A DNA stretch of 64,000 nt. It comes from Mytilus trossulus (Eukaryota). This document shows, piece by piece, positions 1 to 64,000 of the stretch. The stretch is from positions 34,991,216-35,055,215 of the forward strand of contig NC_086385.1 of assembly GCF_036588685.1 (NCBI RefSeq), read 5' to 3'. The notes under the pieces were generated by a model, which worked only from the letters and a program-made list of their open reading frames with translations, was not told the DNA's origin and did not search any database. Position 1 is the stretch's first letter. The number at the start of each line of letters is the position of its first letter. Position numbers and translations under genes: made by a program.

Positions 1-579
1 TAATTTATCCACAAAATAGTGAACGAGAAACTTAGTAACACAGGAACAAACTACAACCACTGAATCCCGGCTCGACTTGGAAATAGGCACATACAGAATG
101 TGACTGCGTCAACTTAAGCATGCTAGTTGGTGTCCAATCCTCCCCTAATCAGGGACAGTGGTGTAATAGTACAACATAAAGATTATTATGTGGTCATTGA
201 ATAAAAAAAATCTATAGTTTGTACCAATGCTATTTTTATAACAAAATCCATACTATAAGTTATTGTACAAGTAATAAGTGAATTATAATTTGTACAAAAT
301 GCTACATGTTCACAGACAACGGAATTTATTACAATGGATAATAATAATATATACTGGAATGGTCCTGGGTCCAATTGATTTTAATATGTTTATGTGATGT
401 ACAATGTATGTTACTGAAATTCTTCTGCAAATACAGGGCCACCCGATATTACCAGTAGAAAGACCCCAATAGATATACATTGTAAGCGTGCCAATGAGAC
501 TATTATCCATTCAAATCACAATTTGCAATTATCTTCGATTTCTACGGAAGATTGGCTGTCAAAATGCTAACATTCCAAT

Positions 580-765
580 TTTCAATAACAGTTAACAGCA
601 AATAGATTCTCACAATAACAGATAACAAAATAGATAATAGTCCTATAACAGCTAACAAAGAATAAGACAATAACAGCTAACAGTAAATATATTTTCAAAA
701 TAACAGATAACAAAGAATCAAAATGCCCCATAACAGCATAACAGTTAAACCCCTTGCCCCCCCTC
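580..765. repeat. Partial MITE-like repeat with ATAACAG subrepeats
   Basis: Repeated (A)ATAACAG.TAACA motifs ending in CCCCTTGCCCCCCCTC; no matching left terminus seen. Confidence 0.45.
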
Positions 766-1324
766 GTAAATGTTCATTTCCGTTTTTCGATTCTTCACAA
801 AAGTACTTGTATAATTGGCATAGGAATTTCGCAATATGTTACATTTTCAAAATTTTTCTTACACACAATTAACTGTTCGAAGTTAATTGTTGCAACCTTT
901 TAATAACGGTTACCGTTCGAACTCTCTCTGGTCGAAACGGATATGGCCACTGGTCAACAAATTTACTGAAAATTCTAGACAAAATAATACATTGTATTAC
1001 CAAAATATTGAAGTACACAAAATTAAATATAAGAAAATTCCGAAATGATAAAGTAAAAATTTTAAAATTTCAAATGTTAATTCTGATTTAAATATCAAAG
1101 TTTTTACTTTTAAAAACAAGTTCAATAACAATTTATGTTCTCTTTTTCTAATACGCTTCCGTAAACAAGTATACGAATATATATTCATACATTGTCACGA
1201 TGTAAAATTTTCTGAATATAAATGAATAATCAACATGATAAAGTGTTGCTAAGCGGCAGTCTTCACCAATATATATTTGTCAATAAATCTTTATACTGAA
1301 AAGGTCCTGACAGTGTGTTAAAAC

Positions 1325-4300
1325 GGTAAGAGGACAGAAAGTCACAGGACAGGATGGACATAAAGTAAGTCACAGGACATGGTGGACATAATGTAAGTCA
1401 CAGGACATGGTGGACATAAAGTAAGTCACAGGACATGATGGACATAAATTAAGTCACAGGACATGATGGACATAAAGTAAGTCACAGGACATGATGGACA
1501 TAAAGTAAGTCACAGGACATGGTAGACATAAAGTAAGTCACAGGACATGATGGACATAAAGTAAGTCACAGGACATGATGGACATAAAGTTAGTCACAGG
1601 ACATGGTGGACATAAAGTAAGTCACAGGACATGGTGGACATAAAGTAAGTCACAGGACATGGTGGACATAAAGTAAGTCACAGGACATGGTGGACATAAT
1701 GAAAGTCACAGGACATGGTGGACATAAAGTAAGTCATAGGACATGGTGGACATAAAGTAAGTCACAGGACATGGTGGACATAAAGTAAGTCACAGGACAT
1801 GGTGGACATAAAGTAAGTCACAGGACATGGTGGACATAAAGTAAGTCACAGGACATGGTGGACATAAAGTAAGTCACAGGACATGGTGGACATAATGAAA
1901 GTCACAGGACATGGTGGACATAAAGTAAGTCACAGGACATGGTGGACATAAAGTAAGTCATAGGACATGGTGGACATAAAGTAAGTCACAGGACATGGTG
2001 GACATAAAGTAAGTCACAGGACATGGTTCACAGGACATGGTGGACATAAAGTAAGTCACAGGACATGGTGGACATAAAGTAAGTCATAGGACATGGTGGA
2101 CATAATGTAAGTCACAGAACATGGTGGACATAAAGTAAGTCACAGAACATGGTGGACATAAAGTAAGTCACAGGACATGATGGACATAAAGTAAGTCACA
2201 GGACATGGTGAACATAAAGTAAGTCACAGGACATGGTGGACATAAAGTAAGTCACAGGACATGATGGACATAAAGTAAGTCACAGGACATGGTGGACATA
2301 ACGTAAGTCACAGGACATGGTGGACATAAAGTAAGTCATAGGACATGGTGGACATAACGTAAGTCACAGAACATGGTGGACATAAAGTAAGTCACAGGAC
2401 ATGATGGACATAAAGTAAGTCACAGGACATGGTGGACATAAAGTAAGTCACAGGACATGGTGGACATAAAGTAAGTCACAGGACATGGTGGACATAAAGT
2501 AAGTCACAGGACATGATGGACATAAAGTAAGTCACAGGACATGGTGGACATAAAAGTAAGTCACAGGACATGGTGGACATAAAGTAAGTCACAGAACATG
2601 GTGGACATGAAGTAAGTCACAGGACATGGTGGACATAAAGTAAGTTACAGGACATGGTGGACATAAAGTAAGTCACAGGACATGGTGGACATAATGAAAG
2701 TCACAGGACATGGTGGACATAAAGTAAGTCATAGGACATGGTGGACATAAAGTAAGTCACAGGACATGGTGGACATAAAGTAAGTCACAGGACATGGTGG
2801 ACATAAAGTAAGTCACAGGACATGGTGGACATAAAGTAAGTCACAGGACATGGTGGACATAATGAAAGTCACAGGACATGGTGGACATAAAGTAAGTCAC
2901 AGGACATGGTGGACATAAAGTAAGTCATAGGACATGGTGGACATAAAGTAAGTCACAGGACATGGTGGACATAAAGTAAGTCACAGGACATGGTGGACAT
3001 AAAGTAAGTCACAGGACATGGTGGACATAAAGTAAGTCATAGGACATGGTGGACATAAAGTAAGTCACAGGACATGGTGGACATAATGTAAGTCACAGAA
3101 CATGGTGGACATAAAGTAAGTCACAGGACATGATGGACATAAAGTAAGTCACAGGACATGGTGGACATAAAGTAAGTCACAGGACATGGTGAACATAAAG
3201 TAAGTCACAGGACATGGTGGACATAAAGTAAGTCACAGGACATGATGGACATAAAGTAAGTCACAGGACATGGTGGACATAACGTAAGTCACAGGACATG
3301 GTGGACATAAAGTAAGTCATAGGACATGGTGGACATAACGTAAGTCACAGAACATGGTGGACATAAAGTAAGTCACAGGACATGATGGACATAAAGTAAG
3401 TCACAGGACATGGTGGACATAAAGTAAGTCACAGGACATGGTGGACATAAAGTAAGTCACAGGACATGGTGGACATAAAGTAAGTCACAGGACATGATGG
3501 ACATAAAGTAAGTCACAGGACATGGTGGACATAAAAGTAAGTCACAGGACATGGTGGACATAAAGTAAGTCACAGAACATGGTGGACATGAAGTAAGTCA
3601 CAGGACATGGTGGACATAAAGTAAGTCACAGGACATGATGGACATAAAGTAAGTCACAGGACATGGTGGACATAACGTAAGTCACAGGACATGGTGGACA
3701 TAATGTAAGTCACAGAACATGGTGGACATAAAGTAAGTCACAGAACATGATGGACATAAAGTAAGTCACAGGACATGGTGGACATAAAGTAAGTCACATG
3801 ACATGGTGGACATAAAGTAAGTCACAGGACATGATGGACATAAAAGTTAGTCACAGGACATGGTGGACATAAAGTAAGTCACAGGACATGATGGACATAA
3901 AGTAAGTCACAGGACATGATGGACATAAAGTAAGTCACAGGACATGGTGGACATAAAGTAAGTCACAGGACATGATGGACATAAAGTAAGTCACAGGACA
4001 TGATGGACATAAAGTAAGTCACAGGACATGGTGGACATAAAGTAAGTCACAGGACATGGTGGACATAAAGTAAGTCACATGACATGATGGACATAAAGTA
4101 AGTCACAGGACGTGATGGACATGAAGTAGGTCACAGGACATGGTAGACATAAAGTCATAAATTTCATTGGAAAAAAAGTCACAGGACAAAAAGTCACAAA
4201 TATTTTGTTGACAATTATTTGAATATATAAGAGAAAAATCTTGAAATATTTTCTTTTTATAACATATATTCATTTTTAAGTTTAGGAAATTGTTCATAAG

Positions 4301-4616
4301 TCATGAGAAATGAATATGTATTAAATGTTAATCATGCAAGGGATATATTTCTTGGCACTATCAAGCCATTTACGTACCAAGCCACTTTGACATTTTGTTT
4401 CCATAACAATTATTTGATCATTATTGAAATATTTTGAATACTTATAACTTTCAAAGTTGCTTAATATATACATGATATAATATTTCAAGAATTTTTTATT
4501 TTTTTTTAAATTAGGGTTTTCTTGCAAATTTGTTCAAAGAAAATAATCTCAAAACTGAATATTGACTTTTTGTCTTGTGACATTTTGTCCTAGCTGTGAC
4601 TTTCTGTCCTACTTTC
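1325..4616. mobile_element. Non-autonomous TIR transposon with 8-bp TSD (possibly MULE-like), carrying a satellite
   Basis: TSD GTTAAAAC at 1317-1324 and 4617-4624; TIR core AGGACAGAAAGTCACAG at both ends; G...C termini; GGACAAAAAGTCACA subrepeats near both ends. The superfamily is a guess. Confidence 0.8.
1339..4158 (+). repeat. 28-bp tandem satellite, about 100 copies
   Basis: Consensus AAGTCACAGGACATGGTGGACATAAAGT repeated head to tail with recurrent point variants. Confidence 0.97.
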
Positions 4617-4869
4617 GTTAAAACATAGACAAAAATATACAATGTATTATATATATTATATCTCCAGTTAAAAACAACCATTATAATTATAAATCCGGCT
4701 GTTGATTTTCCCATTAAATATATTGTTTTATATGTTTCATGTCTGGACCTTCTATAGTCGGCTATAAATACGTTATGGGTTTCTCTCATTGTTGAAGGCC
4801 GTACGGTGGCTTTAATTTTCTACATCAAATTAATTTGAACTGATGGATAGTAGCTGCATTTGCAATCGT

Positions 4870-5093
4870 GAGGCCCCTCATGGGGGGTCCTAGTAATCAC
4901 ATAATCACCATTTTTTTGCCAATATAATCACATAATCATTAAATATTTGTTTATCTTTAGTAATCAAATAATCATAAACTAAAAATACAGTCCTAGGTAA
5001 TCAAATAATCATGAAATATTTGGCTTAATAATCAAATAATCATTAAAAAAACGGCCAAGTAATCACATAATCAAAAACCCCATGAGGGCCCTC
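4870..5093. mobile_element. MITE with 6-bp TSD and TAATCA subrepeats
   Basis: TIRs GAGGCCCCTCATGGGG / CCCCATGAGGGCCCTC; TSD AATCGT (4864-4869, 5094-5099). A degenerate relative lies at ~43640-43918. Confidence 0.8.
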
Positions 5094-5920
5094 AATCGTA
5101 CCAGAAAGAAGCAGTTATTGGTGCCATTAGGGTAAATGCACCTTAAAGATTTTAACAAACTGACCTATGCCATAGTTGGTAACTACATAATGGACATGAC
5201 CAAGGCAAATTCGTAAAACAATTTCGGTATCGTTGAATCCCCCCACCCCCTTCCAAAACAAAAAATCCCAAGGAGAATCATACCTTTTTCTATTTGAATA
5301 CTGTATACGTATTCTTGATTTGAAAAATCCTTCCTATTTGACAAATTAAAAGCATGCTTATATGCATATATAACACATACTTGAATGTTAATTTTTAGCT
5401 TATATTTGTTTACACTTCGATTTCAAAGACACATTAATGCGCAATACACTAATGAATATGATTCGAGATAGGATTGAGAATTAAACGGATTTGTGGAATG
5501 AGTTTGGCCCTTTGCCATTAAAGCAAACCAGAAAAAGCAGAATTTTTAAATACTGGTTCAATCGGTTATATACCACAAACTGCGTGATATTTGACAAAAA
5601 AAAATGTTTATTAAATGCTGATCAACAAAAATGTCCTAGTTATAAGACAAACCGATTGTATTTTATTAAAAGTGAACTGCTTAGTATACTTTTTATGTTC
5701 AGGTGATATTTGGTATAATCAAGGTTATTTTATACTGAGACCGCAAGCTCTCCAGTGATGTAGTACTTGATAACTAAACATCGCCGGTGTTTGCTTATCG
5801 TAATAAAGATTTTGACAGCCAACTAAGTACTTTTGTTAAATATTCAAGTTATAGATATGTGGTCACAATTTTTGTTTACATTATTATAGAAACCAAAAAC
5901 AAGTTATTTGCAAGACATGT

Positions 5921-6052
5921 CAGGGGCGGATCCAGCCATTTAAAAAAAGGGGGGGGGGGGGGGGGGTTCCAACTATATGTCCTCATTCAAATACATTGAG
6001 CGGCAAAAAAAAAGGGGGGTTCGAACCCCCTCCCCCCCTGGATCCGCCAATG
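5921..6052. mobile_element. CAGGGGCGGATCCAG-family MITE, 5-bp TSD
   Basis: TIR GGCGGATCCAG / CTGGATCCGCC, TSD CATGT. Confidence 0.8.
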
Positions 6053-6646
6053 CATGTATAACAAAAAAAAATATGACATTTACGTCATAATTTAGCTATT
6101 ATAGAATGCGGACTTTACTCTGCAATTTCTAGACGAAATGGACTCTGTAGTGTTGTAAGGATGACATTGAGGATGAGATGCTTTTCAGATTGTAAATGTC
6201 ACATGTATGAAGGACTTTGTCTAATTTTATTAAAACTTATAAACGGAATAACCCAAAATGTATAAATCTAATTAGTAAGTTCAAAAAATTTCTAAGAGCT
6301 AATGTAATTTGGGTAAATAATTCTTATTGCATGCCCACACATATAAGAACTGATACACTGTTATGGGTTACAAAATACCTTATTGAGATCTTATGTCATT
6401 AAACCTTATTATCGGAAGTTCCGAACAACCCTTTATATAAAATAAATGCAATTTATGAGTACAAATAATCTAAAGAGAGCTAATGCAATTTGAGTAAACT
6501 CATATTTCGTGCACAAACAGTAAGATCTGAAACAAAGTAATATGTTTCACAATCCATTCTGCTATTCTATGCTTGTATAACTATGAGTATACCATGCAGT
6601 ATATATATGTTTCTTTGGTAAATGCATGGAGATTAATATAAGTGAC

Positions 6647-6794
6647 CATACCCGTAGCCAGGGGGGTTCGGACGAACCCCCCTTGAAAACAAATAAGCAC
6701 TGTTAAAGTCAATGTTCTGTTCGAATTGTGACTGTTAAAGTCGAGTTTGTGAGCCAAAAGAACCCCCCTTTGGAAATTCCTGGCTACGGGCCTG
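6647..6794. mobile_element. CCCGTAGCCAGG-family MITE, 5-bp TSD
   Basis: TIR CCCGTAGCCAGG / CCTGGCTACGGG, TSD GTGAC. Related copies at ~20649-20791 (left-truncated) and 61124-61282. Confidence 0.8.
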
Positions 6795-6839
6795 GTGACA
6801 CATTTTTACTACAGATTTATTTATGTGTAACATGTGCAG

Positions 6840-6974
6840 CTGACTCACAAACTTTACTCATCTTGTGAGTTAAGCTGTCCAGCCGCTGACTCACAAACTT
6901 TACTCATCTTGTGAGTTAATCTGTCCAGCCGCTGACTCACAAACTTTACTCATCTTGTGAGTTAATCTGACCAG
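6840..6974. repeat. 46-bp tandem repeat x3 with internal inverted repeat
   Basis: Units start at 6840, 6886, 6932; each contains CTCACAA...TTGTGAG. Confidence 0.9.
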
Positions 6975-9900
6975 TTTACAAATCAATAACCTCTAGACAA
7001 AAAATGCTGTTTCCTATATATAATAAATGTTCAGTTTTATAATTGAAAGACTAAAAATAAAAATAAAACTGTATATGATAATATTTCATGTTTGTTTTTT
7101 TGGCTTGTCCCATATGGGTGTAATTTGCAAATACTATCATTTTTATAAATGTTTGTCATTTAGACATTTTAACTAAATATATTTTATATTGTGTGTTGAG
7201 AGTTAAGAAAATTAAAAGATTTAAAACACGTTTTATTTTACCAAAAACACAACTATTTTTTTTTTTATTAATTCCTCGAGTATACCAGTACATGTAATGG
7301 AGTTTGGTTTACCTTATTTGGCACGAGACCCAAGAAATCAGTTCAAGATTTCAAATATCTTGATTCTTAACATGCTAAGCAGGGGCTGACCGGACCCTAA
7401 CCCCTTTTTTGTGTAATAAGCAAACTACAGGTTACTGCACTTTTCCAAATATAATAAATTGGTCTGAATGATTAATACAGTACTAGTGTACCCACGTTTG
7501 TGCATAGCCAACAGCTTCGATCCGGTGAAGGCTAGAGTGTAGAGGATCGTAACCCTTCAAAGCTTCAAAACTAGTTTAAACCCGCCCCCATTTTGTATGT
7601 GCCTGGCGCATGTCAGGAGCCTGTAACCCAATGGTTGTCGTTTGATACTGCATGCCATATTTGTATTTCGCTCATTATTTTGTACAAACATGTATCAGGC
7701 CGCTAGATTTTTCTTCTTAATTGATTGAAATTTGTCATATTGTGACATTTTATAAGTTACAGCTGACTTTGCAGTAGGCATGGGTTTTGATTATTTTTTA
7801 AGGCCGTACAGTGTTCTAGTAAATTTACCAATTCATATCGAATTTTGTCTCGGGTAGAAAGTTCGCCCCTTGGCTATCTCTATCCATCAACTTTAAAAGA
7901 AACAGAGGCTTAAGACCCTTTTGTGAACAGGCTCAGCCATGAAGAAAATTAAGAAGGGGAAGTCAAATTTATTTATATGCATTGATTGTTTTGCTTTTAA
8001 TTTTTTTACGGAGTTGTTTTTTCCAGTGTTTATTGTGTAATATTTTGTTCGTTTGTCACTTCCGTTTGATAAACAAGATTGAAGATACCAAATGTGTTTT
8101 GTACAAGATACGAAATATTTTTTCAAAGCCATCTATGGCTTTCCTTGCTGAGCATAGTAATGATTCATTGCATTGTTTTCAAACTGAGTTTAACTCTGCG
8201 TAGTAATTTTGTTGTGCCTTTGTTTTTATTCCTCATTGGCTAGAGATATATATGGGGATGATTGAGATATCACAAAAGATGTTTATCCCCGTCGCATTTT
8301 TGGCGCCTACCTGTCCAAAGTCGGGAACCTCCAGCCTTTGTTAGTCTCGCATTTTATTTTGAAATTTTGGTTGATTTGTTTGTTTCCGAGTGGGTTCAGT
8401 GTGGGGGTTATTTCAGCTGACCTTAAAGTTTAGTAGACTTTATTGTTAAGGGACCAGTTGAAGCCCGCTTCATTGTGCGAGATTTTCTTGCTGCGAAGAA
8501 CCGTTTGGTGGCCTTGTGCTACTGTTTGTTCTTTGTTGGGGTGTATGTCTCATTGATACATTCGCCATTTCCGTGCTCTGATCTTTTTAAAGTACAGTTC
8601 AGTTTAAACCAGTATTTGAACATACTACAGCTTCGTGTGTGCCAAAATGGCGTCCTGCCTAGTTCATGTATGATGAACCACCATTACTTCACTAATTAAA
8701 AGGTTGATCATCAAAAAATTTACTTTCAGATTATTTTTACAAATTAAATCTCAGAAATATAATTTTTTATCCTCTTTTTAGCTTGCAATTGTTCCTTAAG
8801 AACGCCCCATATTTTGCACTTCCTTACAATTTGAAATGTCATTGTTCACAGGCGCGAATTCACTCATTTTAAAAGGGTACATTCAAACTACCATGAAACA
8901 TTCTAATAATTCATATTCGAAAAAGCGGTGGTTCTAAATATGGACCCCTCAATGGATCCTGGTAATAAAAAAAAATGAAAAGTATGAGATAAAATTCAAA
9001 TAAATGTCTTTTACATTTTTAGGAAAATGCTGCATTCCTATCCATCTCGGAAAGTTGCAGCTGTATCATACCGGCGTAGCCAGGGTTTCAATTTGAAATC
9101 TAAACCCCCATAAAGTTACCATTTGGAGAAATGATTTGATTGCAGTTGAAAAATATGTTAAAAAAATCCAAATCAAAAAAAATATTCACGAAATTAAATG
9201 GCTGTTTCCTTAGAATGAAAAGACCAACAAAACAAAATTTAATACACAAAGTTTTTCGTAAATTGTTAACTATACATTAAGCAGTTAGTTTTCTCATTTT
9301 GATTGTTTCGTAGTTTTCCTGGCGGGGTCAAGCGTTTATTGATATGGATTTTAAAAGGGGGTCCAACTAGTCTTATATTTGAAATGCATTGATCGTCAAA
9401 AAGAACTCTCACCCCCCCCCCTTTTTATTATCCATCAATGCTTTATAAATGATCGTGTAAAAATTCCAAAAAAATCTTCTTTTTTTTCGATTTTGAAAGA
9501 ATGATAATAATTCAGTTCGATTGCAGTTAAAATCTTCCTTTTATAACACACCTTTTCCTTTTTAAATTAAATGGTTCTCCAAAGAAATGAGAAAGTTATG
9601 ACAAACAAAAAAAAACCAGAATGTAAACAAGCTACGATACACAAAAAAAAATAAAAAAATGAACCACTTCAACTTGTAAATAAACAACATATTAATTTGT
9701 CATATATATATTATTGACTCAACTATTTTTGTAAATTATAAATAATTACTAACTCTGATTAATAACAATCATGTGAAAACCTTTAATTCCAATCATTTAT
9801 CAAACATCCGTTCAATCCTAAATATTTTTCTATTTGTAAACATATGCAACATTCTAAAAATAAAAGTTCAAGATGTTAATAACTTCTAGTTTCGGTTAAT

Positions 9901-10066
9901 AACCACGAAGAAAACAGCTGATTGCCGATGTTGACCGCCGGTATTAGCTCGTATCAACACAACGAAAGCAGATTTAACCGGTTCGTAGTAGTTTTCACGC
10001 GATCAATGTTGTTTTATTATGTATCGTATTTAAACAAAAATCCATTCGCCTTGAATTTATTTAACA

Positions 10067-10144
10067 ATGTCGTTGTCTACAGAAGAGAGTATTTCTTTAA
10101 TGAGCAATCTTAATATCTTAAAGGATAATAACTTACCGATAAAG
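10067..10144 (+). CDS. CARNS1: CARNS1-like copy 1, coding exon 1 (MSLSTEESISLMSNLNILKDNNLPIK)
   Basis: ATG at 10067, 26 codons, donor AAG|GTAAGC. Phase 0 fits exon 2. Homologous mini-exons precede every other paralog (25353, 41586, 62463). Confidence 0.75.
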
Positions 10145-13100
10145 GTAAGCATTTATTTAGTGCATTTAATTAGTAATGACAATTTGTGGATATTTAAATA
10201 CGTCCGTTTTTCTAACGTCTTGATGGCGATAGTATCATACCCCCCATCTTTTAACTTTGCCGGCCGGCATCTCTAAGTACTGCACTTTGTTGACAATGAC
10301 AATCTGTGTAATACATGTAGAATAACATAACAATGTGTCGAAATATGAAAATTATATGTACAAGTGTAAAACTGCAGCTTTGTCGTGCATTTCTATCCTG
10401 TGTCGAGCTTGGAAGTGCAAATGAAATGAGACAAACTTAAGAAATAGTTTAAAATTTGTATATATACTTTTTATTTTATATACTCCGCTACTGTCCAAAC
10501 TATAAAATGAAGTATTTGGTTTAAAATCAACCATTTTGAATATCAAGAGGACAAGTCAAAATTCCCGGGCCTTATTAATTCCTTGTTGCATTGGAATCGC
10601 ATTGTCAACATCATAAACAAGTCGGCTAACGGTCAGTGACAGTGAGTGTAAAAACTATACCTACGGTCAATGCAAATTGACTGTACAGTTGCATTTTGAA
10701 TACATTTGAATGCATGTCAAATTATACTTTGTTAATGACATTATAAGATTATTTCCCCCCCCCTCTTTTTTTTTTTTTACAAAAACAACAACAAGCAAAA
10801 GAATAACAAACGAAAAAAAAAACCGAAAAAAAAAATAAAATCTAAATTTAACGTGTAAACGTAAACAATGTTTAAAAGACCGCATGTATCGATAAATAGA
10901 AAAATTAAGTTATAAAGCTTTTTCCCTTTACCCCCCCCCCCCCCCCCCCTTTTTTGCATACATTCTAAAGATAGACATGCGTTGATAGAATGCTTTTAAA
11001 TACGGCATGAGTCACCGTGTTTTTCTCAGCAAATTATGAACACTGTCTTCCGTGTGTAGACTTGCTTTGGGCGGAAACATATAACTGACTGGACGTTATT
11101 GATGTGCATATGCATGATCCATTACATATTAATACTTCCTATGAATTACTTCGAATGCATATACTACGTGACGACCATGAAATATTTGCCCCTGGACGCT
11201 TAGTTGCCAACAATAATTTCGAATCTACGTGACTTAAATCGAAATTATCTTTGAAGTGAAGTGTTTGCCCCCCCCCCCCCCCCAACAAATACGAAGTTGA
11301 ACCTGTATTGCCTTTTTTTTTAAATTATTTAAAGCAATACTTTCACACCCAAACACATGAAAAAGGTATAACCTATATTAGTATTCTGGGATGTAACTAC
11401 AATTCCACAATAAATTTATACCTTTAACGTCACTTTTCTACCTACCAATGAATTCTGCAGGATGTACGAAAGGGGGGTTGTTAATTGTGCGTTATACATA
11501 AAAGTTGTACTGCTTCTGGAATAAATAGCTACCTCCAAAAAATCTTTTCGTCTCTATTCAAAAGGATATTTTGTTCCGTTTATTGGATATTTTCATTGGC
11601 GGATCCCGGGGGGGGGAAGGTTTCCGGGGGTTGGAAACCCCCTTTTTTGGACGATCAATGCATTTGAATGAGAGCATATAGTTGAACCCCCCTTTTTACT
11701 CTGGGTTGGGACCCCCCCTTTTAAAATGTCTGGATCCGCCCCTGACTTTATTGTACATCATGTACATAAAGTAAAACTTATTTTTGCCAGCAATGTATTC
11801 TAACATAATATTCTGAGCACATATTTGGATATTTGCTAATAAACATAATTTATTCAGTTGCTTTTGATTGGCTAGTGCCTTTGCTGAAATACCTAAAATA
11901 ACAACCCACGCCTTATAAATATATATTAAACCACTGCATGCTCTTGTGTTTTTTTTTGCACTGAATAGACATGATCGAATAACGAGACTCTCGCACGCCT
12001 AAATTGTAAAAGACCTTTTTCCGAATGTTTGCCCCCTCCCCCTCTCCCCATGAACTCTAACAAACACAATCCTTCCTCCATTACCACATATAATTTTGTT
12101 TTTGATACAAAACATAAATTAGACGTCAAAAGAAGTAAATGCACACAATTCAAAAAATCGTCAAAAAGGCAAAGAATTACCCGCTTTTTGTAATTTCAAA
12201 AAAAATTATAGATATATTGAAATAATTTATTTATGGTTATATGAGCTACTATACGATATATAGCACCTGCGACTTAACTTGAACATAGTGTTCATTGTCA
12301 AATTTATGGGCAGTTGGTCAAGTGAAAACAATTGCATACTACAATGTATACCTTTATCCTCATTTATATTTTTATGAAACAGAAAAGTTCCCCATTTAAA
12401 TGGTTAAAACCATAGTTTATAAAAAAAATATACACTTACTGCTGGTATTTATTACATTTCTTTTAATTATCTACTAATAATTACAGTTTAACAAAACAAT
12501 TTTCTCGACCCCCCCCCCCCCTTTTCCAAACCACTTCCAGAGAAAAAGAGTCATATTGAATATGTATACATGACGATCGTTTCATAATAAATTCCTATAA
12601 AAAATCAGCTCAAAGATTTTTTTATATTTCAGAGCCATATACTACAGAAGCAGGAGGAATTAGCCCATAAAGCAGTAGAATATACCACTACCTGTGGTAG
12701 CTATACCGCCTGGGACACTGATGTCGACCTTTCACCACCAGACCCGTCTGTCTCACTGAACAAAGATGACGTCAACATTCAAGATTACTACAATGCTTTA
12801 CAGTACAGCTTGTTTGAAAACAACCTTCCCGAGACTTTCGACAGAACGAAACAGCCGAGGACACGAAAGCATGATACGGAAGTCGCAATAGTTGTTTTAG
12901 CATCACCAGTGGAATGCCTGGCGATACTGCTAGAAGGTGGGCGCCAATGTCCGGGCGATATGCTACTCGTGTTGTCCCCAACATGGGTTGTGAAGGAGAA
13001 ATCTAATAAAGGTGAAGGTCTGCATTCCCTGTTGGTCAAGAAAGCAATCGTATTTGATCGGTCCGGAACAACCTATGTCGATGTCTTTCCGACCCCTAGA

Positions 13101-16100
13101 CGGTGTTCCTATTTTGTAAATTTCTTCACAAAGGCGATCACCGATGGCCAAAGAAATGATGGTGTGGAACTTGAGCAGGACTTGGACTGTCCAATGTCAA
13201 GTTCTGTTGAGCTGTGCAAGTATGTAGACGATAAACTACTGTCACGTATATGGATGGCGGAAGCGGGAGTAAATTACCCAGAAACCCTAGCTATTGCATA
13301 CAAACCATCGTATGAATACAATATTCCAGAAGACGCAAACATGAAAGTTTTGATCGTCGAAAATAAAGATGGCATAGATAATTATGTAGAAGAAAACATA
13401 CGTCAGTTCCTGAATATGGAGAGAGTCAGATCATTTGAAAAGGTATGTTAAAATTGTTTTTTCTGAAAGGTTACGTTGTAGTATATTACATAATTTTTTT
13501 TAAAGTAAGAACAAAATTTAAAACTCAAGGGCAATACATGTACAATATTTTTTTCAAGGAAGGATTAGAATTTGACGAAAAGGCAGATTGGAAAAACACA
13601 AAATTGATAGTAACAAGTTAAAACAAAAAAATTACCACACAAACCCAACCAAAAATGGTACGTTCTTTTGATGAAAAATTTTGCCTCTTTTAAAGGTTTT
13701 TTCTGTTATAAAAAAACGGGACTGATAAACGTTTAAAAAGAAGGAATAAATACTTGCATATCACCATCTTTTTATACAACACGTACCACAAGTCCAAAAA
13801 CGTATTTGTATCTATTGTATTTATTTTGTATTTTTATCTATAAATAGATAGTGGTAAAACCCTCTGGTACCATGTGGCACGGTAGTAGATGTGTGACGTT
13901 CCATAAAGTGAAAAATGTGGAAGAAATTTGTAAAGCTGTACTTGACTTGCTGGCTTTATTGGAATTGGAGAACACAGTCCTGGTTGAAACGTTTTATGAA
14001 CCTGTAGAAGCTGCAAATCCAGAATTAGGTGATATTATAATCGTGTTTAACAATGTAACTCTTGCAGTGGCGGGTCCAGTGGAGGGTTGCAGGTTTGACC
14101 CCATCTTTTTTTTAACGATCAAAGCATTTGAATGGGGACACATCGTTGGAAGCCCCTTTCTCCTGTCCAGGTTAGGAACCCCCTTTAGAAATATCTGGAT
14201 CCGCCCCTGCTCTTGAATATATGTATTATACCGTTTGAATTGATTTACATTTGGGCCCTATTAAGATGACTATGCGGTATGGGTTTTACTCCTTGATAAA
14301 GGTGACCGATAGTTGTTAGTTTCTAGGTCATTTGGTCTTTTAAAGACAGTTGTCTATTTGGCAATCATACCACATCTTATTTTTTATGCCCCACCTATGA
14401 TAGTAGAGGGGCATTATGTTTTCTGGTCATGTTCGCTATGATATGATCTTTCTAATTTTAATGCCAAATTAGAGTTTTTACCCCAATGTCACGGTCCACT
14501 GAACATAGAAATTGATAGTGCAAGTGGGGCATTCATGTACTGGGGACACATTCTTGTTATAATATAACTTGTTTATCTTGAATTGATTACATCAGAGAAG
14601 ACAGCAAATGATGTTTAAAGGCAGTCTTGTATGATGGGGTGAGGTACATGTATAGGGGACATGTTTTTCTTTTAAATAAAAAACAAGATATTTTTAGTTA
14701 CCTTTTCTAAAAAAATTAAATGAAGCAATCATCGATAATTAACCCCGGACATCCAATTATATATTAATTGTGGAAACAATTATTTATTTTTCAGCTGATT
14801 ACTCGTTCAGATGGAGGACCAATGTATGTAGAAGAGTAGACGATACACCAATCACAACACAAATGGTTTGTGGGATAGGTCTGAAACATCAACCAATCAA
14901 TGGTGACAACACTATTCCCCAAACTTTTGAAACAACAATGAAAATGTGGAATATGGAAGAAGATGAAATGAATCGTTTATTAGATAAAGTTTCCACAGGT
15001 TCAGAAAAGGTCATGGAGCGTATTATTGAATATGAGCGTGGTCTGTCTACAGATATCAAAGGAGGCGTTGGAGCACGAACTGAACTTATAGGTATGTCTT
15101 TTTTCTTTCTGTGTTTTTTAACCGGATGAAATTATTTGGGGTGTACGACGGGCGGCGTGCGGGCGTACGGCTGTCAAAAAGTGTCTGTTCATTTAAAACA
15201 TGAAAACGCGTTGAAGAAATCTTTTCAAATTTAAATAAATTTGTAGTTTCATGTGACTAAATGAAGGTCAAGTTCAATTTTCACCATTTTAGTTGTTTTC
15301 GTTGTTGAGTTTGGATCTTTTCAGAAGCAAAGGGATAGAATATGATTTATTCCGTTTGAGTTATTTCCCTTTGAACAAAAAAATAATAAGTTCATGGATA
15401 AAATTAAACTGTGCTTCATTTCACAATATATTGAATATTATATTCAGGGTTTATTCAAATGCTGAATCTTTTCTATCTGATCTGACCTAAAAGGGCATGT
15501 GAGCTGTTTACAAATGTAGCATTTCTTGGTTTGCATCGTTTTAAAATATTTCAGCCAATGAGAACAAAACTTGAAAAAATATCATTAGTGCATCAAGTTC
15601 CAAAAATGTTTCCAAGCATCCTGTCTACCAACTAACATGGTAGACATGTCTAATAATAGAGACGACAATAAACTAATCATACTTGCATTAAAAATTAATA
15701 ATTGATTTTTCTTAATTATTCCTTATAGGTATTGACTACGTTCTGGGAATGGTAGATGGACAGTTAGAAGCAGTTGGAATAGAAGTGAACAGTCATGACT
15801 GTACCATTAATTGTCAGTTGTTTGAGTTCTTAAATCCCCATAGACAGGGAGAAGCAGTGAAACCACTAGTTGAGACCATGATAAGACGTTCACAGCTGTT
15901 TGCCATGCAAGACAAAACTGTCGTTGTAGTCGGAGCTGGAGGTTTCAGCAAGAAGTTTATATGGGAAAGCTATAAATCATTTGGTATTAATGTAAGTCGA
16001 TTTATGACGTCATGAAACATTTCTATTTGTTTGAGATATATGAGATATAATTCTTTGTCTCAAAAGATATTCTTACAACCACTTAAATATGTACTGTCTA

Positions 16101-17855
16101 TAGTTGTGTATTAACCACATCCCTAATGTACAAACTACATAATTTAAGATTTTAAATGCATACTATACATGACCAAATACGGTATATTAAAATTAGGAAA
16201 AAAGCAGTTATACCTTTGAAAAAATATTCGTTTTTTGTTGTTGTTTTTTTAAAACGCTTTCAAGAACAATCATTTGAGTTTGCAAATAAATTTAACTATA
16301 TGCACTAGTAAACATACACATGATTGCCAATGAGACAACTTCCATCACCTGATCAGAAAGCAGTGGATTGATATTTTTATGGGATTTGTAACTTATATTG
16401 CCCATGAACCAAAGAAACCACACATGACCATAGATTTTCTATAACTAGGTAACGAACGAGTAAGTGCAAGAAATTCCTGGCATTTTAAGTTTCAATTTTG
16501 ACTTAATCTATTTTAATTTCAATTATGTTTTCCTAGCATAATGATTTACCATCGAGCCATTGGAACTTTATGAAGAAAAATATATAATAATATTTGGATT
16601 TTTCTGTATCTTTTAGGTCGTTCTTGTTGAACCCAATAATTCATGCTTTGGTGCAACGAGGTGCACAAAATTTATTCAGTACGATTTTCTTGACCATAAA
16701 CAAGATGAAGCACATGCTACAGCCATTATTAAAATTCTCAAAGACGAAGGAATAAATGTCGATGGGTGTGTTACCTTCTGGGAGGATTGTGGTCCGTTAG
16801 CCGCAACGATATGTGACATGCTTAAATTGAATGGTCCAGGAAAACGACCAGCCCAAATTGCTAAAAGGAAAAGTTGGACACAAAACGTGTTACGGTCAAG
16901 AACCGGCGATATACCTCATTTCCCGAGATCTCATCTGTATTCCAGTATCTGCTGTTCTATCAAAAGTGAAGAAGACGTCGACAAGGCTTTGGAAAAGATA
17001 AGACTACCTGCTGTATTAAAATTGGAATATGGATCAAGTGGCGTTGGGGTCAAACCTGTCGCAGACCGTGTTGAGTGTATTAATATATGGCAACAATTAT
17101 CATCAATTCTCCAGAACGACGAAGATCACCCTGGTGTTGGGCTCGGTCACGGTAACGACATTATGCTGATGGAGAGAATTGATGGTACAGAACACGACAT
17201 AGATATCATTATATTCCAGAGGCAACTTGTTGGTGCATTTGTCTCGGATAATGGACCATGTAGGAAAGGGTCTTACACAGAAACAGCAGCCTTGCTGCCA
17301 ACATGCCTACCATTAGATAGGAGAGGGCAGCTTATAACATCTGCATATCAGTGTTGTACGGAAGTCGGACTCATTACTGGGGTGTTCAACGTGGAAATGA
17401 AAATGACAAAAACAGGACCAAAGTTAATTGAGATTAATGCTAGAATGGGAGGTTTCTATCTCCGGGACTGGATCAAGACTTGCTACGGGCACGATCTGTT
17501 ACTTTATGCTTTCATGGTTTCTTTGGGTATCAGACCAGTGATCTCAAGTGTGCAACCTAAATGCACTCTGATGGGAATGATGTGTCTGTCGTCCGTACAC
17601 AAACAACAATTAACAAATCCAAACAGTTTGAAATTCTTAAATGCGTTGGTTTCTGGAAATATTGTCAGATATAACCAGATGGAGCCGTCATTAGACGAAT
17701 GTGGTAGTGAAAATGATGAGGAACCATTTGCAAACATTGCTGTCATGGACAAGAACTTGGAAACAGCCAAAGCTAAACTGATCAATATCGGCAATGCTCT
17801 TGGTTTGAATACAAATAACTATGACTATAACTATCTGTTGAGTCATTTCAAATAA
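10067..17855 (+). CDS. CARNS1: Carnosine synthase 1-like ATP-grasp amino-acid ligase, copy 1 (intact, 6 coding exons, 955 aa)
   Basis: Exons 10067-10144, 12633-13442, 13848-14028, 14795-15091, 15729-15991, 16617-17855 all have GT..AG boundaries with compatible phases (0,0,1,1,0) and sum to 2868 nt (956 codons including stop). Motifs resembling vertebrate CARNS1: CPGDMLLVLSPTW, PRRCSYF, DDKLLSR, VVKPSG, VVGAGGFSKKFIW, GCVTFWEDC, AVLKLEYGSSGVGV, GVFNVEMKMTKTGPKLIEINARMGGFYLRDWI. The family was recognised from motifs; substrate specificity is unknown. Confidence 0.9.
11594..11744. mobile_element. CAGGGGCGGATCCAG-family MITE in intron 1 of copy 1
   Basis: CATTGGCGGATCC ... TGGATCCGCCCCTG; imperfect TSD ATTTT/ACTTT. 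Confidence 0.7.
12633..13442 (+). CDS. CARNS1: CARNS1-like copy 1, exon 2
   Basis: TTTCAG acceptor, open 270 codons in frame with ORF 12810-13451, donor AAG|GTATGT. Confidence 0.9.
13848..14028 (+). CDS. CARNS1: CARNS1-like copy 1, exon 3
   Basis: TAG|ATA GTG GTA AAA CCC (IVVKP); 181 nt, same length in copies 2 and 3; donor G|GTGAT. Confidence 0.9.
14065..14209. mobile_element. CAGGGGCGGATCCAG-family MITE in intron 3 of copy 1
   Basis: CAGTGGCGGGTCCAG ... CTGGATCCGCCCCTG flanked by the direct repeat CTCTTG. Confidence 0.75.
14381..14558. mobile_element. Short HINE-like element in intron 3 of copy 1
   Basis: TTTTATGCCCC...GGGGCAT hairpin at the left end; GGGGCATT...CTTGTT at the right end. 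Confidence 0.5.
14795..15091 (+). CDS. CARNS1: CARNS1-like copy 1, exon 4
   Basis: TTTTCAG|CTGATTAC (ADYSFRWRT...TELIG), 297 nt, donor G|GTATGT. Confidence 0.9.
15729..15991 (+). CDS. CARNS1: CARNS1-like copy 1, exon 5
   Basis: TAG|GTATTGAC (GIDYVLG...IEVNSHD...GAGGFSK), 263 nt, donor AAT|GTAAGT. Confidence 0.9.
16617..17855 (+). CDS. CARNS1: CARNS1-like copy 1, terminal exon 6 (C-terminal ATP-grasp domain)
   Basis: TTTTAG|GTCGTT, in frame with ORF 16818-17855; contains ATP-grasp motifs KLEYGSSGVG and IEINARMGG; stop TAA ends at 17855. Confidence 0.92.
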   Translation, partial: VVLVEPNNSCFGATRCTKFIQYDFLDHKQDEAHATAIIKILKDEGINVDGCVTFWEDCGPLAATICDMLKLNGPGKRPAQIAKRKSWTQNVLRSRTGDIPHFPRSHLYSSICCSIKSEEDVDKALEKIRLPAVLKLEYGSSGVGVKPVADRVECINIWQQLSSILQNDEDHPGVGLGHGNDIMLMERIDGTEHDIDIIIFQRQLVGAFVSDNGPCRKGSYTETAALLPTCLPLDRRGQLITSAYQCCTEVGLITGVFNVEMKMTKTGPKLIEINARMGGFYLRDWIKTCYGHDLLLYAFMVSLGIRPVISSVQPKCTLMGMMCLSSVHKQQLTNPNSLKFLNALVSGNIVRYNQMEPSLDECGSENDEEPFANIAVMDKNLETAKAKLINIGNALGLNTNNYDYNYLLSHFK

Positions 17856-18677
17856 TGACGGTTAGTGATAGGTGTGCTCAGCGATTATCGCTATAATCAT
17901 TCATAAAAACCATTTATCATTGCTTAGCGATTACCGCTGGTATCATTCATATAAATCATTCATCAATTGTACATTTCAAGAATAGCGGACTTGTAGAGCT
18001 AGGAACTTTGTATATATTAACAATCTAAGTCATTGCATTGCAAATCAATTTTGTATTTTGTTAATTTGTTTAGTTTTAAACCAAAACAAAAAAAATAAAT
18101 AAATAAAATTGTGATGTTTAGTTTGAAAAAAAGACATTAAAAAAAATCATTTAGTTCTGTTTAGCTAACAAAAAATAAAAACTTTCATAGTATTGTTGAT
18201 GTTTTTAAAGAGTTGAAAAAATATTTGAAAATGCTTTTTTTCACTGAAGTTTAAAGGAATGATTTTATGCAGTTTGATTGGTTGACCGATTACCACTGTC
18301 TACGTTCGTGCAATCCAATGTGGAAATTCAATGGATCAACAAGAACGAACGCCATTTTAGGCATTTAGACATCAAGAATAGCAAGACTTGTATATACTAG
18401 TACTTAGTAGCATGTTTTAACAGTTTGTTAATTGTGTTTGGAGGATCTGAATTTGTATTTTGTATTTTGTACTGTCATGACTGTTTGCATAATAGCATAC
18501 TTAATTTAATATTGTATTTACGTTGTATTAAAATTTTCTTTTGTTAGTTAAACATCAGTAAATTGTAATAGGGCAAAGTAAATAATAAAATGATGAAAGG
18601 AGACTTGGAAGGCAATATTTTATATAGTCTTCAACAATAATCTTTTGTCTGTTGATTTTTCCCCATATCAAGATTTA

Positions 18678-18852
18678 AGGGGACAGCCATTTGATTTCTT
18701 GAGGGTGATGGGTGCAGGAGGACTTGAAATAGATATTAAGTTGTCCTGGTAGGAAGCCTGTGTTACTGTAGCAACCAAGTTGACATTATATCATTAATGA
18801 TCAATCCGAAAAGATTCCTAACCCCCACAAGAATATCAAATGGCCGTTCCCT
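18678..18852. mobile_element. MITE-like element
   Basis: Imperfect TIRs AGGGGACAGCCATTTGAT / ATCAAATGGCCGTTCCCT. Confidence 0.55.
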
Positions 18853-20216
18853 TGATCATTCCTAGCTATATTTGTATGTGTAAAGAACGATATGGTATGA
18901 TCGCCAATAAGACTACTACATCGGAGACAAATGACATAGAATTTAAGAACAATAGGTCACTGTACGGCCTTCAACAATGAGCAAAACACTAAACCGGCCT
19001 TCAACAATGAGCAAAACACTAAACCGCATTGTAGGATAAAAAAAGCCCCAAAATAACAAATGAAAAACTATGCAAACGAGAAAACTAACGAACTGCTTTA
19101 GGTAAAAAAAACAATGAACAAAAAACATGATATACAGAAGCAAACGACAACCACTAAATTACAGGAGGGACAAACATAAACATTCTCCAACTGTAAGAAA
19201 AGAGGTCGAGGATATTCGAGAACATATCACAACCAACTTAAATATACTACACTTAACTTGAAATACTTACATGTACATTTAAACAGAGGTTGAAATTCAT
19301 TATCAGTCTTTTACAAATGTTGACATGGACCAGGAAAAAAACTAGAGTTGTATATACTTTACACAACTGTTGAAAGTTAATAAACTCGCCATAGATGCCA
19401 GTATTGATACATAGACCATAGACATAGATACGACACCAGGACTTACAAACTCTTGAAAGATTTCAGTAACTGCTTGAAAACGGATAAGAGAGAAAAATGA
19501 ACCACTTGAAAGCTGACAAACCGTTCCTCGTAGAATAGTATCTACAGCACTATTATAAAATCAAAATGAAACGAATGAAACCATAACACTGTTCCTGTCG
19601 TGGACATGCATGTAGATACAGAAAAAGTTGGTTCAATTGTATCCATGTACGAATGATTGGTCGTCAAGGTCAACCTTTTCATTTTATATAATTTTTTGTC
19701 GGCAGGTTACCAATACTGTGATATATGGCATTCTGATATAATTTGCCAAGGAAAAGCAACTGAAAAAAGGTTGTAGTCCGAGAACATAAAACTTAATTTG
19801 AGCCGATTGTAATTTTTTTACTTGCTATTTCTTGGCCGAATACCAGAATGTCCTCCCACAGAGTAGGTTACATGTCGAAAATTTATATACAACGGAGTCG
19901 GTTTACTATATAGAAGGGGATTTAATGCTTCTATGGGCGAAATTAAGAATTAAGGGGACTGAAATTAAACATTTTTAGATCAAAATGATGGTCCAAGATT
20001 GTCCTGACGTCCGAAACGATCGAGTCTGACAGTAGTCAACAACATGTCGATAGAGAATTTTTTGTGCTGACATGAAAAAAGAAGATAAAAAATATGAAGC
20101 AAACAAAAACACAAGCAAAAAAAAGATGGGACACAAATAAATTTAAATAATTACAAAAAAAGGGTCGCAAAAAATTATACATTTTGTACCTCTAAAACAT
20201 GGCTCGCACTCGAAAC

Positions 20217-20251
20217 CTGAGACTACTATAACACATATATAGTAGTCTCAG
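20217..20251. mobile_element. 35-bp palindromic micro-element (same family) with 7-bp TSD
   Basis: CTGAGACTACTATA-ACACATA-TATAGTAGTCTCAG between direct repeats TCGAAAC (20210-20216, 20252-20258). Confidence 0.85.
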
Positions 20252-21344
20252 TCGAAACGCTTTTGAAAAGTCGACTTTAAATCATATTGTTGGTTGATTA
20301 ACGTCCAATGACAAATATGTCGGGCATGTAAAGCACGATACTACGAATCGAGAAATCACCACCATTAAAGCTTCTTCCATGCATGTAAAGAAATCAAGAT
20401 GACAGTTTGGTTTTAATGGAAACATGTGCATTTCATCTGCTACAGATGGGGTTCTGCGCCATTTAAATTTGACAGAACTCTTAAAATTTCTGGTTTGCAT
20501 ATTATGTCGGTAGTTTAAACTGACTATTGGCATTGCTTTTTGCAATTTTATGGAACAATTACAATCTGTGATTATGACAGAACAGTTGTTAACTCAGAGA
20601 AAGGAAACTATGCGAACTGTATTTGGGTAAGACTTCACTGTGAATATCGGGGGGTTCGTCCGGGGTTCGGACGAACCCCCCTTGAAAACAAATAAGCACT
20701 GTTAAAGTCAACGTTCTGTTCGAATTGTGACTGTTAAAGTCGAGTTCGCGAGTCCAAATAACCCCCTTGGAAATTCCTGGCTACGGGCCTGCTACACACA
20801 CATACACTTTAAAATACTAACTCAGCTTAGCAGGAATACATTAAGCGAAAATAGCAGGATAGCAAAACATAATAGCCAGTACATCATTAGCAGTATGATA
20901 TGAATTGGGAAATGTATTAGAGTTATATACATGATATATTAATTGATAAATAAAATACGGGTTCAGAAAGAGTTTAACCCATTTTGACACTTGTATTAAA
21001 GTATCTATTTTTTTCAGATGTATGCTTCTCATATATCTGAAAGGCGTCTGTCCAAAAGATATGAGACGGCTTTATCTTATTTACATAGATCGAAGAACTA
21101 ATTAGTTATTTGATCTTTTCCCTTGTCCTAAAAAGAAAAATTAGTTTAATTTGATAAAGCAGGAAAAGTGTCATTATTTCCCAGTTTTTTCCAGATGCAG
21201 TAAAAATTTCATAGATGTTTTGTATTCTTGAATGATATCTTGATTGCGTCTATTTTCTGTCATTATAATGCATATAAAATACCACATTGAGTTTATTTAA
21301 TTTACTGCTTTTGTATGGCAATATGAAAGGATTGTGAAGGATGA

Positions 21345-21916
21345 AGGATTGTGCCTGATGTTCATATGATGAAATCATAATCTTTCAGTCAGTTTAATTG
21401 AAGTCTGGAGCTGGCATGTCAGTTAACTGCTAGTAGTCTGTTGTTATTTATGTATTATTGTCATTTTTTTTTATTTTCTTTGGTTACATCTTCTGACATC
21501 AGACTCGGACTTCTCTTGAATTGAATTTTAATGTGCGTATTGTTATGCGTTTACTTTTCTACATTGGTTAGAGGTATAGGGGGAGGGTTGAGATCTCACA
21601 AACATGTTTAATCCCGCCGCATTTTTGCGCCTGTCCCAAGTCAGGAGCCTCTGGCCTTTGTTAGTCTTGTATTATTTTAATTTGAGTTTCTTGTGTGCAA
21701 TTTGGAAATTAGTATGGCGTTCATTATCACTGAACTAGTATATATTTGTTTAGGGGCCAGCTGAAGGACGCCTCCGGGTGCGGGAATTTCTCGCTACATT
21801 GAAGACCTGTTGGTGACCTTCTGCTGTTGTGTTGTTGTTTTTTTGTTTGTTTTTTTGTTTATTTGGTCGGGTTGTTGTCTCTTTGACACATTCCCCATTT
21901 CCATTCTCAATTTTAT
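21345..21916 (+). mobile_element. Interspersed repeat with Nin/Deu-like SINE core
   Basis: Core CCCGCCGCATTTTTGCGCCTGTCCCAAGTCAGGAGCC. Diverged copies at ~7520-7800, ~8200-8580 and inverted at ~42700-43030. The family name comes from recall of the core motif, not a search. Confidence 0.55.
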
Positions 21917-23741
21917 TAATATGAAACGCTACATATTATACTGTCTTTTTCTCGTTTAATTGCGAAATGGATTTGTTGCTGGAAATTGAATTCTATATAT
22001 TAAAATTGAATATGCATAGGTTTTAGAAATACTGCAAGGCAGTGGTTTCAATCATTAATCATTTACTTCGTATATGTATTAAGAAGATTTGGCATGAGTG
22101 TAATGAAAGTTAGTGAAGTCCGGAGGTTCGAACCCGTATTTTAGGTGGAAAACTAATGTTTTTGTATTGGGACATATGGTTGGACCCCAATCCCCTTTTA
22201 ATATGACATTTTGGAACCCCTTTTTACAAATTATTTATTAAACAATAAGGAGAATCACATGTTGTATATCATTGCTAATGAGACAACTATCAGTCTGAGT
22301 GCTTCTGGAAATAAATTAATATCTTTATTGCAAAATTACACCCATAAGGGTCAAGCAATGCAATTACATGTATACACAATACAATGCAATACAATGTAAT
22401 ACAACACAATATATATATATATAGAATAATAGAGCATAATTATTTTAAGAGTTCAATCATAAATATATGTAAAAAACACAATCATAAGCTAGTCTGACAT
22501 GGGTCCGACTCCCTCAGTTCCAAAGACTGCTTAATGAAGACTCCAATATGATAAACAAGTTCAGGGATAGGGTTTAGAATGTGTTTTAGTTTATTAAATG
22601 CATCAAGATGTTTAAATAATGGTGCATAGTCTTTTAGATAAGCAAAAAGATTAGAACGCAATGATATGTTAATGTTACATGCAAACAACTATTGGCACCT
22701 TCGTGGTGGTGGGAACAATTGCGATAGATATTGATAAGCTTTAATATCGTACCCTCTTTATTTGAAAAAAAATATCTTATTTATATTTTTGAGTTAAAAA
22801 AAAAAAAATACAAAACGTCTCAAGCACTTGGCGTCCTAATTTCTAATTCCAGGATATTTGCGTCTCTGTTTCCAAATAACAAGTTTTTTAAAACACCGTT
22901 CTTAGTAGATAGAACATACAGAACTCAAAAAGCAGTAAAAATTGAAGGTTAGTCCTTGTACTCAAGATATAAAAGCATAAGACATTTGGCGGGAAATGAT
23001 TCTATCTAGAATTTTCAAACATTCGCAATTGGCACTTTTGTTTCCAAAACCTATAAGAAATATGAAACGAATAGTAAGCGTTTAATTTACTTGCTGGCAA
23101 ATATCTTATTGACACTATTCCATGGATGAAATAGGGGATACAAGAGTATAGAACAACTTCTAAATATTATTGAATTTTCTTGTTCCAAGCTATTAAAAAT
23201 TAGAAGTTTGTAAGCAACCAATACGTTATACATACATTGTAAACAGGTGCTGCATGGGTTAAATTGGTATAAACAGGATATTTTGCTCAATGTAAACAAA
23301 ATTAATATAATATTGCATAACTGTCATGTTTTATTTTTTGTGCTACTGTTTTTGCAAGTTTTTCTTTTTACAGTTTCCCTTCACTTGACTCTTAACACTT
23401 ACAGTTTGTATCCGTCAAGATAGAAAAAAATAAAACTGACGTCATTGATGACAACCGGCCTTGACGTCTGGTTCATCGTATGCAGACATCATTGAAAAAG
23501 ATTCAGTGCGAATATGAATAAATAAAACGAAGAAAACGGACACGTTATGGCAGAAATTTAAAAGGACTCCTATCCAGACCCTGTATTTTCTTAGTTTTTG
23601 TGTTGACTTTATTTGTCTTAAAACTTATTAGTTTCATTTATTTTTATTGTAATATCCATCTTATTAAATTTATACTCTAGCTGAAATTATTTGATAGTTG
23701 GATTGATTCTTCAACGTCCAGTGGTAAATATTCCATGCATA

Positions 23742-24290
23742 TGCAGTGCAGGCGATTTGGTGTCACGATATCACAGTAGCATGGGTTCGAATCCCGGCGA
23801 GGGAAGAACCAAAAATTTGCGAAAGCAAATTTACAGATCTAACATTGTTGGGTTGATGTTTAGATATATATAATTGAGCTGATCTGTAAAAATAACATCT
23901 CCATGCCTTATATATCATGTACTGTAGTACGCCGCTAGATTAAAACTGACGAGGAAAGGTAACACACGGCCACCGAAAGCTTTATTATTGTGAAGCTCAG
24001 GTGGTCGTGCGGTCTAGCGGGACGGCTGCAGTGCAGGCGATTTGGTGTCACGATATCTCAGTAGCATGGGTTCGAATCACGCCGAGGGAAGAACAAAAAA
24101 TTTGCGAAAGCAAATTTACAGATCTAACATTGTTGGATTGATATTTAGACGAGTTGTATATATAAATAGGGACGGCTGCAGTGGAGGCGATTTGGTGTCA
24201 CGATATCTCAGTAGCATGGGTTCGAATCCCGCGAGGGAAGAACAAAAATCTAACATTGTTGGGTTGATGTTTAGACGAGTTGTATATATG
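23742..24290 (+). mobile_element. Cluster of three tRNA-derived SINE-like units
   Basis: Fullest copy 23995-24167 has an A-box-like TGGTCGTGCGG and B-box GGTTCGAATC, with a (TA)n-like tail. 5-prime truncated copies at 23742-23872 and 24168-24290. Confidence 0.65.
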
Positions 24291-24332
24291 TACAAAAACT
24301 TTTCCACGAAGCTATTCTAATTTATAACTTAA

Positions 24333-24716
24333 GTGCCAGTCTGCCTAAGAATCAGGCAGTGGTAAAAACATGACCAAAAAAACCCACCCAATTTGACATT
24401 GATTTCAGATCATAATATGTAGTTTTGCACAAAAATAACATTCATTTCCATTTTCTGTGCTGGTAATAGAAGATACAATTTGGTTGAAATGCACTAGAAA
24501 TTAACGAATAAGGGGAGATAACTCTGTAATTTGCTATTATTCTAACCAATTTTCTAACCAAGTTATTTGATATTACCAGACACACACAAACGAAAGACTA
24601 ATACTTTTTAACTCAAGATGGTGGTTAGTACTAAATGGCATGATTAGCTCGGTGGGTTTTTTCTAATCATGTTTTAATTTTTACCTAAATTGTCTGATTC
24701 TTACAAAGACTGGCAC
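24333..24716. mobile_element. 384-bp MITE at a TTAA site
   Basis: TTAA|GTGCCAGTCT..TAAGAATCAG and CTGATTCTTA..AGACTGGCAC|TTAA. Confidence 0.8.
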
Positions 24717-25451
24717 TTAAGCATTAAACCAAAACAGATCACGCTGCAAATATACATTATCAACATTATCATTTTTGACAGTATACACATGGTATAAGAT
24801 AACCATAAATAAAGTATATGTCCAAATTAAACATATATCTGAACATCACTGCTTCAATATGTTTCTCTGCTGAAATTTAACCATAGTCCCTAGTGTGGAC
24901 AATGTTGTGCTTGCTATTTTTTATACCCTTTCCAAATTTATTTCTACATGTTTTATGCCTCAAAAAGCAAAAAGGGGTATGAAACTACACTGTAAAAAAA
25001 AAGTTGGATCATGAATTTTAAAGTTTAGTAATTATTTGATCCAGCCAAAAACTAGTGTTTCGGAAACTGTCAAAAGAATTCAATACCCACTTAACATAAA
25101 ATTGTTAATATTTTGAGTTAGAGCTGATGAAGTTTCTGTAATTTTGATATATTTTGTCTCAAAAGTAGTACACCACAAGAAATACAGTACGAAAAAAAAA
25201 CCTGTTTTCTCGGCCCTGCTGCCAAGTGTAGGATTTCCACTCCTACAACACGCTATCATTTGGCTGTCATTTTTTTTTTACTTCAACGCATTGCGCGTAT
25301 TTAAATGTTTATTACAGCAGAAATCTCTATCAGACTTGTACAAGTTTCACTGATGATGTCGGTTTCAACTGCTGAGGATAATTCTGTACAATTACAGGTA
25401 AGCTAACGCGGAAGTATTATAATGCATAATTATTATTATCGTTATTATACG

Positions 25452-26035
25452 AAAGGAGTAGGTCCGGTAAGACCTCTTTTTGGCCCCAAAATATAACAGT
25501 TTCACAAAATTGTTAAAATGTAAACTTTTAGTTATTTATTGGACAGTTGAATACTTCTGCTACATTAATATGGGCTGTTTTTGACAATACAATGCACATA
25601 TATCGGGTTGTAGCACCATTAAGTCATGCTAAATTACTGAAATCTTCAAAATTCTATCATTTTAGTTAAATTTTAGACGGTTTCCGTGTAAAACAAAAGT
25701 GGCCGCATTCGTGTTCATCCATAATATTGAAATGTAAGTTGTATTTTATGATAATACATAACATATATAAAGGTTGTGGATGAACACGGATGCGGCCACT
25801 TTCATTTTTGACAAAAACCATCTGAAAGGTGACGTTTTTTGGCATATTTGAGAGATTTTTCATATTTGAGCCTGAATCGGATCGTGTTTAAGGACGAAAT
25901 CAGTTAAAATCTTTCACATAAACTAATTGAATCAAGTGAAATAGACACTAAAGTGTTTAAAAAGTGGTCAAAATCTTTCGTCAGATGAAACTGAAATTTG
26001 AGGCCAAAATGAGTCCTTACCGGACCTACTCCTTT
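25452..26035. mobile_element. MITE in intron 1 of copy 2
   Basis: TIRs AAAGGAGTAGGTCCGGTAAG / CTTACCGGACCTACTCCTTT, plus an internal inverted repeat at ~25696-25801. Absent from the same position after exon 1 of copy 3. Confidence 0.8.
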
Positions 26036-27982
26036 TCTTTTAATCTTACTCAATGAATGGCTATTATCTATTTTGAATTTAATAAAGTCAAAATAAATTA
26101 TTGCCATTCATTATAAATAAATTTCTATCAAAAATAAGGCTCAAAGAACTTTTTATATTACTTATATTAACAATAACAACGTACACACATGATGGCGTAT
26201 GAATACACAACGTCAGAATGGGCGTGTCGCCATCAAAATTGACAACATTGAAAATAAAACTAATAATTTTAACCAATCAGACAGTAAAAACACCAAATTT
26301 ATTTATTAACTGATAAGGTCTTTTCTCAGCACAGTGGAGTGATATAAAACATTATCGCCAGAAACTAAGGGCACACGTGCTTGTTGTCAATGAAATAAAA
26401 AAAAGTCGTCATAGGTAAAATAGCGATAAACAGATTATCATTGGTCATTTTGCCGCAACGGCTCAAGCGAGAAAATCAATCTCGTTCGGTTGAAATGATC
26501 AACGATAATATTTAACTCACATAGCTTTTTTCAAGAACAAAATTAATTACAAATTTTGTATCAATACCATACAGGAACACGAGTGTCTAATGTATTGTCC
26601 GCCATATTTTCAATGGAAACTAAAAATGTTTAGCATGAATGCCAACATCCATACCCACTCAAACACACCAACCAACCAAACACACACGATTAATAATCGT
26701 TGTTTTAAAGTTCGACTGTCTTGAAAGATGTTGCCAATGTTGACTATGACAAATCGGGAAGTCTCGGCTAATATACTAACTATCAGGCAGAAATTTATCA
26801 CGTCGGGTGCCTTTGTAGTTTCACTATGCTGTATGAATTTTTCTCATTGTTGAAGGCCATACCGTGACCTATAGTAGCTTGAATTTACGTAATTTAGTCT
26901 CCGATGGAAAGTTGTCTCATTAGCCTCTAAGACTTACTAGTACCACATTTTCTGATAAAACGTTTTTAATATTTATTTTCTTTTTCAATTAAAATTGTTT
27001 TACTAACACGAGATTGTCCTTTAGTCAATTAAAATTACATGGTAAAATTTTATTTCCAAAACTTTTATTTCAGAACGAAATAGTTAGGAAGAAGACGAAC
27101 TTTCTAAGAAAGCAGAAGAGTACACGACGACAGTTGGTAGTTATATTGCCTGGAACACAAACGTAGATCTAGCTTAGACCTCCCGACTCAACTGTCTCAC
27201 TAACCAAAGATGACGAACATATCCAGGATTACTGCAATGCTTTACAGTATAGCTTGTTTGAAAACAATATTCCCGAGACGATCGACATAACACACATACC
27301 AAGAACACCCAACCCTGAGACGGAAGTCGCAATCGTTGTTTTGGCATCACCAGTGGTACTAGCGATACTGCTAGAAGGTGGGCGCCAATGTCCGGGCGAA
27401 ATGTTACTCGTGCTGTCACCCACATGGCTCAAAAAGGATAAATCGAATAAAGGTGAAGGTCAATATTCACTTTTTGTCAAAAAAGCAATTGCTTTTGATC
27501 GTAGAGGGACTTCCTTTATCGATGTGTTCGAGAAACCTAGACGTTGTACCTACTTTGTGAACTTCTTTACACGTGCATGTACTGATGGCCAACGAAAAGA
27601 TGGTGTGGATATTGAGTTGGTTTTGGATTGCCCGATGTCCAGTTCTTTTGAACTGTGCAAATACGTGGATGATAAACTTTTAACTCGCATATGGATGGCG
27701 GAAGCGGTTGTACATTACCCAGAAACACTAGCGGTTGTTTATAAACCGGCGTATGAATACAATGTTCCTAATGATGCGAATATTGAAGTTATAGCTATTG
27801 AAAATAAACAAGACGCAAAAAAACCATTGAGGATAAAGTTAAACATTTTCTGAGTTTAGAAAATATTCATTCAAAAGGAAAGGTAAACTATCTTGACTTT
27901 AGGCATTTAAAAACACTAATTTTTTGCTTGTATTTTTTGTTAAAAAAACACTCAACTTCATTGGAATCGTTTTCTGTCTCTT

Positions 27983-28092
27983 TTAGTATGTAAATGTCCA
28001 GGTGTTAGTATGTAAATGTCCAGGTGTTAGTATGTAAATGTCCAGTTGTTAGTATGTAAATGTCCAGGTGTTAGTATGTAAATGTCCAGGTA
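27983..28092. repeat. 22-bp tandem repeat x5
   Basis: TTAGTATGTAAATGTCCAGGTG units. Confidence 0.9.
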
Positions 28093-28927
28093 TAAACATG
28101 TACTGATGTAGATTAACTAATTCGCTGAAAATTACAAGATGATTCTATTCATCAAGGGTCACGTGCTGCTTATATATTTTATCGTTTATTTCCATATATT
28201 TATTAAATTGCAATATCTGTTTAAATTTTGAAACTCTCTGAATATTTAGAATTCTTAAGATAATGGTTTTCTTATTGACGATTTTGCAAATTATTGTTTT
28301 AATGATAATCTTAAAAGTCTAAGATTTGTTGTAATGGTTCTTTTGAAAGGGAGCGTATAGCACCAACATGTACATCTACATTCTGAACGGACGTTTTTCC
28401 TTAGGGTATTGACAGTTGTTTGTTTCTAATATTCATTGTCCTGAAAAATGCATGAAACATTTGTCACTGAACGTTTTACCAAACAACATTTTAAAATTAA
28501 TCAATCAAAGTATACAGACAATATTTTTTTTAGATCGTGGTAAAACCTTCCGGTATCACGTGGCATGGCAGTAGATGCGTGTCGATCCATGAAGTAACAA
28601 ATGTAGAAGAAATTTGTAAAGCTGTGACGGACTTATTAGCTATATTGGAAGTAGAAAATGCAGTTCTGATAGAGGCGTTTTATCACCCTGTAGAATCAGC
28701 AAACCCTAAATTAGGTAATGATAAAGGCATAACAAGTTTTAGTGGGTTTGACAACCGAGAAATCGAAATATAACGGAATTTCGCGACCGGGAAACATTTT
28801 TTAAAAATGAAAGGTATTAAATATTTTAAGTACCTAGTGTGATATTTATAGATATATATATAGGAAAACAAATTCTGGGACAAGTATGTGAATACTATTG
28901 TGACTACGTATACCATATTTAGGCATA

Positions 28928-28958
<31 letters not shown>

Positions 28959-29806
28959 TGTTCAACTGAGACGAGTCAGTTTCCTTCAAAATGTTGTGTC
29001 AACGAAAAACTCAATCTTCCAACACATATTTTCTAAGGTACAACAATCAATATATATGTTGAATAAATGAGCTTAAAATTTTCATCAAACATTTCTCCAG
29101 TATAACTACACTTAATGGCCTCATACTTGACGGTTGATTTGTTGTAACATGTAAGGGCTTTTTTCTCATCTAGCTGTCGCACACCTGATTCATGTTTTCC
29201 AATGCTCTTGATTACGCCGGAGTGTTATATGCTTTGAACAAATTACATACGACTTCTTGTTTCATATGAGAGCTCACATATATATAGGTCTCCAAACAAT
29301 AAAGTTAAACATGAATATGCAGTGTTAATCAATTAACAATTAATCCTTTCAGCTGATTACTCGTTCAAAATAAGGACTATTGTATGTAGAAGAATAGACG
29401 ACACACCAATTGCAACCCAGATGGTTTGTGGGATAGGTCTGAAAAATCAACCAATCAATGGCGACAACACTATTCCCCATTCATTCGAAACAACCATGCA
29501 GATGTGGAACATGGATGAAGCAGAAATACAGCGACTATTAAATACTGTATCCCCCGAATGGCGCTGCCCATGGAAAAAATTGACGAGTAAAAAAGTATAG
29601 ATTCACCCAGTTACATGGAAATTACAACAACAGTTTATGTACAGTTTATGCACACGTAATGTCCAGAAGATAATTTAATTTAATTCAAAATTTGTGCATG
29701 AGATGTTATTGAGAGGGGATTTTTGAACTTTTTTACAAGTAACAAGTAACAAGGTACGAGACTCCTATCGGTCATCCCCTAATTAACTGAAAACTACTTT
29801 CTTTTT

Positions 29807-30619
29807 ATGACTATGGCTACCGTTGAGTCCATTTCTGAACTGAAGCAGCTTATTATTGGTATAGACGGAAAAGTAGGAATATTATCCAACAAGCTAGACA
29901 ATATAGAGGACCGCTTCACACGCATAGTAACAGAAATAAAATCTGAGGTAGATGAGGTTAAAACTGAAGTTAAAAACACAAAACTTGAGGTTCAAAAATT
30001 ACGGTAGGACCATCTTGAGCTAGAAAAAGGTGTTGGTCACATTGAACTAGAAATTAACAGGGTAGCAGATAAGAAGTTAAACATATTTAGAACAAGTCTA
30101 GAAAAAAAAAAATCTATTCTGCATGAACAACAGGTTTTATTAGAAAAACATGAGAGAAAATATAACGCCCTTATTTATGGAGTGCCAGAAAGTGATCACG
30201 AAGATATATTTGCAGTTCTTAATACATTTTTCACCCAAGATCTAAAAATAGATAAAGAAAAGGCTGATAGCTTCCCTTTTGCCAACGCTCATCGTATTCC
30301 ATCTAGGCAAACATCAGACCAGATAAAAAGGCCTTCTCCTATAATAGTCCGCGTTATCCATCATGGAGACAAACAGTACGTCCTATCTAAAGGTTATAAT
30401 TTGTCAAACAAACATATGCGCATTGTTGATGATTTACCCCCAGTCATGAAAGAATCGAGGCATGAGCTCGCAAAGTTGGCTTACACAATTAGGAATGAGG
30501 AACATCTGCAAACAAGAATCAAGGTGGTCGGAACCCGTCTTCTCCTACAAACACGTACAAACTCAAAAGATAATTGGTTTCTAAGGAGAGAGGCTCTCTG
30601 TTGCTTACCTTATAAATGA
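29807..30619 (+). pseudogene. LINE ORF1 (coiled coil plus RRM-like domain) with one in-frame TAG
   Basis: ORFs 29807-30007 and 30182-30619 share a frame, separated only by TAG at 30005-30007. Heptad-like N-terminus, then ERKYNALIYGVPE, AHRI, PSPIIVRV, RIVDDLP, typical of L1-type ORF1p. Confidence 0.8.
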
Positions 30620-32709
30620 GGATTGTCTCTTTTGTTTTTGCCTCCATGATCAGATGATACACTTAATTTACTTTTGACAATATACTGACGGTCATTGAAA
30701 TGTTCTTAAATAACAAGCACATACAATGTATATATTTTCTTCTCTTGACAAGCATGCTTGTTATTTATTTAAAAGTTTCATGTTTTATTGCCAGCTATTT
30801 AGATCTATAAATTAATATATATCCATGTTTCTAAAACTATGTGCCTATTATATATATTTCAGGTTTAAAAAAAAAAGAACAGTAAGTAAAAAGTGTGCTT
30901 GTTTGATGTTTCTGCATTTTCTTATTCTTTTTTTGTTGTTTTGTGCTTCTTTTTTTTTTCTTTTTTTTTATGCGTGCTTATGTTTTTGCTATTTATGTTG
31001 TGTTTTTGTTCTGATTTTTTTATTTTTTGTTTAGCTTTAGAAAATAGTTGCATTGTATTAGCTTTTTTTGATTTGCAAATTTCCTGCTTTTGCTGTGTAT
31101 TTAAATCAAAATATATGCCTATAGCATGTTTAGCATGTTGTTATCAAACTTGATAATTCACCGTTTCAGAAGCTGAAGGCCATTATTAAAATAATTACTC
31201 TTGAAATTAAGATATACATGTACTAACAAAACTTTAGCCAATTAAGTTACATTATATTATTATCAAACCAATCAAAACAATTTGGTGTACGTTTTACTAA
31301 CATTGCTTTAGATTCTGAGATGGCGAATTAATCTTATATTGATTTATATGATATATAGGTTCCTAGATAATAGAGTTACTTTTGTACACATGTAATGTCG
31401 CGATATAACATGTATAACCATGACTTACTTACATGTATCCTGGTACAGAATATTAATTGGTCCAAAATGACGGCTACACATAATATAATATGATACTTGT
31501 ACATAGTCAGACACATACATGTGTAAAAACAGGAATAATACATAGTATTAATCACAATTTATAATGATACAGTACTACAAAACAATGCTGGTTAACATAA
31601 TCGTATAATTTAGACTTTATAATTTAAATAGCTTTTTAATTAACAGTGATAATTAACTCATTGATAACTTATATTAAAATTTTAAAGCAGGCCTTTCTTT
31701 TCCTGAACACATGGATAGATGAAATCAAAATTAGCACAAAGTTTGCATTATCTGAGTCCAATAAGCTATGACTTCATATTAAAGATAGGAAGCTTTGATA
31801 TGCATTGCAATAATTTATTACATTGCTCCTCAAACACAGGTAGTAGTTGTTAATTTGCTGTTACATATATTGTTTTCATTTACATAATCCACTTTTAGGA
31901 CTAAAGTTTCAGGTACTATAGTATAGACTTCTTAATGGATAATATTTATACCAAAGATGTTCATAAACATGCAATGAAACCTTTACAGTGACTCTATAAA
32001 ATAAAAGTAACTTTAACCAAAACATCCTTATATCACACTTTAGGAAAAGTAAAGACAAAGATAATTATCAAGATTAAACAAAACTCTACTTTTTGCAATC
32101 AAAGGGAAATAACTCAAAAGATATTCATTGCATTTGGATTTTTTTTTAGTTTGAAACAAGAACTGTGCTCAGTATATTTAAATACTTAAAAAAAATATTA
32201 TTTAATCAAGGATTCAAAAGAATGATGAGTACAGCTGATTTATTCATAAATCATGAATAAATCAAGTTATATTTTCTGCTCAATGAATGATCATTTCATA
32301 ATGTTAACCTTTGATCAAAGTATAACAATCCCCCCTTTTTTTCTCACAACAGACTATAAATTGTAATTTTAGTAAGCTGGGTGACTATACCATTTGTAGG
32401 TATATATCCTGTATTTATTAACTTACTCGTATTTATTATTTTCATTTATTTTTTACTCTTTTTTTTTCATTTCTTTTCTGTACAATGTTTTATTATTTTC
32501 TTTATTATTTTATTGGCAAATATATATGAAAATATAGAAATTTATAGCAGAAGTATTACAATTAACATCATGTTTGAATCAGAGACCAGACCATTACTAC
32601 ATAACATACATTGTGTTAAATTTTCTTTACTTATTGTCAGTTGTGTGGGACTTTTTCTGTCATTTTATATAAATAATGTTTCAAACTGTTTATGTCATTT
32701 ATACTCTAA

Positions 32710-35700
32710 ATGAAAAATAATCTTATTCAGATTGTCTCATACAACTGCCAAGGACTTAATTCAATTGAAAAGCGAAGAGATGTTTTAGACTATCTAAGAG
32801 CAAAAGATTGTAGCATGTATTGTCTTCAAGATACACACTTTTCTAAAAAAGATGAACAATTTGTTAAGAATCAATGGGGTGGAGAATGCGTCTTTAGTTC
32901 CTTTTCTTCAAATCAAAGAGGAGTGGCCATTTTATTTAATAATAATTTTGAATATAAGATTTTACAAAGCAAAAAAGATCAAAATGGAAATCTATTAGGA
33001 TTGAATATTAAAATTGAAGATAACAATATCACTTTAATTACATTATATGGTCCAAATAGTGACAGTCCTGATTTTTATGATAAAGTTAGCGAAATAATTG
33101 AAGAATTTGATAATCATACTGTCATTGTGACAGGAGATTATAACTTAGTGCAAAATCAAGACCTTGATACTTTTAATTACTTGAATATAAATAATCCAAA
33201 AGCTAAGGAAAAAGTGTTAGATATAAAGGAAATTTACAACTTAACTGATCCATTTAGAGAACTATATCCAGAAAGTAAAAGATATACTTGGAGGAAACCA
33301 AACCCTATAAAACAGGCCAGACTAGATTTTTTTTTTAGTTTCACAGAGCTTTTATCCAAATGTACATGACTTAAAGATACAAAATAGTTATAGATCAGAT
33401 CACTCGCCTATTATTTTACAAATAAAACTTAATAACTTCAGAATTGGGAGGGGTTTATGGAAATTTAACAATTCTCTTTTATATGATCCAGATTATATCC
33501 ATATTGTAAAAGAGGTAATAAATAAAACTAAAGAACAATATGCTTCTCTTGTATATAATCGAGAAAACCTAAACTTAGTAGACTCTAGTGAAATTGAGTT
33601 CACAATTAGTGATCAATTATTTTTAGAAACATTGTTAACTGAAATAAGGGGGAAAACAATATCATATGCTTCATTTAAAAAGAAAAAAACAAATAAATTA
33701 GAACATTTGCTAGCTGAAGATATAAACAAGTTGGAAGAAATAACCCAAACAGATGAAATTTTGGAACAGATAGAAAAAAAGAAAACGGATCTTAGAATTA
33801 TCAGACAAAATAAAATGAGGGGTCAATACATAAGGTCAAAAACACAATGGGTAGAAGAAGGAGAGAAACCGTCAAAGTTTTTCATAAATTTAGAGACAAA
33901 AAATTATGTCAATAAAACAATTCCTAAATTAATTGATCAATCAGGAAATATAATTGAAAACCAAAAACAAATTCTAAACGAAGCCAAAAATTATTACAAA
34001 AATCTATATTCCAAAAATGAGACTATAAAATCTATTAATCTGAATAATGCTTTACCCCATAAAGATATACCAAAACTATCTGAAAATATGAAAGAGTCGT
34101 TAGAAGGGGAAATATCATTTATAGAATTGACTGATGCAATTAAAAGAATGAAAAATGAGAAAAGCCCTGGATCAGATGGATATACAAATGAATTTCTTAA
34201 ATTTTTTTGGATTGATATAGGTAAATTCATACATAGATCAATCAAATATGGCTATAATCAAGGGGAAATGTCTATTACCCAAAAACAAGGAATTATCACT
34301 TGCATTCCAAAAGGTGACAAACCAAAACAAAACATGAAGAATTGGCGGCCAATCAGTCTTTTAAATAATATATATAAATTAGCATCAAGTTGCATTGCAG
34401 AAAGGATAAAGTCAGTTTTAACAATTTTAATTAATAATGATCAGACCGGATTTATACCTGGTAGATTTATTGGTGAAAACACCAGATTAATATATGATTT
34501 ACTACACTACACTGAAGAAAATGATATCCCCGGCATTCTCCTCCTCATTGACTTCGAAAAAGCTTTTGATACAATATCCTGGATTTTTATGGAACAAGTT
34601 CTTGACTTTTTCAACTTTGGAAATTCCATAAAACATTGGGTTAAAACTTTTTTTTACAAATACTAAATCAGCAATAACGCAGAATAATTTTCTATCAGAT
34701 TTTTTTTACAATTGAAAGAGGTTGCAGACAAGGGGATCCTTTATCTCCTTACATTTTCTTGTTATGTGCAGAAATTTTAGGAATATTACTTAGGAAAAAC
34801 GAAAACATAAAAGGTATTACTATTGAAGACTCTGATTTTTTGATATCACAATATGCTGATGACACCACACTTATTTTAGATGGTTCACCAGAATCCTTAG
34901 ATGCATCTCTTTGTGTTTTAGAACTATATGCTGAATGGTCTGGTCTCAAGATGAATTTAGAGAAAACAAAGGTAGTCTGGATTGGGAAAAAGAAATATAG
35001 CCAAGATACAATGTGTGTAAAGTGGGGATTGGAGTGGGGTTCCAACAGATTTACGCTCTTGGGTATTAAATATTCAGTAGACTTACAAGAAATGGAAACA
35101 CTAAATTTTGAACCCAAATTTAAAGAGATAGAAAGAACAATGAAAAGCTGGTCTAACAAATACTTATCCCCAATTGGAAAAATTACAATAATTAAAAGTC
35201 TTATAATTTCAAAGCTCAATCACCTATTTTTAACTTTACCAAATCTTAATAATGGATTACTAAATCAATTCATAAAAAAAATATTTGATTTTATTTGGGA
35301 TGGTAAACCAGACAAAATTAAAAGGGAAACAATTGCTCAAATATATGAACTGGGTGGACTTAACATGTTAAATCTAAAACAATACCTCAAAGGATTAAAA
35401 CTAACTTGGATAAGAAGAATAATCAAACAAACTAATAACTATTGTAAATTACTAACTTGTACTGAAAAAATTGAATTAAATGAATTATTCTTGGTAGGTC
35501 CAAGAACACAAGTTAAAAATCCTTTTTGGCTGGAGGTTTTTAATGCTTGGACTGAACTACAAACCAAAGTAGCTATTAAGAACGAATATGATTTTATCGC
35601 ATCTAATCTTTGGAATAATAAAGAAATTAAAATTGGTAATCAAACCCCTCTGTATAAAAAATGGACTGAAAAGGGTGTCTGGCTAATAAATGATTTAATT

Positions 35701-36502
35701 GATAATGATGGACATTTAATGAATTGGCAGGAATTTAAAAAAAACATATGATGTTGATACTAACTTTCTTATATTTCAAGGAGTAATGTCAGCTGTTTAT
35801 TTCTATATGAAAAGTCTTAATATTAAAAATAATCAGCTTATGAAGCCTTATGGGCCAATTATACCAACTACTATTTCTATATTTATGAAATCTACAAAAG
35901 GATCAAAAGACATGTATAATGTTTTAAATAAAAAAATAACCAATATCACATCACAGGAAAAGTGGTCTTTAATCCTAAATAGACATAATATTATTTGGAA
36001 TAAAATATACAGACTTCCATTTTACATTACTAAAAACTCAAAATTACAGTGGCTCCAATACAGGATTAATCACAGAATTTTGGGAACAAATAAATTTCTC
36101 TACAAAATTAAAATCTCACAAAACAATAAATGCACTTTCTGTTCAGACTCAATAGAAACTATTGAACACATATTCTGGACATGTCCAAAAGTTTTTGATG
36201 TTTGGGAAGAACTTAATAAATGGATATTTGCAAAAGTCCAAATTGAACTACCACTTAATTTAGATATTGTCTTATTTGGGATATTAGAAAAAACAGAAAA
36301 AAACTACATAAGAAATCTCATAATACTATTAACCAAATATTATATATACAAAACAAAAATGCAATGTGGACAAGTAAATAGTGTAGCCTTAAAAAATGAC
36401 CTTAAAGAAAATTTGTTCATTGAAAAAATAATATTTTATAAAAATAAACCATTGCAAAGAGCGTACACCTGCTGGAACCCCTGGCTCCTACTAATAGAAT
36501 GA
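32710..36502 (+). pseudogene. LINE ORF2: APE endonuclease, reverse transcriptase, C-terminal zinc knuckle (four +1 frameshifts)
   Basis: EN motifs SYNCQGL, CLQDTH, RGVAIL, GDYN, ARLDFF, SDHSPI. RT motifs KSPGSDG, WRPISLLN, IDFEKAFD, GCRQGDPLSP, QYADD. CTFC...ETIEHIFWTC at the C-terminus. Removing one base from each of four homopolymers gives 1262 aa. Confidence 0.93.
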
Positions 36503-38288
36503 TTTTATAAGCTAACTCTCATGTAATAAAAATATCTACCCAATCCATGCTACCTTAGATTTAGATTTTCTATTCCTTTTTAAAATTATTAATAATATCA
36601 ATATACGTTTATAGAAGGATTCAAAATATCAACTTTATGTACTCGTCTCGATTTTGCTGATGTACTATGAACTTATTTACTATAATTATATTGCATATAT
36701 GAAGTTCTTTGCCAATAAACACATTACAAAAAAAAAATACTGTATCCCAAGGTTCGGAAAAGATCATGGATAATATTATTGCATTTGAACGAACGCTTTC
36801 AGTAGATTCAAGAGGAGGCGTCGGAGCTCAAACGGACATTATCGGTATGTGTTCTACTTTTAGTATTCGTAGTGTACCGTTGATGTATATTCTATAGGAT
36901 TAATGAAATTATAAGGAGTGAGAGACAAATCGTATAGATCTTTCGAACAAGGCAGACACAAAAACAGCATTCTTATCTAAATACAGTATAATTATTTGTA
37001 ATTTTGACCAGCATTCTATTTTTCAAAGTTACAAGTATGTTAGAATGCATCAGTTTTTATACTGAACCACATATATCAACAAATTTAGACTATAGTGACT
37101 GAGTGTGTATTTTTTTATTTGAGTTCCTTTTAAAATACAGAAATTGCCCCTGCATAAACTATTCTAGATCCCAATAAAGATATTTTGTCTAGTGTTGTAG
37201 ACTATATAAAGCAATCTATGGAATTGCGAAAATAAGGTCCACATTGGTCAATTATTATATACATCTATATATATATAGATATATGTTATTAATATCAACT
37301 TCACTTTTTAAAAACATTTATCATGTATAGTTATGTGTCATGTCACTTGTGTATACATTGTACTATGTTTGCATTTTACTGACCCGTCAGGGTTTCATGT
37401 TTTTTGCAATAAAAAGTTATTATACATATATTAACGTGTGGTTACGAATAAAGAATTAATGAATGGTTATAGATGTAGTTTATTGTAATGAAACAGATCA
37501 ACAGAGTTAAAATAAACGTACAAATATGTCAACAAGGAAAGCTAAAACAAGTGTTCAATGAGTTAATTCTTGTACTGTGTTGTTGGGGTATTGATGAGCT
37601 CGAGGGGGAAGGGGTCCTTTATTTCTGCATTTTTTTCTCTTTCTTTATACTGTTTGTCCATTATCCTCTATTCTTTATATCAAGCACCTCATTATATATA
37701 TTATCTCTTCTGTATTTTATTGGTCTGCTATTCTCTATTCTGTAAACCCCGATCCACATCATCATGATATATTTGATACTAGTAGTTCGTAATTATTTCC
37801 GATAGGTATATACTACGTTTTGGGAATGGTAAATGGACAGTTAGAAGCAGTTGGAATAGAAGTGAACAGTCATGATTGTACAATCATTAGTCAGATGTTC
37901 GAATTCTTAAACCCTCACAGACAGGATGAAGCAGTCAAGCCACTAGTAGATACAATGATAAGACGTTCTCAGATGTTTTCAATGGAAAATAGAACTGTTC
38001 TTATAATCGGAACTGGAGGTTTCAACAAAAGGTTTATTTCGGACAGCTATAAATCTTTTGGTATCAGTGTAAGTCATTTGCCGACATGTACTTTTTACAG
38101 TTCTAAAGCATGTTCTCTTTTTACTTCTTCCAACCCCATGCATGAAAATATTTATAAAATCAATGCAATTTCCTTTTCAAACGTTTCGGTTCTGATTGAC
38201 CGTTCTTAAAAACTCTATGAATGCAAATTAGTACACCAGGTATCCAACTTGACAATAGCATTGCGTTGTTGTTTTAACCGACAAACCT

Positions 38289-38470
38289 TGACAGATTCCG
38301 GTAACCTACATCATTGTATAATTTACCGAGTTGTGACAGATTCCGGTAACCTACATCATTGTATAATTTACCGAGTTGTGACAGATTCCGGTAACCTACA
38401 TCATTGTATAATTTACCGAGTTGTGACAGATTCCGGTAACCTACATCATTGTATAATTTACCGAGTTGTG
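38289..38470. repeat. 45-bp perfect tandem repeat x4
   Basis: TGACAGATTCCGGTAACCTACATCATTGTATAATTTACCGAGTTG units. Confidence 0.92.
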
Positions 38471-40807
38471 TCGATTTGTTGTTGTTTGGTAGATTTTACA
38501 CAAAAAAGCATCAAAATATGATAAAACTTTCTTATATTAACACCTACCTATAGTTTTTGTAAGTTAAATTTATTCAGATTGGTCCACTTCATCTTTATGG
38601 AAAGTATGAAAAAAAGTTTAATTGTGGAACTGTGATTTTTTTCGCGATAATAGCCCAAAAATAGGTAAAAATCGATGAAAAGTGAGAAAATCATCAAAAT
38701 TGGACATTTTCAAAGGGCCGTAGCAAAAAAAGAAGCACACCACCATATGATTTTTTCTTCACCAATTGTTTTGTTACAGTCTTATAAACCTAAAAATCAG
38801 GTTAAGAAAAAAAGTTTAATTCTAGAAATTTTTGGCTCCTCAGAGGTGTACATCCTTAAATGTAAAAACATAGGTTTCCATAAGGTTGCCTGTTGTGTTT
38901 TTTAATTGTGTTCCTTGAATGTAAGAAGTTTGAAGGATGAACGCAAATATGTTAGAAAAATAAAAAAAAAAATATAAACATTCTAAACAAGAGAGGATTG
39001 AAGGTTAATGGCTGTGTTACCTTTTGGAATGACTGTGGTCCTTTCGCAGCAACAGTTTGCGAAACACTGAAATTAAACGGTCCAGGAAAACAGGCAGCTC
39101 AAATTGCCAAAATAAAAAGCTTGACACAACGTATTACGCACAAAAAACAGATGATATTCCTCATTTTCCTGAAATTCATCTATTATATACCAGCAAGTGT
39201 CACCAAGTTTAACGTGAGTTGGGCATAAAAAAGGCCAAATACCACGTAGTATTAAAATTAAAGTATGGGTCTAGCGCGGTGGGAGTTAAACCAGTCCGCG
39301 ACCGTATACATGGCACCAATACATATAGAAAAATTAACATCATCTGCGATCGCAGTCGGATAACCCTGGTATTCAGATAATGGACCAACTAGAAATGAGT
39401 CATGCACAGAATTATACAACCGCCTTAGTGCCAACATGCTGACCATTGGACAGAAAACGGCAGCTTATAGCTTCTGCATATCAGTGCTGTTATGAAATTG
39501 GACTCGTTGATGGTGTTTTTTAACGTTAAATGAAAATGACAAATACAGGTGGATGTATAGATTTAATTAAGCATTTAGAGTAAAATAACGAACATCAAAT
39601 TGGATATTTTAATACCAAATTTTAATACCAATTCGTGTTGCTCAGTCTTTTTCTAATTCTAACAAGCACACACGATAAGCTAAGAATGTGAACACGGTAT
39701 GGGGTTCCCCCTTGAAATTAAAATGTTGCTCCCTTACACTTAGCTAGACTGGAATACATTAAACGAAAATAGCTCATTAGCTATACGATATCAATTGGGA
39801 AGTGTATACGGTTAATATATGATAGATACTAGTAGATTAAATGCGGGTCAGCAATAGTTTAGCTGTTTTAGTTTTTGAACGTTTGCACTGGTATTAAAGT
39901 ATTTTTTAAATGCAGACTTCTTAAATTTTTACTGTTAGACTTGTCTCCTTCTGAAAAGTTAATTTGGAAAATCTATCCGAATAAATACAAATATTTGATA
40001 ATACTTAAAACATGTACAGTTATTTTAATGCAATAAATTACTTTTTTCTTTGTTTAAATAAAACAGTTTCACAATTTTATTGCCAACCTGCCATAAAATT
40101 TGCAGATTTAAGTAAAAAAAACTAGACCGAATATGTACTACGAAAGATGGCAATATGCAGTTTATCTTCCCTAAGTACGAAACATGCATTTTTATAATTA
40201 ATATAATCAGTTAACTACTGTACTAACAACAGGACTATATATAATATATTACAAATATTTGTATTGTATATAATCTAACGGTTATCCTTGTTGAAAATAG
40301 ACTAGTCCTAACGTCACAGTTGATTGATGTCGGCGTTAAAGCCATGTATTTGTATCTGTATCTTTATAAGAAATTTCCTTCTTCAAAGGAGCACTTCTTT
40401 TCAGAATCAGTATAAAGGTTCACAATATATATCTATAGGACTATATTTAAATGTCGATTTCTTAAAAATCCAAACAATTTTTTGTAATTGAAAAATAAAC
40501 GTTACTAAAGTAAATCGACAACCATATGGTCAAGGTATCATTATGTATTATAATATAAACAGTACGATTCTTTTTGTACCAGATGTACTTTTCTACAATT
40601 AATGTATCTTCAGTGATGACCAAGGCCAAATTACTTGAAAATCGAAAACCTATTACAAACTTCGAAGAACTGATAAAAAAGTATAGCCAAATCTCTGGAC
40701 ATGAAATCAGAGCATTGATATTATGAGTTGGTTCTAGCAAATATTTGAGGAATACAAACAGTATTACGTAATGAGATTCGATGCAGTTACAAGAATATAA
40801 TTATAAT

Positions 40808-41049
40808 TAAATGTGGTACCTTCGACCAACATACGTAATAAATCTCAAGACTTAAAGACAATAGTTGGGAGACTTTTGAAAAGGGACCCATGCTTTAACA
40901 TTATAAACAAAAAAATCCCGAAACATTATTAGTAATAATCTTAATTATAAGCAACAGACTTTCAAATATATGAATTAAAAAAAAACCCGGTGTAAAGTCT
41001 TGAGATTTATTATGTCACGATGTTAGTTGGTTGAAGGAACCGCATTTTA
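40808..41049. repeat. Imperfect inverted repeat (degenerate MITE-like)
   Basis: TAATAAATCTCAAGACTT pairs with AAGTCTTGAGATTTATTA, and the outer arms pair imperfectly. Confidence 0.55.
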
Positions 41050-42275
41050 TTATAGAATATATATTATACTCACAAAAGTTCTCCCTACTTTTTTACACAA
41101 TAAATAAAGACACAGTATATTTGTATTAATCTCAACTAGTAAAGTGTAAAATATTATGTGAAATTCACAATGAATGTAAAATGTAGAAACATTATTCCAC
41201 GTCTTTACTCTAATTTATAAGTTCAGCATAAAAAAATAGATCGCCAAAAAAAACATATGCATGACATAAGAGTTCAATTTAATTTGTGCATGATTAATAA
41301 AAAAAGATAACAATACAATTTAAAAAAATCATGATGCAAAAAAAAGAAACAATTGGATAATTTTATCAAACTAAAACAATGATAATGATAAAACTTAATT
41401 ATAAATCAAAATTAAACAAATATTTGAAAATAATTGAACATCACGACTTCAATATGTTTCGTCTGCTGCCAAGTGTAGGATTTCCCCACCTACAACACGC
41501 TACCATTCGTCCGTCAATGTTTACATCTACGTATGACGCGTATTTAAGAAGAAATCTCTATCAAACTTATCAAAAATCTCAGCTGATGATGTCGGTTTCA
41601 ACGGAGAAATTAATTTCTGCTGAGGATAATTCTTTACAATTACAGGTAAGCGAATGCGGAAGTATTATAATGCATAATAAGAATTATCATTTATTAAATA
41701 TGTTTAAAATATCATAGATAATAAACTTAGATAAAACACCTATATAACCCTAAATTATACAGATATACTAACTTTTTTCCATACACAATTGTCAATTTGT
41801 AATTATAGGCATATGATTGTTATTCAAGGCATGGAACATACATTTTTTGGATGGTGGTGGTGGTGGGAGGGAAAAAAAAGGGGGGGGGGGGTAGGGGTGT
41901 TTGTCGACTTCAATTCAGTTGAGTCAGTTTGTACTTATTTCCATCAAACGAACTACTCTGATTTGTAAAATTTTAATAATGAAAAATTATAACGAGCAAA
42001 CTATTTATATCTAAGAAAAAAACCTATATAAATTGAGAATGGAAATGGTGAATTATGTCAAAGAGCAGATAACAACCGAAGGCCACCAATGGGTCTTCAA
42101 GGTGTAATACCACCATTGATTATCCCTAATATTAGTCTGCACTTTTCAGAAAATTTTGCAGAATTGATCTTTGTTTCAAATAAAGAAATACTTGGCATCA
42201 GTTTTATCATGGCCTGTCCAATACTAAAGAAAAAAAATCCACACAGCATTTCATTGCATATAAGAAAATAACCAT

Positions 42276-42402
42276 CAGGGACGGATCCAGCCATTTTAAA
42301 AGGGGGGGTTCCAACTATTTGTCCCCATTCAAATGCATTTATCGGCCGAAAAAGGTGGGTGGGGTTCCAACCCCGGAACCCCCCCCCCTGGATCCGCCAA
42401 TG
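42276..42402. mobile_element. CAGGGGCGGATCCAG-family MITE in intron 1 of copy 3
   Basis: CAGGGACGGATCCAG ... CTGGATCCGCCAATG, TSD ACCAT. Confidence 0.8.
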
Positions 42403-43059
42403 ACCATAACTGCAGTTATCCAATCAAATTATCACCCCCTTTTTTTTTTTAACTGTGTGCAAGTTTAAGAAACCATGTAACCTCAAGTTTCCAAAATATT
42501 CTGTAGAAACCCAAATAAAAAAGTAATTGCGCTTTGAAATACCAAGATATATATGTTTATGACCCAGAAATGTTTACTGCATTGAAATGTATGATTAATT
42601 ATCCAAAACTGTCAAATTCAAGGGAATATTTTGGTTTTCGACCTATTTTCGTATGCAACTGGCTGTGACGTACCATGATTCTGTGGTATTACACATCAAC
42701 GCAAAAAGAAAGTCCCGCACCCGGAGGTGGGCCTCATCATACCCCTAAATAAAAAAAATGTACAAATTCATTGAAAATAGACGTCAAACTAATTGAAACT
42801 TCAAAACATTATAAAAGAACTAAAATTAAAAAAACATGCAAGACTAAAAAAGGCCATGTAGTTGCTCCTGACTTTAGGGACAGGCGCAAACAATGCAGCG
42901 GGGTTAAACATGATTTGTGAAATCTCAACCCTCCCCTATATCTCTAGGCTTATGTAGAATAAGGAAACACACAGCAAAACGCAAAGTAAACTCCGTTTAA
43001 ATGAAGTCTGAGTCCGATGTCAGAATAGGTTACTCGTTTAAATTGTTTTTCGGAACTTT

Positions 43060-43190
43060 TTATAGCTGACTATGCGGTATGGGCTTTGCTCATTGTTGAA
43101 GGCCGTATGGTGACATATAATTGTTAATTTCTGTGTCATTTTGGTCTCTCGTGGAGAGTTGTCTCATTGCAATGACAATCATACCACATG
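43060..43190 (+). repeat. Abundant interspersed SINE-tail-like repeat (CATTGTTGAAGGCCGTACGGTGACC family)
   Basis: The same ~130-bp block recurs at ~4750-4870, 14265-14380, 18890-19060 (inverted), 26815-26950, 57330-57460 and 59910-60030. Confidence 0.75.
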
Positions 43191-43264
43191 CAAACTAAGC
43201 AAAATGAAATACCGTATATAGTTCTGTTTCAAAAGCATACAAGGACACAACTTATTTTTGAAAC

Positions 43265-43400
43265 TCAATGTTGAATTAATACCCGCTCCTCCCTTAATTT
43301 GCACTATTTACCTCCTTTACGTAACAAGTAATGGCTTCAATGCTGAATTAATACCCGTCCCTCCCCTAATTTGCACTATTTATCTCCTTTACGTAACAAG
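43265..43400. repeat. 72-bp tandem duplication
   Basis: TCAATG.TGAATTAATACCCG.....CC.TAATTTGCACTATTTA.CTCCTTTACGTAACAAG occurs twice. Confidence 0.85.
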
Positions 43401-44986
43401 AAATGTCTTTTCAGGAAATTTAGAATCACAATATTTTTTAAACAAAGCATACCTCTCCCCAACACAATAAATGCTACTTTAAAGTTCGACTGTTTTTAAA
43501 AGATAAACAAGTTAGGAGTGTAAATTTCACATTGGTATCTATCGCCTCTATAAGATAAATATTTTAACTATTTGAGAGATGCTAATCGTACAAATACAGC
43601 ACACTTTTTATTGTTCAAAATACCAGATACTACAGTTCTGAGGCCCCTCATGGGGATATCCAAGTAATCACACAATTACAAGTTTTTAAACAAAATAATC
43701 AGATAATCATTTGTAACATTTTTAAACAATATAATAAAATAATCAAAAATACGATCGTGAAATATCAAATAATCAAGTAATTATGAAATAAAAAGTCTAC
43801 TCTTGTAATCAAATAATCACATAATCAAGGACTGACTGACGGACTGACGGAAGGACAGACAGAGGTAAAACAGTATACCCTCCCTTTTTTAAAGCGGGGG
43901 TATAAAAAAACCATGAGGAGAATCATTATTTGATGCAAATGCACACATTCCTATTTACATGATTTACTTCCAGAATTATAATTGTGATCAATAATGATAA
44001 TGATATAATATTGATAACGATGATATTACATATAAATATGATAATGAAATGTTATATCCATTTTAACAGAAAATTGTGTGAAAAAATTAAATTTAAATGT
44101 CACGTACTTTCTAAAATGTAATATTATACATTTTTCATGGCAAACACTTATATTTATAGAAAGTGCATGTCAATGATATTTGATCCATTGTAAATATAAA
44201 AAATGCCAGTAAGCCAAGTATACCTACTTGAATAAACATTAAGTATACTCTCAAAAATCTTCACATTTTTTGTTAAGTTAAGTAAACAAAAAAAGTGCAT
44301 TGACTTTTCTTAGATAAACATTTTTAAGATAATGTGCGTTCGGAAATGGGAATCTGTTCTACTTTTTTTGACGTTTCATTTATCTTTTCGTTTCCGTTTG
44401 AAGGTCGGCTCGTAGGCAATCATGAAATATCATCTTTTTTTTTTAAATGGAAGCTTTTTACGAAATAATTATATATCTATATAAGTTCTATTAATTCTCT
44501 ATGTATTTTTAACACAAGGAAATTCAGTCTGGCATCTTCATTTATTGTTATTCAAAGACACTTACTTTTGCATTTAGGACGAGATTACTAGGAAGCAGGA
44601 GGAACTAGCTAAGAAGGCAGAGGAATATACGACGACAGTAGGTAGTTATACTGCCTGGAACACAAACGTAGATCTAGGACCTCCCGACTCAACTGTCTCA
44701 CTGACCAAAGATGATGTACATATCCAGGATTACTACAATGCTTTACAATATAGTTTGTTTGAGAACAATCTTCCCGAGACTATCGACAGAACGCAGAAAC
44801 CGAGAACATGCCACCCGGATACGGAAGTTGCAATCGTTGTTTTGGCATCACCAGTGGAATGTCTAGCGATATTGCTAGAAGGTGGACGACAATGTCCGGG
44901 CGAAATGTTACTGGTGATGTCACCTACCTGGCTCATTAAGGATAAATCTAATAAAGGTGAAGGTCAACACTCGCTTTTTGTTAAAA

Positions 44987-45022
44987 CTGAGACTACTATA
45001 ACATGTGTTATAGTAGTCTCAG
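44987..45022. mobile_element. 36-bp palindromic micro-element with 7-bp TSD, in exon 2 of copy 3
   Basis: CTGAGACTACTATAACA-TG-TGTTATAGTAGTCTCAG (perfect 17-bp arms) between direct repeats GTTAAAA (44980-44986, 45023-45029). Absent at the homologous site in copies 1 and 2. Confidence 0.85.
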
Positions 45023-48000
45023 GTTAAAAAGGCAATTGTTTTTGATCGTACCGGAACTTCCTTTATCGATGTGTTTTAGAAACCTAGACGGTGTACCTAC
45101 TTTGTGAACTTCTTCTCACGTGCATGTACTGATGGACAAAGAAACGATGGTGTTGATGTTGAGTTGGATTTGGACTGCCCGATGTCCAGTTCTGTTGAGC
45201 TGTATAAATACGTGGACGATAAACTATTGACTCGTATATGGATGGCGGAAGCGGGTGTGCATTACCCAGAAACACTAGCAGTTGTGTACAAACCGGCGTA
45301 TGAGTACAATGTCCCAAAATGATGCACATATTGAAGTTATAGTTGTTGAAAGAAAAAAGGACGTAAACAATTACATTGAAGACAAAGTTAAGCATTTCCT
45401 GAAGTTAGAAAATATTGAGTCAATAGGAAAGGTAAACTACTTTGATTTGAGGCAATGTTTTTTTTCTTGTATCTTCTGGTGTATTTTTTCTCCTTCATCA
45501 GAATAATGTTTTATCTCATTTATTAAGCAATTACTCATATACTGAACACAGACAACCGATGTACTTAAAACTTCGTGATGATTCAGATCTTCAAGGGTCA
45601 CGTGATGCTCATAGTCTTATCATTCATTTTCAGATAAATGTTTTGAAATATTTCTTTTTTTTCAAGTTTAAATACAGAAACTGTCTGAATATTTAGAAAT
45701 TTAAAGATATCAGTCTTGTCTTGAATTACCACAAATTGCAACATTTTCTACGATAAAGACCACAGAAGAAAATTAACTAGCAAGATCCGACGCTGTGTGA
45801 GGTTTTACTGTTTTGTTTAATTAGTGAATGCAAATGGAAAAAAAAAATGTATTCGTGAATGATAGGTTTTTCTTTAGATATCATAATGCATTTTCCATAA
45901 CCTTGATCTTTCTGGATTTTCCAATGATCCTCAAAGTCCAATATTTGTTGCAAAAGTTCTTTTACCAAAGGGAGCGTAGCGCTCTCTTTACTAGTAATCA
46001 CTCCCATTTTTGATAGAACGTATAATAAAAAGAAAAATCCCGAATTGAAAGAAAAAAATCATCATATGAGTGTTGTTAGCTGGTAATTTATATATTTTTA
46101 GAGAATTTCTAATGACTGAAAATTCTTAATTCAGATTTAAATGAACATATCAATTAAGCAATGCTTTCCAAAATTCACAGTATTCACCGAACTTAGCATG
46201 CATGACACATTTGCCACTGGACATAAAACAAACAACAATCAGTTAATAAAGTATTTATACAAGATTATCATAATTTATTTTACTAGATCGTGGTTAAACC
46301 CTCTGGTATTATGTGGCATGGCAGTAGATGCGTGTCGTTCCACGAAGTGGCAAATGTGGAAGACATTTGTAAAGCTGTGACGGACTTTTTATCCATATTG
46401 GAAGTAGAAAATGCTGTAATGATTGAGGGATTTTATCACCCTGTAGAATCAACAAACCCAAAACTAGGTAATAAATACAATGTCATATCTAAAAACATGA
46501 TTCACTCAGAAAAGGGTCTGTCCTCAAAACGTGCCAAGTCAACGCCACTGTGTGTCGAAACATGTTTCAATGGTTTTTTTGCGCTTTACGTGACATGTCC
46601 TTACACTAGCGCCCGATCGTGTACATTTTTGAAAACGTCGAAATGTGTCCACATTTATGAAACCAAGTCAATGGTTTAAAAACATGTCCAAATAACAACT
46701 TCCTTTCTACAGGAGTCACAGCAGAACATAGCCTTTATTCTGACTGATAATAGGATATATTTGCAATAGACAAGTGTATCACCTTCAGTAGAAATGTAAG
46801 AGTCCACGTGCAGATATGTTTCAAGAAATCGTTCTACTGAATGCACGTACGCGTGCGAGGTATGATTTCATAATTTAATAATTCTGTATAGCAGAGGCAC
46901 AGTAGTGTTTTGTTGCAGTATATAATAGCAAGCTTGATCAGATGAAATTCAACAATTTCTATTGTTTGCTTACATTTTTTACGTGTTTTGGCAAGGTTAT
47001 AATTCGGACACGTTTGAGCGATGTTATTATAACAGGAAACTCAGTTAATGGGCATCAACATTGACAATTTCGGGCTGTTTGTATCTGTCACCAGCCTTAT
47101 TCCAGTTTACCAGATTATTTTGATTACGAGTGTACTGTATACTAAACACGAAACACACATGAAACTTTTTATTTCATATTAGACTTGAAATGTCTGCCTA
47201 TCATTACATAAGTTGAACTTGACTTTACATTCAGTGTTAAGCAAGTATCATTCAATCTTTTCAGCTGATTATTCGTTCAGATTGAGGACCAATGTATGCA
47301 GAAGAATAGACGATACACCAACTGCAACCCAGATGGTTTGTGGGATAGGTCTGAAAAAATCAACCAATCAATGGCGACAACCCTATTCCACATTCATTCG
47401 AAACAACAATGCAAATGTGGAACATGGATAAAGCAGAAATAAAACGACTATTACATACTGTATCCCAAGGTTCGGAAAAGATCATGGATAGTATTATTGC
47501 ATTTGAACGAACGCTTTCAACAGATTTAAGAGGAGGTGTCGGAGCTCAAACGGATCTTATCGGTATGTCGTCTTTTGTTTTGTATTTTTAATGTTCCTTT
47601 GTTGTTTTCTAAAGGATTCGTCATATTACAGAGTACTCATTTAATTCACCACCTTGAAAGGTTTAGATCTCCTTTTTTTTTCTTAAAGTAAAACATATCA
47701 TATTTTTTAGTCCTTTGCAATGTGAAAAAAACCACGTAAAACTGAGAAAATATAAAAAATATACTCTGTATAGTTAATTATATATAAAGTAGTTGATACA
47801 TTGTTATAAAAAGACCAAAACAGAAGCAATGTATAGAAAACTTAAGCCCAAGAATCACAACTTCACGAACAACCAATAATCTCAGTTTCTCCTGCGTCAC
47901 ATGTGACACCCGCCATGTTTCTCCTCATACCGTGATAAATATCAACAAAGAAACAAGAAAATATCTATGAAGTTATGACTTTATAATTTAGTTATTACTA

Positions 48001-50870
48001 TTTCACGTTTTATGTTTCGCAATTGTTTTGATAGGTATAGACTACGTTCTGGGAATGGTAAACGGACAAATGGAACCAGTCGGAATAGAAGTGAACAGTC
48101 ATGACTGTACCATTAATTGTCAGTTGTTTGAGTTCTTAAATCCCCACAGACAGGGAGAAGCAGTGAAACCACTAGTGGAGACCATGATAAGACGTTCACA
48201 GCTGTTTGCCATGCAAGACAAAACTGTTCTTGTAATCGGAGCTGGAGGTTTTAGCAAAATGTTTATTTGGGACAGCTATAAATCGTTTGGTATCAATGTA
48301 AGTCATTTGATATTTAAGGGAGAGATGTAAGAACTGAGAGGACATTTAAACTTATAAGTCTAAACACACTGGTGAAAAACGAAATAGAAAAAGATAAATC
48401 ACAGTTTTCAAAACACTCGCACTGTTTGAAGGCTTTACGCAATATGTATGATAATTTATTATGATGTCTATCGTATTAATAATGTCTTGGTGTGTGTATT
48501 TTATATAGAAATAAGAAGATGAGATATTAAATATGTGCAAATGAGCATAATCTCAATTCAAATCACAGTGTGTAAAACTTAAAACAATTATAGGTCAACG
48601 TATGGCTTTCAACACGAAGCCTTGGCTCACGTATACCATTGAGAATGGAGATTGGGAATATGTCAAAGAGACAACAACTCGATCAAATAGCAGAACACAA
48701 CCGAAGGCTACCAACTAGTCTTCAACGCAGCGAGAAAATCCCGCATTTTATATTCATTATAGATTCTCATTTTCGATATCTAGAACAACTAACCCAAACA
48801 CATTGCCGAACCTGGCATGAATTTACCTTGAAAACTTAAAGATAAATATTTCCTATATATTCATTATATTATAGGTTGTTCTAGTTGATCCTGACGATTC
48901 GTCGTATGCTGCATCTAAGGCAACGCATTTTATACAATACAACTTCCTCGACCACAAACATGACGATGACCATGCTACATACATTATAAAGCTTCTTAAA
49001 GAGAGAGGGTTGGATGTTAAGAGCTGATCTCAGAGAATACCATGCAAAATGGTCCAGAAGCAAGGTTATCCAAATTTTATATAATTTGGACAGTAAGTTG
49101 TTGCATGGATAAGCTTTCAAATGACAAATTATTTTTTCTCAAAAATTTAAAATGGCTGTCTCATGGCGTCCATCTGGGAAATCCAGGTTTTCTTAAAATG
49201 GCCTCAAAATAACAGCAAAATGTAGGCAAATAAAAACAATTTTTTTTTTACACTGAATTAACTCATACAAACACTATACATTATTTGATACACAAACATA
49301 GTACAATTTGTTTTTACCTTATTTCAAACCTTAATTAAATTGTCATCAAAGGGAGGCAACTTTTTAAAAATGGCAATTTGCCAAAAAAATGAAAACAACC
49401 CAAATTTCCAATGTTTAAAGGTATGTAGCGCCTAAAATAACACTTTATTTTTCAAATCACTTTTATGAATGGATAAAACTACTACTCCATACTGCTTTCA
49501 TAAAATATTGTGCTTGGGATTTGAGAATGAAAAAATTTTTGCCACTTCAAAATTTGCTGATTTGGGAAAAAAATTATGTTTTCAAAAAAATGGTGGGCTC
49601 AATATCTATACCTTAACTGATCCACTGAATATGACTTATCTTAAATGGTTCTATGATAAAGAAACATTTATGTATGTTATTTAGTTCATTTTCCTTTTAA
49701 AATGATTTATTCGGAAATAAGCACCCACCCCAAAAAAAAAGGGGGGGGGGTCGAATACGCATGAATTTTCTGTATGCAACATCTTTTTCTTTTTAAGAAT
49801 ATTTAAATTTTTCTTGTTGTTAGAAATGAATATTAATCATTTTGTTCAGTTTAATATCAGATTTATCATAAACTATTCCTTTGCCATTGTAATAAATAGT
49901 TATAAATATGTTCCAAAAATTGATAACGAAAAGACCATAGTGACACTTGAGTGAAAACTATGATTTTGTTGAAACTTTTCAAAAAATAATCAAAATAAAC
50001 AGTCTCTTAAAAAAAATCTGGCACTGACTTTGAATAAAGTTATAATTTCAGTTATACATTGTACCATTATTGTCCCAGTCAGAAAAATATTTTTATCCGA
50101 TTTATATAGTGTGTTAAAGTTTCTATGTACTTGTTCAAACTGAACTCCTAATGAAATGTTAAACTAAAAACCACCTTAATCATGATAATATTTTCATCAA
50201 AATTATTTAAATAAAATGCAAATACAAAGTATAAAATAATAACTTGAAAAATCAACATGATTAATTCTTGCATCCATGTACATTCATATTGACAATATAC
50301 ACTTGGTTTTTGAGATCAAAGGAGAAAAAAATCTGGTTGTATTTCTTTTTCATGAATAAATGTGTTTAATAAAAAAAAATGTATCCTTCATAATTCTGTA
50401 ATTAACATATTATAATCAACAAATGATCTAAAAAAAAGAAAATATTTTCTAACTTTTAGTGACAATTGATTTGTAAAAATGCATATAAAGACAAAGTCCT
50501 GTTTTGTCGTCAACATCTTAGTATAAATAAGTCTCCTATCCAAGACTTTTGGCATACATCATGTACATTGTATAACAGTCATATTCAGGAGATAATAATT
50601 TTTATAGATCATAAAAAATATCTCTTCCTGTCACAATTTCAAACAACTTATAGACAAAATGACAGAAGGAGATGTGGGATACATTTCCACAAGACAGCAT
50701 TCCAACAACACAAAATAAGCATTTTTTTTAAAACTTCAATTTTTATGGGATCATCAAAACTTCATCTACAGTAATAAAAGCAGAACTTTCTAGATATTTA
50801 TAGCAGAAAAAACCTCGTTTACAATACCAACAGCATTTTCATTATAATCATTCATTTCTAACATAGATAT

Positions 50871-52220
50871 GGGCGTTTTTCAATAAAAGCGTACTTTTCA
50901 GACCTAAAAAAATGGAAAATCAACTTGTCTTAAATTTAATTTCAAGAGTTATTTGGAATACCTCTGTAATAGACCTGTTTGTAAACAAAATGTGCAATCT
51001 TAAATATTCTTTAAAATGATATTATTTTCATAATTTGTGAACTGTTTCGTAGGGGACTTTTGTCCCCTACGAAACTTCTTCTAAACACACATAATTTTTG
51101 CAATTTTAAATGTTTCCGATAGACATTCTAGTTTGTTTACTTTAAATACTAGACAAATATCATTTTTTTCTGAATTGGAAAACCATTTTTATCGATAAAG
51201 ATTAGACAGTACTTCACACATGAAGGTTCAACTCATGTTACGTAGTGGACATTTTGATGCGTTTCGTAGTGGACAAAACCGTTTCGTAGTGGACAAAAAG
51301 TTTCGTAGTTGACATCAACCCTATTATATGTTAATAAAAACATATTAAAAATTACATGAAACTAACCCTTGTTATTTGTTTTGCACGAATATAATTTAAA
51401 AAAGATTTTAAAAAGACTGCATGTTAGTGGTAGTGTCCACTACGAAACGTTTTTCTCCCATTCTTGTTTCGTAGGGGACCGTTTCGTAAGGGACGTATTC
51501 GCATGTTTTATTTTCCCCCCACAATCCCTATATTGCAATAGTAACAAGACTGATTGTACTCATCAAAGCATTTATCAAGCTGTACACTGATATTTTTTTC
51601 ATAATTTTAAAACCAGATACTGAAGGAGATTTGACCCGTTTCGTAGTGGACATAATCAAAAATACGGTATCACTCTGGTCCATTTGATGTGCTCAATTTT
51701 TCTTACCAACAATTTAATTGCCGTTATAAAAGCATCACTTCCTTTGTAAGACCCTAATGTTTATATCTTCTGCAAACAAAAATTATATTGATTTTATAAA
51801 ACTGTTTATAGGCAAATAATAATTACTTCGTTTCGTAGTGGACATTTTTTTAGGGACACACCTTCTGAAATTAAAAAAAACTATATTGAAAGTTGTTTAT
51901 TAAAATATCTTGGCTCTGAACATACTTTTGAATTATTGAAGAACTTATGTAAAGTAAAAAAAAAAATTATTTCTTCATTTTTGTACGATATGTTAGAGTA
52001 TGAATGTTGAACAAGCGGTCTAGGGACATGCCATTTTGGTTGTTTTGGACCATTCAGGAGTCAATATATTATCAATCCCTCTAAAAACAAACTGTTTCTT
52101 TGCTTAAAATGTTAAATCTAATTCAATGTACTGACTGCACAAAAAATTACTTTCAAAGATCAAACACATTTTTTTTAAAGTAGCTGGGACAAGAAAATAC
52201 GTTTTTATTGAAAAACGCCC
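50871..52220. mobile_element. 1.35-kb non-autonomous TIR element (GGG...CCC, 4-bp ATAT TSD) nested in the transposase 3-prime end
   Basis: TIRs GGGCGTTTTTCAATAAAA(G/A)CGTA, ATAT at 50867-50870 and 52221-52224, many internal TTTCGTAGTGGACA motifs. Excision restores an open frame EVISMLEMNDY...INI-stop. Confidence 0.85.
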
Positions 52221-53193
52221 ATATAACTTCTGAGAGTTTTTCATCATCATCTACATTAACCTCCTGAAGTTCTGTTCGTGGTTTCTTTACAGCCAAAGAC
52301 GACTTAGATTTTGAAATTATGTTTGCAATAAATCCTTTAATTTGTGGTGGGTTAAGCCATTCTTGTTTTGTAAAAAGCGTGTTGCCATTTTCATCTGTTG
52401 CCTTCCTTAGCTGTTCTGACAAAGCAATAAAATCAGGACGTGAGCCAGTTTTGTCACATGATGCACAAATTTCTTGCAAGTAAGTTTTCACTTTATCTGA
52501 AGACCGTACATTTGCTCTCTTTGATTTCAAGCCCCAACCTCTTCTTGACTTTTCTCTCAAATTTACTGAAATTTCAACTTCATGACTTGCTTCCTGAATG
52601 ACATTTTCATGGTACTTTTGCAAATCAATACATGAGGAAGAGTATATCTGAACTGCTGTATCCATAGAAGATATGGTATTTTTCCGGTAACAATGATTTC
52701 CTAAGAGTAAATGACGGTCAAGGTTATTTGATGAAGCAAACACTTTATCACATGAAAAGTCAGGGCAAGAGAAATATGCACTGGATGCAGAACTATTCAT
52801 GCTGTTTTCTGACATAGGTTGATCCTCCTCTAAGGAAGGCTGCTGATCATGGGTATCTTCAATTCTGCTGTCGGGAAATTTGTTAAGTTTGCCACAGATA
52901 GGTTTATCTTGTGCGAAAGGTTCCAAAACCTGAAATGATAGAAAAATATTATCATGTGAATAATTTTAGTATGATAAATTTTAATATTGTACAGAATTAA
53001 AAAATAATAATAAACAGAAAATTCTGAAATCTATCAGAAAAGTATTGTTTTTGTCCAATTGTGTTCACTTATTTGGAATTTCATTAACAGTAAGGATAAT
53101 AAAATAAATCTGCCTCCTCCTCATTTGGTACAATTTCATTGCAGATTACAGTTACAGATTCAATTTATTGTCTAAAAACCAGAAAATAATTTC

Positions 53194-54314
53194 AACAAGA
53201 GTGCACACACTGAAATGTCTCGCCTTCTTTATAAATCATTGATATTATGTTGATAGTCCTAAATATAACATGTATAAAGCTCTATTCAGCTGTCACATAA
53301 ACTCAACATTAACCAAGAAAACTAAACATTGATCAATAACTCATAAAAATTAGGCCAAGGTCAGATGAACCATGCCAGGCAGTCATGTACAGCTAACAAT
53401 TCTTCCATACAACAAATATAGTTGACCTTTTGCTTGTAAATTAAGAAAAAAAGACCAAAACACAAATACTTAACACAAAGCAATGAACTGTGAAATTGAG
53501 GTCAAGGTCAAATAAAACCTGGGCAACTAACATAAAGATCATAAAATATTTCCATACACCAAATATAGTTGACCTATTGCATATAGTATTAGAAAAATAG
53601 ACCATAACTCAAAAACTTACATTTGACCACTGAACAATGTAAATTAGTTCAAGGTCAGATGACACATGACACCTTCCAGCTAGACATGTACACCTTACAA
53701 TCATTTCATACACCAAATAAAGTAGACCTATTGCATATAGCATGTAAAGTATGAGTAAAACAGACCAAAACACAAAAACTTAACTATAACCACTGGACCA
53801 TGAAAATGAGGTCAAGGTCAGATGACACCTGCCGGTTGGACATATATGCATGTACAACTTACAGTCCTTTCATACACCAAATATACTAGACCTATTGCTT
53901 ATAGTATCTGAAATATGGACTTGATCACCAAAACTTAACCATGTTCACTGATCCATGAAATGAGGTCGAGGTCAAGTGAAAACTGTCTGACGGGCACGAG
54001 GACCTTGCAAGGTACGCACATACTAAATATAGTAATCCTATTACTTATAATAAGACAGAATTTTACATTACAAAAAATCTTAACTTTTTTACGAGTAGTC
54101 ACTGAACCATGAAAATGAGGACAAGGACATTGGACATGTCACTGACGGAAAATTTGTACCATGAGGCATCTTTATACAAAGTATGAAGCATCCAGGTCTT
54201 CCACCTTCTAAAATATAAAGCTTTTAAGAAGTTAGCTAACACCGCCGCAGCCGCCGCCAGATCACTATCCCTATGTCAAGCTTTCTGCAACAAAAGTTGC
54301 AGGCTCAACAAAAA
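53194..54314. mobile_element. Helentron-associated (HINE/pearl-like) element in transposase intron
   Basis: AACAAGAG start, internal degenerate tandem units containing GAGGTCAAGGTCA, (GCC)n microsatellite, terminal hairpin CTGCAACAAAAGTTGCAG, A-rich end. Confidence 0.65.
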
Positions 54315-54448
54315 TAGTTCATCAGCTCTGATTTTCAAAACACTATTAAAACTTTGTAGACAAATTAAAGTTTTGGTATAAAAACATGTCCTGTTTGAAA
54401 ATGCCACTTGAAAGAAAATGATGATAGATCAACTGTTTTATTTTCATT

Positions 54449-55207
54449 TTTAGCTCACCTGGCCCGAAGGGCCAGGTGAGCTTTTCTCATCACTTGGCGT
54501 CCGTCGTCGTCCGTCGTCGTCGTCGTTAACTTTTACAAAATCTTCTCCTCTGAAACTACTGGGCCAAATTTAAACAAACTTGGCCACAATCATCATTGGG
54601 GTATCTAGTTTAAAAAATGTGTCCGACGACCCGGCCAACCATCCAAGATGGCCACCATGGCTAAAAATAGAACATAGGTGTAAAATGCAGTTTTTGGCTT
54701 ATAACTCAAAAACCAAAGCATTTAGAGCAAATCTGACAAGAGGTAAATTGTTATTCAGGTCAAGATCTATTTGCTTTAAATTTTTCAGATGAATCAGACA
54801 ACCCGTTGTTAGGTTGCTGCCCTTGAATTGGTAATTTTAAGGAAATTTTGCTGTTTTTGGTTAATATCTTGAATATTTTTATAGATAGAGATAAACTTTA
54901 AACAGCAATATTGTTCAGCTGAGTAAGATTTACAAATAAGTCAATATGACCAAAATGGTCAATTGACCTACTAAGGAGTTATTGCCCTTTATAGTAAAAT
55001 TTTCACCATCATTTTCCACTGAAACTAACCTGACCAAGTTTATTATAGATACAGATAATTGTAAGCAGCAAGAATGTTTAGTAAAGTAAGATCTACAAAC
55101 ACATCACTATCACCAAAACACAATTTTGTCATGAATCCACCTGTGTCCGTTGTTTAATATTCACATAGACCAAGGTGAGCGACACAGGCTCTTTAGAGCC
55201 TCTAGTT
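54449..55207. mobile_element. Helentron-associated (HINE/pearl-like) element in transposase intron
   Basis: AGCTCACCTGGCCCGAAGGGCCAGGTGAGCT hairpin, (GTC)n microsatellite, distal subTIR AGGTGAGCGA, palindrome AGGCTCTTTAGAGCCT, T-rich flanks. Confidence 0.75.
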
Positions 55208-58200
55208 TTTAATTACTATTACTGTCTCATTGGCATATATACCACACATCTAATCATTTTTAGTCCTATATATAATTTTTTAATAATTTTAATTTGTGTG
55301 TTTAAATCCTACATGTTTCTTACCTCCAGTTTATATACTCTTTCTATTGAAATAGTTTCACTACACTGGGTACTTGTCTTTATAACATGTCCCTCACCAA
55401 CTTTATAAGCTTTTCTTGCTATAATACCATCATTTTCAAAATTAAAGTTGTTGTAAGTGCTTATCCCTGGCATTCTGATCTTTGTTTTAGGTTCATCATC
55501 TGCATTTACTGTAACAATACACGATTGTGTCCCTTTTACTCCACCATAACTGTCAAGTGCTAATTTCATACTCCTTGGGTTTAAAACATCATGACCTTCA
55601 TTTGCATATTTAAACATGTGCATGCGACAAGATCCAGTTTTACTGTCACACAAATCCTTGCCTGATTGGGCCTCACTGAAGTTATATTCTGCCACTTTGA
55701 TGGGAAACTGACCATTGTTCTGTTGAATGAAGGCAAGAAGATTAGTACAATGGTAACAAGCTGCGTTATCACTTTTCAAGAACACCTCTTTAAGTGTTGG
55801 TCTGGTAGATTTTATGTTTGTTCACAGGTGCAGTATGATATTTGCCACAGAAAACCAACCCTGTGACCCATTCTCAAGGATATGAACATAACACTGAAGA
55901 TCAAATTCTTCATTTTCAGACTTAGTGACTAGACAAGATATATGCCAGCTGATACCTTTCTTACCAACAAAATCAGATTGTGTTTCACGGAATTGATAAG
56001 GCAGGAATTTCATAGCCCAGTCTAAAATAACAAGACCTTGGTCATCATGAAGATTTTTCAAGACACTTGTTCTAGCTTGATCTTGATGTATTGTTCTAAG
56101 AATGTGCTTTTTCCAATCAACAAGGCTCTTCTCTGAATTGTCTAATTCATATGTCAATTCTTCGACAATTTGGTCTGAAATGTTTGTACTTATATCATTA
56201 AGTTTTATTCTTATCTGAGGCACACAGCTCTCAACCAATGAGCACTTCTGGCATGAAGTTTCATGTGAATGTTCACAAGCAGTAGCAAATTTTGCATCAC
56301 CAGGGTCACTGAGAGCAAACACTGTACAATGATCTTCACAGCCATCCAGTTTGTGTAAGTGAGTTTTGTATTCAAATTTCATAAATGTGTTTACCATATG
56401 TAAAATGTTAGTCAGTTTCTTTGATTCAGGATATGTGACTCCAAAAGTCTCTAATTTGGTAAGCAGTTTCAGTAAGGTATCAATTGCCCCCATTCCTAAG
56501 GCAGTAATATTATCCAGGCCTTGTAATGATTTCTGTTTGGAAGCATGACATACATTTAAAATTCTATACAAAGAAGCCCTGCTAAAAGTATCAAATCCAC
56601 TGTCTTTGCAATAACTCAGGTAAGTATCAATGAGTCTTGCATCTATAACATTTCTTATGACTTTAGGAACCTTTATCAGTTCTTTAGATGACATTTTTAG
56701 TATTGTTTCTCCAAATCCAACAATGTTAGAGTAAATGGGATTGAGAATAAATTCAACAAAGTGACTCACTTTTGGCTTTGATAATTTCATCCGGTAAATT
56801 TTAGGTTGATTTAGAATAGTTCCAGGTCCACTAACAAGTGCATGTTTTCTAGCATTATCTATCTTGTTGATGGTAAGTCCTGGAATCAAGGTTTGCAGCT
56901 CTGTCTTTGTGTGATTGTTTACAATTATGGAAAGTATTTGGGTTTGGGTTCTACTATCAGAAGTGTTTTGAAATGCTTCCATCACGCTAGCTGTGATGTT
57001 ATCTAATTTGATTTCTTGAGTAGAATTTATTTGTATGTTCTCCAATAAAATGTCTTCCTGCCATGATACTCAGAACAAGTTCGATACATTCCCGGGCTTT
57101 TTTTGTATAATAAGATCTTGCACTCTTACTTGTTTCTTCCCACTTTTTTGTTAATTGGCTAGTGATTGGCTCAAACGATTCAGAAAGTATTTTCATTGCT
57201 GCATTTAACTTTTCTATTGGTGTTTTCTGCAACTCGTACCAATCCTGGCTACTGTTTTGAGTATTACCTGTAATTAAAATTTTAAAATATATGCATGATT
57301 TTTTTTTTACATTGTCATTAAATTCATTTTATAGCTGACTATGCCAAATGGGCATTGCTCATTGTTGAAGGTCGTACAGTGACCGATAGTTATTAATTTC
57401 TGTGTCATTTTGGTCTCTTGTGGAGAGTTGTCTCATTGGTAATCATGCCACAACTTCTGTGACTTTACACTAATTTTTCTTTATATATGATTGATTTATT
57501 GATTCAGAAATTTTTATGTTTATAAAGGGGTATAACTCAAGAACAGTAAAAGTGATGCCAACCAATTTCAAACTTGATCTGTATCATGTTATAATAAGCA
57601 TTGTGTATAAGTTTCATAACATTTGGTCGATGTAAACTAAAGTTAAGGAATGGAAACTAAAATTTCAGCAATTGTTTTGTTTATAAAGTTGCATAACTCA
57701 TAACTCAAATGTTTAGTGGCGATTGATACGCATATTACTCTGTTATGTACTAGACTTCCAATCTGAGTATGATTTTTAACGTTCTAATGCAAAAGGTAAC
57801 AGTCCACAAGAAGACATGTCACATTACCTACACATAATATTCTAACTCCAAGCCGACCAGTCTTCACTTTTACTTCTAGATGTTGTGTGCTTAGTGAAAG
57901 AGTTGATTTAATTAATGGTGGATAGATGTGTAATTAGCTATTTCATACCACATCTTCTTATTTTATATACCAATTTTAATCTTATATATATGTGTAATTG
58001 TTGAGTACTGTACCTGCAATACTAGAAAACTTGTCACTTTGACTTTCCTCTGTATCCATACTGTATAAGTTTTGGGAATTTATTTCTTGGCCTGAAATAA
58101 AAAAGAATATCATATCACCAACAATACTTGATCAAATGACAACAAATTTTCCCAACTGTCAGGCAATTTTTGCCATTAGAAAGAAAAATATTTCAAATTG

Positions 58201-59378
58201 TCTAGAAACCTTTTTGAAAATAAATTTTTATATAAATTGTTGTTCATAATAATTTCTCATTGATATTAATTAACATCTGTGAGCATTAAAATATCAATGT
58301 TATTGCAAAAGCCAAAAGACAATTATGGCATAGCCTTAATGACAATCACTCATTTTTAAAGAAATATACCATTTATCATGGTTATCGTGTAATTTAGATT
58401 TTTGGTATTGGACCATATAATGTAAAAATCCAATTATATTTTTTAGGTTCTTAGACCACATTCATTAAAGTTCAGAAACATATTCTTTGTCAACTATTTA
58501 ATCTCAATACATATACATGTATTGCTGTATCAAGCTTGAATATTGTGTCCTTACTTGCCAAACTTTGCAGAGTTTGACCTCTGCAGTCGTATAAAGCTGC
58601 ACCCTGCAGAGCATCTGGTTTGAATTTGAATGAATAAACTGTCCTAAGTGTTATTTATTGTTATATGTTAATTACCATTTGAAGTCTGCGAAAATGAATC
58701 TTCCGGCAATGAATAGGTCTTGCTGCATGCTGAAAATCTCATGAACTGATCTAAAAAGATAAAGAACAAAACATTAAGGATTTTCATTTACTGTATTTAT
58801 TCAGTTAGGTCTATATCATGTATATCTCAGAAGCTTTTTAACAATTATAGTATAATTGGTGAACGTTATACATATATTATAATTCAAACTGTTCTGTATT
58901 AAGGTTCTTTTTAATCTTGATTTCATTCAGAAAGTGCAATTTTGAGAGTTTTGTCATAAATTTACTATCAAATCTGTCTGTTTAACAAAATCAGGATAGG
59001 CATTTTGAGACATAATAAAAAGGTTGATAAGGAAACAAAATTTGTATAGGACAAAGTGATGACTGGATTAGCCTGATTAGAAAGTTTAAAAATGAGAATT
59101 TTCTAAACATTAAAGTGTTGAAGGACCAGTGTGTAAAAGATTTTTTTTTCAAATCATGAAAGAAAAATTAGCAAACTTATCTTCCAAGATATTTGGGAAA
59201 AACTCTTGTTTGTGCCACTTTATATAATTAGAAGAAATAATTTAATGATTATTGGAACTGAACAAAAAATAATTTAATGATTATTGATACTGAACAAAAA
59301 ATAATTTAAAAGATGATATAGATGGTGATTCATTCTTCAAGATGCATGTACTTACAGATTATCGTTGATCATCTCAAC

Positions 59379-59636
59379 GAGATTAATTTTCTCGCTTGAG
59401 CTGGAACAGCGAAAGTGAGAAAAGCAATCGAGTTGAGATGACCAATGATAATCCGTTTATCGCGATTTTACCTATGACGACGTTGTCAATTTCAATGTCA
59501 ATTTCGTTAGCAACGCCACGTGGTCCACGTGGTCTCCTTAGTTTCTAGCGATAATTTTTCCATCTCAAGCGAGAAGCATGATATGAAAATTATCACAAAA
59601 AAAGATCAAAGGAAAAATGCACAAAATAGCGATAAA
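59379..59636. repeat. Interspersed TTATCG...CGATAA repeat, with an inverted relative at ~26340-26510
   Basis: TTATCGTTGATCAT..CAACGAGATT..TTTTCTCGCTTGAGC and TTTATCGC.ATTTTACCTATGACGAC match the reverse complement of 26405-26508. Confidence 0.65.
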
Positions 59637-61123
59637 TTTAAATTATTTCTCACTATTATCAATTACATTTATTTTATTATTTTGTTTATCAATGAAACTA
59701 GGAACTTTACAAAATGTTGCCTTTTTATTCACAAACCACCAAAAGGGATATTAGTATTATAATTACAATAAGACAGCAACCTTACATGCCTTATGAAACA
59801 AACAGAAGACATGCAGTTTTTATGGTTTTATTTTATCTACATGACTTAAATCTCTGTTGAATTACATTACATTTGTTCTTTCCTGGACCTTTTACTTCTT
59901 TAAAATAGATACTATGTGGTAAAGGTTTTTCCCATTGTTGAAGGCCATACATTGACCTAAAATTGTTAATTGTAACCATAACATCATTTGGTATTTGGGG
60001 GGAGTGGTCTGATTGGCAATCATTCCACATCCTCCCATGTTTAAATATAACATTAGCTGTAGACATATTCCGACCTTCAATATAGGTTGGAATATAAATT
60101 TAACATTTTGTTAAAAAAAATAATAAAATATATTACCTATATCCCTCTGTATGATTTTTTTGCCTTCTTCAGATCTTGGCAAATGCTTCCGCCTGCATGC
60201 ATTACAAATTCCTGAAAAAAATTTCAAAACATTTTTGTTGTTTTATATGACAATGTATGAATATGATAAATATAAAAAAGTACAATATTTGTTTAAACAG
60301 GTTATTGTAATTTTTCAATTTCTACATTAATTAAAATTAATCTAAACACCATCATTTCATAAATTTTCTAATTATACATTTGCGTAAAAATAACAAGGAA
60401 AGGGGAAGGGGGGGGGGGGGGGGGGGGGGGAGGGGATTGTGCAAAAAAGAAATTAGGGAAGCAAGTGTGTAACAAGAATGGAAATAATTTGTTGTTGCCA
60501 TTGCCACTTGAAATACATGTATATAAGCTGGACTATTCAAACACGTTAAACATGGTTGAAAAGGAATATTGATTTTCAATATATACCCCTTCACTCAATG
60601 CCAATCCATCCCAAACCCTAATCTATGGAGGAGGAACAAGATACTTAAGTCAGTGGTCTATTCCTTATTGTTATCATACATAGTAACATTTACATGTATA
60701 TTGAAAATAAAAAAATGGATTATACAAGTATTATTTTTTAATTTTAGTTTCTTGTGTACAATTTGGAGTTTTAAGTATGACTTCCATTAATAATTCTGAC
60801 ATCTAAAATGGCTGTGTTACCTTTTGGGAAGACTGTGGTCCTTTAGCAGCTCACTTATGACCGCCCCATATTTTGCAGTCCTAACAATTTGAAATGTCAT
60901 TGTTCACAGGCGCGAATTCTCTCAGTTTAAAAGGGGATATTCTAACTACCATGAAACATTCTCATAATTCATATTCGAAAAAGCGGTGCTTCTAAATATA
61001 GACCCCTCCATGGATCCTGGTAATAAAAAAAATGAAAAGTATGAGACAAAATTCAAATAAATGTCTTTTACATTTTTAGGAAAATGCTGCATTCATATCC
61101 ATCTCGGAAAGTTTCAGCTGTAT

Positions 61124-61282
61124 CATACCCGTAGCCAGGGGGTCGCGGTTCTTCCGGATCCCCCTTGAAAACAAATAAGCACTGTTAAAGTCAGTGTTCT
61201 GTTCGAAATGTGACTGTAAAAGTCGAGTTCGTGAGTCAAAATCCCCCCCCCCCCCTTTTGGAAATTCCTGGCTACGGGCCTT
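61124..61282. mobile_element. CCCGTAGCCAGG-family MITE upstream of copy 4
   Basis: Same TIRs and body as 6647-6794; TSD TGTAT. Confidence 0.8.
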
Positions 61283-62286
61283 TGTATTATCAATTTATAA
61301 CTAACATTATATATCATAATCAAACAACATTTTCGACAAATGTCCGAGATAAATAAACTAGTCTTGTCTAAAAATAATTCTATGGTAAACTTATTGTAAT
61401 CGGCTATAGTTCTTCAAAATTTTTGGTCAATTTGAAATCTAAACCCCATGAAGTTACCATTTGGAGAAATTATTTGATTGCAGTTGAAAAATATGTTAAA
61501 AAAATCCAAACCAAAACAAATTCACGAAAATTAAATGGCTGTTTCCTTAGAATGAAAAGACCAACAAAACAAAATTTAATACACAAAGTTTTTCGTAAAT
61601 TGTTAACTATACATTATAATTAGCAGTTAGTTTTAATTTCTCATTTTAATTGTTTCATATTTTCATGTCGGGGTCAAGCGTTTATGGATATGGATTTTAA
61701 AAGGGAGTCCAACTAGTCTTATATTTGAAATGCATTGATCGTCAAAAAGAACTATCACCCCCCTTTTTTCATTATCCGTCAATACTTTGTACATGTAAAT
61801 GATCGTGTAAAAAATCCTAAAAAGTCTTCTTTTTTACGATTTTGAAAGAATAATAATAATTCAGTTCGATTGCAGTTAAAATGTTCCTTTTATATTAAAC
61901 ACACCTTTTCCTTTTTAAATTAAATGGTTGTTCCCCTCCAGAGAAATGAGAAAGTTATGACAAACAAACAGAACAGAATGTAAACAAGCTACGATACACA
62001 AAAAAAATAATAAATAAACCACTTCAACTTGTAAATAAATCACATATTAATTTGCCATATTGAAAATCAACTATTTTTGTAAATTGTAAATAATTACTAA
62101 CTGAATAATATCAATGCGAAAACATTTAATTCCAATCATTTATCAAACATCCGTTCAATCCTAAATATTTTTCTTTTTTTTAAACATATGCAACATTCTA
62201 AAAATAAAAGTTCAAGATGTTTAATAACTTCTAGTTTCGGTTAATAACCACGAAGAAAACAGCTGATTGCCGATGTTGTATCAACA

Positions 62287-62369
62287 CCAATCAGAACAAC
62301 TCGGCCTTTCTGGTTGCACGAAGTAGCTATTGTACTGCGTAGCGAGAATGGCCGAGTATTTACGATTGG
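62287..62369. mobile_element. 83-bp micro-MITE with 8-bp TSD upstream of copy 4 ATG
   Basis: TSD TATCAACA (62279-62286, 62370-62377); imperfect 24-bp TIRs CCAATC..ACTCGGCC.TTC (19/24); a single TATCAACA at the homologous site near 9952. Confidence 0.8.
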
Positions 62370-62462
62370 TATCAACACAACGAAAGCAGATTTAACCGGT
62401 TCGTAGTAGTTTCACGCGATCAATGTAAAACAAAAATCCATTCGCCTTGAATTTATTTAACA

Positions 62463-62540
62463 ATGTCGTTGTCTACAGAAGAGAGTATTTCTTTAATGAG
62501 TAATCTTAATATCTTAAAGGATAATAGCTTACCGATAGAG
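62463..62540 (+). CDS. CARNS1-like copy 4, coding exon 1 (remainder, if any, outside window)
   Basis: MSLSTEESISLMSNLNILKDNSLPIE then GTAAGC; two amino-acid differences from copy 1 exon 1. Confidence 0.65.
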
Positions 62541-63019
62541 GTAAGCATTTATTTAGTGCATTTATTTAGTAATGACAATTTGTTGATATTTAAATACGTC
62601 CGTTTTTCTAACGTCTTGATGGCGATACCCCTATCTTTTAACTTTGCCGGCCGGCATCTCTATTGGGCTATTCCAGAAATATCCATACCCCCCCTATAGA
62701 AGGTACAGCTGGTTCGGAAAAAATTCCATGGAAATTTTTAGATATGAATAAGAAAATAATTCTGGAATTCCATATTAGACCTATAGAAGGCATACAGAAA
62801 AATCCATGGAAAAATTGATATGGATAAGTTAAATATTCTGGAATTCCAAGGCCATCCTATAGAAGGCATATATATTTATTTTTAATTTCCATGGAAAAAA
62901 ATGGGAACAAAAGTTAACCTTAAATAATATTTTGGAATTCCATTTCCAAACAATTTAGAAGGCATATCTGTAGAATAAAAAGAAATCCCTGGCATATTTG
63001 ATTCAGTCATGCATGTCTT

Positions 63020-63188
63020 ACACCTTATCGCTATTTGTCTGCCATTACTGGATATCACACAAGTTCCCATAAAATTTTGACGTCATAAAACAAAAATCTG
63101 ACGCCACAATGGAAAAGTGATTGTTGTATGCGTCAAAAGGTCAAGCGGCCGGGTCGGCCGTCGAAGTAGTCTAATAGCGATAAAGTGT
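63020..63188. mobile_element. Small TIR element in intron 1 of copy 4
   Basis: ACACCTTATCGCTAT / ATAGCGATAAAGTGT inverted termini (one mismatch). Confidence 0.6.
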
Positions 63189-63456
63189 TTTGGAAATAGA
63201 GTATATTCCAGGATTTGTATAGTAAGAACCATCTAACTATACAAATCATTGGTATATTTAATGGTATCCCTAAATATATCTATATTTAAGGTAATCCGAG
63301 ATTACTCTGACGTCCGACGGCTGTTTTGCCAGACTAGCTGGGGCCGTGGGACGTCAGAGCTTGTCCCTTATCAAAAAGTGGATATTTGCCCACCCAAAAT
63401 AGATGCGCTGCTCTGTCGCTTCTGGAGCCGACTGAGAGCCTTGGCATTATATAAAT

Positions 63457-64000
63457 CGGGCTTCAATCTCTTCATTTTTCATTTATCTCTTCATTTATGT
63501 ATGTTTCACATACCTGCCAAACCTTTATTTTTCTATATTTTAACATTTTTCATAGAGACTCATGATTTCTCCATCTAGCCTTTCATTTTCAAAGATTATC
63601 ACGTGACCACGAGAAAACAGTTCAAATGACCATAATGTAACACCTCGTTCATTTACTATGCAGGTTTCCTAAATGACCGAGAGCTTCCGATTGTTATCGT
63701 GGTCGGAACTAAATGCTTGTTACCGATCTCTTGTAAAGGAGGAGAAAAAACGTGGTTGCTTCTTAATGTTAACCATTGATCTCCTATAAAGGAGGTAACA
63801 ATATAAAGATATTTGCATATTTGAGTCTCGAGGCCACGAACTCTCTCGTAACTTGACGTCCATTTGAAAGTGAAAGTCAAAAATGGAGAAATCATGGGTC
63901 TCTGTGAAAAATGTTAAAATATAGAAAAATAAAGGTTTGGCAGGTAGGTGAAACATACATAAATGAAGAGATAAATGAAAAATGAAGAGATTGAAGCCCG
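63457..64000. repeat. Long inverted repeat running off the window end
   Basis: 63457-63593 is the near-perfect reverse complement of 63864-64000, with a ~270-bp spacer. Confidence 0.9.

What the first reader, a model, noticed from the sequence alone, without database searches (positions are those of the whole stretch)
44980..45029. A 36-bp hairpin behaves like a transposon and frameshifts an exon
Seen: a perfect 17-bp-arm palindrome (CTGAGACTACTATAACA-TG-TGTTATAGTAGTCTCAG) flanked by a 7-bp duplication (GTTAAAA). Copies 1 and 2 provide the empty site (LVKKAI / LFVKKAI), so this is a clean 43-bp insertion. A second family member at 20217 has a different 7-bp TSD. Inference: an element consisting of almost nothing but two TIRs, much shorter than typical MITEs. 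7-bp TSDs are uncommon and the CTGAG terminus matches no superfamily I can confidently name, so the mobilising enzyme is unknown. It could also be the collapsed remnant of a larger element.
Basis: partly seen in the sequence, partly recalled or inferred. Interest (0 to 1): 0.82.

Follow-up and report, generated by a model that had tools for sequence, protein, structure and literature searches.

The report
P-type transposon excision scar in exon
The 36-bp hairpin is most likely the scar left when a 4-6 kb P-element-like transposon cut itself out of this gene copy, not a tiny transposon, and the genome holds hundreds of such scars.

Summary
Window 44987-45022 is a perfect 17+2+17 palindrome between two GTTAAAA copies. 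It is a clean 43-bp insertion relative to both paralogous exons. A second copy sits at 20217-20251 with TSD TCGAAAC.

The interpretation changes. The arms are the outer 17-19 nt of the 35-bp terminal inverted repeat of a 3.6-6 kb non-autonomous transposon family with 7-bp TSDs; 13 full copies were checked.

Short remnants occur at 438 places genome-wide. Their centres differ by trimming, microhomology and filler, while substitutions are only about 1%. Arm length stops sharply at 19 nt, and the 19+19 form is the mode (76 copies). This is what end-joining after a long staggered P-type cut produces; Drosophila P transposase cuts 17 nt inside its repeat.

Some family copies carry the first exon of a zinc-finger gene. 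At 13 or more other loci its homologues lie beside a P-type transposase (Pfam TNP-like domains; PDB 6P5A, E=5e-14). I predicted that a transposase-bearing sister family would leave similar scars, and found 835.

Gene copy 3 also has a nonsense codon and a second frameshift, so it is a pseudogene. No read-level or polymorphism test was possible. Other first readers noted similar P-type footprints elsewhere in this genome.

The parts
44980..44986 (.). Left copy of the 7-bp target-site duplication, GTTAAAA
   Evidence: The paralogues have one copy only.
44987..45022 (.). 36-bp excision scar: 17 nt of one TIR end joined to 19 nt of the other
   Evidence: arms 17 and 19, no filler. The arms equal TIR positions 1-17 and 1-19 of the full elements L046-L058.
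45023..45029 (.). Right copy of the 7-bp target-site duplication, GTTAAAA
20210..20258 (.). Second scar of the same family: TCGAAAC, then 35 bp (19-nt arm + 2 nt + 14-nt arm), then TCGAAAC
44578..45319 (+). Large exon of gene copy 3. It is broken by the scar (+43 nt), by a TAG at 45077-45079, and by a further frame change near 45279-45319.
27173..27850 (+). Paralogous exon (copy 2): open frame of 226 aa that provides the empty site
   Evidence: No Pfam match.
12591..13448 (+). Paralogous exon (copy 1): open frame of 286 aa that provides the empty site
   Evidence: No Pfam match.

Best explanation
A several-kb non-autonomous P-superfamily DNA transposon (35-bp TIR beginning CTGAGACTACTATAACACAG, 7-bp TSD) once inserted into the exon of gene copy 3 and later excised. 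The transposase cut the transferred strand exactly at each element end and the other strand about 19 nt inside the TIR. Each donor flank therefore kept a roughly 19-nt 3' overhang of TIR sequence next to its TSD copy. End-joining of the two flanks, with 2 nt trimmed from one side here, left TSD + 17 nt + 19 nt + TSD. Shown here: the insertion, the TSD, the identity of the arms with the TIR of full elements, the genome-wide heterogeneity of junctions, and the sharp 19-nt limit on arm length. Inferred: that a P-type enzyme did it, and that the cut is about 19 nt inside the repeat.
For: 1. Full elements. 57 long TIRs define about 14 paired elements of 3.6-9 kb. 13 of 13 checked have perfect 7-bp TSDs and 35-bp TIRs whose first 19 nt are the scar arms.
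2. Short remnants. There are 438 places genome-wide against 0 for the control pattern. Only 76 are the canonical 19+19 38-mer. 115 lie within 2 mismatches of it, so substitution is about 1%, yet 83% differ at the centre.
3. Length distribution. In 48 remnants on contig C1, 35 are 30-38 bp with the mode at 38. A sparse tail of 40-86 bp carries fillers, some copied from the TIR.
4. Arm lengths. In 17 scripted remnants, 20 of 34 arms are 19 nt (20 only where one further junction base also fits), 13 are 14-18 nt, one is long, and none is 21-34 nt.
5. TSDs of remnants. 14 of 20 are perfect 7-bp duplications and 4 match at 6 of 7.
6. Unpaired ends. About 1,000 further 14-nt termini are solo or in longer pairs, as expected when joining also deletes sequence.
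7. Link to the enzyme. Copies L056, L057 and L060 carry exon 1 of a C2H2 zinc-finger gene. Its homologues lie convergent with a P-type transposase at 13 or more loci. That transposase has Pfam TNP-like RNaseH_N (7e-22), GTP-binding insertion domain (5e-19) and RNaseH_C, and matches the solved Drosophila P transposase 6P5A at E=4.7e-14.
8. Prediction test. The terminus of the transposase-bearing L061 family gives 835 short palindromic remnants against 0 for the control, again with variable centres and arms up to about 19-20 nt.
9. Literature. The 17-nt staggered cut is distinctive of the P transposase (PMC7776569, PMC10983969). 7-bp TSDs and palindromic target motifs occur in P-superfamily Galileo (PMC4168063). 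Here a palindromic target motif is seen, with T at -3 in 40 of 52 symmetrised sites.
Against: No copy of this exact family in hand encodes a transposase, so the link to the P-type enzyme is by association through the shared zinc-finger gene and the sister family. The TIRs of the two families are not alike beyond a short GATTGG motif. The TSD of the sister family was not seen. No site was found with a full element in one haplotype and a scar in another. A few remnants keep 21-22 nt or 50-64 nt on one side, which direct joining of 19-nt overhangs does not explain by itself.
Confidence: 0.8

Rival explanations
1. A micro-MITE: the 30-40-bp palindrome is itself mobilised by a transposase and inserts with a 7-bp TSD, so each copy is an insertion rather than a scar.
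For: It has complete outer termini, a TSD and hundreds of copies. The 38-mer is the commonest single form with 76 copies.
Against: 83% of copies differ from the 38-mer by central indels, while substitutions are about 1%. Amplification from a master copy would give uniform centres. Arms are truncated from the inside only, and fillers are copied from TIR positions beyond the arm. About half of all termini are unpaired or in longer pairs. In Drosophila P, the transposase binding sites lie inside the element beyond the TIR (PMC7776569), so such a stub would lack them. That point is inference for this family.
Confidence: 0.08
2. Collapse by interrupted gap repair: after excision the break was repaired by copying from a sister or homologous copy, synthesis stopped early on both sides, and the ends were joined. 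The arm length would then reflect repair, not the position of the cut.
For: A minority of remnants have one long arm of 31-64 nt or arms of 21-22 nt, with templated fillers. Internally deleted copies of 0.9-1.5 kb exist.
Against: Interrupted synthesis should give a broad spread of arm lengths. Observed arms pile up at exactly 19 nt and none of 34 falls at 21-34 nt. The sister family shows a similar limit.
Confidence: 0.1
3. Assembly or sequencing artefact at a hairpin-forming site.
For: None found. Raw reads could not be examined.
Against: The remnants occur at 438 places, each between its own 7-bp duplication and matching the ends of real multi-kb elements. The control pattern gives 0.
Confidence: 0.01

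Closest known systems
Drosophila P-element excision footprints (17-nt staggered donor cleavage followed by end-joining)
   Same: The scar keeps both TSD copies plus a fixed-maximum stretch of each TIR end. Junctions vary by trimming, microhomology and filler. The associated transposase shares the RNase H fold with the GTP-binding insertion domain. The cut geometry is described in PMC7776569 and PMC10983969. That Drosophila footprints keep about 14-18 nt per end (Beall and Rio 1997; Staveley et al. 1995) is from my own knowledge and was not read here.
   Different: The inferred stagger is about 19 nt rather than 17. The TSD is 7 bp rather than 8. The scars are natural, fixed in an assembly and number in the hundreds per family, rather than products of laboratory excision. 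No THAP domain was found in the related transposase.
Galileo / 1360 (P-superfamily transposons with 7-bp TSDs)
   Same: 7-bp TSD and a palindromic target-site motif (PMC4168063). Most copies are non-autonomous.
   Different: The TIR is 35 bp, not the long foldback-like repeat of Galileo. The host is not a drosophilid. A second, zinc-finger gene is present.
MITEs, including very short ones
   Same: A short, non-coding, TIR-bounded, TSD-flanked multicopy sequence.
   Different: The centres are heterogeneous by indel rather than by descent. The length of 30-38 bp is far below typical MITEs. The evidence points to scars rather than insertions.

Membership tests
P-superfamily DNA transposon (the parent element) | 7-8-bp target-site duplication | tested here: met
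   13 of 13 full elements have perfect 7-bp TSDs. Of 20 short remnants, 14 are perfect and 4 match at 6 of 7.
P-superfamily DNA transposon (the parent element) | Terminal inverted repeats | tested here: met
   35-bp TIR, found 57 times genome-wide with at most 1 mismatch.
P-superfamily DNA transposon (the parent element) | Encodes a transposase with a split RNase H fold and a GTP-binding insertion domain | tested here: inconclusive
   No transposase remnant in any copy of this family in hand. The domains are present next to the homologous zinc-finger gene in sister families.
P-superfamily DNA transposon (the parent element) | N-terminal THAP DNA-binding domain | tested here: not met
   No THAP hit in the 913-aa sister-family transposase, including its first 431 aa at E up to 5. 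An upstream exon outside the locus cannot be excluded.
P-superfamily DNA transposon (the parent element) | Long staggered cleavage inside the TIR (17 nt in Drosophila P) | tested here: inconclusive
   Only indirect evidence: arms pile up at 19 nt with a sharp upper limit, and the limit is about 19-20 nt in the sister family.
Excision footprint | Both TSD copies retained around only the terminal nucleotides of a known larger element | tested here: met
Excision footprint | Junction heterogeneity typical of end-joining (trimming, microhomology, filler) | tested here: met
Excision footprint | The same site occupied by the full element in another haplotype or individual | not testable with these tools
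The one flank tried for a haplotig test was itself a repeat.
MITE | Copies related by descent from an amplifying master, with uniform internal sequence | tested here: not met
   Only 17% share the modal centre, although substitution divergence is about 1%.

The most novel reading that the evidence does not exclude
The stubs may not be inert. The 19+19 palindrome could keep everything this THAP-less P-like transposase, or its zinc-finger partner, needs at the extreme termini. Some of the 76 identical 38-mers would then be re-mobilised, making them the smallest known eukaryotic cut-and-paste elements. Independently of that, the scars would form a countable fossil record of more than 1,200 excision events for two families.
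Probability: 0.1. Interest if true: 0.8.

Novelty: new member of a known kind. Interest (0 to 1): 0.45.

Why it matters
Most DNA-transposon footprints are only a few bases long and cannot be recognised in a genome. P-type scars are 30-40 bp plus a TSD, so past excisions can be counted from sequence alone. Here there are at least 438 for one family and 835 for another, against a few dozen surviving elements.

The scars let the cleavage offset of an uncharacterised P-like transposase be read from the genome, at about 19 nt. They also show that cut-and-paste turnover with end-joining repair has been frequent and recent in this animal. Each scar adds about 43-45 bp, which is enough to break exons, as in this gene copy.

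For annotation, such palindromes should be labelled as scars rather than as a new MITE family.

Tried and rejected
- The 4.26-kb reference element has no ORF of 100 aa or more. The hAT dimerisation ORF in L058 belongs to a nested hAT insert with its own 8-bp duplication, so it is not the parent enzyme.
- A genome search with Pfam PF12017 found nothing, and its controls found nothing either, so it is uninformative.
- tblastn with the sister-family transposase against all held copies of this family found nothing.
- An inverted-repeat search in L063 gave no convincing TIR; the left end probably lies outside the locus.
The termini and TSDs of the 13 transposase-bearing loci were therefore not read.
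I did not try this by another route.
- The haplotig test on the L048 flank failed because the flank is itself a multicopy repeat.
- The protein atlas search for the zinc-finger protein was uninformative.
- Pfam gave no match for the host gene exon.
- A literature search for the terminal sequences found nothing. Dfam and Repbase were not available.
- A generic scan of the window for other TSD-flanked short palindromes found only these two.

Full report
**Observation**

Window 44980-45029 reads GTTAAAA, then a 36-bp perfect palindrome (17-nt arms around TG), then GTTAAAA. Window 20210-20258 reads TCGAAAC, then a 35-bp relative, then TCGAAAC. The 14-nt terminus occurs four times in the window against 0.36 expected.

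The exon holding the first copy has two paralogues in the window, at 27200-27753 (88% identity) and 12756-13312 (81%). Aligned, both carry a single GTCAAAA or GTCAAGA and no insert, so copy 3 has a clean 43-bp insertion.

One qualification applies. In the original frame copy 3 also has a TAG at 45077-45079, where the paralogues read GAG and CCG. It has a further frame change near 45279-45319. Copy 3 is therefore a pseudogene with at least three lesions, and the order in which they arose is unknown. The exon has no Pfam match.

**Genome-wide picture**

The window lies in a 1.30-Gb eukaryotic assembly, at C13:34991216-35055215. The pattern 'terminus, 0-60 nt, inverted terminus' occurs at 438 places, against 0 for the control pattern. 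The centres are not uniform.

- In 48 remnants on contig C1, 35 are 30-38 bp long with the mode at 38.
- 13 form a sparse tail of 40-86 bp. Their fillers are in several cases copied from the repeat itself.
- The modal 38-mer is a 19+19 perfect palindrome. It occurs 76 times exactly and 115 times within two mismatches.

Substitution divergence is therefore only about 1%, yet 83% of remnants differ from the modal form at the centre. Decay of an amplified master copy cannot produce that pattern. Independent joining events can.

A script over the 17 remnants I could fetch with flanks, plus three longer ones, gave the following:

- Of 34 arms, 20 are 19 nt (20 only where one further junction base also fits), 13 are 14-18 nt, one is long, and none is 21-34 nt.
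- TSDs are perfect 7-mers in 14 of 20 and match at 6 of 7 in four more.

The bare 14-nt terminus occurs 2,008 times against about 57 for the control. About 1,000 ends are therefore solo or paired at 0.9-1.5 kb. This fits joining that sometimes deletes one arm, and it means 438 is a lower bound.

**The parent element**

A few longer remnants showed that the repeat continues beyond position 19. The 35-nt version occurs 57 times with at most one mismatch. It defines about 14 paired elements of 3.6-9 kb, which I fetched as L046-L059.

Thirteen of thirteen have perfect 7-bp TSDs and the same 35-bp TIR, whose first 19 nt are the scar arms. Copies are 92-99% alike.

The 4.26-kb form has no ORF of 100 aa or more and carries subterminal tandem repeats of about 200 bp. 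The 9-kb copy holds a nested hAT with its own 8-bp duplication, which is irrelevant here.

Three variant copies (L056, L057, L060) carry what looks like the first exon of a C2H2 zinc-finger protein. It lies 1.19 kb from one end and reads inward. None of the copies in hand carries any transposase remnant. The family as sampled is non-autonomous.

**Which enzyme**

Searching the genome with that zinc-finger exon found 52 matches. Two of them, fetched as L061 and L063, have a full 413-433-aa zinc-finger gene lying tail-to-tail with a large ORF. The 913-aa ORF has three Pfam domains:

- TNP-like RNase H N-terminal domain (7e-22)
- GTP-binding insertion domain (5e-19)
- RNase H C-terminal domain (8e-6)

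It also matches the solved Drosophila P-element transposase 6P5A at E=4.7e-14.

Comparing the coordinates shows the same convergent pair at 13 or more loci in several lineages. Identity to this family's zinc-finger exon there is 39-52%. The zinc-finger gene is therefore a regular second gene of a clade of P-like transposons, and the family in the window is a transposase-less derivative of that clade. This step is by association, not direct.

**A prediction that could have failed**

If P-type excision makes these scars, a sister family that still carries the transposase should have left the same kind of scar. I located one terminus of the L061 family by finding where its copies stop matching. 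I then searched for that terminus facing its own inverse within 30 nt.

The result was 835 places against 0 for the control. Again the centres vary, perfect 16+16, 17+17 and 19+19 palindromes recur, and arms reach about 19-20 nt.

**Mechanism**

The P transposase is distinctive among cut-and-paste enzymes for an unusually long 17-nt staggered cut at each end (PMC7776569, PMC10983969). The transferred strand is cut at the element tip and the other strand inside the repeat. Each donor flank therefore keeps a 3' overhang of repeat sequence next to its TSD copy.

Joining the two flanks gives TSD + arm + arm + TSD, with trimming and filler. Here the sharp limit points to a cut about 19 nt inside the repeat. 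That value is inferred, not measured.

Seven-bp TSDs and palindromic target motifs are known from P-superfamily Galileo (PMC4168063). In 26 sites of this family, symmetrised, T stands three bases before the TSD in 40 of 52 cases, with T at TSD position 2 and A at position 6. That is a 13-bp palindromic motif shared by scars and full elements.

**Rivals**

- *A self-mobile micro-MITE.* It fits the TSD and the copy number. It does not fit the indel-type heterogeneity at low substitution, the inside-only truncation, or the many unpaired ends. I give it 0.08.
- *Interrupted copying during gap repair.* It explains the minority with one long arm or 21-22-nt arms. It does not explain the pile-up at exactly 19 nt. 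I give it 0.10 as the main route.
- *An artefact.* It is very unlikely given hundreds of TSD-flanked copies that match real elements.

**What is missing**

- No transposase-bearing copy with these exact termini.
- No TSD for the sister family.
- No allele pair of full element versus scar.
- No Dfam or Repbase comparison.

A text search of the paper library for the terminal sequences found nothing.

**Comparison and novelty**

P-element footprints are textbook in Drosophila genetics, so the mechanism is known. Three things are new here:

- the family itself;
- the inferred 19-nt offset with a 7-bp TSD in a non-drosophilid animal;
- the abundance of natural, fixed scars.

Other first-stage readers flagged 17+17 palindromes with 7-bp TSDs elsewhere in this genome as P-type footprints. 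Those notes are unchecked. They agree with my reading, which I reached independently from the anatomy. The scan has therefore seen this phenomenon before on other DNA of this genome.

**Verdict**

I classify it as a new member of a known kind, with moderate interest.

Noticed in passing
L063:242-2980 (+) and L063:5058-6356 (-); L061:2-2226 (+) and L061:4011-5249 (-): A clade of P-like transposons with two convergent genes. One is a P-type transposase in which no THAP domain was detected. The other is a 411-433-aa protein with one C2H2 finger and an acidic N-terminus (MSDFLSWD...). The pair recurs at 13 or more loci. The finger protein might supply the DNA binding that THAP normally gives; this is speculation.
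   Followed up: partly
genome-wide; terminus read at L061:5781-5810 (- strand): A second family, whose terminus contains AAGGATTTGTATAGTTAGAAGGATTGG, has 835 short palindromic remnants. Sub-variants of the repeat (GTTAG, GTGAG, GTAAG) each left remnants. The exact first base and the TSD were not determined.
   Followed up: partly
window 45077-45079 and about 45279-45319: Gene copy 3 carries an in-frame TAG and a second frame change besides the scar, so it is a pseudogene of a three-copy tandem family whose large exon has no Pfam match.
   Followed up: partly
L058:151-4891: A 4.7-kb hAT element (ORF with the hAT dimerisation domain, 3.9e-08) is nested 50 bp inside the left end of a full P-like element, with an 8-bp duplication of host-element sequence.
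   Followed up: partly
L047:442-969 (element positions 342-869): Subterminal tandem repeats of about 200 bp (three units, 78-89% alike) near one end of the 4.26-kb element. They may be binding-site arrays.
   Followed up: no
L061:6054-6618: An unrelated repeat of about 565 bp with dozens of copies at 91-98% identity lies just outside the L061 element end.
   Followed up: no
L060:4445: A further CTGAG terminus sits inside a 5.8-kb family member, and that copy's right end lacks its last 3 nt. It could be a nested insertion or a scar within an element.
   Followed up: no
G000:C1:76439264-76439349 and C1:41712798-41712856: Complex remnants with two or three tandem copies of one arm plus a short spacer, which look like templated or slipped repair products.
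   Followed up: no
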